Position numbers and translations under genes: made by a program. From positions 992,001-1,056,000 of the forward strand of contig JBMNIF010000002.1 in assembly GCA_050950765.1 (NCBI GenBank): a stretch of 64,000 nucleotides of DNA. The letters are read 5' to 3'. Origin of the DNA: Bdellovibrionota bacterium. Its GTDB lineage: Bacteria; Bdellovibrionota_C; UBA2361; JAAYZI01. Under the pieces are notes generated by a model. The model saw nothing but the letters and a program-made list of their open reading frames with translations, searched no databases and was not told where the DNA came from. This document shows, in pieces, positions 1-64,000 of the stretch (positions are counted from its first letter, which is position 1; the number at the start of each line of letters is the position of its first letter).

Positions 1-31
1 TAAAATTCGTTGATGTAAAATCTAAATTATT

Positions 32-1357
32 TTACGACAAGGAGTGTTTTTCCGTGAACCTATACCAGAGCGGTACCCTTAAAAATTGAGAGATAGTTTT
101 TCCGTCTTCCAAAATTTGCTCTTTACCGCCGTAGGAGATGACATTGAAACGAGAGGTGTCATTCAGAACTAAATTAATTTCGTGACAGAAGTAAAAAACA
201 TCGTTTGGAGAGTCACTAGAGCGTACCGCATGAGATGTAATCTGAATCGCTTTAATTGTTTGTAAAGCGAAGAGATTTTTTGATTTAGGGTTTGTTACGT
301 TGTTAGGAGGTTTAGATCCTTCCCAATAGTAGCCCAACCTTTTATCGAAATTTTTTACTCTAGTAAGACCGTGTGAGACTGCCACTATAAAGGGGAGGAT
401 AATAAAAAAAAGTATACCGGCAGCAGCCATAAGGAACTCGGAAGTATTCATGCCGATAAAAAAAAGTGTTATTCCTAAGATACCAAAGATGAGAAAAAAG
501 ATCTTACAAAAATTAGTAGGTTTATATTGTAAGAGGTAGTCGTCTTTTCTAATTAGATTGTGAGTTTTGAAAGTTGAACTAAACCCCGTTGCTGGAGTCC
601 AATCTATTCTCTTACAGAATGGATCCGTTATCTGTGAAATGTTTTCATCACAATATTCGTCCGGCTTGTCACTCATTTCGTCGTTCAAAATGTAGTCCTT
701 GAAAGGATCTTCAGTAGTAGCTGATGAGTAATTACAGGAAGCCTGATCCCTAAAGTCAGCGTAGGTCTTTAAATGGTAGCCTAGATCGGGCTTTCCTTCT
801 GTGTCAATGACTCCCTTTTTGAAAAAAACCCCTTTAATTAGCACTATTTCGAGTATAAGTAAGATAAGTCCGAAAAGTGTAACGACCACTGCAATGGGTA
901 GGTTTAAGCCATCTAATATCTCTGATTTTAAGATCGAATCGGAATGGTCTAACGGATTGTAAAGAACATCTACAGCTGATCCTTGTGGATACTTAGCGAT
1001 GAATTCTTCAGCCGCTGCTTTTTGAGAAACTGTTTCTTTTGAGGGGATAAAGTTATCAGATCTTGTAACTCCGTTAATAGTATATTCATAAATAATGACA
1101 GGACGATAAAGATGAAAGGTGTCGCCGCATGGAGAGGAACCAAATTCCTGTCTTATGTTTGAAGATAGGACATGCCCCTCTACATGGGAGTATTTTTGAG
1201 CATGAACACCTCTTGAAACAACTTGATATAAGTTGTTTTGTAATAAAAAAGGGAGGATGTCAGGGTTAAGCATAAAGAGAAGAAGGAGTGGCAATATAAA
1301 TAGTTGTGTAATAAGAAAAGCGGTAACTTTATGAACTTTATAATTATGAACTCCCAT
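32..1357 (-). CDS. Membrane protein with N-terminal DUF3592-like domain and a second uncharacterised membrane domain
   Basis: 441 aa; TM helix, then 'VEGHVLSS...YRPVIIYEYTING...YPQGSAVDVLYNPLDHSDSIL' typical of DUF3592, then further TM segments. Confidence 0.6.
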   Translation of the reverse strand: MGVHNYKVHKVTAFLITQLFILPLLLLFMLNPDILPFLLQNNLYQVVSRGVHAQKYSHVEGHVLSSNIRQEFGSSPCGDTFHLYRPVIIYEYTINGVTRSDNFIPSKETVSQKAAAEEFIAKYPQGSAVDVLYNPLDHSDSILKSEILDGLNLPIAVVVTLFGLILLILEIVLIKGVFFKKGVIDTEGKPDLGYHLKTYADFRDQASCNYSSATTEDPFKDYILNDEMSDKPDEYCDENISQITDPFCKRIDWTPATGFSSTFKTHNLIRKDDYLLQYKPTNFCKIFFLIFGILGITLFFIGMNTSEFLMAAAGILFFIILPFIVAVSHGLTRVKNFDKRLGYYWEGSKPPNNVTNPKSKNLFALQTIKAIQITSHAVRSSDSPNDVFYFCHEINLVLNDTSRFNVISYGGKEQILEDGKTISQFLRVPLWYRFTEKHSLS

Positions 1358-1764
1358 GTCTATCTGTGTCGGATTTTTTCTAACGCCACTAAAGTTTAAA
1401 ATTAGTAAATACTTAAAGGGTAGATTAAAACGGAAGTTGTAAAACAGAGTGTCTATTAAAAGTTATTCAAACAAGATTTTTCCGTAAGAAATACGGTACT
1501 TAAAAGCAAGGTACCCTCTTTTAGCCTTAGCGCAGAACGTTTTTGGTGTGAGCATGCGGGGGGGGGGAGGGTTTTTTTAGAAAACGAAAGATCCTTATTT
1601 TATAGTAGGTGTTTTGACTTTGGTAGATCCGGATCAGGAGCCTTAAATTTAAAGTGTGTTGTGACACTGTATTTATTTGTTCTGTTTCGTGCTAACATAT
1701 TGGGCTGGTGTTTCTCGATAAGGATATTTTAATACACTTAGAAGTGAAGGGGAGATTCTTAAAA

Positions 1765-2631
1765 ATGAATGAAGCAGATCTCGCTGCTCTCTATGAGGCG
1801 CAGCGGTCGGAATTAACAGAAAATAAAGTTTATACGTTATTGGCAAAAATTGAGAAGGATCCTGACAATAAGAAAGTCCTCTTAAAGTTGGCAGGAGAGG
1901 AGGGGAATCACGCCAAGATTTTAGAAAAATATACCAATAAGAAAGCTTCGTTGAAGCCTTTGACCGTTTTTAAGTTTTATTGGTTGGCACGAATCTTAGG
2001 GGTTACATTTGCAATAAAGTTGATGGAAAGGCAGGAGGGGAACGCTGAAAACTTTTATGCTAAGTTTACAGAATATCCGGAGCTGCAAAAAATAGCACAT
2101 GAAGAAAATAACCATGAAATGCACCTCGTCGCTATGATCAATGAAGAGCGTTTGGAGTATATGGGCTCTGTGGTGCTCGGGTTAAATGATGCTTTAGTTG
2201 AATTTACAGGTGCCTTAGCAGGATTTACCTTAGCTTTAAATGATGCTCCGCTAATTGCACTTACGGGGAGTATTACGGGTATCTCAGCAGCTCTCTCTAT
2301 GGCATCATCGGAATATCTTGCTACTAAATCAGAAAATGACGATACCAAGCATCCCGTTAAAGCCGCCATCTATACAGGAATCGCTTATATTATTACGGTA
2401 GCTATCTTAATCTCGCCGTTTATCTTTATAAGTAATGTTCTGTTAGCGCTTGCTACGATGTTGGTTTTTGCGTTGATAATTATCGCACTGTTTAATTACT
2501 ATTACAGTGTGGCGCGTGGTGAAAGTTTTAAAAAACGTTTTTCAGAGATGGCGATATTGAGCTTCTCCGTAGCTGGTATCAGTTTTCTTATCGGATATGC
2601 TTTAAAGTGCTTTACCGGTATTGAAGTATAG
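1765..2631 (+). CDS. Rubrerythrin-like/VIT1-CCC1 family iron transporter (MbfA-like)
   Basis: N-terminal ferritin-like EExxH motifs (EEGNH, EENNH); C-terminal 'VLGLNDALVE...SMASSEYL' VIT1 signature; ATG 1765 follows GGGGAG. Confidence 0.85.
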   Translation: MNEADLAALYEAQRSELTENKVYTLLAKIEKDPDNKKVLLKLAGEEGNHAKILEKYTNKKASLKPLTVFKFYWLARILGVTFAIKLMERQEGNAENFYAKFTEYPELQKIAHEENNHEMHLVAMINEERLEYMGSVVLGLNDALVEFTGALAGFTLALNDAPLIALTGSITGISAALSMASSEYLATKSENDDTKHPVKAAIYTGIAYIITVAILISPFIFISNVLLALATMLVFALIIIALFNYYYSVARGESFKKRFSEMAILSFSVAGISFLIGYALKCFTGIEV

Positions 2632-2776
2632 CTCTGATCCGTTATTTTGTGATCTATATATTATCAAATATTTTTTTATGATTTTCAAACTTGACGAAAA
2701 CTTAATAGTTCGGTAGCAAGGGGGCTAAAAATTCCCCCGATTCAATAAAAACGTAAATATATATAATGGGATCTTT

Positions 2777-5044
2777 ATGGATTGGTATCTTGTCGCTGTT
2801 ATCTTACTCCTTGCCTTCGCTGTTTTAGATCTGATCGTTGGTGTTGCAAATGATGCAGTTAATTTTCTAAATTCTGCTCTCGGGTCAAAAGTAGCTCCTT
2901 ATGTTGTTATTATGACCGTCGCCAGTTTAGGCATCATCTGCGGCGTGCTTTTTTCGAGTGGCATGATGGAGGTCGCTAGAAAGGGTATCTTTAACCCTTG
3001 GCAGTTCACGATGCCTGAGCTCATGACAGTTTTTTTCGCCGTTGTTTGTTCGGATATTATCTTGCTCGATATCTTTAATAGTCACGGCTTGCCGACCTCT
3101 ACAACTGTAGCGATCGTCTTTAATCTTTTGGGAGCATCAGTTGCCGCTGCTTCGATTAAGATCTTTGCTAAGGGTGCAACACTTGCAGAGCTAGGAGAGT
3201 ACATCAATAGTGAAAAAGCGTTAGTTATTATCTCTGGTATCGTGCTTTCTATCGCAGTAGCTTTTTTCTTTGGTGTGATAGTGCAACTTTTATCACGCTT
3301 ACTCTTTACCTTCAATGTTGAAGCTAAAGTAAAACGGTACGGAGCTCTTTGGGGAGGGCTTGCCTTAGCCTCCATCACCAGATTTATCTTAATCGATGGC
3401 GCTAAAGGCACGTCTTTTATGACACCTGAAAATTTACAGTGGCTGGAAAATAATTCCCTCCTTGTTTTAGGGTTAGTTTTTGTGGTTAGTGCCATCATTT
3501 TAGAGGTGCTGATCTGTTTAAAGGTTAATATATTTAAACCCATCATTCTAATCGGAACGTTCGCTTTAGCTCTATCATTTGCGGCTAATGACTTAGTTAA
3601 TTTTATCGGGGTGCCTTTAGCAGGGTTATCTGCATACTTAATAGCGCATTCTACGCCGAATCCGTTAACTGTCATGATGGATGATCTGGCAAAACCGGTA
3701 CAGACGCAGACATACTTTTTATTGACTGCCGGAATTATTATGGTTGCGACACTCTGGCTTTCCAAACGTTCAAAAACGGTTTCACAAACGGAGATTAACT
3801 TATGTCGTCAAGATGAGGGGATAGAGCGTTACGAATCAAACGCCGTAGCACGTGCTATCGTGCGAGCGACAACGCAGTTTTTGGAGGTAGGGAAGGTCTT
3901 GTTGCCGAAACCTCTTTTGAAAGCGGCACAACGTCGTTTGGATACGACGTGTGTTTTAGAGCGTGAAGGGGTGGCTTCGTTTGACCTCTTAAGAGCTTCC
4001 GTTAATTTAATGGTTGCCAGTGCGATCGTTTCTTTTGCAACTTCATTAAAGCTTCCGCTTTCAACGACTTTTGTAACATTTATGGTCGCTATGGGTTCCT
4101 CTTTTGCAGACCAAGCTTGGGGCAGAGAGTCCGCTGTTTATCGTGTGGCGGGCGTTTTGACAGTTGTTTCAGGTTGGTTTGCTACGGCGCTCTTTGCTCT
4201 CGTAGTTTCTTTTATCTTCACTATTATTATTCATTATCTCGGAGTTGCTGGGGCGTTTGGTATAGTTTGTCTCCTCGTATGCTCTTTATACCGCACACAT
4301 AAAGCACACGGCAAAAAAGAGAAAGAAAAAGAGGCTGAAGAGGTTTTTAATTTAAAGAAATTAAAGGATCCGCAGGAGGCAGTTTCAATCACCTTTCAAC
4401 ATACCGCAATTTTTATTGCAGAGATTAGAAGTGGTTTAAATGAAACGTTAGAAGCTCTGTTTGCGGAGAACCTTTCCGAATTAAACGCTCAAAAAGCAAA
4501 GGTTAAAAAGTTACGTAATTGGTCGAACATTATTACTGCAAATATCTTTAAATCTCTACGCATCTTGGAGTCGGCAGATAATGTTGAATGGCATAAATAT
4601 ACACAGTCTATTCGTTGTTTGCAGAGTATAGCAGAAGGTTATGGAGATGTAGTAGCACGCTCGTATACTCATATCCGCGATCAACATAAAGGTTTGTTAG
4701 CTATTCAAATTGAAGAAGCAAGGGGGCTAATAACTCTTTTTAATGAGATCTTGCAAAATGTAGAAACAATGCTTTCTCAGGATCAAGCTATTAGATACGA
4801 TGATGTTCTTAAGCAACATGAAGCGTTACGTAATGCTATCGATAAGATCAACGCTATTCAGATTGAGCGGATAAAAGATCGTTCTTCTAAGACGAGGTTG
4901 AGCATCCTTTTTTATGCTGTGATCGGGAATATGCGTCGAATATCTAGACAAAATTTACGCTTACTAGAGATCTTTCAAGAATCTCTCTTGGGTGAAGTCG
5001 TAAAAGAAAAAGATGGTGGAGCTGAACCACTTGAATCAGTCTAA
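2777..5044 (+). CDS. Inorganic phosphate transporter (PiT family) with C-terminal helical PhoU-like region
   Basis: GVANDAVN, GLPTSTT, AANDLVN and LPLSTT PiT motifs; long soluble helical C-terminus. Confidence 0.85.
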   Translation: MDWYLVAVILLLAFAVLDLIVGVANDAVNFLNSALGSKVAPYVVIMTVASLGIICGVLFSSGMMEVARKGIFNPWQFTMPELMTVFFAVVCSDIILLDIFNSHGLPTSTTVAIVFNLLGASVAAASIKIFAKGATLAELGEYINSEKALVIISGIVLSIAVAFFFGVIVQLLSRLLFTFNVEAKVKRYGALWGGLALASITRFILIDGAKGTSFMTPENLQWLENNSLLVLGLVFVVSAIILEVLICLKVNIFKPIILIGTFALALSFAANDLVNFIGVPLAGLSAYLIAHSTPNPLTVMMDDLAKPVQTQTYFLLTAGIIMVATLWLSKRSKTVSQTEINLCRQDEGIERYESNAVARAIVRATTQFLEVGKVLLPKPLLKAAQRRLDTTCVLEREGVASFDLLRASVNLMVASAIVSFATSLKLPLSTTFVTFMVAMGSSFADQAWGRESAVYRVAGVLTVVSGWFATALFALVVSFIFTIIIHYLGVAGAFGIVCLLVCSLYRTHKAHGKKEKEKEAEEVFNLKKLKDPQEAVSITFQHTAIFIAEIRSGLNETLEALFAENLSELNAQKAKVKKLRNWSNIITANIFKSLRILESADNVEWHKYTQSIRCLQSIAEGYGDVVARSYTHIRDQHKGLLAIQIEEARGLITLFNEILQNVETMLSQDQAIRYDDVLKQHEALRNAIDKINAIQIERIKDRSSKTRLSILFYAVIGNMRRISRQNLRLLEIFQESLLGEVVKEKDGGAEPLESV

Positions 5045-5186
5045 GTACTGTCCCTTTAAAATGTTTTATTTGTAATTACGCTGCCTTATGTTAATGAATG
5101 GGCTAGCGAGGTAAGGTTTTTGCGCCTCTTGCAGCGGGATTGTTATCTAAGATGAGAAAAGTCGGTGTTAAAATACAGATAGAGAG

Positions 5187-6554
5187 ATGAAATTTATAAT
5201 TGTCGGTGCAGGAAATGTAGGACTTGGATTGGCTGAACGGTTGGTTAGTAACCAACACGATGTGGTTGTAATCGAAAAAAAAGAGAGTGTTGTCCGTGCC
5301 ATCCCTAATTCTCTTGATATCCAAGTTATTAAAGGTAATGCCTGCTCAACTCAAGTTTTGTTAGATGCTGGTTTAAAAGATGCAGACTATTTAATCGCTG
5401 CTAGTAATAACGATGAAGCTAATATCTCGGTTTGTCTACTTGGGAAATTGATCAATCCCTTACCGAAACGGGTTGTTAGGTTACATAACGTCGATTTTCA
5501 TAAACGTATTATAGCTGAAGAAAAATTATCGGAATATTTTGATCTGATTATCGATCCAGATCAGGCCGGTGCAGAGTACCTCTTTCGTCTTTTAAAAGTA
5601 GTGGGGGCGCGAGATGTTGTAGAGTTTGCTGAAGGGAAGTTGATCGCTCTTGGCTTGGAGATAAAAGATGGTGCTAAAATCGCTGGTAAAAAACTGGGCG
5701 CTCTAAAAGGGATGATTTCAGATGCTCCATTTCTGGTTTTAGGTGTAGTACGAGATCAGAAGTTAATGATTCCATCTGGAAAAGATCGTCTGCGTGTAGG
5801 AGATATCGCATATATCGTTACACCTTTAAATAAAACAGAGACTATTTTTGATCTGTGCGGACAAAAGTTGGAATCGCCTAAATTTATTGTGATTTGGGGT
5901 GGCTCAACCTTAGCGCTTAGTTTGGCTGATATGTTGGAACACACCTCCATTCAAACTAAGATAATAGTGCCGGAGGTAAAAGACGGTGGTTTGTCGTATT
6001 TGGATCGCTTTAAAAATGTTCTAATTTTGCAGGGCGATGGTACAGATATGCAGCTTTTAATGCAGGAGAATATTGCAGATGCTGATGTTTTTGTTGCTGC
6101 AACAAATGATGAAGAGAGTAATATTTTAGGTGCTATTTTAGCAAAGAAATTAGGTGCAACCTCAACTATGGCGATGGTCAATAAGAGGGCGTATCTCTCA
6201 CTCCTTTCAACTTTAGGTGTTGATTGTGTAGTTAATTCTAGAATTGCCGCAGCTTCTTCTATCTTCAGATATCTCCACGCTGGTTCTGTGCTTTCAGAGC
6301 TTTCAATGGAGCAAAGTAATGCTGGGTTCGTCGAGATAGAAGTTTCAGAGAGATCAAAATTAGCCGGAAAATTAATTCAAGATCTGGTATTCCCCCCCAG
6401 AATTTTAATCGCTGCTATTGAAAGGCAAGGAGAGGTTTTAATCCCGACAGGTGCTGATGAAATTCTTGTCGGTGATGTCGTTGTAATCTTCTTATTTAAA
6501 ACAGAGATGCGTAAACTGGAGAAGATACTACAAGTTAAGTTGGAGATGACTTAA
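5187..6554 (+). CDS. trkA: Trk system potassium uptake protein TrkA
   Basis: 455 aa with two RCK N/C modules; GAGNVG Rossmann motif; ATNDEESN. Confidence 0.9.
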   Translation: MKFIIVGAGNVGLGLAERLVSNQHDVVVIEKKESVVRAIPNSLDIQVIKGNACSTQVLLDAGLKDADYLIAASNNDEANISVCLLGKLINPLPKRVVRLHNVDFHKRIIAEEKLSEYFDLIIDPDQAGAEYLFRLLKVVGARDVVEFAEGKLIALGLEIKDGAKIAGKKLGALKGMISDAPFLVLGVVRDQKLMIPSGKDRLRVGDIAYIVTPLNKTETIFDLCGQKLESPKFIVIWGGSTLALSLADMLEHTSIQTKIIVPEVKDGGLSYLDRFKNVLILQGDGTDMQLLMQENIADADVFVAATNDEESNILGAILAKKLGATSTMAMVNKRAYLSLLSTLGVDCVVNSRIAAASSIFRYLHAGSVLSELSMEQSNAGFVEIEVSERSKLAGKLIQDLVFPPRILIAAIERQGEVLIPTGADEILVGDVVVIFLFKTEMRKLEKILQVKLEMT

Positions 6555-6622
6555 TAAAAAAGCTAGAAAAAGAAAGATATCTCTGGTTAGTTAATAGAGC
6601 GTTTTTATCTTTATATGTTGAA

Positions 6623-6658
6623 GTTGTGCGTGACATTGTTTAAAAGGTCACGCACAAC
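6623..6658. terminator. Hairpin between convergent trkA and ndk
   Basis: Perfect 12 bp inverted repeat GTTGTGCGTGAC / GTCACGCACAAC. Confidence 0.7.
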
Positions 6659-6671
6659 GCCCTCAAACCTA

Positions 6672-7418
6672 TTACTCGTTAATCATATATTTAGCAGCAA
6701 TAGACTCAAGTGGTGTGGTAGGTGTTTTACCTGCGATAATCGCTTCTAACGCAGCTAAATCAGATGCCCAAACGGTGTCACCTGCTGCAACTAAACAGGT
6801 AGAACCTTTTTCCCACTTCTGAGTTAGTTTGCCGTTATTGTAGTAATAAAGATCTTCGGCAGTTTTAGTGGCGTACTGTCTCATAGCAGGTTGAACATCA
6901 TTCGGTTTGAACCAAAGTTTAATTTCACGTTCAGCGTCTGCGGTATTGGCAGAAGCGTGAATTAAATTATCCATCCTATCACCGATGGAGTTGCCCGCTT
7001 CATCTTTCAGAGGAACTACTGTTCCAAGTGCTCTAATACAACCTGGTTTGGTATCTCTTGCAACGTGAGGATTGGTGGGACCGCAGATAGCACGGATCTT
7101 TGCAACCGCATCACTACCTTGATAAATCAGAGCGATAACACGTCTACGATCTGCCTCTGCTTCGGAATAGTGTAACTTGCCGCAGATGTATTCAAGTAGG
7201 GAGGGGAAAAAGACTTTGCCCTTATGTTCAGCATAGTGCTCTTCGGCGAGCATCTTTGAAACGCTCACTACTTTAGCTCCGGCAAAATATAAACCGGTAT
7301 GAAATTCAGAAAGTTGAGAAAGAACATAGCCGGTTAAAGAATTACGCATAGCGTCCGGCTTGATCAAAACAAGAGTCGATTGTGTATCTGTATTTTGCAT
7401 TTTATTAACAAGCTCCAT
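6672..7418 (-). CDS. ndk: Nucleoside-diphosphate kinase, long form
   Basis: TLVLIKPDA, HYAEHKGKVFF, GPTNP...PGCIR, NLIHAS catalytic His; ~75 aa C-terminal extension. Confidence 0.9.
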   Translation of the reverse strand: MELVNKMQNTDTQSTLVLIKPDAMRNSLTGYVLSQLSEFHTGLYFAGAKVVSVSKMLAEEHYAEHKGKVFFPSLLEYICGKLHYSEAEADRRRVIALIYQGSDAVAKIRAICGPTNPHVARDTKPGCIRALGTVVPLKDEAGNSIGDRMDNLIHASANTADAEREIKLWFKPNDVQPAMRQYATKTAEDLYYYNNGKLTQKWEKGSTCLVAAGDTVWASDLAALEAIIAGKTPTTPLESIAAKYMINE

Positions 7419-7616
7419 ATTTGGTAAAAAACATGATAGAGTAAACGGTAATACTATTTTTTTACAAAATCAATGTAGGCGGCATTTAAGTTAAAAGGAG
7501 AGGATAGATCGCTCCATCCTGATGTAAATGAATTCAGGTAGATCTAATACCTTTACTTGATACAATAACGATCTTTAGAGACCCCTAAAAAACGGGATGA
7601 ATAGCTTTTTTACTTT

Positions 7617-8570
7617 TTAGAGCTTGTTATTTTCCAAAGCCCATTGATAACTGATCTTTAAGCCATCTTTTAATGAAACTTGTGGAGACCAGCCTAGCGC
7701 TTTTATCCTGTCAACATTGAGTAGCTTACGGGGGGTGCCGTCAGGTTTACTTGTATCAAAGGCGATCTGACCCTTAAAGCCGACAACTTCAGCGATCTGT
7801 TGTGCCACCTCTGCAATAGTGCAATCTTCACCTGTGCCGACGTTAATTGTTTGCGGCTCCTCGTATTTTTCCATTAGTGTAAGTAGACCTTCTGCTAAGT
7901 CATCAACAAAGAGGAACTCGCGTCTCGGAGTGCCGCTCCCCCAGATAGTGACCGTATCACTCTTTTTTATCTTTGCATCATGAAACTTTCTGATTAGTCC
8001 TGGTATAACGTGAGAGTGCTCCGGATGATAATTATCACCTGGTCCGTACAAGTTGGTAGGCATGGCGGAGATAAAACGTTTTCCGTATTGAAGTTGCAAC
8101 TTTTCACAAAACTTCAAACCAGAGATCTTAGCTAAGGCATAACCTTCGTTTGTTGGCTCTAGGGGACCTGATAAGAGCGAATCTTCTTTAATCGGTTGTG
8201 GAGCAAGACGGGGATAGATGCAGGAACTTCCTAAGTAAAGCAACTTCTGCACGTTACTATTAGCCGCTGCATGTAAGACGTTTAAGGATATCTGCATATT
8301 CTCATAAAGAAAATCTGCCTGATACCGTTGATTAAAGAGGATACCGCCGACCTTTGCCGCAGCAACAAAGACATAGTCGATCTCCTCTTCCTTAAAAAAA
8401 GCATTAACATCAGCTTGATTGAGTAAGTCCAGTTCAGCGCGTGTGCGGCTAATAATATTACAGAAGCCGTGTTTCTTTAATGCTCTAACGATAGCCGATC
8501 CAACTAGCCCTGTATGTCCTGCAACGTATACCCTTGAAGATACTTCCATGTCGTACACCTTATAAGTCAA
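7617..8570 (-). CDS. fcl: GDP-L-fucose synthase
   Basis: AGHTGLVGSA, AAKVGGI, LGSSCIYP, YALAK, MPTNLYGP, KPDGTPRK. Confidence 0.95.
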   Translation of the reverse strand: MTYKVYDMEVSSRVYVAGHTGLVGSAIVRALKKHGFCNIISRTRAELDLLNQADVNAFFKEEEIDYVFVAAAKVGGILFNQRYQADFLYENMQISLNVLHAAANSNVQKLLYLGSSCIYPRLAPQPIKEDSLLSGPLEPTNEGYALAKISGLKFCEKLQLQYGKRFISAMPTNLYGPGDNYHPEHSHVIPGLIRKFHDAKIKKSDTVTIWGSGTPRREFLFVDDLAEGLLTLMEKYEEPQTINVGTGEDCTIAEVAQQIAEVVGFKGQIAFDTSKPDGTPRKLLNVDRIKALGWSPQVSLKDGLKISYQWALENNKL

Positions 8571-8960
8571 TTAAACTTTGATATAAGCACCCTAATAAAT
8601 TACCTTTAGAGATGAAAAATATGATAAAGCAAAAAAGTAATTACTTAAAGCCTAAATTCCCAAAAAAGTAATTACTTAAAGTATAGATGTTGTTTAAGAG
8701 GGTGAACGATCTAGAGCCTCGTTATTTAACACTGTTTTATAAAACTTATTGAGTTAACTTTTGTTATTCGAGTAATTTTTATATCTAGTTAAGGTAAAAT
8801 CGTACAGATAGTAAAAAGTAACAGGTTTATTTTATATTCTGTTTTAAGTATCATGCGGAACATTGTAGTAAGTTGTAGAAGAAGTGCCACGTTAGTTATA
8901 GCGTTGTTTTTTTAGCTGTTTATTTTTTATACCGGCAGAGGTTTTGCGGGCGGAGGAGAA

Positions 8961-11498
8961 ATGGAAGAGAAGGGTGTTGAGATCCGTGTAGAAGATGATC
9001 GTACTGGGATGAGTCCGGAAGCCTTTTCAAGAGCGTTTATAGATAATCTACTCTATATGCGTGGGCAGGATAGAACGACTGCTTCTGCCTATGACTGCTA
9101 CTGCGCTTTAGCCTACACTATGCGCGACCGCTTGATGCACCGTTGGATAAAATCGAGGCAAACTCACTTTAATAACAGATCGAAGTTTGTTTTTTATTTT
9201 TCAGCAGAGTTTTTATTAGGGCGGCATATGCATAACGCCCTTCTGAACGCTGGTTGTTGGAGACAGGCACGACAAACTTTGGCGGAGTTCGATCTCGATA
9301 CGTACGAAATTTTTGAACAAGAACCTGAGCCTGGTCTTGGTAACGGTGGCTTGGGACGTTTAGCAGCCTGTTTTCTTGATTCACTGGCAACTCTTGATAT
9401 TCCTGCTATTGGGCACGGTATCCGTTATGAGTTCGGTATTTTTGAACAACGGATTGAAAACGGCTGGCAGATAGAGCATCCAGATAAGTGGTTGCGCTGG
9501 GGTAATCCGTGGGAAATTTCACGTCCGCAATTAACGGTGGAGGTAAAATTTGGTGGAAGAGTTGAGCCGTATACTGATGAGAACGGTGTTAGACGTGCTT
9601 ACTGGTTCCCTGATCTGACGGTTTTAGGCACACCTTACGACACAATTATTCCTGGATTTAAAACAGAAAACGTAGCAACGCTACGGCTATGGCGTGCGGG
9701 AACGAGTAAAGATTTTGATCTGCAGATCTTTAATGCGGGAGACTACTTTCAAGCTGTGCAGGATAAAACATTTTCTGAAAATATCTCAAAGGTGCTTTAT
9801 CCGAATGACAATACAGTGCAGGGCAGGGAGTTGCGTTTACGGCAGCAGTTCTTCTTTGTTTCGTGTGCTTTGCAAGATATTTTGCGTGTTTATACGGCAT
9901 GGCATATGTCAGATATGTCGAAGTTACACGAGTATGCTGCGATTCAGTTAAATGATACCCATCCAGCGATCGCTATTGCAGAGTTGATGCGTCTTCTGAT
10001 CGATGAGCACGGTGTAGCGTGGGATTTAGCTTGGGATGTTACGCAGAAGTGTTTCGGATATACTAATCATACGCTACTCTCTGAAGCTTTGGAAAAATGG
10101 CCTGTCTCAATGTTTGAACGACTTTTGCCACGTCATTTGCAGATTATTTATGAGATCAATCACCGCTTCCTCAGTTTTGTAAGGATGCGTTTCCCTAATG
10201 ATGAGGAGAGGTTGAGTAGGGTATCGATCATTGAAGAGGGTGAAGAGAAACAGGTTCGAATGGCACACCTTGCAACGATCGGTAGTCATGCTATTAACGG
10301 TGTGGCAGCTTTACATAGTGAGCTTGTTAAACACGAACTCCTAAAAGATTTTTATGAATTGTGGCCGGAACGTTTTAGTAATAAGACCAACGGTGTCACG
10401 CCTAGACGTTGGCTGATGTTGTCAAATCCTAAATTGACTTTCTTAATTACCGAAAAAATAGGTAAGGATTGGTTGAGTGATCTAACAGAGCTGCGTAAGT
10501 TAGAAAAGTTCATTGACGACAAAGCTTTTGTCGATACTTGGAGGATCTTTAAAACAGAAAATAAAAGAGAGTTATCAAGTTATATCGCCGGAATGAACGG
10601 AATCGATGTAAATTGCAATTCTCTCTTTGATATTCAGGTAAAGCGGATTCATGAATATAAGAGACAGCTCTTAAATGTCTTGTATATCATCACCCTTTAT
10701 AACCGCTTAAAGAACAATCCTAAACTTAAAATACAGCCCCGCACCTTTATCTTCGGTGGAAAGGCTGCACCTGGATATCATATGGCAAAGTTGATTATAA
10801 AATTAATCAACTCTGTTGGTTCTGTTGTGAACAATGATCCTGATGTGGCGGGACGCATTAAAGTTGTCTTCCTTGAAAATTACTGTGTGTCATTAGGAGA
10901 GAAAGTTTATCCAGCAGCAGATCTTTCAGAGCAGATCTCTTTAGCTGGTAAAGAGGCTTCAGGCACGGGTAATATGAAGTTTGCACTAAACGGCGCTTTA
11001 ACGATCGGTACTTTAGATGGTGCTAATATTGAAATTCGGGAGCAGGTCGGAGCTGAAAATTTCTTCCTCTTTGGCATGACGGTTGAGCAGGTAAAAGAGC
11101 TTAAGAGTAAAGGGTATGATCCGAAGGGGTATTATTATTCCAACAATGAATTAAGAGGTGTTATCGATAGGATCGCTTCAGGGCACTTTGCACAAGGCGA
11201 CAGAGGGCTCTTCCAACCGATCGTTGAATCTCTTCTGCAACGTGATGAGTATATGTTGTTTGCAGATTATAAAGCTTATGTCGATTGCCAAGAATGTGTC
11301 AGTGAGACCTATGCCGATCGGGATAAATGGACGAAGATGTCGATTCTGAATGTTGCTAGAATGGGGTATTTCTCTTCAGATAGAACTATTCGTGAGTATT
11401 GTGAAGATATCTGGAAAGTTAGTCCCGTCAGGATCCCTTCAGATGAGGAGATGCAGGCGCTAAAGGCAAAAGAAAAAGAGGAAAAGGAGAAGAGATAA
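8961..11498 (+). CDS. glgP: Glycogen/starch phosphorylase
   Basis: GLGNGGLGRLAAC, QLNDTHP, KRIHEYKRQ, EASGTGNMK PLP-lysine motif. Confidence 0.97.
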   Translation: MEEKGVEIRVEDDRTGMSPEAFSRAFIDNLLYMRGQDRTTASAYDCYCALAYTMRDRLMHRWIKSRQTHFNNRSKFVFYFSAEFLLGRHMHNALLNAGCWRQARQTLAEFDLDTYEIFEQEPEPGLGNGGLGRLAACFLDSLATLDIPAIGHGIRYEFGIFEQRIENGWQIEHPDKWLRWGNPWEISRPQLTVEVKFGGRVEPYTDENGVRRAYWFPDLTVLGTPYDTIIPGFKTENVATLRLWRAGTSKDFDLQIFNAGDYFQAVQDKTFSENISKVLYPNDNTVQGRELRLRQQFFFVSCALQDILRVYTAWHMSDMSKLHEYAAIQLNDTHPAIAIAELMRLLIDEHGVAWDLAWDVTQKCFGYTNHTLLSEALEKWPVSMFERLLPRHLQIIYEINHRFLSFVRMRFPNDEERLSRVSIIEEGEEKQVRMAHLATIGSHAINGVAALHSELVKHELLKDFYELWPERFSNKTNGVTPRRWLMLSNPKLTFLITEKIGKDWLSDLTELRKLEKFIDDKAFVDTWRIFKTENKRELSSYIAGMNGIDVNCNSLFDIQVKRIHEYKRQLLNVLYIITLYNRLKNNPKLKIQPRTFIFGGKAAPGYHMAKLIIKLINSVGSVVNNDPDVAGRIKVVFLENYCVSLGEKVYPAADLSEQISLAGKEASGTGNMKFALNGALTIGTLDGANIEIREQVGAENFFLFGMTVEQVKELKSKGYDPKGYYYSNNELRGVIDRIASGHFAQGDRGLFQPIVESLLQRDEYMLFADYKAYVDCQECVSETYADRDKWTKMSILNVARMGYFSSDRTIREYCEDIWKVSPVRIPSDEEMQALKAKEKEEKEKR

Positions 11499-11526
11499 GA
11501 TAACTCCGCTGGGAGTACTTTTAGAG

Positions 11527-11584
11527 GCAGGACGTGGAGAAAGATTATAAATTAAAGATCCACGTCCTGCTTTCTGTTTTTTTA
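11527..11584 (+). terminator. Intrinsic terminator after glgP
   Basis: GCAGGACGTGGA / TCCACGTCCTGC 12 bp stem followed by T-rich tract. Confidence 0.75.
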
Positions 11585-11665
11585 TAAGTTAAGCGGATAG
11601 AAGCAGGGTGTTTTTTAAGAGTGCTTTGCAATAAATATCAGATCTCTTATACTCCGTGACGATAC

Positions 11666-11742
11666 GTGCTCGTAGCTCAGCTGGATAGAGTGTCAGCCTC
11701 CGAAGCTGGAAGTCGCAAGTTCGAATCTTGTCGAGCACGCCA
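11666..11742 (+). tRNA. tRNA-Arg(CCG)
   Basis: Cloverleaf GTGCTCG/CGAGCAC, anticodon loop CT-CCG-AA, GTTCGAATC, 3' CCA. Confidence 0.95.
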
Positions 11743-11764
11743 TTTTTTATGCCGTCCTGTATCG

Positions 11765-12715
11765 ATGATTTTTTTAGATAGCCTCCCCAAACCTTTTACC
11801 GCCTTGGCACCTATGGAAGGTGTTACAAACTCTCCTTTTAGGCAGGTCTTGTTAGATTGTGGTCGCCCTGATCTCTTTTTTACGGAGTTCGTTAGTGTAG
11901 ATGGACTATTTTCGGCGGGGCAGGCTGCGGTAGCGCACCGTTTAAAATATACGCCGCAAGAGAAGCCACTTATCGCGCAAGTTTGGGGGAAAGACCCCGA
12001 GAAATTTTTTAAAGCAGCTAAGTACATGGCTGAAGCAGGATTCGACGGTGTTGATATCAATATGGGGTGCCCCGTAAATAAGGTTATTAAAAACGGGTGT
12101 TGCTCCGCATTAATTGAAGATCCTCCTTTGGCGAAGGAGATCTTTTGTGCAACACGGGAAGGTGCCACACAACTCTCTGTTAGTATTAAAACAAGGATCG
12201 GCTTAAGAAAAAGAATTACAGAGGAGTGGGGGGCTTTTTTATTACAATTAAAGCCAGATCTACTGACGATACACGGGCGTACCGCTAAAGATATGTATAA
12301 AGTGCCTGCGGATTGGGATGAGATAGGTAAGGTTGTGCAACTCCGTAATGATATGCACTCTAAAACTTTAATTATCGGAAACGGTGATATTGTTGATTAC
12401 GGTGATATCTTAAAAAAAGTTGAGCTTTACGGTGTTGATGGGGTTATGGTAGGGCGTGGCATCTTGCGCAATCTATTTATCTTTAATGCAGAAGGGGGAG
12501 ATCGTTCTGCGCAAGAGAGGGTTAAGTTGTTAAAGAGGCATCTGCATTTCTTTCAAGAAACGTGGGGAGATAGTGCACGTTTTTCGACGTTAAAAAAATA
12601 TTTCAAAGTATATATCTCTGCTATTCCGGCGGCACCACGTTTAAGAAACGAGTTGATGCAAACAGAGACGATAGCAGAAGTTTTAACAATTTTAGAGAAG
12701 TGGCAATTCGATTAA
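11765..12715 (+). CDS. tRNA-dihydrouridine synthase (Dus family)
   Basis: LAPMEGVT, DINMGCP, SIKTRIG, IHGRT, GNGDI, GVMVGRG; start moved to ATG 11765 because the ORF-track start lies in the tRNA. Confidence 0.92.
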   Translation: MIFLDSLPKPFTALAPMEGVTNSPFRQVLLDCGRPDLFFTEFVSVDGLFSAGQAAVAHRLKYTPQEKPLIAQVWGKDPEKFFKAAKYMAEAGFDGVDINMGCPVNKVIKNGCCSALIEDPPLAKEIFCATREGATQLSVSIKTRIGLRKRITEEWGAFLLQLKPDLLTIHGRTAKDMYKVPADWDEIGKVVQLRNDMHSKTLIIGNGDIVDYGDILKKVELYGVDGVMVGRGILRNLFIFNAEGGDRSAQERVKLLKRHLHFFQETWGDSARFSTLKKYFKVYISAIPAAPRLRNELMQTETIAEVLTILEKWQFD

Positions 12716-12856
12716 AATCGATATTTCAGCCCATTTTTAAAGTAGTATCGTTTTTATTAAAAGAAGGGTTTCATTTAGATAAATTTATTATAAAATTGCG
12801 CATTATTGACGGTGATTGTTAGGGTGTGTAGCGGAGCTTTATCTAAGGAGAGTTTT

Positions 12857-13990
12857 GTGAGCGATAAACAGTATGATCTAATAGTAATAGGTGGTGGCAT
12901 ATCAGGGCTAGGAGTTGCTTGGAAGGCGGCAGCTAAAGGACTTAAGGTGGTGCTCCTTGAAAAGGGTGAGCTCTGTCGTGCCACTTCTGATAATAGTCTT
13001 AGAATTATTCATGGTGGCTTGCGCTATCTACAACAGATGAATATCAAACGTGTTTTAGAGTCTGCTAAGGAGCAGTCCGATCTCTTAAGGATCGCTCCTG
13101 ACCTGATAAAGCCGCTCTGGTGCGTGATGCCGCTCTCAAAGTTCGGATTAAAAAGTAAGGTGCCGATGTGGTGTGCGCTGCAACTTTACAGAGTGTTGCG
13201 TTTATTGGCAGGAGCCGGTTATGGCAAGTGTGGAAAGATCGTCTCCGCAGCGTGGGTTGATGAAAAGCTCCCTCTGATTAAAGGAGAAGCTCCGCACGGG
13301 GCTTTTGTGTGGCGTGATGCTATTATGCCGAGTGATAGAAAGTTTGCGAAGTTTGTAGAATCAGAGGTGCGTAAGTGTGGTGCCGAGATCTTTGAAAAAA
13401 CGGAAGTTACTGCGATTAAAAAAATAGGTGATGGATATGAAGTAGTAACAACTCCTGAAGGAGGGGTCTTACGTGGAAAGTGTGTAGTAAATGCCACAGG
13501 GGCGTGGTTACAACGTTTCCCGCAGGATTCTCTTTTTAAACCACTTAAATGGTGTAAGGCTTTTAATATCGTTATCGCTAAAAAAGTTATTGAAGAGTAC
13601 GCCCTCGGGGTATCAGGAGAGTTGGGGCGTGTTTTCTTCTTAGCTCCACGCGAAGATAATGAATTTGATAAAGCAGGGACTGCCGTAGGTACGTTTTATT
13701 ATATGTGTGACGGAGATCCGGCTGAAGTTGCAGTTAGCGCTGAAGAGTTGGAGGAGTCGTTACGACGCATCAATAAAACCTTCCCGAATTTAAAGGTAAC
13801 TAAAGAAGATATTATAAAGATAGAATTAGGAATTCTCCCTGTCTATGGTGAAGATGAAAAGGGTCCAAAGTTATACGGATCTGAAAAGTTACGTGTGCAG
13901 GATGGATATATTGAAGTTTTAAGTACAAAGTATACGACTTTTAGAAGTCAAGCACGGCATGTCATGAAAGGAGTGACGAGGTTCTTATAG
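12857..13990 (+). CDS. FAD-dependent oxidoreductase, glycerol-3-phosphate dehydrogenase (GlpD)-like
   Basis: IGGGISG, ATSDNSLRIIHGGLRYLQ, NATGAW, KYTTFR; GTG start after AAGGAG. Confidence 0.8.
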   Translation: MSDKQYDLIVIGGGISGLGVAWKAAAKGLKVVLLEKGELCRATSDNSLRIIHGGLRYLQQMNIKRVLESAKEQSDLLRIAPDLIKPLWCVMPLSKFGLKSKVPMWCALQLYRVLRLLAGAGYGKCGKIVSAAWVDEKLPLIKGEAPHGAFVWRDAIMPSDRKFAKFVESEVRKCGAEIFEKTEVTAIKKIGDGYEVVTTPEGGVLRGKCVVNATGAWLQRFPQDSLFKPLKWCKAFNIVIAKKVIEEYALGVSGELGRVFFLAPREDNEFDKAGTAVGTFYYMCDGDPAEVAVSAEELEESLRRINKTFPNLKVTKEDIIKIELGILPVYGEDEKGPKLYGSEKLRVQDGYIEVLSTKYTTFRSQARHVMKGVTRFL

Positions 13991-14025
13991 TGCACCACAC
14001 TTTGTAGGAATAGTGAGAAGTTAAA

Positions 14026-15198
14026 ATGAGTGAAGAAAACACCGAGTACCGATCGCTACGACCATCCGAGATGAAGATAGATCTGGATGCCGTAGTTACT
14101 AATTATCACTTGATAGAAAAGCAGGTTGCTCCTGCTGCCGTGATGCCGATCTTAAAAGCTAACGCTTACGGTCACGGTCTGGTGCCGTGTGCGCAAGCAC
14201 TTGAAGCGGCTGGAGCAAAACGTTTCTGCCTAGCATATTTAGAAGAAGCGGTTCTCTTAAGACGTGCAGGAATTAAAATTCCGCTTTTAGTGTTGGGCGG
14301 TGTAGCAGAGGAACAGATTGAAGCGTTTATAAAATACGATGTTGAGGTGACAGCTTCCAGTATTTTTAAATTAAATAAGATTGAGGAGCGCGCCGCAGCA
14401 CTAGGGAAAAAAGCACACGTTCACCTTAAGATCGATACGGGGATGGAGCGTTTAGGTGTGCACTATTATTCAGCACAACCTTTTTTGGAAGAGACTTTAA
14501 AGTGTAAATATTGTGATGTGGTAGGCATCTTTTCTCACTTTGCTACCGTTGAAGAGGAGGATATCTCTTTTGCTAAGTTGCAACTTGAAAGGTTTTTAGA
14601 GTGTCTCGATTTTTTTAAGCAACACAACTTACCGACACCGCTACGCCACATCGCTAATTCTGCTGCAATTTTACGAATGCCTGAAAGTTATCTTGATGGC
14701 GTGCGCCCTGGATTGATCCTGTACGGAGTTCCGCCTGCGCCGCATATTAAAATAATGGCAGGATCTAAGCGCTCTATGACGTTACGTTCTGCTGTCTCTT
14801 ACTTTAAAGTTGTTCAGGCGGGGCGTGGTATCAGTTATGATTTAACGTATGTAACTCCACATCAAACGCGAGTAGTAACGGTGCCGATCGGGTATGGTGA
14901 CGGTTATCCGAGAAGTTTATCCAATAAAGGGAGTGTTCTGATACGGGGACGACGGTATCCGATTGTTGGTAAGATCTGCATGGATCAGATGATGGTTGAT
15001 ATCGGTAGTGACGGAGAGGCTTATAATGGAGATGAAGTTATCCTGATCGGAGAACAGGGCGATGAGTGTATCACTTTAGAAGAGGTGGCGAGCTTGGCGG
15101 GAACTGATCCTAGGGACATCTTATGTGCAACTAATCAACGTGTTCCGAGATACTACTCTTACAAGGGAGAAAATTTTATTGATGGTGTTTTGCCGTAG
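14026..15198 (+). CDS. alr: Alanine racemase
   Basis: LKANAYGHG PLP motif, KIDTGMERLG, GYGDGY, CMDQ. Confidence 0.95.
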   Translation: MSEENTEYRSLRPSEMKIDLDAVVTNYHLIEKQVAPAAVMPILKANAYGHGLVPCAQALEAAGAKRFCLAYLEEAVLLRRAGIKIPLLVLGGVAEEQIEAFIKYDVEVTASSIFKLNKIEERAAALGKKAHVHLKIDTGMERLGVHYYSAQPFLEETLKCKYCDVVGIFSHFATVEEEDISFAKLQLERFLECLDFFKQHNLPTPLRHIANSAAILRMPESYLDGVRPGLILYGVPPAPHIKIMAGSKRSMTLRSAVSYFKVVQAGRGISYDLTYVTPHQTRVVTVPIGYGDGYPRSLSNKGSVLIRGRRYPIVGKICMDQMMVDIGSDGEAYNGDEVILIGEQGDECITLEEVASLAGTDPRDILCATNQRVPRYYSYKGENFIDGVLP

Positions 15199-15262
15199 TT
15201 TGGTGAGGGATGGTAAAAAATATGGTGACACCTCCTTAAGTTTCCCCATATAGTTTCTTATT

Positions 15263-16213
15263 ATGGATGAATCAAGACTTTCAGAGTTTGCTTTATTGGC
15301 TAAGATCTTACATAGACAGGAGTCTCCCGATCTTATTTTGCCGAATGGAGATGATGCCGCTGTAATAAAGATCGGCAGATCTCTTGTAGCTATTACAACT
15401 GATGCCGTTGTTGAAAATAAACACTTTTCATTCTCTTATTTTTCAGGGAGACAGGTCGGAATTAAAAGTGTTGAGAGTGCAGTTTCTGATCTTATTGCTG
15501 TGGGTGCTGTGCCGAAAGGGATCGTTATAGCGTTGAGTATTAGTGAACTGACTGAAACTGTGCTTATAGAGGAGGTTTATAAAGGTATCTATGCAGCTTC
15601 TGAGCGTTTAGGATGTCAAGTTTTAGGAGGGGATCTAACAGTTAACTCCGGAGGGCTGGAAGTTGCAGTGACGGCTTTAGGGCATATTGAGAAGAAGCGA
15701 GATATTATAACGAGGTCTGGTGCTAAGGCTGGTGATTTAGTGTGTGTAACGGGTGCGCTTGGCGGTTCTATGGCGGGATTTAGAGCAATTAGGGCAGGGT
15801 TAGCAGGCTTTAAGGCGACTAGATTAAAACATTTACAACCGCTGTGTCGTTTCGATCTGTGTGGTAAGTTAAAAGGGGTGCACGCTGCCATAGATATTAG
15901 TGACGGACTCTCTTCAGAGATAAATCATATCTGTCAAGCGAGTCATTGTGGAGCGATGATTACATCTTCTGATATCCCTATTACGCCGGAGGTGCGTCAG
16001 ATCGCTGCAACTTTAAATGAAAACCCTTTAGATTATGCTTTAAATGGCGGAGAGGATTATGAACTACTTTTAGCAGTAGCTCCGAAACGGTATAATGATC
16101 TTATGGGAAGTGTGATCGGTGTCTTTACGGAGTCGCCTGAGATATTGATAGAGATTGATAATCAACAACGGACACTACAACCACGTGGGTACGATCACTT
16201 GGTAAAAGGGTAG
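15263..16213 (+). CDS. thiL: Thiamine-monophosphate kinase
   Basis: GDDAA, SDLIAVGA, GGD, DISDGL, GGEDYEL. Confidence 0.93.
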   Translation: MDESRLSEFALLAKILHRQESPDLILPNGDDAAVIKIGRSLVAITTDAVVENKHFSFSYFSGRQVGIKSVESAVSDLIAVGAVPKGIVIALSISELTETVLIEEVYKGIYAASERLGCQVLGGDLTVNSGGLEVAVTALGHIEKKRDIITRSGAKAGDLVCVTGALGGSMAGFRAIRAGLAGFKATRLKHLQPLCRFDLCGKLKGVHAAIDISDGLSSEINHICQASHCGAMITSSDIPITPEVRQIAATLNENPLDYALNGGEDYELLLAVAPKRYNDLMGSVIGVFTESPEILIEIDNQQRTLQPRGYDHLVKG

Positions 16214-16343
16214 TAAAAAAGTTTGTTTATTAAGTGAGGTGTTTTTTTTATTTGTAAAATATGTTTGCGAGTACGATCACTTGGTAAAAAGTTAGTAAAA
16301 AGTTTTGTTTGTTAATGGAAGTGTTTTTTTATTTGTAAGATAT
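16189..16343 (+). repeat. Degenerate tandem duplication (period 82) of the thiL 3' end
   Basis: GTACGATCACTTGGTAAAA...GTGTTTTTTTATTTGTAA at 16189 and 16271. Confidence 0.85.
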
Positions 16344-16411
16344 AAATGCTAAGCACTTTAAGTGCTGTTTAAAAAGTTGATAAAGGTGTTTTTATTTATA
16401 ATTTAATAGAT

Positions 16412-17200
16412 ATGAATATACTAGAAGAAGATACTGTCCTTGTTAACGAAGGTGTTGTGGCGCAGGTTATGATTAACCGTCCGCAAGCTTTGAATGCTAT
16501 CACCGTTGATATCTTTCAAGGTCTGATTATGGCCTTTGAAAAGATTGAACGGTTCCCTGATCTAAGGGTTGTTACTTTATGGGGAGCAGGAGATAAGGCC
16601 TTTGCAGCAGGTGTGGAAGTTAACGGTTATATGGATCTTGGGAAAAGAGCTTTGGCGGAGTATGTGGAGTTGGGCAATCGGGCTCTGCGTACGGTGGAGA
16701 GGTGTAAGGTTCCTGTTATCGCTGCTGTAAATGGGTATTGTTTCGGTGCAGGCTTGGAGGTGGCTTTAGCAGCGGATGTTATTGTTGCTGGACACAGTGC
16801 GCAGTTCGGCTTTCCAGAAGTTAGTTTAGGAGCCGTTCCGCCTTTTGGTGGAATCGCTAGGTTAGTGCAACGGGTCGGTGTGGGAGTAGCGAAGAAGTTA
16901 CTTTTTTCTGGGGAGATGATCGATGCGCAGGAGGCGCTCCTTGCGCACTTAGTAGATGAAGTGGCAGAGCCTGAGAAGTTGACTGATACGGTTAATCACT
17001 TGGCGGAAACGATTACTACACGAGCGCCACTTGCTGTGGAAGCTATTAAAAAAATCATAAGAGAAGTTTCAGATAATAACGTATTTCCCGCTATTAGAAG
17101 GTCAATTGAGGTTTATCTTGATCTTGCTAAAAGTTCAGATTGGGGGGAAGGTGCTGATGCTTTTATGCAGCAGAGAGCGCCAAAATTTACAGGTAGATAA
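16412..17200 (+). CDS. Enoyl-CoA hydratase/isomerase family protein
   Basis: NRPQALNA, AFAAG, IAAVNGYCFGAGLE, FGFPEVSLG. Confidence 0.9.
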   Translation: MNILEEDTVLVNEGVVAQVMINRPQALNAITVDIFQGLIMAFEKIERFPDLRVVTLWGAGDKAFAAGVEVNGYMDLGKRALAEYVELGNRALRTVERCKVPVIAAVNGYCFGAGLEVALAADVIVAGHSAQFGFPEVSLGAVPPFGGIARLVQRVGVGVAKKLLFSGEMIDAQEALLAHLVDEVAEPEKLTDTVNHLAETITTRAPLAVEAIKKIIREVSDNNVFPAIRRSIEVYLDLAKSSDWGEGADAFMQQRAPKFTGR

Positions 17201-17351
17201 CCTCTATTTCTGAGTCTAAAGAACGGTGCCTATAAAGTGGAGGAGGGTGAGTTTATACATCACTTCTCTTGGAGTTATGAGAAGGGCTCTCTTGCAGTAT
17301 TTAAAATATGATGAGTGGTCGTCTTCTTTCTGACGTGATATATAAGAGGGT

Positions 17352-17645
17352 ATGGCTAAGGAGATCGGATATATGAAATATTTTCTCATCTATTTTTTCG
17401 CTTTCGGGGTGGTGGCTCTAGGGGCAAATGAGCTTTTAAAAGAGATAGATCCTGTTGGGAAAAATAAGGTCACAAAAGATGAAATTATCCCGATTATGCA
17501 CGGCAGGCTTTCTCTTGATCAAGGGCGTTTCCCTGAGGAGGAGTTGAAGAAGTTGCAGGAGTTTCGTGCGAAAAACGGCAATGATAAGCGGGTGGCTTCT
17601 TGGTTCGGAGTGGATACTAAGGAAGATTACAAGGAGATAAAATGA
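17352..17645 (+). CDS. Hypothetical protein with N-terminal membrane anchor
   Basis: 97 aa, SD-like AGAGG, ATGA overlap with next gene. Confidence 0.6.
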   Translation: MAKEIGYMKYFLIYFFAFGVVALGANELLKEIDPVGKNKVTKDEIIPIMHGRLSLDQGRFPEEELKKLQEFRAKNGNDKRVASWFGVDTKEDYKEIK

Positions 17646-18139
17646 GGGTGGTTGCTAGATCTTTACTGGCGCTGTTGTTGATGTTTGGTGTGTCTGGTTG
17701 TGTTCTGGTGCCGTTTATCAGTGGCTTTAGAGAGTTGGGAGCAACGGCGGATTCCAGGCAGGAATTGTTAAACAAAACCATTAAAAATTTTCAAGTTGCT
17801 ATTAAAAGTTCGAATATCACAGCAGCACTCTCTTTTATAGATAAAGATAATAAAGAATTGCGTGAAGCCATTAGAGATGAGATGCGTCGGACAAAAGATA
17901 AAGAAAAGATAGTCGATAGTAGGTTAGATTTCGTTGAGTATGACGATGATTCTTATCACGCCGATGTTGAGATAAGAACGAAATTTTTCAAGGTTCCGTA
18001 TTATGTTGTGATGGAGAGGCTTGAAAAAGAGAAGTGGGAGTTCTTTGTAAGAAAGGGGTGGCAACTTACTTCCAGAACAAGTGAGTTAATGAAAGATGGT
18101 GAAGTTATCTCAGACCTTCAAAAAAATAGTGTAAAATAA
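17642..18139 (+). CDS. Putative lipoprotein
   Basis: Signal peptide with lipobox VSGC; operonic position. Confidence 0.65.
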   Translation: MRVVARSLLALLLMFGVSGCVLVPFISGFRELGATADSRQELLNKTIKNFQVAIKSSNITAALSFIDKDNKELREAIRDEMRRTKDKEKIVDSRLDFVEYDDDSYHADVEIRTKFFKVPYYVVMERLEKEKWEFFVRKGWQLTSRTSELMKDGEVISDLQKNSVK

Positions 18140-18155
18140 TTTTAAAATCGTTTTT

Positions 18156-18911
18156 ATGTGTAAGTTGATACGTAAGTTTGTGATCGGTTCTTTTTTACCG
18201 ATCTTCCTTTGTACTGCTTGCTCTTCAAAAGATGTAACTCCTGCTGTGGAGTCGCTTAATGAACTTGAAGATGGAGCGGCGCTGGCACCCTTTAAATTAA
18301 GTGTGCTTGATGAAGTCTTTGATGGTAAAGAGGTCTTCTTGCGCATTAAGTTGGATGTCTTTGCTCCATGGGATGCCTCTATGGTTGCTTTTAAATTAAC
18401 AACTTTAAAAGATGGTGCGGAGTACGGTGTAAAGAGCTTTTTATTAGAGGATCTCTTAGGGCGGGAGGTTTTGGATAACGGATTAGTCCCGCCGAAAGAA
18501 TATACACTTGTCTTAAATGCACCGTCTAAGAGCGCTACTGATTATCAACTGGAGATGGTTTGGAAGGTCGAAGTTTCTGAAGAAAGACAACCTTTAAAAT
18601 TGATCAATGTGGTTAGTACTAAAAAGAAAGAGTGTCATGACGGTAATAAGGGTAAATGTTCTGAAATTATAGAGGTTGCCCTTGATCTGAAAAATGAAGG
18701 GCAAACGCAGTTGAAAAATATAGTTCTATCTATTAGCTTTATAGCCTCTGAGGGTGGTGTTGATGTGGTAAAATACACTCAAGATATCCCTATTGAGGGA
18801 TTGGTCTTAGAGCCCGATCAACGGCAAGCGGTTCGTTTTGAAGTTGAAGAGTCTGAAGATCCGGAATTACGAGGCTTAGACCCGATTATTCAGATAGTGT
18901 CGTATCAATGA
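18156..18911 (+). CDS. Putative lipoprotein, beta-rich
   Basis: Lipobox-like CTAC; overlaps miaB start (ATGA). Confidence 0.6.
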   Translation: MCKLIRKFVIGSFLPIFLCTACSSKDVTPAVESLNELEDGAALAPFKLSVLDEVFDGKEVFLRIKLDVFAPWDASMVAFKLTTLKDGAEYGVKSFLLEDLLGREVLDNGLVPPKEYTLVLNAPSKSATDYQLEMVWKVEVSEERQPLKLINVVSTKKKECHDGNKGKCSEIIEVALDLKNEGQTQLKNIVLSISFIASEGGVDVVKYTQDIPIEGLVLEPDQRQAVRFEVEESEDPELRGLDPIIQIVSYQ

Positions 18912-20239
18912 ATTTAAAAAATAAGAAAAAACTTTTCATTAAGACTTTTGGTTGTCAGATGAATATCTATGACAGTCAGAAGATAATCAAGATTTTAGAA
19001 GATGAGTATGGTTTAACGGAGGAAGTTTCCGAAGCCGATCTGGTTATCGTTAATACTTGTAGCGTTAGAGATAAACCTGAACAGAAAGTTTACAGCTTCT
19101 TAGGTGAAATGCGTGAATATAAGTTGCGAAACCCGAATTTATTAGTCGGAGTGGGTGGATGTGTAGCACAGCAGGAGGGAGAAAATATCCTCCGTCGTAG
19201 TAAGATCGTCGATTTTGTTTTTGGTACGCATAATATTTCACTTGTGCCAACGTTAATTCAGGAGAGGCTAGAGAACGGTCGAGCGGTGAGTGCTTTAGGA
19301 TATCGAGATGAGTGGGAAGATCTCCCACTTGGGCTCGGAGGAGCAAGTGGAGTTTCCGCTTTTGTTGCTATCTCAAGGGGGTGTAATAAGAGGTGCTCGT
19401 ACTGTATTGTGCCGACAACACGGGGCAAGGAGGTTTCAAGAGCGCCGGATGAGATAAAACGAGAGGTGCAACTGCTGGCAAGAAGCGGGGTAAAAGAGGT
19501 TGTTTTATTAGGACAAACTGTAAACTCTTACGGTTTTGATCTTAAACCTGCTTGGAGCTTCGCCGATCTTTTACGTTCGATTTCAGATATTGAAGGCATT
19601 GAGCGGATCCGTTTTACCAGCCCGCATCCGAATTTTATGACACCTGATCTGATAGCGTGCGTTGCTGATAACCCTAAGATCTGTCGTCACTTTCATATGC
19701 CGTTACAAGCGGGGAGTGACAGGATCTTAAAGTTGATGAAACGGGGCTATACTAAGGAGCGTTATCTGCAAACTATTGCAGCTATAAAGGATGCTATCCC
19801 AGAAATGGCATTTACGACGGATGTTATTGTAGGTTTCCCTAGTGAAACAGAGGCAGAGTTTCGTGAAACTGTGGAGGTGCTGCAACTTGTACCGTTTGTA
19901 AATACCTTTTCTTTTGCATTTTCCCCACGTCCGAGAACACCTGCTGAAACGATGGCTGGACAACTTTCGCATGCTGAAAAATTTGCGCGTTTGTATACAT
20001 ATCAAGCAGAGCAGAATAAGCTTGAAGCAGCATATTTAGAGAGTTGGCTCGGGAAGGAGTGTCAAATTTTGCTGGAAGGAGAGAGTAGCGGCGATAATAA
20101 TCTGTTATTCGGACGTAATTCACAAAATATTGTCGTAAATTTAACCTCTCAAGAGGTGGCGTTAGAGCTTGGAACCTTAGTAAATGTGGTGATTACGGGG
20201 ATGGGACGGCACACCTTAAAAGGGGAGGTGCGTAACTGA
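18908..20239 (+). CDS. miaB: tRNA (N6-isopentenyl adenosine(37)-C2)-methylthiotransferase
   Basis: TFGCQMN, NTCSVR, GGCVAQ, radical SAM CNKRCSYC, C-terminal TRAM domain. Confidence 0.95.
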   Translation: MNLKNKKKLFIKTFGCQMNIYDSQKIIKILEDEYGLTEEVSEADLVIVNTCSVRDKPEQKVYSFLGEMREYKLRNPNLLVGVGGCVAQQEGENILRRSKIVDFVFGTHNISLVPTLIQERLENGRAVSALGYRDEWEDLPLGLGGASGVSAFVAISRGCNKRCSYCIVPTTRGKEVSRAPDEIKREVQLLARSGVKEVVLLGQTVNSYGFDLKPAWSFADLLRSISDIEGIERIRFTSPHPNFMTPDLIACVADNPKICRHFHMPLQAGSDRILKLMKRGYTKERYLQTIAAIKDAIPEMAFTTDVIVGFPSETEAEFRETVEVLQLVPFVNTFSFAFSPRPRTPAETMAGQLSHAEKFARLYTYQAEQNKLEAAYLESWLGKECQILLEGESSGDNNLLFGRNSQNIVVNLTSQEVALELGTLVNVVITGMGRHTLKGEVRN

Positions 20240-20474
20240 TCTAAGCGTAAGTACTTCTTAAAATTATTGTGAGTTGTAAGAAACTGTATTAGCATATTAG
20301 AATCACCGCATAGATGGCATTAATTCTTGGTTTTATGGCGTTCTCTTTCTTGATGGTTTTAAACTTTTTTAGGGTAGCGCCTGCCAAAAAAATGGGCGTG
20401 CTGAATTTGTTATTTTAGTTGTTAGTGCCATAATCGGATCTTTGATTTTTTGAGGGATTTTTTGAGGCGTAACT

Positions 20475-21020
20475 ATGTCTGAAGAGGGTGCTATTGAGAT
20501 GTTTGTGGGTGGGCTAGTGCTGGACCCTGCTACGCAAGCTCCTGTTGTTGTTTTAAGAGACGCGTCGGGAGAGATCCATATTCCGATCTGGATCGGAGTA
20601 AATGAAGCAACTTCTATTGCAAGTGCTTTAAAAGATATAAAGCTACCGAGACCACTGACGCACGATTTAATGAGTAATATCTTTAACGAGGTTGGTATCA
20701 CCGTGCAAAGTGTTACTATTACGGATCTACAAGACTCAACGTATATCTCAAAGTTATCGCTTGCTATGGGAGAGCGTTTGATGGTGCTTGATGCACGTCC
20801 GAGTGATGCTATCGCTTTAGCGGTGCGAACGGATGCTCCGATCTTTGTTAATAAAGAGGTGGTGGCGCAGGCTAGGATTGTGGCAACTGTTGTCGAAGTG
20901 GAAGAGGCTGAAGATTCACCTTCTGCCAGTGGTAGTGATGATTTTCAACAGATCGATAAAGATCGTTGGTCTGAGATGTTGGAGAATTTAGATCCGGAAG
21001 ATTTTAAGTTTAAGGTGTAG
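20475..21020 (+). CDS. Bifunctional nuclease family protein (DUF151)
   Basis: PIWIG..EA, RPLTHDL, DARPSDAIALA. Confidence 0.92.
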   Translation: MSEEGAIEMFVGGLVLDPATQAPVVVLRDASGEIHIPIWIGVNEATSIASALKDIKLPRPLTHDLMSNIFNEVGITVQSVTITDLQDSTYISKLSLAMGERLMVLDARPSDAIALAVRTDAPIFVNKEVVAQARIVATVVEVEEAEDSPSASGSDDFQQIDKDRWSEMLENLDPEDFKFKV

Positions 21021-21077
21021 TCGCACGGCAGCTACAACAGGAGAGTGTTTATTTATTGAAGAGGGAAGGGAGAGGAG

Positions 21078-21815
21078 ATGGCTTCGCCAAAAAATAAAAA
21101 GGTAACGAAAGGAAAAGATCAAGAGTGTCATGGCGCCGAATGTGCTTGCGGAGAAGAGAAAAAAATTGAAGATCCGTTATCTGCGTTCGTGTATAAATAC
21201 AGAAATGTTATCTGTACCGTTCTTGTTGTTTGCGGTGTTGGATATTACGCATTTAATCAGGTCAAAACCTTTAACCTTGAAGCGAGGCAGAGCGCTTCTG
21301 ATATCTTTGAGCAGGTTAGGGTTGATTTAGAAGCTGCTACTACTGTGGCAAGTGAAAATGAAGAAGAGGCAAAGGCAGCTTTGGCACGGATGGAAGAGAA
21401 ATTAAGTGCCTTAAAGATGGAGAAAGAGCCGTATAAAACGTTAGCACAAGCTTATCAAACTTTGATAGCTGTTCGGCGTGGCGAGATAACTGATTTTGAA
21501 AGTGCGCGGGAAGCTTTACCTACCTTTGGTGCGAATAAAAAACCGTTTCAGGATGCTAAGTTTTTTGAAGAGATGACGGAGTTACTCCTTGCTAGAGCGC
21601 AACTGGATGATGCTGTAACGCGTGAAGCTGGCTTAAAAGCGCTTGTTGCACTGGCTAATAATGCGCAATACGTTAATGTGCAAGCTGCATTAACAGCGGC
21701 AAGGTTAGCTGAAAGTGAAGCGGAACGTTCTGAAATGAAGGAATTGCTAGGCAATTTAATGGAGATGCAACCTGCTTTTGCTGATGAAATTGAAGTTGAA
21801 TTAGCAAAATTATAA
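21078..21815 (+). CDS. Membrane-anchored helical protein (YfgM/TPR-like)
   Basis: Single TM helix followed by all-alpha Ala/Leu/Glu-rich region; strong SD. Confidence 0.5.
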   Translation: MASPKNKKVTKGKDQECHGAECACGEEKKIEDPLSAFVYKYRNVICTVLVVCGVGYYAFNQVKTFNLEARQSASDIFEQVRVDLEAATTVASENEEEAKAALARMEEKLSALKMEKEPYKTLAQAYQTLIAVRRGEITDFESAREALPTFGANKKPFQDAKFFEEMTELLLARAQLDDAVTREAGLKALVALANNAQYVNVQAALTAARLAESEAERSEMKELLGNLMEMQPAFADEIEVELAKL

Positions 21816-21870
21816 GATAGATCTTTTGATAAGAGCGCCTCCTAAAATAGGGGGGGTGAGTTTCTGCGAA

Positions 21871-22068
21871 AATGGAGGAGCCTTATAACTTGATCTTTTT
21901 TCTTCGGGTAGCCTCTTAGCGCTATCAATCGCTTCTTTAATTTGAGGGAGGAAAAAGGGGCTTGTCCTATAACCTGATTTTTTTCTTCGGGTAGCCTCTT
22001 AGCGCTATCAATCACTTTTTTAATTTAAGGGAGGAAAAAATGGAGGAGTCTTATAGCCTAATCTTTCC
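21871..22068 (-). repeat. Degenerate tandem repeat (period ~83-84) downstream of and overlapping the 22051 stop
   Basis: TCTTCGGGTAGCCTCTTAGCGCTATCAATC at 21901 and 21984; AATGGAGGAG.CTTATA at 21871 and 22039. Confidence 0.85.
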
Positions 22069-22623
22069 TTTTCCTTCTTGTGGTATTTTAGGTACCGTTT
22101 CTCTTTCTGTTTCGGGGAGAGCGGTTTTGATCTTTATACCCTCTTCGAGCTCTTCTTCCTCCTCTTCTTTTTTGCTTTGAAGTAGTTTTTGTGTGTTTAA
22201 ACTATTTAGGCGTTGGAATTCTTCCAGCTCTTCTTCTGCTTCTTTTCTGTTTTGTGAATTAGGTTGAAAAAAAGATTGATCGAGTTGTGAAAGTTTATCT
22301 GCGATAAGATTAACGGCGCGATCTAAGATCGTTTCCGAATAGTTCTCATCAGCTAAGAGGGGTTTTGTTTGTTTCCTCTTAGCTCTGTTTTTAGTTTTAG
22401 TTTTACGGGATGAAATTAATTTAGGCGCAGAGGTATCAGGGGTTTTTTCGTTAAAAAATGATCTTTCTTTCTTAAGAGATTTTCTCAAGCTAGGTGTGAC
22501 TTTTGCTGAGAAGGTGGAGCTTGAAAGTCCCTGTGAATTGACGGTAGAGTGCTGCTTTAGTGCCACCTCTTCTTTTAAAGATGCCTCCCTTTTTTTTATT
22601 TTTATCTCAAGATCTTCGCTCAT
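22051..22623 (-). CDS. Hypothetical low-complexity Lys/Glu-rich protein
   Basis: 190 aa ORF, SD AGGT upstream, no recognisable domain. Confidence 0.5.
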   Translation of the reverse strand: MSEDLEIKIKKREASLKEEVALKQHSTVNSQGLSSSTFSAKVTPSLRKSLKKERSFFNEKTPDTSAPKLISSRKTKTKNRAKRKQTKPLLADENYSETILDRAVNLIADKLSQLDQSFFQPNSQNRKEAEEELEEFQRLNSLNTQKLLQSKKEEEEEELEEGIKIKTALPETERETVPKIPQEGKGKIRL

Positions 22624-23099
22624 TTTGCTACCTAAAAACTTTATAAATTAAGATCTTGGAGATGTCATCACCTAAATGCCGAGAGGAAGTTATTTTTCCT
22701 AAGGCATACTAAGGTCCCCTTCTCGAATCTTATTTAAATTATCATAATATTTCTGAGAAATGATTCAGATAAGATCGCCTTAAAAATAAGATGAATTATG
22801 CAAAATCACCTTTTAGATATGCCAAGTTACTGATATAATAGAATTATGGGTTATGAAAGTTTTAAAAAATGTAAAACTTCATTTATCCAACAGATAGGTG
22901 CAGGGGGGGGAAACGATAGCTAAACTTCTAATCTGGAGTGTAATTGTCGGATAGTGATGAAAGATAGAAAGAGAAAGGTTTAAAGGATAACGAAACCCTG
23001 TTCTTACCCCGTTGTTAAGACGATAAAGGTTGTCTTATTGAAAGATCCTGAGAAAATTTCTCTTAAAAAAGTTTTTAACTCTTTAGAGGCACGGTTCGT

Positions 23100-23576
23100 A
23101 TGGGCGCATTAGTTAGAGGGTGCTTATTACGTTATCGAGTAAGTGTAGTTATACTGATTGTGATGCTTGGGGTTACCCTTGTGTCTTGTGATTTTGGTGT
23201 GCGTAAGCGTCCTTTCGGTTTTATGGAGTTAGGCAATGTTCTTGACTTACGTAGCCCGCAGATCTTTTTCCCTGAAAAAAGACTCCTTTTAAGACGAGAT
23301 AAAGACGGTTTTTACGTTATGAGTACGCAGTGCACACACGATCTCAGCACCCTTATCTTTAAAGAAACGGAGGAGAAGACCCGTTTCTTCTCTCCGTGGA
23401 CAAGTAGCACCTATGATGAGGCAGGAAATGTTTTGCAAGGTCCTGCAAAACGTCCCTTACCGTATTTTCGTCTTGATCACTGGAAGAATGCGAATGGAGA
23501 GGTCTTGGTGGCAGTGATCGGAGATGAAGTGCCTGCTTCGTGGCGCTTAAAGCTTAAATCATCACCGTGGTTGTAA
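23100..23576 (+). CDS. Rieske-fold lipoprotein with degenerate second ligand box
   Basis: Lipobox LVSC; CTH box 1; 'FFSPWTSSTYD..G.VLQGPA.RPL' aligns to Rieske box 2. Confidence 0.75.
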   Translation: MGALVRGCLLRYRVSVVILIVMLGVTLVSCDFGVRKRPFGFMELGNVLDLRSPQIFFPEKRLLLRRDKDGFYVMSTQCTHDLSTLIFKETEEKTRFFSPWTSSTYDEAGNVLQGPAKRPLPYFRLDHWKNANGEVLVAVIGDEVPASWRLKLKSSPWL

Positions 23577-23717
23577 GGCGTAATCATTTCTAATCTAAAA
23601 GGTGTTGGGGCTTCGGAAAAAAAGTGAAGATAAATTTGTGTGTTTTACACCTTTACGAATAATTATATCTTATTCGAGAATGTTGTTGTGTAATTTGATT
23701 AAGACGGAGAGAGAATT

Positions 23718-24872
23718 TTGGATACAATATTTATCGTGGGGAGCACCGATCAAAAGCTTGTAGGTTTTTTGCAGAAATTGGGGCATAACGTAATTGTTTT
23801 TGATGGAACTGTTCCTTTTAATGATGTGCTGTTTAGTCACGTTGTTGATTGCATTATTTTGGATGAAGCGGGAGAGCCTGATATCTCTTCTTACATTGAA
23901 ATGCTTTCAGGAGATGAGAAAACTAAAGAGATCCCGATCGTTCTTTGTAATGCAACTGAAAAATCAGCGCGATTTGTAGAGGCGCTCGGAAGTGTTAATT
24001 TACACCTCGCTCAAGCGCCGTGTACCGTCGGTGGAATTGTAAGTAAGGTAGCGACCGCATTACGATTGCGAAAAATGGCCGGTCAGAACGAATCAAAAGC
24101 CTCTCTTGGGGAGATTAACGCACGTCTTAGAGACCTTAATAAACACTTTGAAGATGATCTGAAAGAGGCAGAGAGAATTCAACGGAGTTTAATCCCTGCC
24201 ACCATGCCGACGGATGATCGTTTTGAAATAGCTGCTTCGTACGAACTTCTGGAAGGGGTTGGGGGAGATTGGTATTATGTTAATGTTAGAGATGATGGCA
24301 AGTTGGCGGTGCATGTTGCTGATGGCACGGGGCACGGCTTACCGGCAGCTTTTATTGCAGCTATGACGAAATTAGCTATGACGGCAGCGGGGGATCTCCC
24401 ACCAGATCTCTTATTAACTGAGATGAATCGACTAATGGCACCTAATTTGCCGGAAGGTCGCTTTGTGACTATTTTTTCGTATCTGTACGATCCAGCAAGT
24501 GGCAAGTTTGATTATGCACGGGGTGGACATCCACCAGCGTTATGGCTTTCACGTGCAAAAAATAAGGTGGAGGTATTGAAGAGTGCCGGTATGGCGTTAG
24601 GTTTTTTAGAAGAGAGTGTTTATGAAGCTGGGCAGATACACTTAGAGATCGGTGATGTTGTTTTGGTTTATACGGATGCTTTAACGGAGTCTCAAAATCG
24701 AAGTGGAGAGATGTACGACTGTGATCGGATCGCTAATTCGTTGTTAGAAACGGAAGATACTGCCAGTGTAACAGATATCCTTATTAAGGTACTGGATGAT
24801 TTTGATAGGTTTAGAGAGCAACGCATCATTAAAGATGATGTAACCCTTATTGCGTTAAAGCGAGTGGTGTAG
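23718..24872 (+). CDS. PP2C/SpoIIE-family Ser/Thr phosphatase with degenerate receiver domain
   Basis: VGGDWY, VADGTGHG, RGGHPP, YTDALTE, DDVTL; coiled-coil linker. Confidence 0.9.
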   Translation: MDTIFIVGSTDQKLVGFLQKLGHNVIVFDGTVPFNDVLFSHVVDCIILDEAGEPDISSYIEMLSGDEKTKEIPIVLCNATEKSARFVEALGSVNLHLAQAPCTVGGIVSKVATALRLRKMAGQNESKASLGEINARLRDLNKHFEDDLKEAERIQRSLIPATMPTDDRFEIAASYELLEGVGGDWYYVNVRDDGKLAVHVADGTGHGLPAAFIAAMTKLAMTAAGDLPPDLLLTEMNRLMAPNLPEGRFVTIFSYLYDPASGKFDYARGGHPPALWLSRAKNKVEVLKSAGMALGFLEESVYEAGQIHLEIGDVVLVYTDALTESQNRSGEMYDCDRIANSLLETEDTASVTDILIKVLDDFDRFREQRIIKDDVTLIALKRVV

Positions 24873-24889
24873 CTTTTTTTGAGGTCGTT

Positions 24890-25873
24890 ATGGCACGTCC
24901 GAAGATGGATCTTTTAAGAGCTTTAAGAGAGTCTTTACCTGTTGAAAAGAGGTTACTCCTTGCCGTTTCTGGTGGGAAGGATAGTGTGGTGTTGTTGCAC
25001 GGGTGTTACCGTCTGGCGAAAAGTATGAAGTTAACGTTAGAGGTAGGGCACGTTGATCACCATATTAGAGAGAACTCAAAGGATGATGCTAACTTTGTAG
25101 CGGATTTAGCCCAAAAATACGGGTTTCCGTTTCACCTGTGTCGTGCTGAAGAGCCTCCAAAAACGGAAAATCTTGAAGCTTGGGGGCGAGGCTTACGGTA
25201 TTCTTTTTTCGCTGAAGTTTTGAAAAAACGTGAACTTGACTTTGTTTTAACTGCACATACAGCTAATGATGTTGCTGAAACGTTGCTAATGCGCCTTTTT
25301 TCTAATAAGGAGCCGACAAGCATCGAACGGTATGATCCGCAGAGACGTTGCATTAGACCGTTACTATCAGTTTCAAGGAATACAATAGAACAGTATCTTG
25401 AAGAGAACGGTTTGGAGTTTAGAGAGGATATAACTAATACGGATGTCTCTTATCTGAGAAATCGGGTGCGGCATCGGGTGTTACCGTTATTACGGGAGGA
25501 GTTCGACAGTAGGATTGATGAGGTTTTAGCACTTCGGGCGGCTTGTCTTCATGATGATATTATGTTTTTACGGAGTCTTGTTCTAATACCTGTGCAGAAC
25601 GTTTCTGGATATGAGCTTTTTAGTCGTGATTGGTTACGTGCCGTAAAAGGAGAGATGGCGAAGTTGCCACCCCCTCTACGGTGGCGTTATGCAGAAGCGT
25701 TGCTTTTGCCAGTGATGGGCTTTGCGATCGGGCGTAGTCACGGTAGCCGTGCTATGGAATTTCTGTGTGGCAACACACAAGGGGTTGAACTCCCTAGTGG
25801 GGTGACTTTACGTGCTAAAAATGGTGGGGTTGCCTTTGAGAAGATAGAGATTCCGCCGGAAAAGATTAATTAA
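24890..25873 (+). CDS. tilS: tRNA(Ile)-lysidine synthetase (short form)
   Basis: AVSGGKDS, HVDH, AHTANDVAET, IRPLL, RNRVR; upstream of ftsH. Confidence 0.92.
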   Translation: MARPKMDLLRALRESLPVEKRLLLAVSGGKDSVVLLHGCYRLAKSMKLTLEVGHVDHHIRENSKDDANFVADLAQKYGFPFHLCRAEEPPKTENLEAWGRGLRYSFFAEVLKKRELDFVLTAHTANDVAETLLMRLFSNKEPTSIERYDPQRRCIRPLLSVSRNTIEQYLEENGLEFREDITNTDVSYLRNRVRHRVLPLLREEFDSRIDEVLALRAACLHDDIMFLRSLVLIPVQNVSGYELFSRDWLRAVKGEMAKLPPPLRWRYAEALLLPVMGFAIGRSHGSRAMEFLCGNTQGVELPSGVTLRAKNGGVAFEKIEIPPEKIN

Positions 25874-26065
25874 AAACGCACTCTTAAACTTTAGCCCCCT
25901 TTCCCGTGTTGTTTTAAGTATGTTAGGCTCCAGACTGTTTCCGTTTACCGCGGGTGTGAAGCGTAATCAGGTGAGCGCTTAGACCTAATTTTCTATCTTT
26001 GTGTGGTTTTGAGCGGTGTTGAAAGTGGGTGTCGCATAGTTGCATCAAAAAGTAGGAGTGCTGTC

Positions 26066-27952
26066 TTGAGTCAGTTTTTAAAAAATATCTTTTGGTATCT
26101 CTTTATAGTCGGTATTTTTTTATCTCTTTATTTTGCAAGTGAAAATAATATCAATGCGAAGCAGGAGATCTCGTATTCTGATTTCTTATTAGCTGTAGAA
26201 AAAGATGATGTTGTTCAGGTGACGATGCAGGGGAATGTGATCGATGGTAAATATCGCGCCTCAGAGAAAGATTTTAAGGTAATTGCTCCGAAACATGATG
26301 AGTTGATTGATGAGTTGAGAGCAAAAAATGTTTCAATAACGGTTAAGGAGCCGGAAGATCAACCGTGGTATCTGTTACTTATTATCAATGCCCTTCCTAT
26401 CTTATTATTTATCGGTATCTGGATTTTCTTTATGCGACAGATGCAGATCGGTGCTGGAAAAGGGATGAGCTTTGGGAAATCGAAAGCTAAACTTCTAACT
26501 GAAAGTCAGCAGAAAGTCACCTTTGCTGATGTTGCTGGAATTGATGAAGCGCGTGCCGAGTTGGAAGAGATTATTGCGTTCTTAAAGAATCCGAAAAAGT
26601 TTACCCGTTTGGGTGGGCGTATCCCTAAAGGTGTACTTTTAATCGGCTCTCCAGGGACGGGTAAGACGTTATTGGCTAAAGCGATCGCAGGTGAAGCGGG
26701 GGTGCCGTTTTTTAGTATCTCAGGCTCTGATTTTGTAGAGATGTTTGTCGGTGTCGGTGCTTCCAGAGTTAGAGACCTCTTTATTCAAGGGAAGAAGAAC
26801 GCACCGTGTATTATCTTTATCGATGAGATTGATGCTGTTGGACGACACCGCGGTGCTGGTATGGGGGGCGGACATGATGAGCGTGAACAGACCCTTAATC
26901 AGTTGTTGGTTGAGATGGACGGTTTTGAGTCTAATGAAGGGGTGATCTTGATCGCTGCTACAAATAGACCTGATGTTTTAGATCCTGCCCTGCTTAGACC
27001 TGGTAGGTTTGATCGTAGGGTAGTGGTGCCGACACCGGATCTGAACGGTAGGATCGGGATCTTAAAGGTGCATTCCAAAAAGGTGCCGTTAGCGGACGAT
27101 GTGGATCTCACTAAATTAGCGCGAGGAACCCCTGGATTTACGGGAGCAGACCTTGAGATCCTTGTTAATGAGGCGGCGTTGAATGCTGCACGTCTGGATA
27201 AAAACTCCGTTATGCAGGATGATTTCGAGTTTGCGAAAGATAAGGTCATGATGGGGGCGGAGAGACGTTCGTTGTTGCTTTCTGATAAGGAAAAGAAGGT
27301 GACTGCCTATCATGAATCGGGGCACGCTTTAGTAGCGAAGATGTTACCTAATGCGGATCCGGTGCATAAATTAACGATTGTACCACGTGGAATGGCGTTA
27401 GGGTTAATGCAGCAGTTGCCGGAAGATGATAAGCACACCTATTCGAGAGACTACTGGATGGATCAGTTATCCGTATTTTTTGGTGGTCGGATGGCAGAAG
27501 ATCTGATCTTTAACGATCAAAACACAGGAGCTAGCTCCGATATTGAACGCGCCACTAATATCGCACGACGGATGGTTTGTGAATGGGGCATGAGTGAAAA
27601 ATTAGGACCTGTTTGTTATGCCACTAAAGAAGAGCACGTCTTCTTGGGGCGAGAGATCGGAAAGCCTAGAGAGCATTCAGAAAGTACGCAAGTGGAGATA
27701 GATGCTGAAGTTAAGCGTATTATTTTAGAGAGGCAGAACGTTGCACGTGAGATCTTAAGTGAAAATATTGAGATCTTACACCGCTTAGCTGCTGAGGTGA
27801 TTGAGCGTGAGACTTTAACAGCAGAGGATATCGATATGATAATCGCTGGAGAAGAGTTGCCACCATTACCGGATCCGGAAGATAAAGAAAAGGCAAAAAA
27901 AGATAGTAACGGAACTCCTAACGACTCGGGCAATGTTTCCGTTGTTGCATAA
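26066..27952 (+). CDS. ftsH: ATP-dependent zinc metalloprotease FtsH
   Basis: Two TMs, [29 protein letters not shown] start after AGGAG. Confidence 0.97.
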
Positions 27953-27978
27953 AAAATTATAAAGCGGAGAGTGTTTCA

Positions 27979-28788
27979 GTGACAGGCGATATCTGGGTTG
28001 AATTTCAAGCTTTTTTTCAGGGGATAATTATCCCTGTGCTTGATGTTCTACTAGTTGCATATCTGATCTATCGCATCCTTTTGGTTATACGAGGGACTCG
28101 TGCCGCTCCGATGTTGTGGGGGCTAACACTCTTGGTGTTGGTGTTTTTTCTTTCAGGGTTGATGGGGTTAGTGACTCTGAATTGGATCCTTGGTAACTTC
28201 CTTAGTTCGATTATTATCGTTGTTATAGTTGTTTTCCAAGAGGAGATTCGGCGGGGTCTGACGAAGATGGGGTTGCAGCAGATCTTCAGAAAATCTACGA
28301 GCTCTTCATTCGGAGAGGTGGTGGAGGAGTTGGTCTCTGTTTCTCATCGTTTGGCGGAGCGCAAGATAGGGGCTTTGATAGCGATTCAACGTGAAGTTGG
28401 TTTGGCGGAGTTCTTGGAAGAATCGATTGAGATTGACGCTCTAGTAAGTAGAAAATTACTTTTTAGTATCTTTGTTAGAGAGTCGCCCTTACATGATGGT
28501 GCCGTTGTAATTGTAGATGGTAGGATTAAAGCAGCGGGTTGTGTACTTCCACTCAGTTTTAATCCTGATCTGGATCCAAGTTTAGGAACGAGACATAGGG
28601 CAGCTTTAGGGCTCTCTGAACGTTGCGATGCGTTGGTTATCGTTGTTTCGGAAGAGACAGGCACTGTCTCTGTTACAAGGGATGGTCGCTTAATGCGTAA
28701 TTTAGATCCGCAGATGTTAAGGGATCTCTTAACAACACATCTACAACCAAGAGATAAGATAGAATCTACAGAGGGAGAAACGGTATGA
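27979..28788 (+). CDS. cdaA: Diadenylate cyclase CdaA
   Basis: Three TMs, PLHDGA, GTRHRAA, VSEETG. Confidence 0.95.
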   Translation: MTGDIWVEFQAFFQGIIIPVLDVLLVAYLIYRILLVIRGTRAAPMLWGLTLLVLVFFLSGLMGLVTLNWILGNFLSSIIIVVIVVFQEEIRRGLTKMGLQQIFRKSTSSSFGEVVEELVSVSHRLAERKIGALIAIQREVGLAEFLEESIEIDALVSRKLLFSIFVRESPLHDGAVVIVDGRIKAAGCVLPLSFNPDLDPSLGTRHRAALGLSERCDALVIVVSEETGTVSVTRDGRLMRNLDPQMLRDLLTTHLQPRDKIESTEGETV

Positions 28789-29690
28789 GAAGCGTAGGAC
28801 TGTTTCTTATTTCAGCGTGTATTGCGGTAGGGCTTTTTTATTTTGTGCATAGTCAAAGTAATAATGTGCAAAGGGTTTTGTTGATGCCCGTAGAAATTCA
28901 CAATAAGCCGCATGATAAGGTGGTTGTGATGCAGCCTGAATCAAGGCAGGTGCAGGTGACGGTGCAAGGACCATCATTTTTAGTAGCAGATGTGGCGGTT
29001 TCAAACCATAGTGTGAAGATGATCTTACCGAAGGATGTTAGTGATGGTTATAGCATGACGTTAAAAGAGAGTATGCTTGATCTCCCTTCGGCAGTGGAGG
29101 TGTTAAACTTTGAGCCGAAAAATATAACGGTTAAAATTGAGGATGTTCAGACCAAACGGGTTAAAGTTTTTGTGCCACGTATCGGTAAGATTAAAGACCG
29201 TTATCAGATAGTATCGTTTAAGACCGTTCCTGAGGAGGTCACTTTAGAGGGGGCTGCTAGTGAAATTGCAGATGTTTCGTATGTTCATACGGAGCCTTTA
29301 AATATGTGGAACATAGAGGAGGATCTGACTTTAAATCTTCCGTTAGCTGATAAGTGGCGAAATGCGCAGATGAAGCCTGCTGAAGTTGTGGTGATGGTTA
29401 AAATTGCTCCGGAGCAGGGAACTCGTGTTTTTGAAAAAGTTGAGATTGAGGTACGATCGAGACGACCCCGAAAAGTTACGGTAGAACCTGCTTCTGTTTG
29501 GGTGAAAGTTTTAGGGCCGAAGGATGTTGTGCAGGCGATGAAAGATAATGATATTACCGCCTATGTTAGGTTGGGGGATGCACCCAATAAAACCTCGAGT
29601 AAAGTTAGGTTTGATCTTCCGCAAGGGGTTTCAGCGATCGGCTGGGAGCCGACGACGGTTAATATCATTCAAACAGGTGATGTGCCGTAA
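28785..29690 (+). CDS. cdaR: CdaR/YbbR-domain protein
   Basis: N-terminal anchor, repeated YbbR-like 'V.V.G' modules, position between cdaA and glmM. Confidence 0.85.
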   Translation: MRSVGLFLISACIAVGLFYFVHSQSNNVQRVLLMPVEIHNKPHDKVVVMQPESRQVQVTVQGPSFLVADVAVSNHSVKMILPKDVSDGYSMTLKESMLDLPSAVEVLNFEPKNITVKIEDVQTKRVKVFVPRIGKIKDRYQIVSFKTVPEEVTLEGAASEIADVSYVHTEPLNMWNIEEDLTLNLPLADKWRNAQMKPAEVVVMVKIAPEQGTRVFEKVEIEVRSRRPRKVTVEPASVWVKVLGPKDVVQAMKDNDITAYVRLGDAPNKTSSKVRFDLPQGVSAIGWEPTTVNIIQTGDVP

Positions 29691-29743
29691 GTGTAGATCA
29701 TTAAGAGGCGATACTGTTTTTTATGTGCTGAAAGGAGCTGCTC

Positions 29744-31114
29744 ATGGTGCAGGAGTGTAGTGTAAGGAAGTATTTCGGGACGGATGGGATCCGTTGTGTG
29801 GCGGGTGTCTCTCCCCTTGATCCGGAAAGTTTAGTCCGTTTAGGACGAGCTGTTGGGGAGGTTTTCTTAAATAATCATGGGAAACGCACCGTTATTATCG
29901 GTAAAGATACCAGATTGTCGGGATATATGATTGAGAATGCTTTGGTAGCTGGTATCACTTCAGTTGGTGCTAATGTTAGGTTAACAGGGCCGTTACCAAC
30001 AGCAGGTTTATCGTATCTTACACGGAGTATGCGTTCTGATGCTGGTATAATGATTTCAGCTTCGCACAACCCTTATGAAGATAATGGGATTAAGATCTTT
30101 GCTTCTGATGGTTATAAGTTGCCTGATGAGGTGGAGTTAAAGATAGAGTCATTGATGCAGCTCGGTGCTTTGGACGGCAAGGTGGCAGATCCAGCGGATA
30201 TCGGAAAAGCCTTCCGCCTAGATGATGCTGTGGGTAGGTACACGGTCTATTTGAAAAATTGTTTTCCGAGAGAGCTCTCTTTAGATGGATTAAGGATCGG
30301 TTTGGATTGCGCCAATGGTGCTGCTTATGTTGTAGCACCCCAAGTTTTTGAGGAGTTGGGGGCTGAAGTTGTCTCTCGTGGAATAAGCCCGAACGGTCGT
30401 AATATCAACGCCGGATTTGGTAGCTTATACCCCGAAATAGTGAGAAAATTAGTTGTTGAGCAGAACTTACATCTAGGAATTTCATTAGATGGTGATGCAG
30501 ATAGGGTGATCTTTTCTGATGAAAAAGGGAATGTTCTTGATGGAGATATGATTATCGCGATCTGCGCTGTTTACCTGAAAGAGCACGGACTTCTACCAAA
30601 AAATCAGATCGTGGCAACCGTCATGTCTAACTTAGGTTTAGAGAAGTTTTTAGGACAGCACGGCATCTCCGTTATCAGGTCTCAAGTGGGGGATCGTTAT
30701 GTTTTAGAAGAGATGCGTAAGGAGCAGATCGCTCTTGGCGGAGAGCAATCTGGACACGTTATCTTTGCTGATAGCTCCACAACGGGTGACGGTATCTTAA
30801 CAGCTTTGAAGGTCTTGGAGATAATGGTTCGTAGCGGTAAAACGGTTTCAGAGTTGACAGCTGGGTATCAGAAGTTTCCGCAAAAGTTGATAAGTATAAA
30901 AGTTTCTCAAAAACCTCTCCTCTCTACACTCCCTGAGGTTTGCGAAGCGATTAAAAAAGTTGAAGATGAATTGAAAGAGGGCGGACGTGTTTTAGTTAGG
31001 TACTCGGGCACGGAGAATAAAGCGCGTGTTATGGTTGAATGTGAGAGTGAAGATCGTTGTCAAAAATATGCTGCTGATCTAGCAGAGGTGCTGGAAAAAA
31101 CTATCGGTGAATAA
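29744..31114 (+). CDS. glmM: Phosphoglucosamine mutase
   Basis: FGTDGIR, ISASHNP, DGDADR, GGEQSGH, RYSGTE. Confidence 0.96.
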   Translation: MVQECSVRKYFGTDGIRCVAGVSPLDPESLVRLGRAVGEVFLNNHGKRTVIIGKDTRLSGYMIENALVAGITSVGANVRLTGPLPTAGLSYLTRSMRSDAGIMISASHNPYEDNGIKIFASDGYKLPDEVELKIESLMQLGALDGKVADPADIGKAFRLDDAVGRYTVYLKNCFPRELSLDGLRIGLDCANGAAYVVAPQVFEELGAEVVSRGISPNGRNINAGFGSLYPEIVRKLVVEQNLHLGISLDGDADRVIFSDEKGNVLDGDMIIAICAVYLKEHGLLPKNQIVATVMSNLGLEKFLGQHGISVIRSQVGDRYVLEEMRKEQIALGGEQSGHVIFADSSTTGDGILTALKVLEIMVRSGKTVSELTAGYQKFPQKLISIKVSQKPLLSTLPEVCEAIKKVEDELKEGGRVLVRYSGTENKARVMVECESEDRCQKYAADLAEVLEKTIGE

Positions 31115-31350
31115 CAAGGATTTTTTTACCGTTATTATGATCTGCTTGAGTATATATTCGGAGAGCGGAGAGGAAAAAAGTTAGTGGTGAATAACAAGGA
31201 TTTTTTTACCGTTATTATGATCTCCTTGAGTATGTATTCAGAGAGTGGAGAGGAAAAAAGTATCGGTGAATGATGAGATAGCAAGAAATTTTTTACCGTT
31301 ATTATGATTTAGTTGGGTATGTTTTTAGAGAGGAAAAAAGTTAGTGGTGA
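31093..31350 (+). repeat. ~80 bp tandem repeat (about 3.2 units) starting in the glmM 3' end
   Basis: GGTGA anchors at 31106, 31186, 31265, 31346; TTTTTTACCGTTATTATGAT three times. Confidence 0.9.
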
Positions 31351-31402
31351 GTGGTAAGGGGGGCTCTTTAAGTTAAGTGTTTGTGTTATCGGCTGAATTG
31401 AT

Positions 31403-33016
31403 ATGTTGTTACGGCAACGTTTAAAAAGTTGTACTCTTTTTGATGTTTGGAATGCGGAGATGTTTTGTGATCTCTTACCGTCGCAGCAGCAGATGGCGTT
31501 CCTTGATGAAAAAACTATTGCAAGTGGAGTCTCTGCAACGGAGTTGATGGAGCGTGCGGGGCAAGGTGTTTTTAATGTTATTGCTGAAAAGTTTGCAGAT
31601 AAGCGTAAAGTTTGTCTCTTAGTTGGATCGGGTAATAACGGCGGAGACGGTTTAGTTGTTGCGCGTTTAATGTTGCAAGGTGGATTAGTGCCGGAAGTTT
31701 TAATTGCACCTTCTACGAACTACTCCCCCGATATGCGTTTACAGTTGGATAGGTATCTTAAGTGTGGGGGGAGAGCGTTTATTTATGCAGACCGTAACGT
31801 TGCTTCTGTTTTACATTTAGAAAGTTTGGAAAGGGCTGCAGCTAAAGAGATCTTAAACTCTTCAGAGGTGATTATTGATGCGCTTTTAGGCACGGGACAA
31901 CGTAGTGCGCCGAGAGGTGGAGTGGGAAGTATCCTTGCAGACCTTTTTCCTTGCACGACAACGGCTCCTATCATCTCCATAGATCTTCCAAGTGGTATAA
32001 ATGGAGATAGTGGAGAGGTTTATGAAGATGCTTTGAAGGCGGACCTAACACTTTGCATTCAACTTTTAAAGCGAGGAATGTTGCAATATCCAGCACGAGA
32101 GTATTGCGGAGAGGTTGTAGTTGTACCCATAGGAATTGCGGCTGATGAGAGCGAGGTGGAGTATAGGTTGCTCACCACTAATAACTTATCTCATCTGCCA
32201 AAACGGGTGGCGTGGGGGCATAAAAAAAACTACGGACATATCTTTGTTGTAGCTGGTTCTCGTAATATGAGTGGTGCAGGTGTGCTTGCTGCAACGGCAG
32301 CTTTACGGAGTGGTGCAGGGCTTGTTACTAAAGCGCAATTAATTTCAGTCACAACTGCCGATCCGCCGGAGATAATGTTTTATTACCTTGATGATCAGAA
32401 GGGTGGGATTTTCACTTCTGAGATGGCTAAGGAGATTATAGAGCAGACACAGAGGAGTGATGTTTTACTAATTGGTCCAGGTTTAGGTGAGGTTGACTCA
32501 ACTAAGAGTTGTGTTCTGGAGGTGCTTAGTAAAGTGCACTCACCTGTTGTGATAGATGCTTCAGCTCTGAACTCTCTTGCGACTGCGGGGGATCTCGTTC
32601 TACCGCAAGAAGCAGTTTTAACACCTCATACTGGTGAGGCAGCCCGTTTACTTGGAGTTTCTGTTGAGGATGTGCAACGTGATCGTTATGCTGCTGCAAG
32701 TGAGATTAGTGAAAAGTATAAAGCGGTAACGGTCTTAAAGGGAGCGGGTACCGTTATCTATTTTGCCGGTCGTGGTTTTGTTAGTGATATTGCCAATCCG
32801 TATCTAGCGACAGCGGGGAGTGGCGATGTTTTAGCGGGGGTGATAGCAGCATTTATGGGGCAGGGGGTGAGTGCGTTTGAAGCTGCTAAGCTTGCAGTAA
32901 TGGTGCACGGTGTAGCGGGTGAGCGGGCGCATCTAAAAACGAGAGGCTTTATAACTGCTTCTGATATTATAGCGGCGTTATCTTTTGAAAATATAGGCTC
33001 TGAAAGTGATTGTTAA
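31403..33016 (+). CDS. nnr: Bifunctional NAD(P)H-hydrate epimerase/dehydratase
   Basis: LMERAG, GNNGGDG, DLPSG, TPHTGEA, AGSGDVL; start could be 31460. Confidence 0.93.
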   Translation: MLLRQRLKSCTLFDVWNAEMFCDLLPSQQQMAFLDEKTIASGVSATELMERAGQGVFNVIAEKFADKRKVCLLVGSGNNGGDGLVVARLMLQGGLVPEVLIAPSTNYSPDMRLQLDRYLKCGGRAFIYADRNVASVLHLESLERAAAKEILNSSEVIIDALLGTGQRSAPRGGVGSILADLFPCTTTAPIISIDLPSGINGDSGEVYEDALKADLTLCIQLLKRGMLQYPAREYCGEVVVVPIGIAADESEVEYRLLTTNNLSHLPKRVAWGHKKNYGHIFVVAGSRNMSGAGVLAATAALRSGAGLVTKAQLISVTTADPPEIMFYYLDDQKGGIFTSEMAKEIIEQTQRSDVLLIGPGLGEVDSTKSCVLEVLSKVHSPVVIDASALNSLATAGDLVLPQEAVLTPHTGEAARLLGVSVEDVQRDRYAAASEISEKYKAVTVLKGAGTVIYFAGRGFVSDIANPYLATAGSGDVLAGVIAAFMGQGVSAFEAAKLAVMVHGVAGERAHLKTRGFITASDIIAALSFENIGSESDC

Positions 33017-33446
33017 TAGTGAAAAGGAGACTGCTGCCTTTGCGCAGAAAGTTTTCAGTATCTTAAAAGGTGGAGAGGCTATCGGACTGATCGGTGCTTT
33101 AGGGGCGGGGAAGACGGCATTTGTGCGTTATTTTGCACAAGCAGCTGGTGTGGCAGTTGGAGAGGTTTCGTCGCCCTCTTTTGTTTTAGGTCATGAATAT
33201 CTCGCCACGCATCTTACTATTGATCATTGGGATATTTATAGATTAATGGAAGAGCCTGATGAGTTGTGGGAACCTCCTGCCTGTAGCACCATTAGGATTA
33301 TAGAGTGGGCTGATCGTTCTCAAGATCTTTTAGAGCGTTTGGATTTAACGATCACTTTTGATTTTGTTGATCTTAAAAGTAAACCGCAAGCGAGGCAGAT
33401 CTCATTGGGGGGTAGGTTAGCGGAAAAGGTAGAATCGATTTTATAA
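33006..33446 (+). CDS. tsaE: tRNA threonylcarbamoyladenosine biosynthesis ATPase
   Basis: GALGAGKT, VSSPSF, HWDIYRL, IEWA. Confidence 0.93.
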   Translation: MIVNSEKETAAFAQKVFSILKGGEAIGLIGALGAGKTAFVRYFAQAAGVAVGEVSSPSFVLGHEYLATHLTIDHWDIYRLMEEPDELWEPPACSTIRIIEWADRSQDLLERLDLTITFDFVDLKSKPQARQISLGGRLAEKVESIL

Positions 33447-33629
33447 GGATGATATCTTTTTTTAGCTGATACAAGATACCTTGTTAAACATCTTGTTAGA
33501 TGTTGTTAAAAGAATGAGTGGCGATGGTATCGCAGTAAAACCATCCTAGGATAAACCTATTTTGGGTAGTTTTCACTCACTCATTCTTAAGAGGCTACTC
33601 GGGCAGATTCGTAGAATCATGCGGAGGGG

Positions 33630-34115
33630 TTACTCGGGCTTGCCCAGATCCCTAAAATCGCCAAAAGCGCGATTCCCGTTACCGGTAGAGGCGAAGAGCT
33701 TTTCGATAGAGGCGAGGAGCGCCTCGAGCTCTTTCGCAGGAATTCTAAGGGTCTTTACCCTTCTGATACACAACTCCTTGAAATTTGACGCGCCGTTAAG
33801 AATGGCTTTAGCCAAATATTCAAGTGACACACAATCAAGTGAGACGACGCGAGCAGGGCTATCTTGAGAATTAGAATCACTGATGGTAATCATGTTCTCA
33901 GTAGCATCAAGTTGCACCACGGCTAAGAGAATGAACCTCCCTCCATGGCGGAAATAGACTCGGATAATATCCTCGCCATCCTTACCACCCTTGTCGCAAA
34001 AGACTATGTGGGAACAGTCAGTAGGAAGCCCCATGTAATCTATTGTGTCTTGGAGTAACTCTTTCACAAACTCGGCAAACGAACCAGATGAGTTTGCCTG
34101 TCCTTCTTGTTGCAT
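33630..34115 (-). CDS. Orphan cassette protein 1 (161 aa)
   Basis: ATG with AAGGAGGAG SD supplied by spacer repeat; no recognised domain. Confidence 0.7.
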   Translation of the reverse strand: MQQEGQANSSGSFAEFVKELLQDTIDYMGLPTDCSHIVFCDKGGKDGEDIIRVYFRHGGRFILLAVVQLDATENMITISDSNSQDSPARVVSLDCVSLEYLAKAILNGASNFKELCIRRVKTLRIPAKELEALLASIEKLFASTGNGNRAFGDFRDLGKPE

Positions 34116-34375
34116 TTCTAACTCCTCCTTTATAAGGGGCTAGGATGTTGAAAGCTACCTACTTAAGTTAAGTAGCTTTTTGATATGAAAGACGCTTAAC
34201 CTGACAAGGAATCATCAGGTTATTCGTACAACGCTTGGAGCGATAAGTTGCGATAGGTCTCGCAGCAATTATCGCACCATTGTGAGGAACTGCTGGCTAG
34301 CTACTGCCACCCAGCGGCAAAACTCCTCACTTATTCATAGGAACTTACTCGGGCAGATTCGTAGAATCTACGGAG
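34116..34375. repeat. ~250 bp structured inter-cassette repeat, copy 1
   Basis: ~94% identical to 34875-35133 by manual alignment; five to six hairpins. Confidence 0.95.
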
Positions 34376-34874
34376 TTAGATAGACAGGAGCATGATATTT
34401 TTTGGGAATATCGTTCTTAACTCTGCGGAGAAGTCCATTAAACATTTTTAGATTGTCTTTTTCGTTTCGTTCTCCGTTGGGCAACCGAGCCAAAGCAAGG
34501 CATCCTGCCAAGAGATCCACCAAATTTCTAGTAAATTCCGCATCTCCATTGCTGGAAAAGATCAATTCCTCCTCCAGTGCTACCAAGCGATTCAGATTTT
34601 CCTCAGACACGCCGAAGTTCGGATCAGATTCGCGCAAGCGCTCCAAGACATTTAGAATGTCTTTTTTAGACAGGGAGAGAAACTCTTGGGTATTCAGATT
34701 TGCTTTGAACGCAGCGATCGGCTTCCCGAATTTGTGATAATAAATGATACACCCGAAGATATTTCCTCCCAGTTTCACAACCTTGATAGTGTAATTTTTC
34801 TGCGCAGGAAAGCGCGTTCTAAGCACGTTGTACAAGCTTTCGGCAAGTTTTTTAGTGTTTTCCTGATTTTCCAT
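34368..34874 (-). CDS. Orphan cassette protein 2 (168 aa), paralogue of 36909-37430
   Basis: ATG with AAGGAG SD; shares LRxRFP, VKL, GxPIAxFK, VSExxLxRL with cassette 4. Confidence 0.75.
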   Translation of the reverse strand: MENQENTKKLAESLYNVLRTRFPAQKNYTIKVVKLGGNIFGCIIYYHKFGKPIAAFKANLNTQEFLSLSKKDILNVLERLRESDPNFGVSEENLNRLVALEEELIFSSNGDAEFTRNLVDLLAGCLALARLPNGERNEKDNLKMFNGLLRRVKNDIPKKYHAPVYLTP

Positions 34875-35133
34875 TTCTAACTCCTTTATAAGGGGCTAGG
34901 ATGTTGAAAGCTACCTATTTAAGTACAAGTAGCTTTTTGATATGAAAGACGCTTAACCAGACAAGGAATAGTCAGGTTATTCGTACAACGCTTGGAGCGA
35001 TAAGTTGCGATAGAACTCGCAACAATTATCGCACCATTGTGAGGAACCGCTGGCTAGCTACTGCCACCCAGCGGCAAAACTCCTCACTTATTCTTAGGAA
35101 CTTACTCGGGCAGATTCGTAGAATCATGCGGAG
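34875..35133. repeat. ~250 bp structured inter-cassette repeat, copy 2
   Basis: Near-identical to 34116-34375. Confidence 0.95.
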
Positions 35134-35582
35134 AGACGAGGATCGTCGGAAGGAGATTTTGCACCTGCAACAAATCGTTCCAGCGCTTCCTCCATGAACG
35201 GTCTTAGAATACCTTCTAATATGCGCCGAATTTCTTCTTCTTCTTCTTCTTTCGGCTTAGTTCCGTTCAGCTCGAAAGAGACTCCCTTCCCTTCTTCGGC
35301 AGAATTGGGGTAGATCAGCTTTTTTACCCGATCCACATCAAGGGTGCCAATGGGGTAAAGCTCGCCAATAGGGTATTGCTTTTCGCCAGTGTGTTTGTTT
35401 CGGGTGGCTTCATCACCGTAGGCCCAGTAGATACAAATCCTCCAGATCCCGTTTCCTTTTTTTTCCACATAGATATAAAAGTTAAAAGAACCATCGAGAT
35501 TAAGCCTACTAGCGATGGTTTTAATAACGATTTTAATGTGGTTAATAAGGAAAAAGTGGGAACCTTGTTTGAAGATATACAT
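35124..35582 (-). CDS. Orphan cassette protein 3 (152 aa)
   Basis: Start reassigned to ATG 35582 (MYIFKQG) behind AGGAG; stop TGA lies in the conserved 3' motif. Confidence 0.65.
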   Translation of the reverse strand: MYIFKQGSHFFLINHIKIVIKTIASRLNLDGSFNFYIYVEKKGNGIWRICIYWAYGDEATRNKHTGEKQYPIGELYPIGTLDVDRVKKLIYPNSAEEGKGVSFELNGTKPKEEEEEEIRRILEGILRPFMEEALERFVAGAKSPSDDPRLSA

Positions 35583-35796
35583 TTTCTTCAAAGCTCCTGC
35601 TAAAGGAATAAAACTACTACCCAAACCGTTCTAAAAATGCTTGACGCAAAAGAGCGCAACAAGTTGCGCAAATTGCGTATTCATAACCCCGTAGGGGTTA
35701 GAATAGTGAAAACTACTCAAACCGTTTTTTCAAAGAACGCTTAGGAGATAAATCTCGACGAATCGAGATACACATCGCACACTCGTGCGACATCTT

Positions 35797-35824
35797 ATCA
35801 TAAAATAGATTCTTTTTGATCCAG
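35797..35824 (-). promoter_or_regulatory. Putative sigma70 promoter for cassettes 3-2-1
   Basis: -10 TATGAT with weak -35; homologous to the 37554-37581 promoter. Confidence 0.45.
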
Positions 35825-36193
35825 ATAGAGAAAGTTTTAGTTAAAGTGGTGCCACCCACCTGCAACGCTCCCTTTTTTATAAAGGTTAAGGGGGGAAATA
35901 ATAGCCTGCCGTGTTAGGTGGTGAAGGGTAAAAATTATATAGATTCAGCTATATTTAACTAGAAACAGCTATAAAAGAGGTTGAAAATAATGAGAAATTT
36001 TAAAAGGGTGACACCAGATTTATTTAAGAAAGTTCTTTCTTCTGTCGATGAAGATCTAAGGTAGAGAGGGAGGAGGCTTTAGGGTAATTTAAAAAATCTT
36101 TCTTCCGTATCTCCTTAAATATCGTGTGAGCGATCAAGGCTCACAGTTTTTGGCTTGGTTTTATTAGGTCATGAACCGTCGGAGTAAAATATA

Positions 36194-36574
36194 ATGAAAA
36201 TTGAATACCGTTTAGAGGCGCTGTCGGAGTGTCCGAGTCTTAGAATCTATGATTTTGATAACACGGAAGCACGACAATTACGGGAGCTTTTTATTCAGCT
36301 TGCCGAGGGGGAGAACGATTGGACCTCCCTGCATGAGATAGATAACATAGAGGCAGTTGATGGCTGCGTTGTTAATATGCGAGTTGGCGCTTGGGATAGG
36401 GGCGTTAAAAAATTTGATGAATCACATAAATTTGAATGGATCTTAACTGAAGAGTCGTGGAAAGATCTGGCAAAAATTGCAGAAGCCTTCTGCGAAGAAG
36501 ATTCTGAAGTAAATCAAGAATGGCTCGACAAAAGAGGTGAGGTCGCAGTCTTAATTGAAAGACATGAAAGATAG
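36194..36574 (+). CDS. Hypothetical acidic protein (126 aa)
   Basis: ATG with GGAG SD; globular-looking, Trp-containing; no assignable function. Confidence 0.7.
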   Translation: MKIEYRLEALSECPSLRIYDFDNTEARQLRELFIQLAEGENDWTSLHEIDNIEAVDGCVVNMRVGAWDRGVKKFDESHKFEWILTEESWKDLAKIAEAFCEEDSEVNQEWLDKRGEVAVLIERHER

Positions 36575-36908
36575 ATCGTTGACAATTTAATCGTTGACAA
36601 TTTAAAAGTTTAATACGCAGTGCAAAGAGGTACAGGGGTGGTGCGCTATCCACACTGCTACGAAATCCACCCGCCACCTAGCGGTAACCCTCCTCTTAGC
36701 TAGGAGGATTGATAGAGAGGTTGGCAGAAATAATAGAGCTGATTTTTTAAAGGTGGTTTGTTCTCCCTGATCGAGATTAGGCTCTTGTTAAATACTGTTA
36801 AAGGCGTGAGTGGGCGTTAGAGTTGCCGTGAAAATTATCACGGTTATCGCCGGAAAACCATAAAGGAATTAACCTATCAGTAGTTTCCACTCACTCACTT
36901 CAAAGAAG

Positions 36909-37430
36909 CTACTCGGGCAGATTCGTAGGATCTGCGGAGGGGTCAATTTCTTTTGGGAAAGTTACGGCATGATGTGATACCGAAGGAGGTAGTAAACCTT
37001 CTGGGGCAAACCATCTTGCCAATCTCGCCGTGGACGTTGCCAAAACGTTCCAGAGATCCAGAAGTTCTTTGTATCCATTCCAATTTTCGGGTAAGTTAAT
37101 ACATCCGTTTTGGAAAAAGAACGCTTCATTTCCCAAATCTATCAGGCGTTCCAGAGATGACTCAGAAACGTTACAATCTGGGGCATATTCAGGTAAGCGA
37201 CGCAGGAGAATTGAGATGTCTTCCCCAGTTAGAGGGAAGAGCTTTCCTTCGGGCGCTATTACCTTGAACGGAGCGATCGGCACTCCGTCCTTACGATAAA
37301 TAACAAAGGCGAACTCACCCTTCCTCAGTTTCACAATGGCGATAGCGAAAAAACTATCTGCATTGTTAGGGAAGCGTTCTCTAAGCCCTTGCTGCAAGTT
37401 ATAGTAAAGACTTGCAAGATAGGCTGCCAT
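36909..37430 (-). CDS. Orphan cassette protein 4 (173 aa), paralogue of 34368-34874
   Basis: ATG with AAGGAG SD; C-terminus 'SADPTNLPE*' is encoded by the conserved 3' motif. Confidence 0.75.
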   Translation of the reverse strand: MAAYLASLYYNLQQGLRERFPNNADSFFAIAIVKLRKGEFAFVIYRKDGVPIAPFKVIAPEGKLFPLTGEDISILLRRLPEYAPDCNVSESSLERLIDLGNEAFFFQNGCINLPENWNGYKELLDLWNVLATSTARLARWFAPEGLLPPSVSHHAVTFPKEIDPSADPTNLPE

Positions 37431-37553
37431 TTTTAACTCCTTCTACCCCGTGTAGGGGGCTAGGGTGGCGAAAACTAAAACTACATTTTTAAAGATCGGT
37501 CGGCTAATAAGCCACGATAACGCGGTAACAATTGCCGCCCACTCGCGTAGTCT

Positions 37554-37581
37554 ATCGTAAAATAAATCCATTTTGAGTCAA
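37554..37581 (-). promoter_or_regulatory. Putative sigma70 promoter for cassette 4
   Basis: TTGACT-16 bp-TACGAT on minus strand. Confidence 0.6.
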
Positions 37582-37621
37582 GCAAATCCATCCGCCACCC
37601 CTTTTTAATAAAAAAAAGAGC

Positions 37622-37784
37622 GTTTATTCCTCCGTCTTGTGAAAAGTGTAAGAGAGCACTACTAGGTCTGCAAAACGGTGTATATTCCGAAGTTTTAGGG
37701 GGTTTATTCCTCCGTCTTGAGAAAAGTGTAAGAGAGCACTACTAGGTCTGCAAAACGGTGTATATTCCGAAGTTTTAGGGGGTT
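37622..37784 (-). repeat. 80 bp tandem duplication of the 3' end of the RibD-like reductase gene
   Basis: 37622-37701 matches 37702-37781 with one mismatch (37640 vs 37720). Confidence 0.95.
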
Positions 37785-38423
37785 ACCTTTATGGCAGCAG
37801 ATCTCGTGAGTGTTAATTAGGCGCGGTGCTGATAGATCTCCGACCATAAACGGCGCAATAGCGAGACGTAGTTCATCTACAAGGTCGTTTTTTAAAAAAA
37901 GAGAGTTGATCTGCGTGCCACCTTCAATAAGTAGCCTTGAAACGCCGAGACTTTTTAAGTCAAGAGAGATCCATAAAGGCGCAGCCGCCTCTCCTGGATA
38001 ACCTCTAATAAGAGCGCAACTACCGAAAGTTCTTTCTATATCTGATACCTTCTTAGCTGGACAGTAAAGGAGGTTGTGCTCTCGTTCACCTTCAAAGAAA
38101 TGAAGTTTTGTCGAGAGCTCCCCCGAGGTTGTAATCGTTACTCGTAAAGGATGGGCAGGCTGTTTTTTTGAGAGTCTGTCTTCTATTAGAGTAGTTGATC
38201 TGATCCTTAAAAATGGGTTATCGGCGCGTAATGTGCCTGCACCGACAAGGATAGCGTCGGAGGCGGCACGTAAGGCATCAACTTCTGCCATGTCTGCCTC
38301 GTTTGAGAGGATTAAACGTTTGTCTGAAGTGTCATCAATACAACCATCAAGTGAAGTTGCAGTGCTAATAACGGTGTAAGGACGGTTTGTATCTTGTTGC
38401 ACAGTGTTATATCCAGTCTCCAT
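37704..38423 (-). CDS. RibD C-terminal/Rib7-like pyrimidine reductase
   Basis: ATSLDGCI, DAILVGAGTLRADNP, LLIEGG, LVDELRLAIAP. Confidence 0.88.
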   Translation of the reverse strand: METGYNTVQQDTNRPYTVISTATSLDGCIDDTSDKRLILSNEADMAEVDALRAASDAILVGAGTLRADNPFLRIRSTTLIEDRLSKKQPAHPLRVTITTSGELSTKLHFFEGEREHNLLYCPAKKVSDIERTFGSCALIRGYPGEAAAPLWISLDLKSLGVSRLLIEGGTQINSLFLKNDLVDELRLAIAPFMVGDLSAPRLINTHEICCHKGNPLKLRNIHRFADLVVLSYTFLKTEE

Positions 38424-38624
38424 AAATCAATCATCTCTTATGTAATAACAACAAAGGGATTGTCAAACCGTAAATGTATTAAAATATCACCCTAGCTGTT
38501 AATATAATTTATCAACACGCTCTATCGTGTTGCTCAGTTAAAGAGGTGTTGTGTGCGAACTCAAGAAAAAGAGTATAACACCTCTTACGTGCAAGATATA
38601 TTTATGATCGATAAAAAATACTAA

Positions 38625-39086
38625 ATGAAAGATGACTCTGATTTTCTCAAATTAGCTTTACAGGAGGCTCAAAAATCCCCTCAAGGTGTTTATTATGCGG
38701 TAGGTTGTCTGATCGTTTCAGCAGATGGGAAACTTATCTCAACAGGATATACAGGAGAGAGGTTTTATTCAGATACAGCGTGGCACGCTGAAGAAACCGC
38801 TATCAAAAAAGCGCAAGAGCAGGAGATCGCCCTTAAGGGATCAACCCTATATTCAACAATGGAGCCGTGCTCTGAGAGAAGGTCGGGGCATACCCCGTGC
38901 ACAGAGTTGATAATCAAAGCTGGTATAAAAAAGGTCGTTTTCGCTCTCTATGAGCCGTTTGATGACTCTTTGGGGATACGGTGTTGCGGAGAAAAAGTGC
39001 TGCAATCTGCAGGGGTTGAGGTGGTTTTCTTAGAGAAATTAAGCGATTTATGCCTTCATTCTATTAAGCGGTGTCGGAGAAATTAA
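38625..39086 (+). CDS. Stand-alone RibD-like Zn-dependent deaminase
   Basis: VGCLIV, HAEE, TLYSTMEPC(x9)C. Confidence 0.88.
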   Translation: MKDDSDFLKLALQEAQKSPQGVYYAVGCLIVSADGKLISTGYTGERFYSDTAWHAEETAIKKAQEQEIALKGSTLYSTMEPCSERRSGHTPCTELIIKAGIKKVVFALYEPFDDSLGIRCCGEKVLQSAGVEVVFLEKLSDLCLHSIKRCRRN

Positions 39087-39252
39087 GTGGCTACCCCCCC
39101 CCACCTAGAACACCATTTTTAATATAAACGGTGCTAAAGTGAGATTTTAGCTCCAAAATATAAAAAAAATCACATTATGGTCGACATTATCTGTGTTAGG
39201 ACATCAGGTGTTAGTGTTTTTGTGTGTGGTAATACTTGAGGTAGGTAGTAAC

Positions 39253-39591
39253 ATGGATAGTGATGTATATGCAGGTAATGCGCTAATAGATTCCGTTAAG
39301 ATATCAGATGAAGATGCTGCTCGTTATCAAAGTCTATTGGCATCATACGATGAGTGCCTCGAAAGGGAAGCTCAGGAACGCGCCAGAATGGCAAAATTAC
39401 GAGAAGATAATGTAAAACACCTTACAAAAGAGTACGGCTTGCTCTTAAGTATCGATCTTAATACCGCCTATGGCAGGAAATGGTTTGAAAAAACAGTTAA
39501 GTTTTATAGCGCAAGTGATATTCTAAGTGAACGTTTTGAAGCGATAGTTGCACGCTCACGGGTGATAATGGAGTCTGAAGATCACCCCTAA
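39253..39591 (+). CDS. Hypothetical helical protein
   Basis: 112 aa from ATG behind GAGGTAGG; no domain recognised. Confidence 0.55.
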   Translation: MDSDVYAGNALIDSVKISDEDAARYQSLLASYDECLEREAQERARMAKLREDNVKHLTKEYGLLLSIDLNTAYGRKWFEKTVKFYSASDILSERFEAIVARSRVIMESEDHP

Positions 39592-39892
39592 ATTTTTGAC
39601 CTCCGTATAAACCTAACCGATTCGCTCTGTTGTTGCACCCCGTCCGATCTTTCCTAAAGGGTGAGAATTTTGACCTCCGTATAAACCTAACCGATTCGCT
39701 TTTTAGTCACACCCCATCCGATCGTCCCTGAAGGGTAGAATTTTTAACCTCCGTATAAACCTAACCGATTCGCTTTTCAGTCACACCCCGTTCAATCGTC
39801 CCTGAGGGTAGAATTTTTAACCTCCGTCCAGATCTAACCGATCCGCTCTGTTGTTGCAGCCCGTCCAATCGTCCCTGAAAGGTAAAGGGTAG
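39591..39892 (+). repeat. Four tandem ~74 bp repeats (family also at 58048-58224)
   Basis: (G/A)ACCTCCGT anchors at 39598, 39672, 39746, 39819. Confidence 0.95.
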
Positions 39893-39985
39893 AAGGGGGA
39901 GTTTAAGAAAATCCACGATTAAAATTTAAAAACTTCAAAATTAACAGATAAAGAATAATTGAAGGTGGAATAGAGAAAAATAGAG

Positions 39986-40068
39986 TGGTGAGGGACGGAT
40001 TCGAACCGCCGTACGCAAGAGCGAGCAGATTTACAGTCTGCCTCCTTTAGCCACTCGGACACCTCACC
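39986..40068 (-). tRNA. tRNA-Tyr(GTA)
   Basis: GGTGAGG/CCTCACC stem, anticodon loop CT-GTA-AA, long variable arm; CCA not encoded. Confidence 0.93.
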
Positions 40069-40168
40069 GCAAAAAAAGAACCGCAAAAAAGAAACGCCTT
40101 AAAGTCCGTTTTTTAAAAATTTTAAATTTAAAAAACAGACATTTAGATCAAAATATTGCAAATAATTA

Positions 40169-40244
40169 TGGAGCGGGAGACGAGGCTCGAACTCGCCACC
40201 CTCAGCTTGGAAGGCTGATGCTCTACCAAATGAGCTACTCCCGC
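40169..40244 (-). tRNA. tRNA-Gly(TCC)
   Basis: GCGGGAG/CTCCCGC stem, loop CT-TCC-AA, 3' CCA. Confidence 0.95.
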
Positions 40245-40426
40245 ATATTTCGTTTCACGGAGGGGTATTAATATTGAATTTAAATAAAATTACAACCCCT
40301 AAAGGGTAAATATGAAAAAAATGTTAAAATGTTTCAATATTGTTAGATATTTGTCAGATAGATCTTGCTAAAAAATGAAATTCTTATATCTTCTACCCCC
40401 GTAAACAGTGACGAGTTTTCAGATTA

Positions 40427-40502
<76 letters not shown>

Positions 40503-40522
40503 TCACTTATATGTCTGCATAA

Positions 40523-40598
40523 ACGCCTGTAGCTCAATTGGTAGAGCAACGGATTCCAAATCCGTAGGTTAGGGGTTCGATGCCTCTCAGGCGTGCCA
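40523..40598 (+). tRNA. tRNA-Trp(CCA)
   Basis: ACGCCTG/CAGGCGT stem, loop TT-CCA-AA, 3' CCA; upstream of secE. Confidence 0.95.
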
Positions 40599-40875
40599 CC
40601 TTGCGGATGATTTATGCCGTTTTGGACAGATATGGCACTAGAAAGTAAATTTTTCTCTTTTTACTGTAAAAAACCCTTCTAAAAGTTTGCGATTATTTTT
40701 GAAGTTTGTTAGTGTCCACCCACTTTAACTCCGGCTGGCGTCTGGTTATCAATGTAATGAGGTGCCGAAAGGGGAGTTTTGCATCTTTTTGGAAGGGCTT
40801 ATTTAAGGAAAAGCTTAATAATTATTGAGTGCAGGTGAGGTAACGGGAGCGCTCCAGATTTTCTTAGGGTGAAGC

Positions 40876-41109
40876 ATGAGGAGAGAGAAAGGTGGTAATG
40901 CTACAACTTCGGCAAAAGCACCTAGTTTTTTAAGTAGCTGTGTAGCTGAGCTTCAGAAGGTTGTGAGACCAACGAAGGATGAGACCATTCAAGCCACTAC
41001 CGTTACGATCTTTATCTTGATCTTTGTAGCGTTGGTTCTTTGGTTTTTCGATTTTGTTTTAAGCGCAGGAGCGCGCGGAGTGTTCAAATTATTGGATGTG
41101 TTTTTATAG
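40876..41109 (+). CDS. secE: Preprotein translocase subunit SecE
   Basis: 'ELQKVVRPTKDET' motif plus single TM; precedes nusG. Confidence 0.92.
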   Translation: MRREKGGNATTSAKAPSFLSSCVAELQKVVRPTKDETIQATTVTIFILIFVALVLWFFDFVLSAGARGVFKLLDVFL

Positions 41110-41203
41110 AGAATAATTAAAGAATAGTGTAAACTTGAGTTTTTGCTTTTTTGTGATAATTAGTATTGGTTCGGCTTGTAGATAGCTTGTAGATAGTTTG
41201 GAA

Positions 41204-41953
41204 ATGGTAAAAATGACTGACGACGGTCTGATAGAAAAAATTGAAGAAGGCTCTACTGGTGAGTTGGTCACTGAGTCGACTGCTGCTGAGGTAACCAGTG
41301 AGTCGGAGAAGGGGGTTGAGGAAACTTCTTCTACTACTGATGTTGCCGCTGAAGACGCAAGTGCCGTTGAAGATAGTGGTGACGGTGAAGATGAGAACGC
41401 CGCAGCTGCTAAGCCGAAAAATCCAAACATGAAGTGGTACGTTGTTAATGCTTATTCCGGATTCGAGATGCGGGTGCTTAAGACGTTACAAGAACGTATC
41501 AATCAGTTTGGGATGCAAGATTTTTTTGGTGAAATACGTGTGCCGCAAGAAACTGTGGTGGAGCTTGTTAAAGGACAAAAAAAGACTTCAACCAGAAAGT
41601 TCTTTCCTGGATATGTGCTTGTCCAGATGGTTATGAATGAGGATACGTGGCACCTTGTAAAGGAAACATCAAAAGTTAGCGGATTTGTCGGAGATAAGAC
41701 TGACCCTGTCCCCATGCAGGAGGAAGAGGTCAATAGAATTCTTGGGCAGATTGAGGAAGGTACTTCAGCGGTGCATAGCCGTATGAAGTTTGAGGAGGGT
41801 GAGGTTATTAAGGTAATTGATGGACCTTTCGCTGAGTTTAACGGAACGGTTGAAGAAGTTAAGCCGGAGAAGGGGAAGTTAAAAGTCTTAATAAGTATCT
41901 TTGGGCGTGCCACTCCTGTTGAACTTGATTTTGTACAAGTTGAAAAGTGTTAA
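41204..41953 (+). CDS. nusG: Transcription termination/antitermination factor NusG with acidic N-terminal extension
   Basis: [16 protein letters not shown] 'VIDGPFAEF', [10 protein letters not shown]; exact start uncertain. Confidence 0.95.
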
Positions 41954-41970
41954 GTTAGTTGAGGATAAAG

Positions 41971-42393
41971 ATGGCGAAAGAAGCAGTCGCACAGATAAAA
42001 TTACAGATACCTGGTGGTCAAGCTAATCCGGCTCCGCCGATTGGGCCAGCATTAGGACAACACGGTTTGAATATCATGGATTTTTGCAAGCAGTTTAATG
42101 CAAAAACTCAAAAGCAAGCGGGGGAGATCGTTCCTGTTATTATTACGGTTTATAAAGATCGTACCTTTACTTTTGAGATGAAGACAGCTCCGGTGTCTTA
42201 CTTAATTAAGAAGGCGCTCAATGCTGCTAAAGGATCGAGTGAACCAAATAGGACCAAGATCGGTAAATTGACGCATGAGCAAGTTTTAGAGATCGCTCGA
42301 AGAAAGATGGAAGATCTGAACTGTATTGATGAAGATGCGGCGTGTAAAGTTGTTGCTGGCACTGCACGTAGTATGGGTGTTGATATACAGTAA
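41971..42393 (+). CDS. rplK: 50S ribosomal protein L11
   Basis: [22 protein letters not shown]. Confidence 0.98.
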
Positions 42394-42419
42394 TCCTAAA
42401 AATGCGGGAGTAATTAAAA

Positions 42420-43109
42420 ATGGCTAAGAAGGGAAAAAGGTTTCGTTCGTTGTGTGAGAAGGTGCAACGGGGAGATATCTATAAGTTTGAAGAAGCGTGT
42501 CAGATCGTTGCATCGTTAGCGTCTGCTAAATTTGATGAAACCGTAGATGTGGCTGTTCGTCTTGGTGTTGATCCTCGTAAGGCTGATCAGAATATCCGTG
42601 GAAGCATCGGACTTCCTCACGGTTTGGGTAAAACGATTAGAGTGGCAGTCTTCGCTAAAGGGGAGAAAGCTCAAGAAGCTAAAGATGCCGGTGCGGATAT
42701 CGTTGGCTCCGATGATCTGGTTGAGATGGTTCAGAACGGTAATATGGATTTCGATACCGTTATCGCTACGCCCGATATGATGGCTCAAGTTGGTAAGGTT
42801 GGTAGGATCTTGGGACCACGCGGGTTGATGCCCTCACCTAAGGTTGGAACCGTCACGTTTGATGTTGCTAACTGTGTCAAAGAGGCTAAGGCTGGACGTG
42901 TCGAGTACCGTGTTGATAAAGCTGGTATTGTGCATGTTCCCGTAGGAAAGGCTTCTTTCGGTGCAGAAAAGATACAGGAGAATGTGCAGGCACTGATTCA
43001 AGCGCTTGTACGTGCCAAGCCATCAACAAGTAAAGGGGTATATCTTAAGAGTGCTGCCTTATCTTTAACGATGAGTCCGAGTGTGCGCTTTGATGCCGCT
43101 ACTATTTAA
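42420..43109 (+). CDS. rplA: 50S ribosomal protein L1
   Basis: [22 protein letters not shown]. Confidence 0.98.
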
Positions 43110-43203
43110 TCGGAGAGTGAATTCGACAATTGGAGGGGTGCTTGCAGCCTCTCTAACGTTTTAATTTTTATGTTGCAGGAAAAAGAGACAGAGGGAACAC
43201 AAG

Positions 43204-43743
43204 ATGGATCGTGCTCAGAAACAACAGGAAATACAGTTTTTTAATGAACATTTGAACGGCGCTGAGATAGCGTTGTGTGCTGATTACCGTGGTTTGACGG
43301 TATCTCAATTAACAAATATCAGACGTGAGTTGGGTAAAAGTGGGGTTGTTTGTAAGGTAGTTCGTAATACCCTTGCCAAAATCGCTACTAAGGATGTTTT
43401 AAAAGATGCCGAGCAAAGTGAAGTAGAGAAGTTTGTCGAGCTCTTTAAGGGACCAAGTTTTGTAATGTTTGTTCCTGAAGATGGTGTCGCTTCTGCTAAG
43501 ATAACTGAAAAGTTCGCTAAAGATCTTAAAAAATTTGAATTGAAGGGTGCTTGGTTTGATGGAAAGTTCCTTGATGTTGCTGGAATTTCTCAATTAGCTA
43601 AGATGGCGAGTAAGGAAGAGACCCTCGGTATGTTGTTGAACTTAATCAATACTCCAGCTACTCACCTTGTCAGATTGTTGAATACCCCTGCTCAGCAGAT
43701 GGTTCAGGTTGTTAATGCCTATAAGGATAAATTAGCTGCGTAG
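43204..43743 (+). CDS. rplJ: 50S ribosomal protein L10
   Basis: DYRGLTV, VVRNTL; synteny. Confidence 0.95.
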   Translation: MDRAQKQQEIQFFNEHLNGAEIALCADYRGLTVSQLTNIRRELGKSGVVCKVVRNTLAKIATKDVLKDAEQSEVEKFVELFKGPSFVMFVPEDGVASAKITEKFAKDLKKFELKGAWFDGKFLDVAGISQLAKMASKEETLGMLLNLINTPATHLVRLLNTPAQQMVQVVNAYKDKLAA

Positions 43744-43826
43744 GGTTCTTGTTTAAAGCTGACATCTGTCAGCAGATCAATTTTTTTGTTTAATACTTAA
43801 TTGTTAATAATTAGGAGAGTGCCAAA

Positions 43827-44213
43827 ATGAGTGAAGTAACAGAGCAACAAGTTGTTGATTATATTAAGGGAATGTCCTTAATGGATGCTGCTAACTTGGT
43901 GAAGAAATTAGAAGAAGAGCTTGGCGTTAGCGCTGCAGCTCCCGTAGCTATGGTGGCTGGTGCTGCACCTGCCGCAGGTGGTGCTGCCGCTGCTGAAGAG
44001 CAAACTGAGTTTACAGTAGTTCTTGATGACCCTGGCGCAGAGCGTGTTAAGGTTATTAAGGTTGTCCGTGAACTTACAGGGCTTGGATTAAAAGAAGCCA
44101 AAGATGCAGTTGATTCAGCTCCAAAAGCATTGAAAGAAGGTATCTCTAAGGAAGATGCTGCTGATGCTAAGAAAAAGCTGGAAGAGGTCGGAGCAAAGGT
44201 TACTATCAAGTAG
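43827..44213 (+). CDS. rplL: 50S ribosomal protein L7/L12
   Basis: Ala-rich hinge, [14 protein letters not shown]. Confidence 0.98.
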
Positions 44214-44831
44214 TAAGAGAATTTTGTTCCGTACTGTGGTGGTTTTGCCACGTTTTTGGGTGGAGGCACGCCCCTGAATGTGGTCTCTTGCGTCTAGTGC
44301 TCAATAGATGTTTAAATCACAACGGTTTGGAACTTGGCACTTCTAATGGTTTAAGGTATAAATCTTGGTAGTTATTGATTATAGCAGCTTTGGTAGAGAT
44401 CTTTAACCTACTGGAAGTAGAGATTAAGGGAAAGACCTTTAATCGTATCTAATTTTCTTATTGCGCGGGTTTTAAAACGATTTTCACCTTATATTTATGT
44501 CGGTGTTAGGTCGTTTTGGTCGCGCTACTTGTATTTTTTGTTGCTTTGATGATACGTGATCACGATTTTTGTAAGATTCATTACGATTCAAGTTGGATTA
44601 ATCCCTGTTTAACACTTTCTCGGCAACGCTCTTTTGATGTTGCTAGGATATAGTGCGGCGTATTGATCTATGCTTTGATGTTGTAACAGAGCTATCTAAA
44701 ATTGTGATGTAGAGTATTTCGTTACGGACTATGGATATTATTTTAAATCGAATTGCTTTGATTCGGTGCATAATTTTCCGTGTTCTTAACTAAAACTCGA
44801 TGTTGTCGAGTTCTTTTACACTCGACATTAA

Positions 44832-47800
44832 ATGACTAAAGACAATGGCATTGAAACGATGGCATCTAAATTAAAAACCAATTTTCGCATTCGACGTGAT
44901 TTTTCAAAATTAAATGAGGTTGCAGAAATTCCCAACCTCGTAGCTATTCAGACGCGCTCTTATGAAAGATTTTTACAGATGGATGTAGATCCTGAGAAGC
45001 GTGCTGATGTTGGTTTACAAAGGGTTTTTAAATCAGTTTTTCCTATAAAAGATTACAACAACACCACATCGTTGGAGTTCGTCTCGTACTCATTGGGCGA
45101 ACCTAAGTATGATGTTGATGAGTGTCGCGATCGGGGTATGACTTGGGCGGCACCTCTACGTGTTACGATTCAACTTGTCTTGTGGGATGTTGATCCGGAG
45201 ACGGGAGCTAGAAATTTAAGCGCATTAAAGGAAGATGTTGTTTATTTCGGCGAGATCCCGTTAATGACCGAGCGTGGTACCTTTATGATTAACGGCACCG
45301 AGCGTGTGATCGTTAGTCAGCTGCATAGATCTCCAGGGGTGTTCTTCGCGCACGATAAAGGGAAGAGTCATGTCTCTGGAAAACTTTTATATTCTGCGAG
45401 AGTTATCCCTTATCGCGGATCTTGGATCGATCTTGAATTTGATATCAAAGATGTTCTGCATGTTAGGATTGACAGACGGCGTAAACTTAATGCGACGGTG
45501 CTTCTGCGTGCTATGGGGATGTCGGCCGATGAGATCTTAGATTATTACTATGAGTCCGATGTCGTTCGTTTTGGAAAGCGTGGCACAGTTACGAAAGATT
45601 TTGTATCGCCACACTTTGAAGGACAAAAAGCTTATCGTGAAGTAAAGGCAGGCAATAAAGTTCTTGCAAAAGCGGGAGCTAAGTTTAATCGTGCTGTTCT
45701 CCGTCGTATGAAAGAGGCGGGGATCGAGTCTGTTGAGATCAACCCTGATGATCTGGTTGGATCGGTATCAGCGGATACGATCGTTGAGATAGTAGAAGAT
45801 ATCGTTGATTCGAAGAGCGGCGAGATCCTCTTGGAAGCCGGTGAGGTGATCATCGGTTGGGAAGTTATCAATGATCGTTTATCGATTATCTTTGATACCT
45901 TTGATAAAAATGATGCCTTAGAGGCGTGCTCTAAGATCGGTGTTATCGTTTATGCTGGAGATGAATTAACTGGTGATAAGGTTAATGCTAAAGGTGAGAT
46001 CGTCGAGCAAGGAACTGTTTCAATCTTACGTGATTTAGGGGTTGGAAACTTACGTATCTTATACCTTGATGATCGTCACATCGGAGAGTCTTTGTTAAAG
46101 ACTTTGCAGACCGATAAGATGGCACCAGAGCATGATGGTCTCTATTATCGTTTAATAGGTCAGCCAACTACGGAAAGTTTGATTGAGATCTACCGTAGAT
46201 TAAGGCCTGGTGATCCACCTCGTCCTGAAACAGCGGCAGCAACGTTTAAGAATCTATTCTTTAATCCTGAGCGGTATGATCTCTCTGATATAGGGCGATA
46301 TAAGATTAATTATAAGCTCTATGTCTCTCAAGGTAAGGAAGCTCCGCCGTTAGATCAAACAGTGCTTACTGAAGATGATATCAGAGAGTCTATTAGGTAT
46401 CTTTTACAGTTAAGGACCTCTAACGACCCTGTTAAGTTCTCTATTGATGATATCGATCACTTAGGCAATAGACGTGTACGTGCTGTTGGAGAGTTGATTG
46501 AGAATCAATATCGGATCGGCTTGGTCAGAATGGAGCGCGCCGTTAAAGAGCGTCTAGGGATGCAGGATATCGACACCCTTGTCCCGCAAGATCTGATTAA
46601 TTACAAACCTGTTGCGGCTGTTGTAAAGGAGTTTTTTGGCTCTTCTCAATTGTCACAATTTATGGATCAGACCAACCCTCTTTCTGAGATTACCCACAAA
46701 CGGAGACTCTCTGCTTTAGGACCAGGGGGATTGACGAGAGATCGTGCTGGATTTGAAGTGCGTGACGTTAATCCGACGCACTACGGGCGTATCTGTCCGA
46801 TTGAAACTCCTGAAGGGCCGAATATCGGATTGATATCTTCTCTGGCTATCTATGCACGTGTTAATGAGTTCGGTTTCTTGGAGACTCCTTATCGAGTTAT
46901 CGATAACAATCATAAGGTCACGAATGATGTTGTGTACCTTTCTGCGTTGGAAGAGGAGCGTGAGATTATCGCTCCGGCAACGGCACCGATTGATAATAAA
47001 GGAGCTTTCTCTGAAGCGTCTGTCCCAGCTAGAAAAAATGCTGAGTACGTTCAGATCAACTCTGAAGAGGTTTCAAAAGTTGATGTTAGCCCCAAGCAGT
47101 TGGTTAGTGTTGCAGCAGCATTGATCCCTTTCTTGGATAATGATGATGCTAACCGTGCTTTGATGGGATCTAACATGCAGCGTCAGGCGGTTCCGTGTCT
47201 CTGTTCTGAGGCCCCGATCGTTGGAACTGGTATGGAGCGCATCGTGGCGCGCGATTCCGGTACGACAGTTGTCGCCAAGCGATCTGGTAAGGTGGTCTCT
47301 GTTGATGCAGAGCGTGTTGTGATCAAGGCTGATAAGACTTCAGATCAAGATCTTGATACCGGTGTTGATATCTACAATCTGATTAAGTATCGCCGTTCTA
47401 ATCAAGATACCTGCATCAATCAACGTCCTATCGTGCGTGAAGGCGAGAAGATCTCTAAAGATGAGACCGTAGCTGATGGGCCTAGCACTGATATGGCTGA
47501 ATTGGCGTTAGGTCAAAATGTCGTTGTCGCATTTATGCCGTGGCATGGGTATAACTATGAAGACTCTATCTTAATTAACGAGGGTCTTGTGAAGAGGGAT
47601 ATCTTTACCTCTATTCATATCAATAGTTATGAGTGTGTGGCACGAGATACAAAGCTCGGTAAGGAAGAGATTACCCGTGATATTCCTAATGTTGGTGAGG
47701 AATCTCTTAGTAATTTGGATGAGTCGGGTATCGTTAGGATCGGTGCTGAAGTTCATCCAGGTGATATCCTCGTTGGTAAGATCACTCCTAAGAGCGAAAC

Positions 47801-49334
47801 ACAACTTAGCCCTGAGGAGAAGTTGTTACGCGCTATCTTCGGTGAAAAGGCAGGCGAAGTTAGGGATACCAGCCTTAAGTTGCCACCTGGTACAGAGGGA
47901 ACTGTTATCTCGACTCAGGTCTTCTCACGTAAAGGAACTGATAAAGATGAGCGTAGTCTAGCTATTGAGAAGCGTGAAATCGAAAGGCTAGAGCAAGATC
48001 AGAGAGATGAGATAAATATTATCAGGGATGCTGCTCTGAAAGAGATTAAAGAGCTGCTCCTTGGTAAGGTTACGATCTCAAGATTAGTTGATGAGAAGCG
48101 AGTTCAACTGATTGCAAAAGGCGCAGAGATTACAGCCGAAATTTTAAAGGCTACTCCGTTTGAGTATCTGAGAGATATTCAGATCGGTGATGAGAAGATT
48201 CAAGAGAAATTGAATCAGATCGTGGTGCGCACTGGACAACTTATCAATAATAAGCGTGCTTTATTGCAGGATAAGATCCGCAAGTTAAAAGAGGGAGATG
48301 AATTAGCTCCTGGTGTTATTAAACTTGTGAAGATCTTTATCGCGCAAAAACGTAAGGTACAGGTTGGTGATAAGTTAGCAGGGCGACACGGTAACAAAGG
48401 TGTGCTTTCTAAAGTAGTTCCTGAAGAGGATATGCCGTACTTACCTGATGGTACCCCTGTTGATATCGTTTTGAATCCACTCGGTGTGCCTTCCCGTATG
48501 AATATTGGGCAGGTGCTTGAGGTGCACTTAGGCATGGCTGCTTGGGGCTTGGGGCGACTTCTTGAGACAGAGGTTGACAAACTATACGATCTGGATAGAG
48601 GTGAAGCGCGTCAAGTTACTTCTGAAGAGAAATCAAAGGTCACTGCTGCTATTCGAGAGATCTTTAAGCACGGCTATGGCGAGGAGCTTTATGATGCTGA
48701 AATCGCCAAGTTGAGTGACGACGATCTGATCCGTCTTGCTATTAGACAGCGGCGTGGTTTCCAAGTAGCAACCCCTGTTTTCGACGGAGCAAAAGAGGAA
48801 GAGATCCAGAAGATGTTAGAGTTCGCTGGGTGCGATCCTTCAGGACAGGTAACGCTTTATGATGGAAGGTCGGGTGATAAATTTTCTGAAAAGGTGACGG
48901 TTGGAGTTATGTATATGCTCAAACTGGATCACTTAGTTGATGATAAGATTCACGCCAGATCGATCGGGCCATACTCTCTTGTGACGCAGCAACCGTTAGG
49001 CGGTAAAGCACAGTTCGGAGGACAACGTTTAGGAGAGATGGAGGTTTGGGCTCTTGAGGCTTACGGTGCCGCATACTCTCTACAAGAGTTCTTAACGGTG
49101 AAGTCTGATGATGTCGCCGGTAGAACTAGGATGTATGAATCGATCGTGAAGGGAGATCACGTTTTGGAGCCTGGCTTGCCTGAATCATTTAATGTGATGA
49201 TGAAGGAGTTACAATCCTTAGCTCTGGATGTTGAACTTGTTGAACACGATGCGGCGGAGGCTCAACTTGCCCCTGATCAAAGTGCTGGTGAAGAGCAACA
49301 ATCGATGCCTGATAGCAATGTATTTGGTGGATAA
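44832..49334 (+). CDS. rpoB: DNA-directed RNA polymerase subunit beta
   Basis: [34 protein letters not shown]; start may be ATG 44859. Confidence 0.99.
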
Positions 49335-49353
49335 TTAAGGTTTGGGTGCCAAT

Positions 49354-52300
49354 ATGGATGATATTTTTAGTTTATTTGAGAAGCCTAAAAATCCGGTAAG
49401 GTTTGACGCTTTGAAGATCTCTTTGGCGAGTCCGGAAAAGATTCGCAGCTGGTCTTTTGGAGAGGTGACAAAACCGGAGACTATAAACTATCGCACACTC
49501 AAACCGGAGCGTGATGGTTTGTTCTGTGCGAAGATCTTCGGACCGGTCAAGGATTACGAGTGTATCTGCGGAAAGTATAAACGGCTTAGACACCGTGGTG
49601 TTGTTTGTGAAAAATGCGGTGTTGAAGTTATTCAATCAAAAGTTAGACGTGAAAGGATGGGGCATATCGATTTAGCTTGTCCTGTGGCGCATATCTGGTT
49701 TTTGAAGAGTTTGCCGAGTCGCATCGGAACGGTGCTTGATATTACATTGCGAGATCTGGAGAAGGTTCTCTATTTTGAATCTTATATAGTTAGCGATCCA
49801 GGTAAGACGGACTTAGAGTTCTGTCAACTTCTGAATGAAAGAGAGTATCGTGCCGCTAGAGATGAATTTGGTGATAACTTCCGTGCTGGTGTGGGTGCAG
49901 AGATCGTCTTGGAGCTTCTGCAAAAAATCGATGTTGATAAACTTTGCATTGAGCTTAGAGAAGAATTAAAAAATGTTACATCTGAAGCTAAGAAGAAGAA
50001 GCTCGCTAAACGGCTAAAAGTTCTTACTTCCTTTCAACAGAGTGGGAATAAACCTGAGTGGATGATCTTGACTGCCGTGCCGGTTATTCCGCCGGATCTC
50101 CGTCCCCTTGTGCCGCTAGATGGCGGACGTTTTGCAACCAGTGATCTTAATGATCTCTATCGACGTGTTATCAACCGTAACAACCGTTTGAAAAGGTTAA
50201 TAGAGTTACAGGCTCCTGACATCATTATCCGTAATGAGAAGCGGATGTTGCAGGAATCTGTTGATGCACTTTTCGATAATGGACGACGTGGAAGGACTAT
50301 TACAGGTCCAAACAAGAGACCACTTAAGTCATTGAGTGATATGTTAAAAGGAAAGGGGGGACGCTTTAGGCAGAACCTCTTAGGTAAACGTGTTGACTAT
50401 TCTGGACGTTCCGTAATTGTGTGCGGACCTGAACTAAGGCTGCATCAGTGTGGTCTACCTAAACGGATGGCGTTAGAGCTTTTTAAACCGTTTATCTACA
50501 ACAAGCTTGAAGAGCGTGGTTATGTGACTACGATTAAGAGTGCTAAGAAGATGGTTGAAAAGGAGAAACCAGTTGTTTGGGATATCCTTGATGAAGTCAT
50601 TAAAGAGCACCCTGTTCTGTTGAACCGTGCGCCGACCCTACATAGACTCGGTATTCAAGCTTTTGAACCTATCTTGATCGAAGGTAAAGCTATTCAGTTA
50701 CATCCGTTGGTGTGTTTTGCATTTAATGCAGACTTTGATGGTGACCAGATGGCTGTACACGTTCCGCTCTCTATTGAGGCGCAGGTCGAAGCACGTGTCT
50801 TGATGATGTCAACAAACAATATCCTTAGCCCACAAAATGGTAAGCCCGTTGTTTTACCGTCTCAAGATATCGTTCTCGGTTTATATTATATGACGCGCGA
50901 GAGACCGTTTGCTAAAGGAACAGGAATGGTATTTTCTGAACCTGAAGAGGTTTGGATGGCGTGGGAAGCCGATGAGGTACATATTCAAGCTGCTATTAAG
51001 TGTAGAATTGAGGGCGAGATCGTTGAGACTACGGTTGGTAGAGTGTTGTTGCTTCAACTATTACCGAAGGATGTTTTGCCGTTTAAGTACCTTAATAAAG
51101 TTCTCAAGAAGAAAGAGCTCTCTGAGATCTTAAATGAGTCTTATCGACAGGCGGGGAATAAAGCCACCGTGCTTGTAGCAGATAGTTTGAAAAATGTTGG
51201 ATACCATTTTGCGACTATCGCCGGTATTTCAATCGGCATTAGAGATCTTATGATCCCTGCTTCAAAGTCCAAGATCCTTTCAAACGCTGATGCTAAAGTG
51301 GCGGAGATCGATCAACAGTATCAGGAAGGTTTGATCACCGTTGGTGAGCGTTATAATAAAGTTATCGATATCTGGTCAGATGTGGGTGATAGGATCGCTG
51401 AAGATATGATGTTGGGGATCTCTTCAACTGAGTTCAAAAATGAGGAAACGGGAGAGGTTAAGCGAGGAGCTTCTTTCAATCCTGTTTACGTTATGGCGGA
51501 CTCTGGAGCACGTGGATCTAACCAACAGATCCGTCAGTTGGCAGGTATGAGAGGTTTGATGGCTAAGCCTGATGGATCCATTATTGAGCAACCCATTAAA
51601 GCGAACTTGCGTGAGGGCTTAACGGTTCTACAATATTTCGTATCAACTCACGGTGCTCGTAAAGGTTTGGCTGATACGGCACTTAAGACCGCTAACTCAG
51701 GTTACTTAACCCGTCGTTTAGTTGATGTGGCGCAAGACAGTATCGTTACGATGATGGATTGTGGCACGACTGAGGGTGTTGAGATGGCTGCCTTAGTTGA
51801 AGGTGGAGAGGAGATCGAATCCCTCGGGAATAGAATTCTCGGTCGTGTTGCGGCTGAAGATATTAGAGATCCGATTACTAATGAGGTTCTTGTTCCAAGA
51901 AATACCGGTATTGACGAGAAAGCTGTTGAAGCGATTTCAGCTGCTGGTCTTGATACCGTTTTAATCAGATCTGTATTGACGTGTGAAGCCCGTCAAGGTG
52001 TTTGTGCACGTTGTTACGGACGCGATCTCGGTCGTGGACATCTGGTTAATCTCGGAGAGGCTATCGGAGTTATCGCAGCGCAGTCTATCGGAGAACCAGG
52101 AACGCAGTTAACGATGAGAACGTTCCATATCGGTGGTGCGGCATCAGGTCGTGCTGAGCAGACCTCTATCGAAGCCCGTTATGCCGGTATGATTAAGATG
52201 GAGAACGCCAAGTTAGCATTTAAGCACGATGGATCTTCTGTTGTGATGAATCGCAAATCTCAGATCCTCGTTGTTGATCCGCAGGATGGACGTGAAAGAC

Positions 52301-53484
52301 AACGTCACGCCTTAGTTTATGGCGCTCGTTTGAGGGTAAAAGAGGGCGATCTCGTTGAAGCTGGTCAATTACTGACTGAATGGGATCCGTTTACTGTGCC
52401 GATCTTGAGTGAAGTTGCTGGTCGTGTTGAGTGGGTCGATATCAATGAACAAACTATGGAAGAGAGAACTGATGAAAGAACAGGTTTCTCAGAACGTGAA
52501 ATAGTTCAGAGTAAAGATCGCAGCACTGATTGGCGGCCACGAGTTGTTATTTACGGAGAGAATGGTGAAGTTAAGGTGTATAACTTACCGGTTGGTATAC
52601 GTGTTGTTGTTGAACACAATTCGGATATCGATGCTGGTGATGTTGTCGCTAAACGTGAACGTGCTACGACGAAGACAAAAGATATTACAGGTGGTTTGCC
52701 ACGTGTAGTAGAGCTTTTCGAAGCTAGAAAGCCGAAAGATCCAGCGCATGTGGCTGATGTAGATGGTGTGGTAAGTTTTGGTGAAGACTCTCGTGGTAAA
52801 CGAAGATTGATTATTACACCTGAATACGGTGATCCTGTTGAGATCCTAATCGCCAAGAATAAGCATATCGCTGTTCAGGAAGGGGATGTTATTAAAGCAG
52901 GTGAAGCGTTAACTGATGGTGCTGAAAATCCGCATGATATCTTGCGCATCAAAGGTATAAAGACCTTAGCGGCTTATCTGGTGAATGAAGTTCAGCAGAT
53001 TTATAGACTGCAAGGTGTGCGTATTGATGATAAGCATATCGAAGTTATCGTTCGACAGATGCTTAAACGTGTCAAGATCACTGATATGGGAGATACCAAG
53101 TTCTTAATCGGTGAAAATGCGGAGCGTTTTGCAGTGCTGGAAGAAAATGAAAGGGTGATTGCGCAAGGTGGTACTCCTGCGAAATATGAGTATCTATTAC
53201 TTGGTATTACTAAGGCATCTTTGGCAACGTATTCCTTTATTTCAGCGGCAAGTTTCCAAGAGACGACAAAAGTTCTTACAGAGGCTGCGGTTTCTGGTAA
53301 GGTCGATAATCTTATTGGACTTAAGGAAAATGTCATTATGGGACGTTTAATTCCTGCCGGTTCAGGTATGCATGAGTATACTGATAGAGAGATCTTAGTT
53401 GAAGGACAGGAAGAAGAGGTCGATGAACAAAAAGAGTTCCGAGTTAGTCAAACATCGTTGGAGTCTTTAGCAGGAATGCTCTAG
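49354..53484 (+). CDS. rpoC: DNA-directed RNA polymerase subunit beta'
   Basis: NADFDGDQM catalytic motif, Zn finger, [13 protein letters not shown]. Confidence 0.99.
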
Positions 53485-53517
53485 GGCTTTAATTGACTAT
53501 TGATGTTCAGGTAGAGT

Positions 53518-53567
53518 AAAACCAGCTGGGAGGTGAAGAGAAGGCATCACCTTTTAGCTGGTTTTTT
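53518..53567 (+). terminator. Intrinsic terminator after rpoC
   Basis: AAAACCAGCTGGGAGGTGA / TCACCTTTTAGCTGGTTTTTT stem with T tract. Confidence 0.8.
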
Positions 53568-53630
53568 GTATTTATTCGATTCACCTTGAGGCTTAATATT
53601 TGAATTTATATTTTAAAAAGTAATTATTTT

Positions 53631-54302
53631 ATGAAACGCACGCCATTAAAAGATCGCGTATTGCCTGGTTATACCAAAGAGGAAGAGATCTTTAATATGA
53701 CTTCGCATATTGTAGGAGGGGCGTTTGCGATTATCGCTTTAATTATGTGTATTGCGGTTGCTTCGTGGAAGCACAATGTTTGGGGGATCGTTAGTGGTGC
53801 TATTTATGGTTCCACGTTGGTTATTTTATACACGATGTCCAGTATTTATCACGGCTTAAAGAGTTCAACCGCTAAAAAAGTTTTTCAAGTAATTGATCAT
53901 TGCGCCATATTTCTTCTGATAGCAGGAACATATACCCCGATCTTACTTAATTCTTTTCGAGAAGCGCATCCAGGATTTGCATGGAGTTTATTCGGTGTTA
54001 ATTGGGGCATGGTTCTTATCGGTGTTACCCTTAACGCCATTGATATCAGTAAATATCGTAAATTATCTTTAGCGTGTTACATCGGGATGGGGTGGTGTAT
54101 AGTTGTGGCAGCTGGTCCGATGGTAAAGGTCTTTCCACCAGCAGCACTTATTTTGCTACTCTTAGGCGGAATCGTCTACACTATTGGTGCTGGATTTTAT
54201 GCTGTTGGTAGAAGAAGAAAATATATGCACTCTATCTTTCATATCTTTGTTTTAGCAGGAAGTGTTTTGCACTTTTGTTGTATTCTTCTATACGTGCTTT
54301 AA
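53631..54302 (+). CDS. Hemolysin III/PAQR family membrane protein
   Basis: EEIFN..SH, SSIYH, DHCAIFLLIAGTYTP, HSIFHIFVL. Confidence 0.92.
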   Translation: MKRTPLKDRVLPGYTKEEEIFNMTSHIVGGAFAIIALIMCIAVASWKHNVWGIVSGAIYGSTLVILYTMSSIYHGLKSSTAKKVFQVIDHCAIFLLIAGTYTPILLNSFREAHPGFAWSLFGVNWGMVLIGVTLNAIDISKYRKLSLACYIGMGWCIVVAAGPMVKVFPPAALILLLLGGIVYTIGAGFYAVGRRRKYMHSIFHIFVLAGSVLHFCCILLYVL

Positions 54303-54443
54303 CGAAGATAGTTAATATGCTTTGCTAGGTATGATTCTTTTACTAATGGTGGCGCTGGCGCAAAGTTTTTCTTGCTGTGTAGATACTTGTTTTTTGCCGA
54401 TGTCTTACCGTTACATTGATGTCTGTGTGTTTATTGGAGGAAT

Positions 54444-56012
54444 ATGAAAAAAGCAGCCCTGATTAGTGTTTCTGATAGAAGTGGTTTGGAGAAATTTGCA
54501 AAGACCTTGTTAGAGTGTGGCTATGAACTTTTAACGACTTCGGGGAGTGGTAAGTTTTTAAAAGAGTGTGGTATCTCCAGCACTGCAATTGAGGAATATA
54601 CAGGGCAGAAAGAGATCCTTGGTGGACGTGTTAAAACGTTGCATCCTAAAATTCATGGGGGGCTTTTGGCGAAGCGTTCAGATCCTGAGCATCTGCAACA
54701 GTTGGAGGAAGGTGGTATTCCGCAGATAGAGGTTGCAGTTGTTAATCTATATCCGTTCGCAGGGGGGTTAACGGGAGAAAAGGCTGCGGATCCTGATAAG
54801 ATGGTAGAGCTGATAGATATCGGTGGCCCGACCATGATTCGAGCAGCAGCTAAAAACCATCAAAGCGTTTGGGCTGTGATAGATCCTAAAGATTATGAGG
54901 CGGTAGGGGAGTTCTTAAAAAAGAGAGAGCAAGATTCTGCGGCAGCTCTGCAATTCAGAAGAAGTTTAGCGGTCAAGGTTTTTACGCAACTGGCGCAATA
55001 TAACTTAGAGATTGCACGTTACTTTGCGCAGATTAAAAACGAACCTTATACACCTGAATGGTCTGTTGGGCAGGATGTGACGGGAATGGTGCTAACAAAA
55101 ACACAAGACCTCCGTTATGGAGAAAATCCGCATCAGAAGGGAGCGTTTTATTCTGTACTTGGTGCTGCCGATAGTGGCTGGAAACAGTTTCAAGGGAAGG
55201 AGCTCTCTTATAATAATTTAATAGATTTTGATGCAGCGTATCGTATCGTTCGGTCGCTGCCTTCAGATCAGCCAGCAGTTACTATTGTAAAGCACTTAAA
55301 TCCTTGTGGTGCAGCGTGTGGTAAAAATTTGATTGATGCTTTAACTCGGGCACGTGCTGGAGATCCGAGGAGTCATTTCGGTGGGATTATCGCTTTTAAT
55401 CGAACGGTTGATAAAGTTACGGCGGAAGCTGTGATTGATGATTTTACGGAGATAGTAGTAGCGCCGCACTTTGAAGTGGAAGCGTTGGAAGCTTTTACGA
55501 AACGGAAAAACTTGCGGGTGTTGCAGATCGATTTTGATAAGGTCAGTCGTACTGAATTTAGGAGTGTGCAAGGTGGCGTATTAGTGCAAGAGGTTGATTA
55601 TGGGGTGCATGCTATTAGTGCGGAAGATATAGTTTGTGGTGAAAAACTTTCTGAAAAGGTTATGGCAGACCTCCGTTTTGCTTGGAGTTTATGCGCTTAT
55701 ATTAAGTCTAATGCGATCTCAATTGTAAAAGATCTGATGTTGATCGGTACTGGTGGCGGGCAGATGAGTCGTATCGATGCTGCAGAGGTGGCGCTTTGGA
55801 AGGCGCGTACACATGGGCATGATTTAAAAGGTGCTGTGGCAGCTTCTGATGCTTTCTTCCCATTCACGGATTGTGTTGATGTCTTAGCTGAGGCGGGGAT
55901 CTGTGCGATTGTTGTTCCTGCTGGTGCTAAACGTGATGCAGAAGTTTTAGAAAAAGCTAAAGAACGTGGGATATCGTTAATTTTTGCGCATGAGCGTCAT
56001 TTTAGACATTAG
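54444..56012 (+). CDS. purH: Bifunctional AICAR transformylase/IMP cyclohydrolase
   Basis: ALISVSD, GRVKTLHP, LRYGENPHQ, ASDAFFPF, RHFRH. Confidence 0.97.
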   Translation: MKKAALISVSDRSGLEKFAKTLLECGYELLTTSGSGKFLKECGISSTAIEEYTGQKEILGGRVKTLHPKIHGGLLAKRSDPEHLQQLEEGGIPQIEVAVVNLYPFAGGLTGEKAADPDKMVELIDIGGPTMIRAAAKNHQSVWAVIDPKDYEAVGEFLKKREQDSAAALQFRRSLAVKVFTQLAQYNLEIARYFAQIKNEPYTPEWSVGQDVTGMVLTKTQDLRYGENPHQKGAFYSVLGAADSGWKQFQGKELSYNNLIDFDAAYRIVRSLPSDQPAVTIVKHLNPCGAACGKNLIDALTRARAGDPRSHFGGIIAFNRTVDKVTAEAVIDDFTEIVVAPHFEVEALEAFTKRKNLRVLQIDFDKVSRTEFRSVQGGVLVQEVDYGVHAISAEDIVCGEKLSEKVMADLRFAWSLCAYIKSNAISIVKDLMLIGTGGGQMSRIDAAEVALWKARTHGHDLKGAVAASDAFFPFTDCVDVLAEAGICAIVVPAGAKRDAEVLEKAKERGISLIFAHERHFRH

Positions 56013-56035
56013 GATAATTATTAAATGGAGTTATA

Positions 56036-57280
56036 ATGAAAGTTTTAGTTATCGGAAAGGGTGGTAGAGAGAATGCGATCTGTTGGAAATTAAAACAATC
56101 TCCCCTTTTAACGGATCTCTTTATTGCTCCAGGGAATCCTGGCACTGCTAAACTCGGAGTGAATGTTGCGATCGAACCTTCTGATATTACGGCTTTAAAA
56201 GATTTTGCACTTAAAAATAAGATCGATCTAACCGTAGTAGGACCAGAAGATCCGTTGGTGGCGGGGATTGTTGATCACTTTCAAAGCGCTGGCTTGAAAA
56301 TTTTTGGACCGAGTAAAGTTGCTGCACAATTAGAGGGCTCTAAGGAGTTTGCTAAAGAGGTGATGTTGGCGGCAGGTGTGCCGACAGCGGAGTATGCTGT
56401 TTTTAGTGATAAGGACACTGCTCTGAAATATGCAAGAGATAAGAAAGCTCCGTTAGTTGTGAAGGCTGATGGCCTAGCTGCAGGTAAAGGGGTTTTCGTT
56501 TGTATGAAGCAGGATGAGTTGGAGGGTGCTATACCGCAAGCTTTTGATCGTTTTCATAGTTCAAAGGTTGTGATTGAGGAGTATCTGAACGGTTGTGAAG
56601 CCTCTTTTATCGTAGCTACTGATGGAAAACGGATCGTACCGCTAGCTGCTTCGCACGACTATAAACGGGTTTTTGATAATAACCGAGGGGCGAACACGGG
56701 CGGCATGGGAACGGTCTCACCGACACCGCACCTTTCAAAAGATCAAGAAGAGTGGGTGATGCAGAAGGTGATGCGCCCTATGATAGATGAGATGGCGAGA
56801 AGGGGTACGCCGTTTAGTGGTTTTCTGTATGCTGGATTGATGATTACAGATGATGGGATAAAAGTTTTAGAGTTCAATACGCGCTTAGGAGATCCGGAAA
56901 CGCAGGTTATTTTGCGTAGAATGGATGGAGATCTTTTAGCGTTGTTGAAAGCTTTTGTTGATGGTGAGGAGACACCAAAGATATCGTGTCGATCTGAAGC
57001 AGCGGTGTGTCTTGTTTTAGCAGCGCAAGGTTATCCTGAAGCGGTAAAGGTAGGTGATGAAATTAAGGGTGTAGATAAGTTTGATGGTGATGAACGTATA
57101 GTTGTTTTTCACGCCGGTACAAAAGATCAAGATGGGAAGCTTTATACTGCGGGGGGCAGGGTTTTGTGTATTACCGCAAATGGGGAAGATGTTAAAGGTG
57201 CGCGGGAAGTAGTTTATCAAGGTGTTAAGGAGATAACCTTTGAGGGGATGCATTATCGACGCGATATCGGAGGAAATTAG
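56036..57280 (+). CDS. purD: Phosphoribosylamine-glycine ligase
   Basis: GGRE, LEGSK, KADGLAAGKG, NTGGMG, EFNTRLGDPE. Confidence 0.97.
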   Translation: MKVLVIGKGGRENAICWKLKQSPLLTDLFIAPGNPGTAKLGVNVAIEPSDITALKDFALKNKIDLTVVGPEDPLVAGIVDHFQSAGLKIFGPSKVAAQLEGSKEFAKEVMLAAGVPTAEYAVFSDKDTALKYARDKKAPLVVKADGLAAGKGVFVCMKQDELEGAIPQAFDRFHSSKVVIEEYLNGCEASFIVATDGKRIVPLAASHDYKRVFDNNRGANTGGMGTVSPTPHLSKDQEEWVMQKVMRPMIDEMARRGTPFSGFLYAGLMITDDGIKVLEFNTRLGDPETQVILRRMDGDLLALLKAFVDGEETPKISCRSEAAVCLVLAAQGYPEAVKVGDEIKGVDKFDGDERIVVFHAGTKDQDGKLYTAGGRVLCITANGEDVKGAREVVYQGVKEITFEGMHYRRDIGGN

Positions 57281-57362
57281 TTTTTTTCAGAGAAAAAGAT
57301 AAGATTTTTTCATTTGAAGCATTGGAGATAACGTCGACTCGTGTTAAAAGTACACTCTATCG

Positions 57363-57439
57363 GCACCCGTAGCTCAGCTGGATAGAGCATCCGCCTTCTA
57401 AGCGGAGGGTCAGAGGTTCGAATCCTCTCGGGTGTGCCA
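57363..57439 (+). tRNA. tRNA-Arg(TCT)
   Basis: GCACCCG/CGGGTGT stem, loop CT-TCT-AA, GTTCGAATC, 3' CCA. Confidence 0.95.
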
Positions 57440-57440
57440 A

Positions 57441-57617
57441 GTCGGATGTGCGAAGCACCATCCGAGGTGTGTGCAAGTAGTTGACAATGGCGCCCGAGAG
57501 GGTTCGAATGTTTGCGGAGCGAGCCAGCGGGGTGAAAAAACTTAAAATTGCGAATCCTCGTCGGATGTGCGAAGCATCATCCGAGGTGTGTGCAAGTAGT
57601 TGACAATGGCGCCCGAG
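57441..57617 (+). repeat. tRNA-linked direct repeat (58 bp x2, period 119)
   Basis: GTCGGATGTGCGAAGCA(C/T)CATCCGAGG...GGCGCCCGAG at 57441 and 57560. Confidence 0.9.
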
Positions 57618-57625
57618 ATTAGAAA

Positions 57626-57994
57626 ATGATTAATCCGTATCTATCTCTATTATATTTTATATTAATAGTTGCTGCTTTTTTGGCAGTAATGCTTTTTCTC
57701 TGTGCTGTACTTGGTCCGAAGTATAAAACCAGAGTGAAGCACCATGTGCCGTTTGAGTGTGGCTCTATCCCCGTAGGGGATGCTTGTAATACTCGATTTG
57801 GCGTTAAGTTCTATCTTTTAGCCATGCTTTTTATCATTTTTGATGTTGGGATAGTTTTTATCTATCCGTGGGCTCTCTCTTTTAGAGAGTTGGGGGGGGC
57901 ACCGTTTATTGCGATGTTGGTTTTTATCGGTATTCTAACGGTCGGATTTATCTACATCTGGCGTAAAGGCGTGTTTGATTGGAATAAAAGATAG
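57626..57994 (+). CDS. nuoA: NADH-quinone oxidoreductase subunit A
   Basis: PFECG, KFYLLAMLFIIFD, YPWA, YIWRKGVFDW. Confidence 0.93.
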   Translation: MINPYLSLLYFILIVAAFLAVMLFLCAVLGPKYKTRVKHHVPFECGSIPVGDACNTRFGVKFYLLAMLFIIFDVGIVFIYPWALSFRELGGAPFIAMLVFIGILTVGFIYIWRKGVFDWNKR

Positions 57995-58047
57995 CGCTAC
58001 AAGACGCTAAAATCACAATAGTTAATAGTATCAAAATATTAGCAAAA

Positions 58048-58224
58048 GACTAGGTCTTTACGGAGGTCAAAAATTACACCCTTCAGTGGCATCAGAACGG
58101 GCTGATACTACAAAACGGGATCAGCTAGATCTGTACGGAGGTTAAAAATTACACCCTTCAGTGACATCAGAACGGGCTGCAACTGTAGAACGAATCGGTT
58201 AGGTTTTTACGGAGGTTAAGAATT
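58048..58224 (-). repeat. ~74 bp tandem repeats (about 2.4 units), same family as 39591-39892, inverted
   Basis: Reverse complement reads AACCTCCGTAAAAACCTAACCGATTCG...CTGAAGGGTGTAATTTTT; CGGAGG anchors at 58061, 58136, 58210. Confidence 0.92.
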
Positions 58225-58896
58225 TTCAAGATTTTGAAAGTTTTCTGTAAATTCGTTACACGCTTCTTGCAGAAGCTCTTCTGGATTGTATCCACTTCTG
58301 TTGCAAAAAATCGCCATTTCGAAGAGGGCTTTTTTAAATATTTCTCGTGTTAAGGAGTTTTTCTCGTCAGATAATAGTGTTTTTGCAAAGTTTTTAAGGT
58401 TATCACGATCTGAAGTATCGATCTTTAGGTGTGATTTAGCAGCACGTTCTGTTATCCTGATGGTGCGGAGCAGGGCAGGTAAAGCACGAGGGATGCCATC
58501 CAACGCTCCTCGCTCTTTACGTTTAATTTCCTGCCAGTTTTTTTCAACATCTTCTGGAGTGTCTGCTAATTCATTACCGAAAACGTGTGGATGCCTACGG
58601 ATAAGTTTTTCTTTTAGATTAGTTATCACGTTAAAGATATCGAAAGCGTTAGATTCTGCTGCAATTTCACTGTGTAGAAGAACTTGCAGTAAAACATCCC
58701 CTAGCTCTTCGCAGATCTCTTCAGGAGCAGAGTCGATAGCATCAACTAATTCATACGCTTCTTCTATAACGTATTGTTTTAAAGTTTGGTGAGTTTGTAC
58801 TTTATCCCAAGGACAACCATCTTTAGGGTCTCGTAGTTTTGAGATTACATCTAATAATTCTTGGAAGGTGTTTTGATTATCGGTGTGTTTTGTCAT
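58216..58896 (-). CDS. mazG: Nucleoside triphosphate pyrophosphohydrolase MazG
   Basis: GCPWD, EEAYE, EELGDVL, RRHPHVF. Confidence 0.9.
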   Translation of the reverse strand: MTKHTDNQNTFQELLDVISKLRDPKDGCPWDKVQTHQTLKQYVIEEAYELVDAIDSAPEEICEELGDVLLQVLLHSEIAAESNAFDIFNVITNLKEKLIRRHPHVFGNELADTPEDVEKNWQEIKRKERGALDGIPRALPALLRTIRITERAAKSHLKIDTSDRDNLKNFAKTLLSDEKNSLTREIFKKALFEMAIFCNRSGYNPEELLQEACNEFTENFQNLENS

Positions 58897-59980
58897 TTTT
58901 TTCTTCAGTTAAACGTTGAAAGAGATCTGTATACGCCGCGAGCGCTTTATCCGCGTTAAAACGTTCCTCGATCCATTTGATTGAATTAACGGTAAAAGTT
59001 TGTAACTTTTGTCTATCATTGTAAAGATCACTGATAGCTTCCGCTAAGGCTGTTGGGTCTTTAGGCGGGACGACTAAGCCGTTTTTCTGATGTTGTACCA
59101 ACTCCGGTAGTCCGCCGATATCTGTTACCACAGCTGGGATGCCTTGCGACATTGATTCTACAATAGATCTCGGCACCCCTTCACGACGTGTTGATGCCAT
59201 AACACTTAAGTTAAATAGCCGTGTGACTTCGACAGCATCGGGGCGAAATCCGATAAAGTGTATTTTAGAAGCGATGCCTAACTTCTGCGCCAGATCTGGA
59301 TACCGTTGGTCGTTGTTTTTTCCAACGATTATCAGATGAATCGGCAGATGTGAAAGTTTGGCAAAAGCTTTAATGATAATATCTATCCCTTTTAATTCTC
59401 GTACATTTGCTACGCATCCTACAATAAAGGCATCATTCGGGATCTTGAGATCTCCGAGTGTCGGTTTGGTGGTGCCTTGATACCACTCTGTTTTGTGCCC
59501 TTTATAAATAGTGACTAATTTATTTTGCGGCAGTCCGAAATTAAGTAGATAGTTCTTAACACCTTCGCAGTTACAAACGATCATGCGTAAGCGGGGGTGT
59601 AAGTGCGTTATCCAACAAGCAGGATCTAGGCGGCTTAGGTTCCCCATAGTGCCACGATAAACTACAACTTTTGTATTAAGCCCGTGTGTGGCAAGCATAG
59701 CTGCTGCTAAACCTTTATTGTAAGTAGTAAAAATAACATCGTAATTGTTACTGATAATCTGTTTGCGAAGTTGAAGAACTCTAGCGATGTCAAAACGGTG
59801 TAAGATGTGCATTTCACGAAGGTCGTGCGTAGCAGAGCGGAGATCTTCTTTATTCGGCTCTGCTGGATCAACTAGTAGATCAACTTTAAAGCCCGATTTT
59901 TGAGATAGCCCTTTAAAAAGACAGCGCTCTGTTCTATCAGCGATAGCGCTAATTATTAGTAGGTGTGGCGTTTTCTGCAT
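58877..59980 (-). CDS. Glycosyltransferase family 4 protein
   Basis: GT-B fold; 'EGVPRSIVESM' EX7E motif, TDIGGLPE. Confidence 0.9.
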   Translation of the reverse strand: MQKTPHLLIISAIADRTERCLFKGLSQKSGFKVDLLVDPAEPNKEDLRSATHDLREMHILHRFDIARVLQLRKQIISNNYDVIFTTYNKGLAAAMLATHGLNTKVVVYRGTMGNLSRLDPACWITHLHPRLRMIVCNCEGVKNYLLNFGLPQNKLVTIYKGHKTEWYQGTTKPTLGDLKIPNDAFIVGCVANVRELKGIDIIIKAFAKLSHLPIHLIIVGKNNDQRYPDLAQKLGIASKIHFIGFRPDAVEVTRLFNLSVMASTRREGVPRSIVESMSQGIPAVVTDIGGLPELVQHQKNGLVVPPKDPTALAEAISDLYNDRQKLQTFTVNSIKWIEERFNADKALAAYTDLFQRLTEEKNDKTHR

Positions 59981-60159
59981 ATGGTGTGTTCCCTTTATTT
60001 AAAACGGAGCGTTATGCCGTAAGAAAGCGTATGTTGTCTTAGGCTGAATGTCGATACTATAAAAAGTAGAGTATTAGTATAAAAGAGGTCTGTCTACAAA
60101 ATACAGATCGGCGATATATAATTAAAAAATAGTGTAAGACTTTTAGTAAGAGGAAAAAA

Positions 60160-61560
60160 GTGAATAATGTGCCGTTACATCAGATATATTCAAATGTTAA
60201 TGCTAAAAAGCTTTTTCCTAAAAGATCGGAGATCCTTGAGGATTTAAAGCTGCATAGAAATTGCGATATCCTTATTGTTGGTGGAGGGGTGCACGGCGCA
60301 GTAATGGCGCACTTAGCAGCTTTTAATGGTTTTAGGACTGTTCTCTTAGAGATGAATGATTACGCTTCGGGAGGTTCTGCCGTTACGGATGGGTTGTTAT
60401 TTGGAGATCTAAAAACTCAAAATCCATACATAATTAGAAGAAAGATAAGATCAGCTAAGGATCTTCTTAATACAACTAAACACCTCTTACACCCTGTTAA
60501 TCTCACTCTAAAGGGGAGTCCACCCTACTTGTTTTCATTGGCTAATAAGATAGGCGGAAGGACGTTACAACAGGAGCACTTATTTGATGCTAATTTTTGC
60601 AGTACACGTTACGTTCTGGATCGTATCTTTGCAGCAAGACAGGAGGGGGCAAGGTCTCTTAATTACGCTAAGGTAACTGCTTATCACGCTAAAGCAGGAG
60701 GTGGAGTAGATGTCTCTTGGGTAGATCAATTAAGTGGGGATAAATTCAACACCTCTTGCGGAGTAATGATCAATTGTTGCGGTGTTTGGCAATCTCAACT
60801 TGGACGCATCACTCCGCAACACTCCAATAAGTTTCAGACGCTCCGTAGAGAGGTTTATACCTTTCAGAAAAAATTAGATCTCTCGCCAACCTTACTTTAT
60901 GACACGGCAGGAAGGTCTTTTACGATTAATCCGTTTGGAGAGAAAACGGTTATAAGCGCCTTTGAGAGAGAGATCTCTGATGTAACAAAAGATGTAAAAA
61001 GAGATGAGGAGGATATTAAGAGGTGGCTTGCTGATAATGTACCGCAATTGGTGGAGATCCCTTTTTCAGTTAAGAGTGTTGATTATTTAAGACCGCGGGG
61101 ACGTGCTGCAGCACGGGGGTATTATTGGAATATAAATGGTGGTGTTTTTTCGTTAATCGGTGGAAGCTTTGTTGATGGTGTAGATATCGCTGAGGATTGT
61201 TTGCGTAAGGTCGTAACCTTGAGTGGAGTAGATAGTAAGTGCACCTCATTAAGGGGAAGGGTATTAGCAGGTGCTGCTGATTATGATGGTGCTGCTAAGG
61301 AGTTTTTAAGTGCAACAAAAGCAGCTAACATTCCGAGTATCGTTTCAAAAGCGTGTTTGGAACGGTGGGGAAGGCGCGCCTTAATGGTTTTAGATAAACC
61401 GGAGGGGTTACACCTTGTGGCAGGCAAAGTTTTAAAAGGAGAGATCGATTTGGCGGTAGAACTTGAACAAGGTGTCTATCCTGATGATGTTGTTAAAAGA
61501 CGGTTCGGATTGGATGATAATGAGATCACCTCGGAGGTTGGAAAGGTGCTTGCTAGTTGA
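60160..61560 (+). CDS. Divergent GlpD-like FAD-dependent oxidoreductase
   Basis: DILIVGGGVHG, DYASGGS, LNYAKV, C-terminal 'GEIDLAVELEQ...DDVVKRR'. Confidence 0.7.
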   Translation: MNNVPLHQIYSNVNAKKLFPKRSEILEDLKLHRNCDILIVGGGVHGAVMAHLAAFNGFRTVLLEMNDYASGGSAVTDGLLFGDLKTQNPYIIRRKIRSAKDLLNTTKHLLHPVNLTLKGSPPYLFSLANKIGGRTLQQEHLFDANFCSTRYVLDRIFAARQEGARSLNYAKVTAYHAKAGGGVDVSWVDQLSGDKFNTSCGVMINCCGVWQSQLGRITPQHSNKFQTLRREVYTFQKKLDLSPTLLYDTAGRSFTINPFGEKTVISAFEREISDVTKDVKRDEEDIKRWLADNVPQLVEIPFSVKSVDYLRPRGRAAARGYYWNINGGVFSLIGGSFVDGVDIAEDCLRKVVTLSGVDSKCTSLRGRVLAGAADYDGAAKEFLSATKAANIPSIVSKACLERWGRRALMVLDKPEGLHLVAGKVLKGEIDLAVELEQGVYPDDVVKRRFGLDDNEITSEVGKVLAS

Positions 61561-61840
61561 TTAAATAAGGTGAGCGTTGCTGTTATCCTACACCTTTTTA
61601 AGCTTTAAATATTATTTCAAAAAAGAATCTTTTAGTGTTTTTATGCAGTTAGCTAGAGCAGTTACCCTTCTCCCCCTGCACTTTTTCTAAGTAGTTTTCA
61701 ACTTTTTAGGAGAGGTAGCACCGATAAATTTCGCAACTCTTAATGCAGCAGGGGAGCTTGGAGCCTTACTCTGTTTTATGTTAGGCTCTTCCGTGTTTTA
61801 ACCTCCATAATAATAGATAAATTTTTTTTGAGATATTTCT

Positions 61841-64000
61841 GTGAAAACAACATTTTTCAAAAACTCCCACGTAGTAGTAGCAGTTGTTAGTGAAGATACA
61901 CTTTCTGCTAAGGATGTCGAAAAGCTTGAGTGGTTATGCGAAGCAAAAGTTTTAAAACAATCTGAACTAGGAGGGCGTTACGTTGGACCTAGAAAGGAGA
62001 TGATCTCACCGTGGTCAACTAATGCAACTTCAATTGCTACTAATGTTGGGATCTCGGGTATTGCGCGCATGGAGTGTTTTACAGATGCGGATACTGAAAT
62101 AGATCCGATGTTGCAGGCTTATTATGATGGCTTAAATCAGGAGTCTTTACGGATCACAGCCCAACCAGCTCCCGTACAATACATAGATGATATCGCTGAA
62201 TACAACGAAAAAGAGGGGCTGGCACTTTCACGACATGAGATATCATACCTTAAAAAAGTTGCTGAGGATCTCGGAAGAAAACTCACAGATTGTGAATTGT
62301 ACGGATTTGCACAGATTAATTCAGAGCATTGTCGGCATAAAATTTTTAATGGTTGTTTTATTATTGATAATGAAGAGAAAGGCAAAAGCCTTTTTGCTCT
62401 TATAAAAGATACCAGTAAAGCTGCCGGAAAATACCTTGTTTCGGCGTATAAAGATAATGTGGCGTTTATTAGTGGTCCTCAGATTGAGCAGTTTCATCCT
62501 GATAAGAATAATGTCTTTATATTGACCCCCCTTGAGAGTGTTTTGGCACTAAAAGCGGAAACTCATAATTTCCCAACAACGGTTGAGCCCTTTTATGGTG
62601 CTTCTACGGGGAGTGGAGGTGAGATCAGAGACCGTATGGCAGGTGGTCGAGGCAGCTTGCCGTTAATAGGGTCGGCGATTTATATGACAGCGTATCCGCG
62701 ACTAGAGGGATCTGAAGCAGGTGCCTATGAAAGTTACACCACACCACGAAAGTGGAAGTATCAAACACCGCAACAGATCTTAACAAAAGCTTCTAACGGT
62801 GCTTCCGATTTCGGAAATAAATTCGGGCAGCCCCTTATCGTGGGATCTCTTTTAACTTTTGAAAGTGATACAGAGGTCGGTTTTTACGGTTTTGATCGAA
62901 CAGTAATGTTAGCTGGTGGGGTGGGGTATTCAAAAGCTGAATATGCCTTAAAAGATCAGCCGCAGGTGGGTGATATCGTTATTGTGCTGGGTGGTGATAA
63001 TTATAGGATCGGGATGGCAGGTGGTTCTGTCAGCTCTGTTGATACGGGCGCTTATTCAAGGGAGCTTGAATTAAGTGCTGTACAAAGAGCAAATCCTGAG
63101 ATGCAAAAACGGGTTTATAATGTAATTCGCTCCCTTGTTGAATCAACAGATAATCCGATTAGGATGGTGCACGATCATGGAGCGGGTGGACACATTAATT
63201 GTCTCGGTGAGTTAATAGATCCAGAAGGGGGAGAGATCGCATTAAAGGCTTTGCCGATTGGGGATCCTACTCTGTCCGTTAAAGAGATAGTTTGTAATGA
63301 GTCTCAAGAAAGGATGGGGCTTTTGGCAGCGCCTAAAGATATTCAACGGATAAAAGATCTTTCAGAGAGAGAGCGTGCTCCGTTTTATGCTGTTGGAAAG
63401 ATAACTGGCAAAAAAACTTTTGTCTTTAAAGATGAAAAAGATGAAACCCCCGTTAATCTGCCGTTGAGTGCGCTTTTTGATGAGTCACCTAAAGTTATTA
63501 TGCGTGACAAGACGGTGCCACGCACCTTTTCTGCGCTTGATATTACCATAAAAAACGGTGTTGATTTTAGAAAAGCTCTTGATTTAGTGCTTTCATTAGA
63601 AGGTGTGGCTTGTAAAGATTGGCTTACCAATAAAGTAGACCGTAGCGTAACAGGTCTGATCGCACAGCAACAGTGCGTCGGGGCGTTGCAATTACCGTTA
63701 GCGGACTTCGGAATGGTTGCGCTCGATTATACTGCAAAAAGTGGGATAGCGTTGGCATTGGGGCACGCTCCTGTAGCTGGAATTATTGATGCTAAAGCTG
63801 GATCTGTTTTAAGTGTGGCAGAGGCGTTAACGAACTTGGTGTGGGCACCGTTGGCACACGGCTTAGAAGGTGTGGTTTTAAGTGCTAATTGGATGTGGCC
63901 AGCTAAACAAGTGGGAGAAGATGCTCGCTTATATGAAGCTGTGCAAGCTTTAAGTGAGTTTTGTATCGAATTAGGTATCCCTGTCCCGACTGGAAAAGAT
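61841..64000 (+). CDS. purL: Phosphoribosylformylglycinamidine synthase, large form (truncated by window end)
   Basis: Hand translation from GTG 61841: VGPRKEMISPWSTNA, QINSEHCRHKIF, KAETHNFP, HDHGAGG, NESQERM, TNKVDRSV; missing from ORF track because no stop in window. Confidence 0.95.
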   Translation, partial: MKTTFFKNSHVVVAVVSEDTLSAKDVEKLEWLCEAKVLKQSELGGRYVGPRKEMISPWSTNATSIATNVGISGIARMECFTDADTEIDPMLQAYYDGLNQESLRITAQPAPVQYIDDIAEYNEKEGLALSRHEISYLKKVAEDLGRKLTDCELYGFAQINSEHCRHKIFNGCFIIDNEEKGKSLFALIKDTSKAAGKYLVSAYKDNVAFISGPQIEQFHPDKNNVFILTPLESVLALKAETHNFPTTVEPFYGASTGSGGEIRDRMAGGRGSLPLIGSAIYMTAYPRLEGSEAGAYESYTTPRKWKYQTPQQILTKASNGASDFGNKFGQPLIVGSLLTFESDTEVGFYGFDRTVMLAGGVGYSKAEYALKDQPQVGDIVIVLGGDNYRIGMAGGSVSSVDTGAYSRELELSAVQRANPEMQKRVYNVIRSLVESTDNPIRMVHDHGAGGHINCLGELIDPEGGEIALKALPIGDPTLSVKEIVCNESQERMGLLAAPKDIQRIKDLSERERAPFYAVGKITGKKTFVFKDEKDETPVNLPLSALFDESPKVIMRDKTVPRTFSALDITIKNGVDFRKALDLVLSLEGVACKDWLTNKVDRSVTGLIAQQQCVGALQLPLADFGMVALDYTAKSGIALALGHAPVAGIIDAKAGSVLSVAEALTNLVWAPLAHGLEGVVLSANWMWPAKQVGEDARLYEAVQALSEFCIELGIPVPTGKD

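Follow-up and report, generated by a model that had tools for sequence, protein, structure and literature searches.

Near-identical folded non-coding frames around fast-changing small genes in the chromosome of a sludge bacterium

Four small genes in repeated non-coding frames

The window analysed here is a 64,000-nt stretch of contig JBMNIF010000002.1 (assembly GCA_050950765.1) from an uncultured sludge bacterium, and the locus occupies its positions 33,447–37,621. Four small ORFs with no assigned function, all on the minus strand, lie there between near-identical folded non-coding spacers (Table 1), as an earlier note on this DNA had described. The locus is flanked by glmM-nnr-tsaE on one side, and by a ribD-like gene, a tRNA and ribosomal genes. 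The near-constant period noted before was recovered as four copies of a 3′ motif family with start-to-start distances of 750, 757 and 1807, and a further framed copy around a different ORF was found in unit F, a solitary unit about 830 kb from the locus.

Table 1. Coordinates of the framed units and their non-coding elements (window positions unless stated otherwise)
Feature	Position	Strand	Description
ORF A	33630-34115	(-)	161 aa orphan
ORF B	34368-34874	(-)	168 aa; paralogue of D
ORF C	35124-35582	(-)	152 aa orphan from ATG; 166 aa from TTG 35624
ORF D	36909-37430	(-)	173 aa
Unit F (fifth framed unit)	G000:C2:195002-195439		outside window
Terminal trailer of C-B-A run	33505..33629	(-)	H1 (TAC loop), then multibranch stem; fold z -5.0
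Spacer 1	34116..34367	(-)	trailer of B (H1-H3) + leader of A (H4-H6)
Spacer 2	34875..35123	(-)	trailer of C + leader of B; 94% identical to spacer 1
Diverged leader of C (H4-H6)	35676..35787	(-)	~95 more bases before ATG at 35582
Promoter-like motif (putative promoter)	35795..35830	(-)	upstream of C's leader
Trailer of D	36795..36940	(-)	H1 translated in frame as last residues of D, likewise in relative P0005
Leader of D with SD	37431..37546	(-)	
Sigma-70-like promoter match, D	37554..37581	(-)	9/12, spacer 16

Each tandem spacer spans the distance from one stop to the next ATG and supplies the SD, and the two are 94.5% identical over 253 columns, with 10 mismatches plus indels in the global alignment. 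They are clearly structured, the sense strands folding with z scores of -6.4 and -6.7 compared with -3.8 and -4.1 for the antisense strands; a separate test gave z -8.2, with none of 200 shuffles equally good, and among a sample of 255 background upstream regions only 2% had z < -5. Hairpin H6 of spacer 1 folds across the SD of A, and H1 lies downstream of the ORF in all five units. The trailers of D and F share about 80% identity with the terminal trailer of the C-B-A run; among these three trailers, 0/10 pairs were altered on both sides. The spacers had no match in Rfam, and from its folding the frame is probably an RNA absent from that collection, which may have a regulatory or stabilising role. 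Duplex z scores for the leader and trailer ends (-5.6 for D, -5.5 for the leader of C with the trailer of A, -3.2 for F) are a weak hint of end pairing, the alignment tests giving uncorrected p values of 0.01-0.05, a non-cognate pair as the best of 25, and no G-U bias.

The promoter-like motif upstream of C is common to D, F and three units of another family at C2:625-629 kb; its matrix was trained on those six sites, which score 26.5-35.5, the best non-training site reaching 21.9. No sigma-70 promoter was called within either tandem spacer, and only D has a 9/12 match, in a locus where such matches do not exceed shuffles (4 found versus 7.6 expected). Contigs from two RNA runs fall on the units only, leaving nnr, tsaE, ORF E and the ribD-like gene uncovered; this is a hint that the units are expressed, from runs that had been selected for containing this stretch and contigs in which strand and level are unreadable.

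Frame families in this and other genomes

The frame of this locus has only five copies in the genome. The same layout recurs with different frames, in about nine families comprising 28 genes, and the contrast between conserved frame and variable ORF is repeated in nine families. Identity between near copies of a frame is mostly 90-98%, against 70-83% between distant ones, which is the pattern predicted by gene conversion. The frame does not belong to the REP/Y1 repeats of this genome, the Y1 end having about 100 listed matches in one contig against the five frame copies. The frame and the Y1 ends have only a short motif in common, ahead of the promoters of C, D and F.

Outside this genome, no DNA match to the locus was obtained in any of 40 other genomes, nor any match to the B family or to the trailer model in 90 others, none of them from the same genus. 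The tsaE gene was found in four of five relatives searched, and the three loci inspected have other genes downstream. Motif scans gave no match in viral contigs or genomes; a single metagenome match proved to be unrelated GC-rich DNA without the frame, and scans of genome and viral contigs for B-family loci yielded none that could be confirmed.

Kinship of the encoded proteins

The cargo is not all unrelated. A and C are orphans, but B and D are paralogues (40.6% identity over 106 aa, E 1e-15). From sequence comparison, one hypervariable paralogous family appears to make up some of the cargo at least, and the proposed capture of foreign genes is not supported. Two further proteins, P0005 and P0011, are near-identical over ~137 residues and diverge beyond. 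We infer that A, C and F share ancestry with B and D. Shuffle tests on eight cargo sequences gave weak support (nine of 17 cross-group pairs had p 0.002-0.03, against none of eight pairs under p 0.26 with control E), and the N-terminus of A bears a weak likeness to the B family (A versus P0005, p 0.002). Against this, hhalign probabilities of A, C and F with the B/D family were 0.1-3%, and a genome-wide profile search produced no cross-hits tying them together. A B-profile match at C1:174112 (E 0.008) was weak and without the frame, and has not been accepted as a further member.

No cargo protein reached the cut-off for a family in Pfam, NCBIfam, PHROG or PADLOC. The predicted model of B has a helix-4 strands-helices arrangement, and fold searches gave no clear match, with no Foldseek hit at E 0.001 and best matches of Z 5.4 for B (rmsd 3.5, 86 aligned) and Z 5.1 for C (rmsd 5.3, 106 aligned); the models having mean pLDDT values of 60 and 66, these results do not show whether the folds are new or known. 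The ESM Atlas returned no usable hit for B and A.

Rapid protein change

Cargo alleles are 44-91% identical, whereas identity is 98-99.6% for GlmM, Nnr, TsaE, RibD and the deaminase; the 44-91% alleles would adjoin those conserved genes (matching longest contigs 5819, 2976 and 2798). The alleles of D are 84% (P0003) and 71% (P0004) identical, and one variant of A has a 37-aa in-frame gap (P0021). In another strain's allele of C there are 21 base differences, and 14 of the 15 changed codons are non-synonymous, with the same 14 changes present in an independent assembly (P0020). All six base changes listed for D are non-synonymous, so that 20 of 21 changed codons in C and D together alter the protein (p 0.04 versus neutral); among the flanking changes two of four are synonymous. 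Divergence beyond recognition within one species would nevertheless be extreme for selection alone.

The variation of C lies in its N-terminal two thirds and falls in adjacent clusters, with some codons changed at several bases. Targeted hypermutation of the ORFs, by a DGR-like or unknown error-prone process aimed by the frame, would account for this clustering, for the 21 changes in 232 bases of C against none in the leader/promoter part of the same X9 contig, and for the same contrast across nine families. A hairpin directly behind each stop is also seen at DGR targets (PMC3240598), which resemble the present units in having a hypervariable ORF with a hairpin just downstream, a likeness that is not specific. 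We regard such a process as very unlikely. No template repeat, nor any other second nucleotide copy, was found for any ORF in this genome, reverse transcriptase (PF00078) had no match in an assembly that is 94% complete (a control was detected in 3/14), and the pattern is not the adenine-only one of DGRs, the coding-strand substitutions involving A in 14/21 and T in 9/21 cases and third positions in 5/21. The near absence of silent changes indicates selection and not a raised mutation rate.

Strain differences in gene content and mosaic spacers

Contigs of four public runs (X9, X11, X13 and X14) carry other ORFs, or other versions of them, in the slots, confirming that cassette content varies between strains. 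These are short de Bruijn contigs, with 82% likeness across repeats and joints that are possibly false. In X11 and X14, two of the four runs, the same foreign sequence follows the ATG of B, the 5′ boundary being exactly the ATG; in X9 the sequence before the stop of B is foreign; and in X13 one 541-nt contig links 34368 to 34872, the two flanks of B, across other sequence. The body of B had no cover in any of the four runs, an absence which by itself proves nothing. A different ORF end has the last codons of C in common in X11 and X13, and in X14 a C-like end is attached to the terminal trailer of A. None of three foreign ends tested maps to the genome studied here, compared with two of two control ends, which map to unit F. 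One X9 contig returns from 35162 to 34888, a joint that fits an extra tandem unit equally well as a circle.

The spacers themselves are mosaic. Where they differ from the window, they have the other spacer's base at 4/4 listed positions in X13 and 4/5 in X11, the pattern given by one crossover in the central identical block, while X9 and X14 show another mix of alleles. ORF X is associated with different spacer alleles in X11 and X14, and the 3′ endpoints of homology vary between runs. More than one allele mix and floating 3′ boundaries fit homologous recombination and not a site-specific enzyme.

An assembly artefact, whether collapsed repeats or a strain chimera, is hardly credible: the 250-base repeats do exceed short reads, but 94-95% of sampled words occur in six runs of five studies, the A, B and D proteins are identical in four to five contigs from NCBI and JGI sources, and the spacers differ mutually at 10 positions. 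Another reading has old duplications kept alike because a functional UTR RNA is under strong purifying selection, with strain differences due to differential loss and no ongoing exchange. The strong sense-strand folding suits it, as does an other-strain spacer with the best-paired stems, which could be ancestral. We still find it quite improbable, since selection alone could hardly hold 250 non-coding bases at 94-98% identity next to proteins that are <45% identical, and this reading also meets difficulty in the changing spacer alleles around ORF X and in the split of P0005 and P0011 after their near-identical part.

Discussion

Taken together, the conserved and foldable frame, the content differences, the mosaic spacers and the excess of protein-changing substitutions are probably best explained by ordinary recombination between spacers in an arms-race locus where change is strongly selected for. 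Its small genes, paralogues of one another, would diversify under strong positive selection, each enclosed by a folded leader, with its hairpin over the SD, and a folded trailer. In a tandem run the 250-base trailer-plus-leader spacer would then be the sole long homology remaining, so that crossovers there exchange whole ORFs. RecA-type crossovers or gene conversion between spacer copies, within the chromosome or with sister-strain DNA, could delete, add or swap ORFs with their expression signals in place, and would also keep the spacers alike. RecA is present in the genome and is presumably the agent of exchange. Simple duplication plus gene conversion, which the earlier note had set against its own proposal, comes near to this explanation, but neither order nor content is fixed. 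The loose ties of A, C and F to the B/D family and the clustered changes in C speak against the arms-race explanation. Recombination explains neither the strong folding of the frame nor a layout common to about nine unrelated frames.

The earlier note had instead suggested a cassette system with any enzyme acting in trans. In a dedicated system of this kind, the enzyme would take hold of the folded leader and trailer to cut out, circularise and insert ORF units; the candidates are an HUH/Y1 transposase, a tyrosine recombinase and a reverse transcriptase carried by a phage. The exact ATG boundary in X11 and X14 is what such a system would give; the private alleles of the two window spacers all flank B but one, as if leader, B and trailer had arrived together; unit F is solitary and far off; and the genome has six Y1 transposases and three tyrosine recombinases. 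On the other strand the H1 loop reads as a GNA triloop, which would make a stable type of DNA hairpin. We nonetheless consider such a system unlikely. A single homologous crossover yields the identical allele pattern, other runs have other mixes with varying 3′ boundaries, and the Y1 elements come with ends and a repeat family peculiar to them. A long bottom-strand hairpin does not recur consistently, and neither a target duplication nor a dif site could be made out convincingly (dif-like arms gave 2-mismatch matches only, with no full site). The ORF list has no recombinase within 19 kb, the tyrosine recombinases lying elsewhere, and no resolvase, TnpB or IS110 was found in the 94% complete genome. 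A genome-wide diversification system, whose trans-acting machine uses the nine or so frame families and their 28 genes to swap or mutate ORFs or both, is unlikely too; that machine would be neither an integrase nor a DGR, and would yield orphan proteins within a single species.

In an attC site the cores RYYYAAC and GTTRRRY enclose a palindrome of 57-141 bases (PMC3053210). Integron and CALIN arrays share with the locus an ORF followed by a folded repeat, a near-constant period and variable content; here the repeat is 250 bases long, multibranched and better folded on the RNA strand, and none of five trailers or spacers holds both cores in order, so that the frame is not attC, as had been judged before. 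The PeSL cassettes described from T4-type phages (Arbiol et al. 2010, PMC2839356) are conserved stop-to-SD/ATG intergenic units with stem-loops that flank ORFans, and recombination between them inserts, deletes and replaces genes and leaves chimeric cassettes. The same stop-to-start cassette with stem-loop and SD beside ORFans is found here, as is, from contig-level evidence, the altered gene content with chimeric cassettes. PeSL differ in lying in hyperplastic regions of phages and not on a bacterial chromosome, in having ~100 bases and one stem-loop instead of ~250 bases and six hairpins, and in the consensus sigma-70 promoter of each cassette, of which none was called within the tandem spacers. 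On the mini-circles of PeSL only the X9 joint bears here, which would suit a circle or an extra unit. Peculiar to the present case are cargo that in part seems to be one paralogous family under positive selection, and the coexistence of about nine unrelated frames.

Three further reports describe related arrays. In Staphylococcus, non-identical small esaG paralogues vary in number and content by homologous recombination in conserved blocks that include the gene end and downstream intergenic region (PMC9484751), and lpl arrays hold tandem, non-identical small paralogues varied by recombination (PMC2568036). In those arrays the ORFs themselves contain the main homology and belong to recognisable families, whereas here nearly all nucleotide homology lies in the non-coding frame, the proteins have no family match, and neither a cognate toxin nor a secretion locus adjoins them. 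The rAID-1 orphan immunity clusters of Bacteroidales have co-directional small genes with repeated intergenic sequence and are expressed in metatranscriptomes (10.1101/471110); their 5′ XerD-like recombinase was not found in our ORF list for 26-45 kb, low-GC cargo was not seen either, and no immunity homologue reached the cut-off in the family searches.

As to function, the cargo might well consist of cytoplasmic binding proteins keeping pace with an antagonist that changes, such as a phage or a competitor toxin, although we hold this slightly short of probable. Secreted effectors against prey or host are rather doubtful. Type III effector-like N-termini were not clearly enriched (S/T/P/N/Q/G 0.35 versus 0.30, p 0.08), and hydrophobicity at the cargo N-termini is below that of the background (p 5e-5; both 28 versus 1929 ORFs).

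A shuffling platform of the PeSL kind is already described for phages; in the literature covered, with few subscription papers, we found no chromosomal one in some nine independent frame families. The conserved unit here is the non-coding frame and not the gene. Slots beside 99%-identical genes hold 44-91% identical or unrecognisable proteins, meaning that orphan genes arise inside one species, and the cargo provides a list of candidate arms-race proteins from a poorly known lineage.

A folded non-coding frame around small ORFs

The four small minus-strand ORFs that the earlier note had placed after tsaE were found (A-D, see table), and its estimate of about 94% identity between the spacers was borne out by an identity of 94.5% between B-A and C-B. 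Each tandem spacer carries the trailer of the upstream gene (hairpins H1-H3), then the leader of the next (H4-H6), with H6 folding over the SD. The sense RNAs of the two spacers gave fold z-scores of -6.4 and -6.7, the antisense being weaker; values below -5 occurred in 2% of background upstream regions (n=255). The frame, i.e. leader plus trailer, gave no Rfam match, a known family having been named earlier as speaking against the cassette reading.

In the source genome G000 (2.64 Mb, 94% complete), profile and covariance searches detected five leaders and five trailers and no more, those of A-D and of unit F, a fifth unit that provides a further frame copy around a different ORF. Unit F is bracketed by arrays of the genome's ~74-base repeat, and in it H1 forms an almost perfect hairpin of 13 pairs. 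A promoter-like motif common to C, D and F lies 5' of each, and a 10-base Y1 end motif also precedes the promoters of C and F. Because no promoter was called in either tandem spacer, C-B-A is probably a single transcript. A 13-base leader motif, selected only after its copies had been seen, occurs eight times in the genome, five of them in leaders of the A-D/F family and of family f9.

Features of the window and related genomic loci
Feature	Location	Strand	Description
Window	C2:992001-1056000
ORF A		-	161 aa, between tsaE and ribD-like gene
ORF B		-	168 aa, between tsaE and ribD-like gene
ORF C		-	152 aa, between tsaE and ribD-like gene
ORF D		-	173 aa, between tsaE and ribD-like gene
ORF E	window 36194-36574	+	126 aa, acidic, between C and D, without frame
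Unit F (L003)	C2:194832-195650		same leader, trailer and promoter-like motif round 126-aa orphan
13-base motif	window 37482-37498; C1:34747, 35820
ORF A end	window 33630-33665		resembles decayed H1 arm
ribD-like gene 3' end	window 37617-37776		80 bases, duplicated in tandem
Repeat behind glmM	window 31084-31330		comparable 80-base repeat
74-base repeat x4	window 39594-39888		related to ends of six Y1 (HUH) transposase elements
Seven further families, part 1	C1:346.5-351.8k and 51k; C2:1157-1160.5k and 1227k; C3:77-79k
Seven further families, part 2	C2:535-537k; C3:567-569k; C2:569.5-571.7k; C1:34-36k
FlhA/SctV-type export gates	C2:203731; C3:603845; C1:19270		by eye, flagellar genes at one, Tad-like pilus genes at another, SctJ-like gene at third
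Type III-like genes	C2:261-266k
RCC1-like repeat proteins	C2:827-833k

Cargo proteins

The earlier note saw no obvious nucleotide similarity between neighbouring ORFs. As proteins, B and D are paralogues with 41% identity over 106 aa; A, C and F are only weakly linked, with hhalign values of 0.1-3% against the B/D family. Shuffle p values of 0.002-0.03 were obtained in 9 of 17 cross-group pairs, as against p > 0.26 in all eight comparisons with the unframed control E, and on these sequence comparisons it is plausible that A, B, C, D and F form one ancient family. Among 5.8 billion proteins and 1.8 billion representatives, the searches found close kin alone: B/D matched P0003, P0004 and P0005, C matched P0020, and A matched P0021. 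No family reached the cut-off in Pfam (A-D), NCBIfam, PHROG or PADLOC. The AlphaFold models of B and C (pLDDT 60 and 66) share an opening of one long helix and antiparallel strands, and neither has a clear fold match.

Since the end of A looks like a decayed H1 arm, followed by a remnant resembling a D-type gene end, the sequence suggests that A may have taken the place of a D-like gene. P0021, on a 1-kb contig, is an ORF A variant with a clean 37-residue in-frame deletion, either a real allele or an assembly error.

Strain differences in content

Anaerobic digesters and bioreactors were the origin of the public runs holding at least half of the stretch (8 of 24 among the runs listed). Four of these 24 were compared, all as contigs, in which a joint called across repeats at 82% likeness may be spurious. 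The suspected variation in content was seen at the slot of B: X11 and X14 have identical foreign sequence after its ATG, and X9 has foreign sequence 5' of its stop. In X13 one 541-base contig links both flanks of B, and in X11 and X13 another ORF end has the last 13 codons of C. An X9 contig goes from the spacer end back into an ORF end of the C-sharing sort and therefore indicates an extra unit; in X14 the terminal trailer of A is joined to a C-like end. None of the three foreign ends tested was found in G000, and the same boundary recurred in runs from different studies. Either B may have been replaced or extra units inserted.

Independent protein data agree with the contigs. Three proteins, P0010 with 44% identity to B and P0004 and P0003 with 71% and 84% identity to D, can probably be placed at this locus because their sources and contig sizes equal those of neighbour-gene proteins (5819 in common with GlmM, Nnr and TsaE; 2976 and 2798 with RibD and the deaminase), these neighbours being 98-99.6% identical.

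Probable mechanism of exchange

In the X11/X13 spacer the trailer half is that of spacer 2 (C-B) and the leader half that of spacer 1 (B-A), at 4/4 of the listed differences in X13 and 4/5 in X11. A single crossover in the central identical block would yield it, with B either lost or gained, or the mosaic could represent the ancestral arrangement. A different allele mix stands before the same kind of slot in X9 and X14. The 3' limit of homology varies: for B it coincides with the stop, for C and its sister it falls 13 codons inside the ORF, and for D and P0005 the shared sequence is read in frame. The internal spacers are homogenised over their whole length, terminal leaders and trailers being at most 80% alike. 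These mosaic spacers, floating limits and homogenised spacers fit homologous recombination and conversion, and G000 encodes RecA; we favour this ordinary mechanism, with some reserve, as the most likely one.

A dedicated diversification system appears improbable. An enzyme acting in trans, as the earlier note proposed, is less likely: no RT, resolvase, TnpB or IS110 was found in the 94% complete genome; its three tyrosine recombinases all lie elsewhere, as do its six Y1 transposases, and the Y1 elements possess their own ends. The frame also lacks attC cores (defined in PMC3053210), as the note had stated, and integron membership was rejected. The locus works like PeSL cassettes (PMC2839356) and the esaG (PMC9484751) and lpl (PMC2568036) arrays; however, it is not in a phage and its cassettes do not each have a promoter, which separates it from PeSL. 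Membership of rAID-1 (10.1101/471110) and of DGRs (PMC3240598) was rejected too, the substitution spectrum not fitting DGR-like mutagenesis and no RT having been found.

Selection and expression

C differs from its other allele by 21 bases within 232. Among the differences listed, the residue was altered in 14 of 15 changed codons of C and 6 of 6 of D (p 0.04 versus neutral), and P0020 carries the identical 14 changes of C. Positions 36, 38, 40, 50 and 54 of C (ATG numbering) alternate on two modelled strands, which suggests one predicted binding face. In ORF E, which matched no family, 3 of 126 residues vary (97.6% identity, two variants aligned); a 15-base direct repeat lies 5' of it, one copy missing in two runs. 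Contigs from two RNA libraries of two studies are confined to the units (depth 10-39), whereas DNA runs cover the flanks too, a hint that the unit transcripts are abundant or stable.

Similar families across the genome

From the low-copy repeats of a genome self-comparison, 15 regions were chosen by eye; nine were retained (seven more families) and six discarded (one toxin-antitoxin-like duplication, two transposase ends, one coding paralogue array and two repeat tracts). Including the A-D locus and that at C2:625-629 kb, the total is nine families with 28 ORFs, although start codons are uncertain in some and family f8 is borderline. In the seven further families, orphan or highly diverged ORFs are set in conserved non-coding frames. 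Within a family, the alignable flank stretches of 120-350 bases agree at 70-98%, and the proteins reach 46% identity at most or do not match over the body; between families, the frames have nothing but short motifs in common. One leader or trailer from each gave z ≤ -3 in 7 of 9 families, versus 5% of background.

Frame RNA and cargo were not found in 90 other genomes of the order or in viral and genome collections. Taken together, the units are under strong selection, and the locus is real, strain-variable and repeated across the genome.
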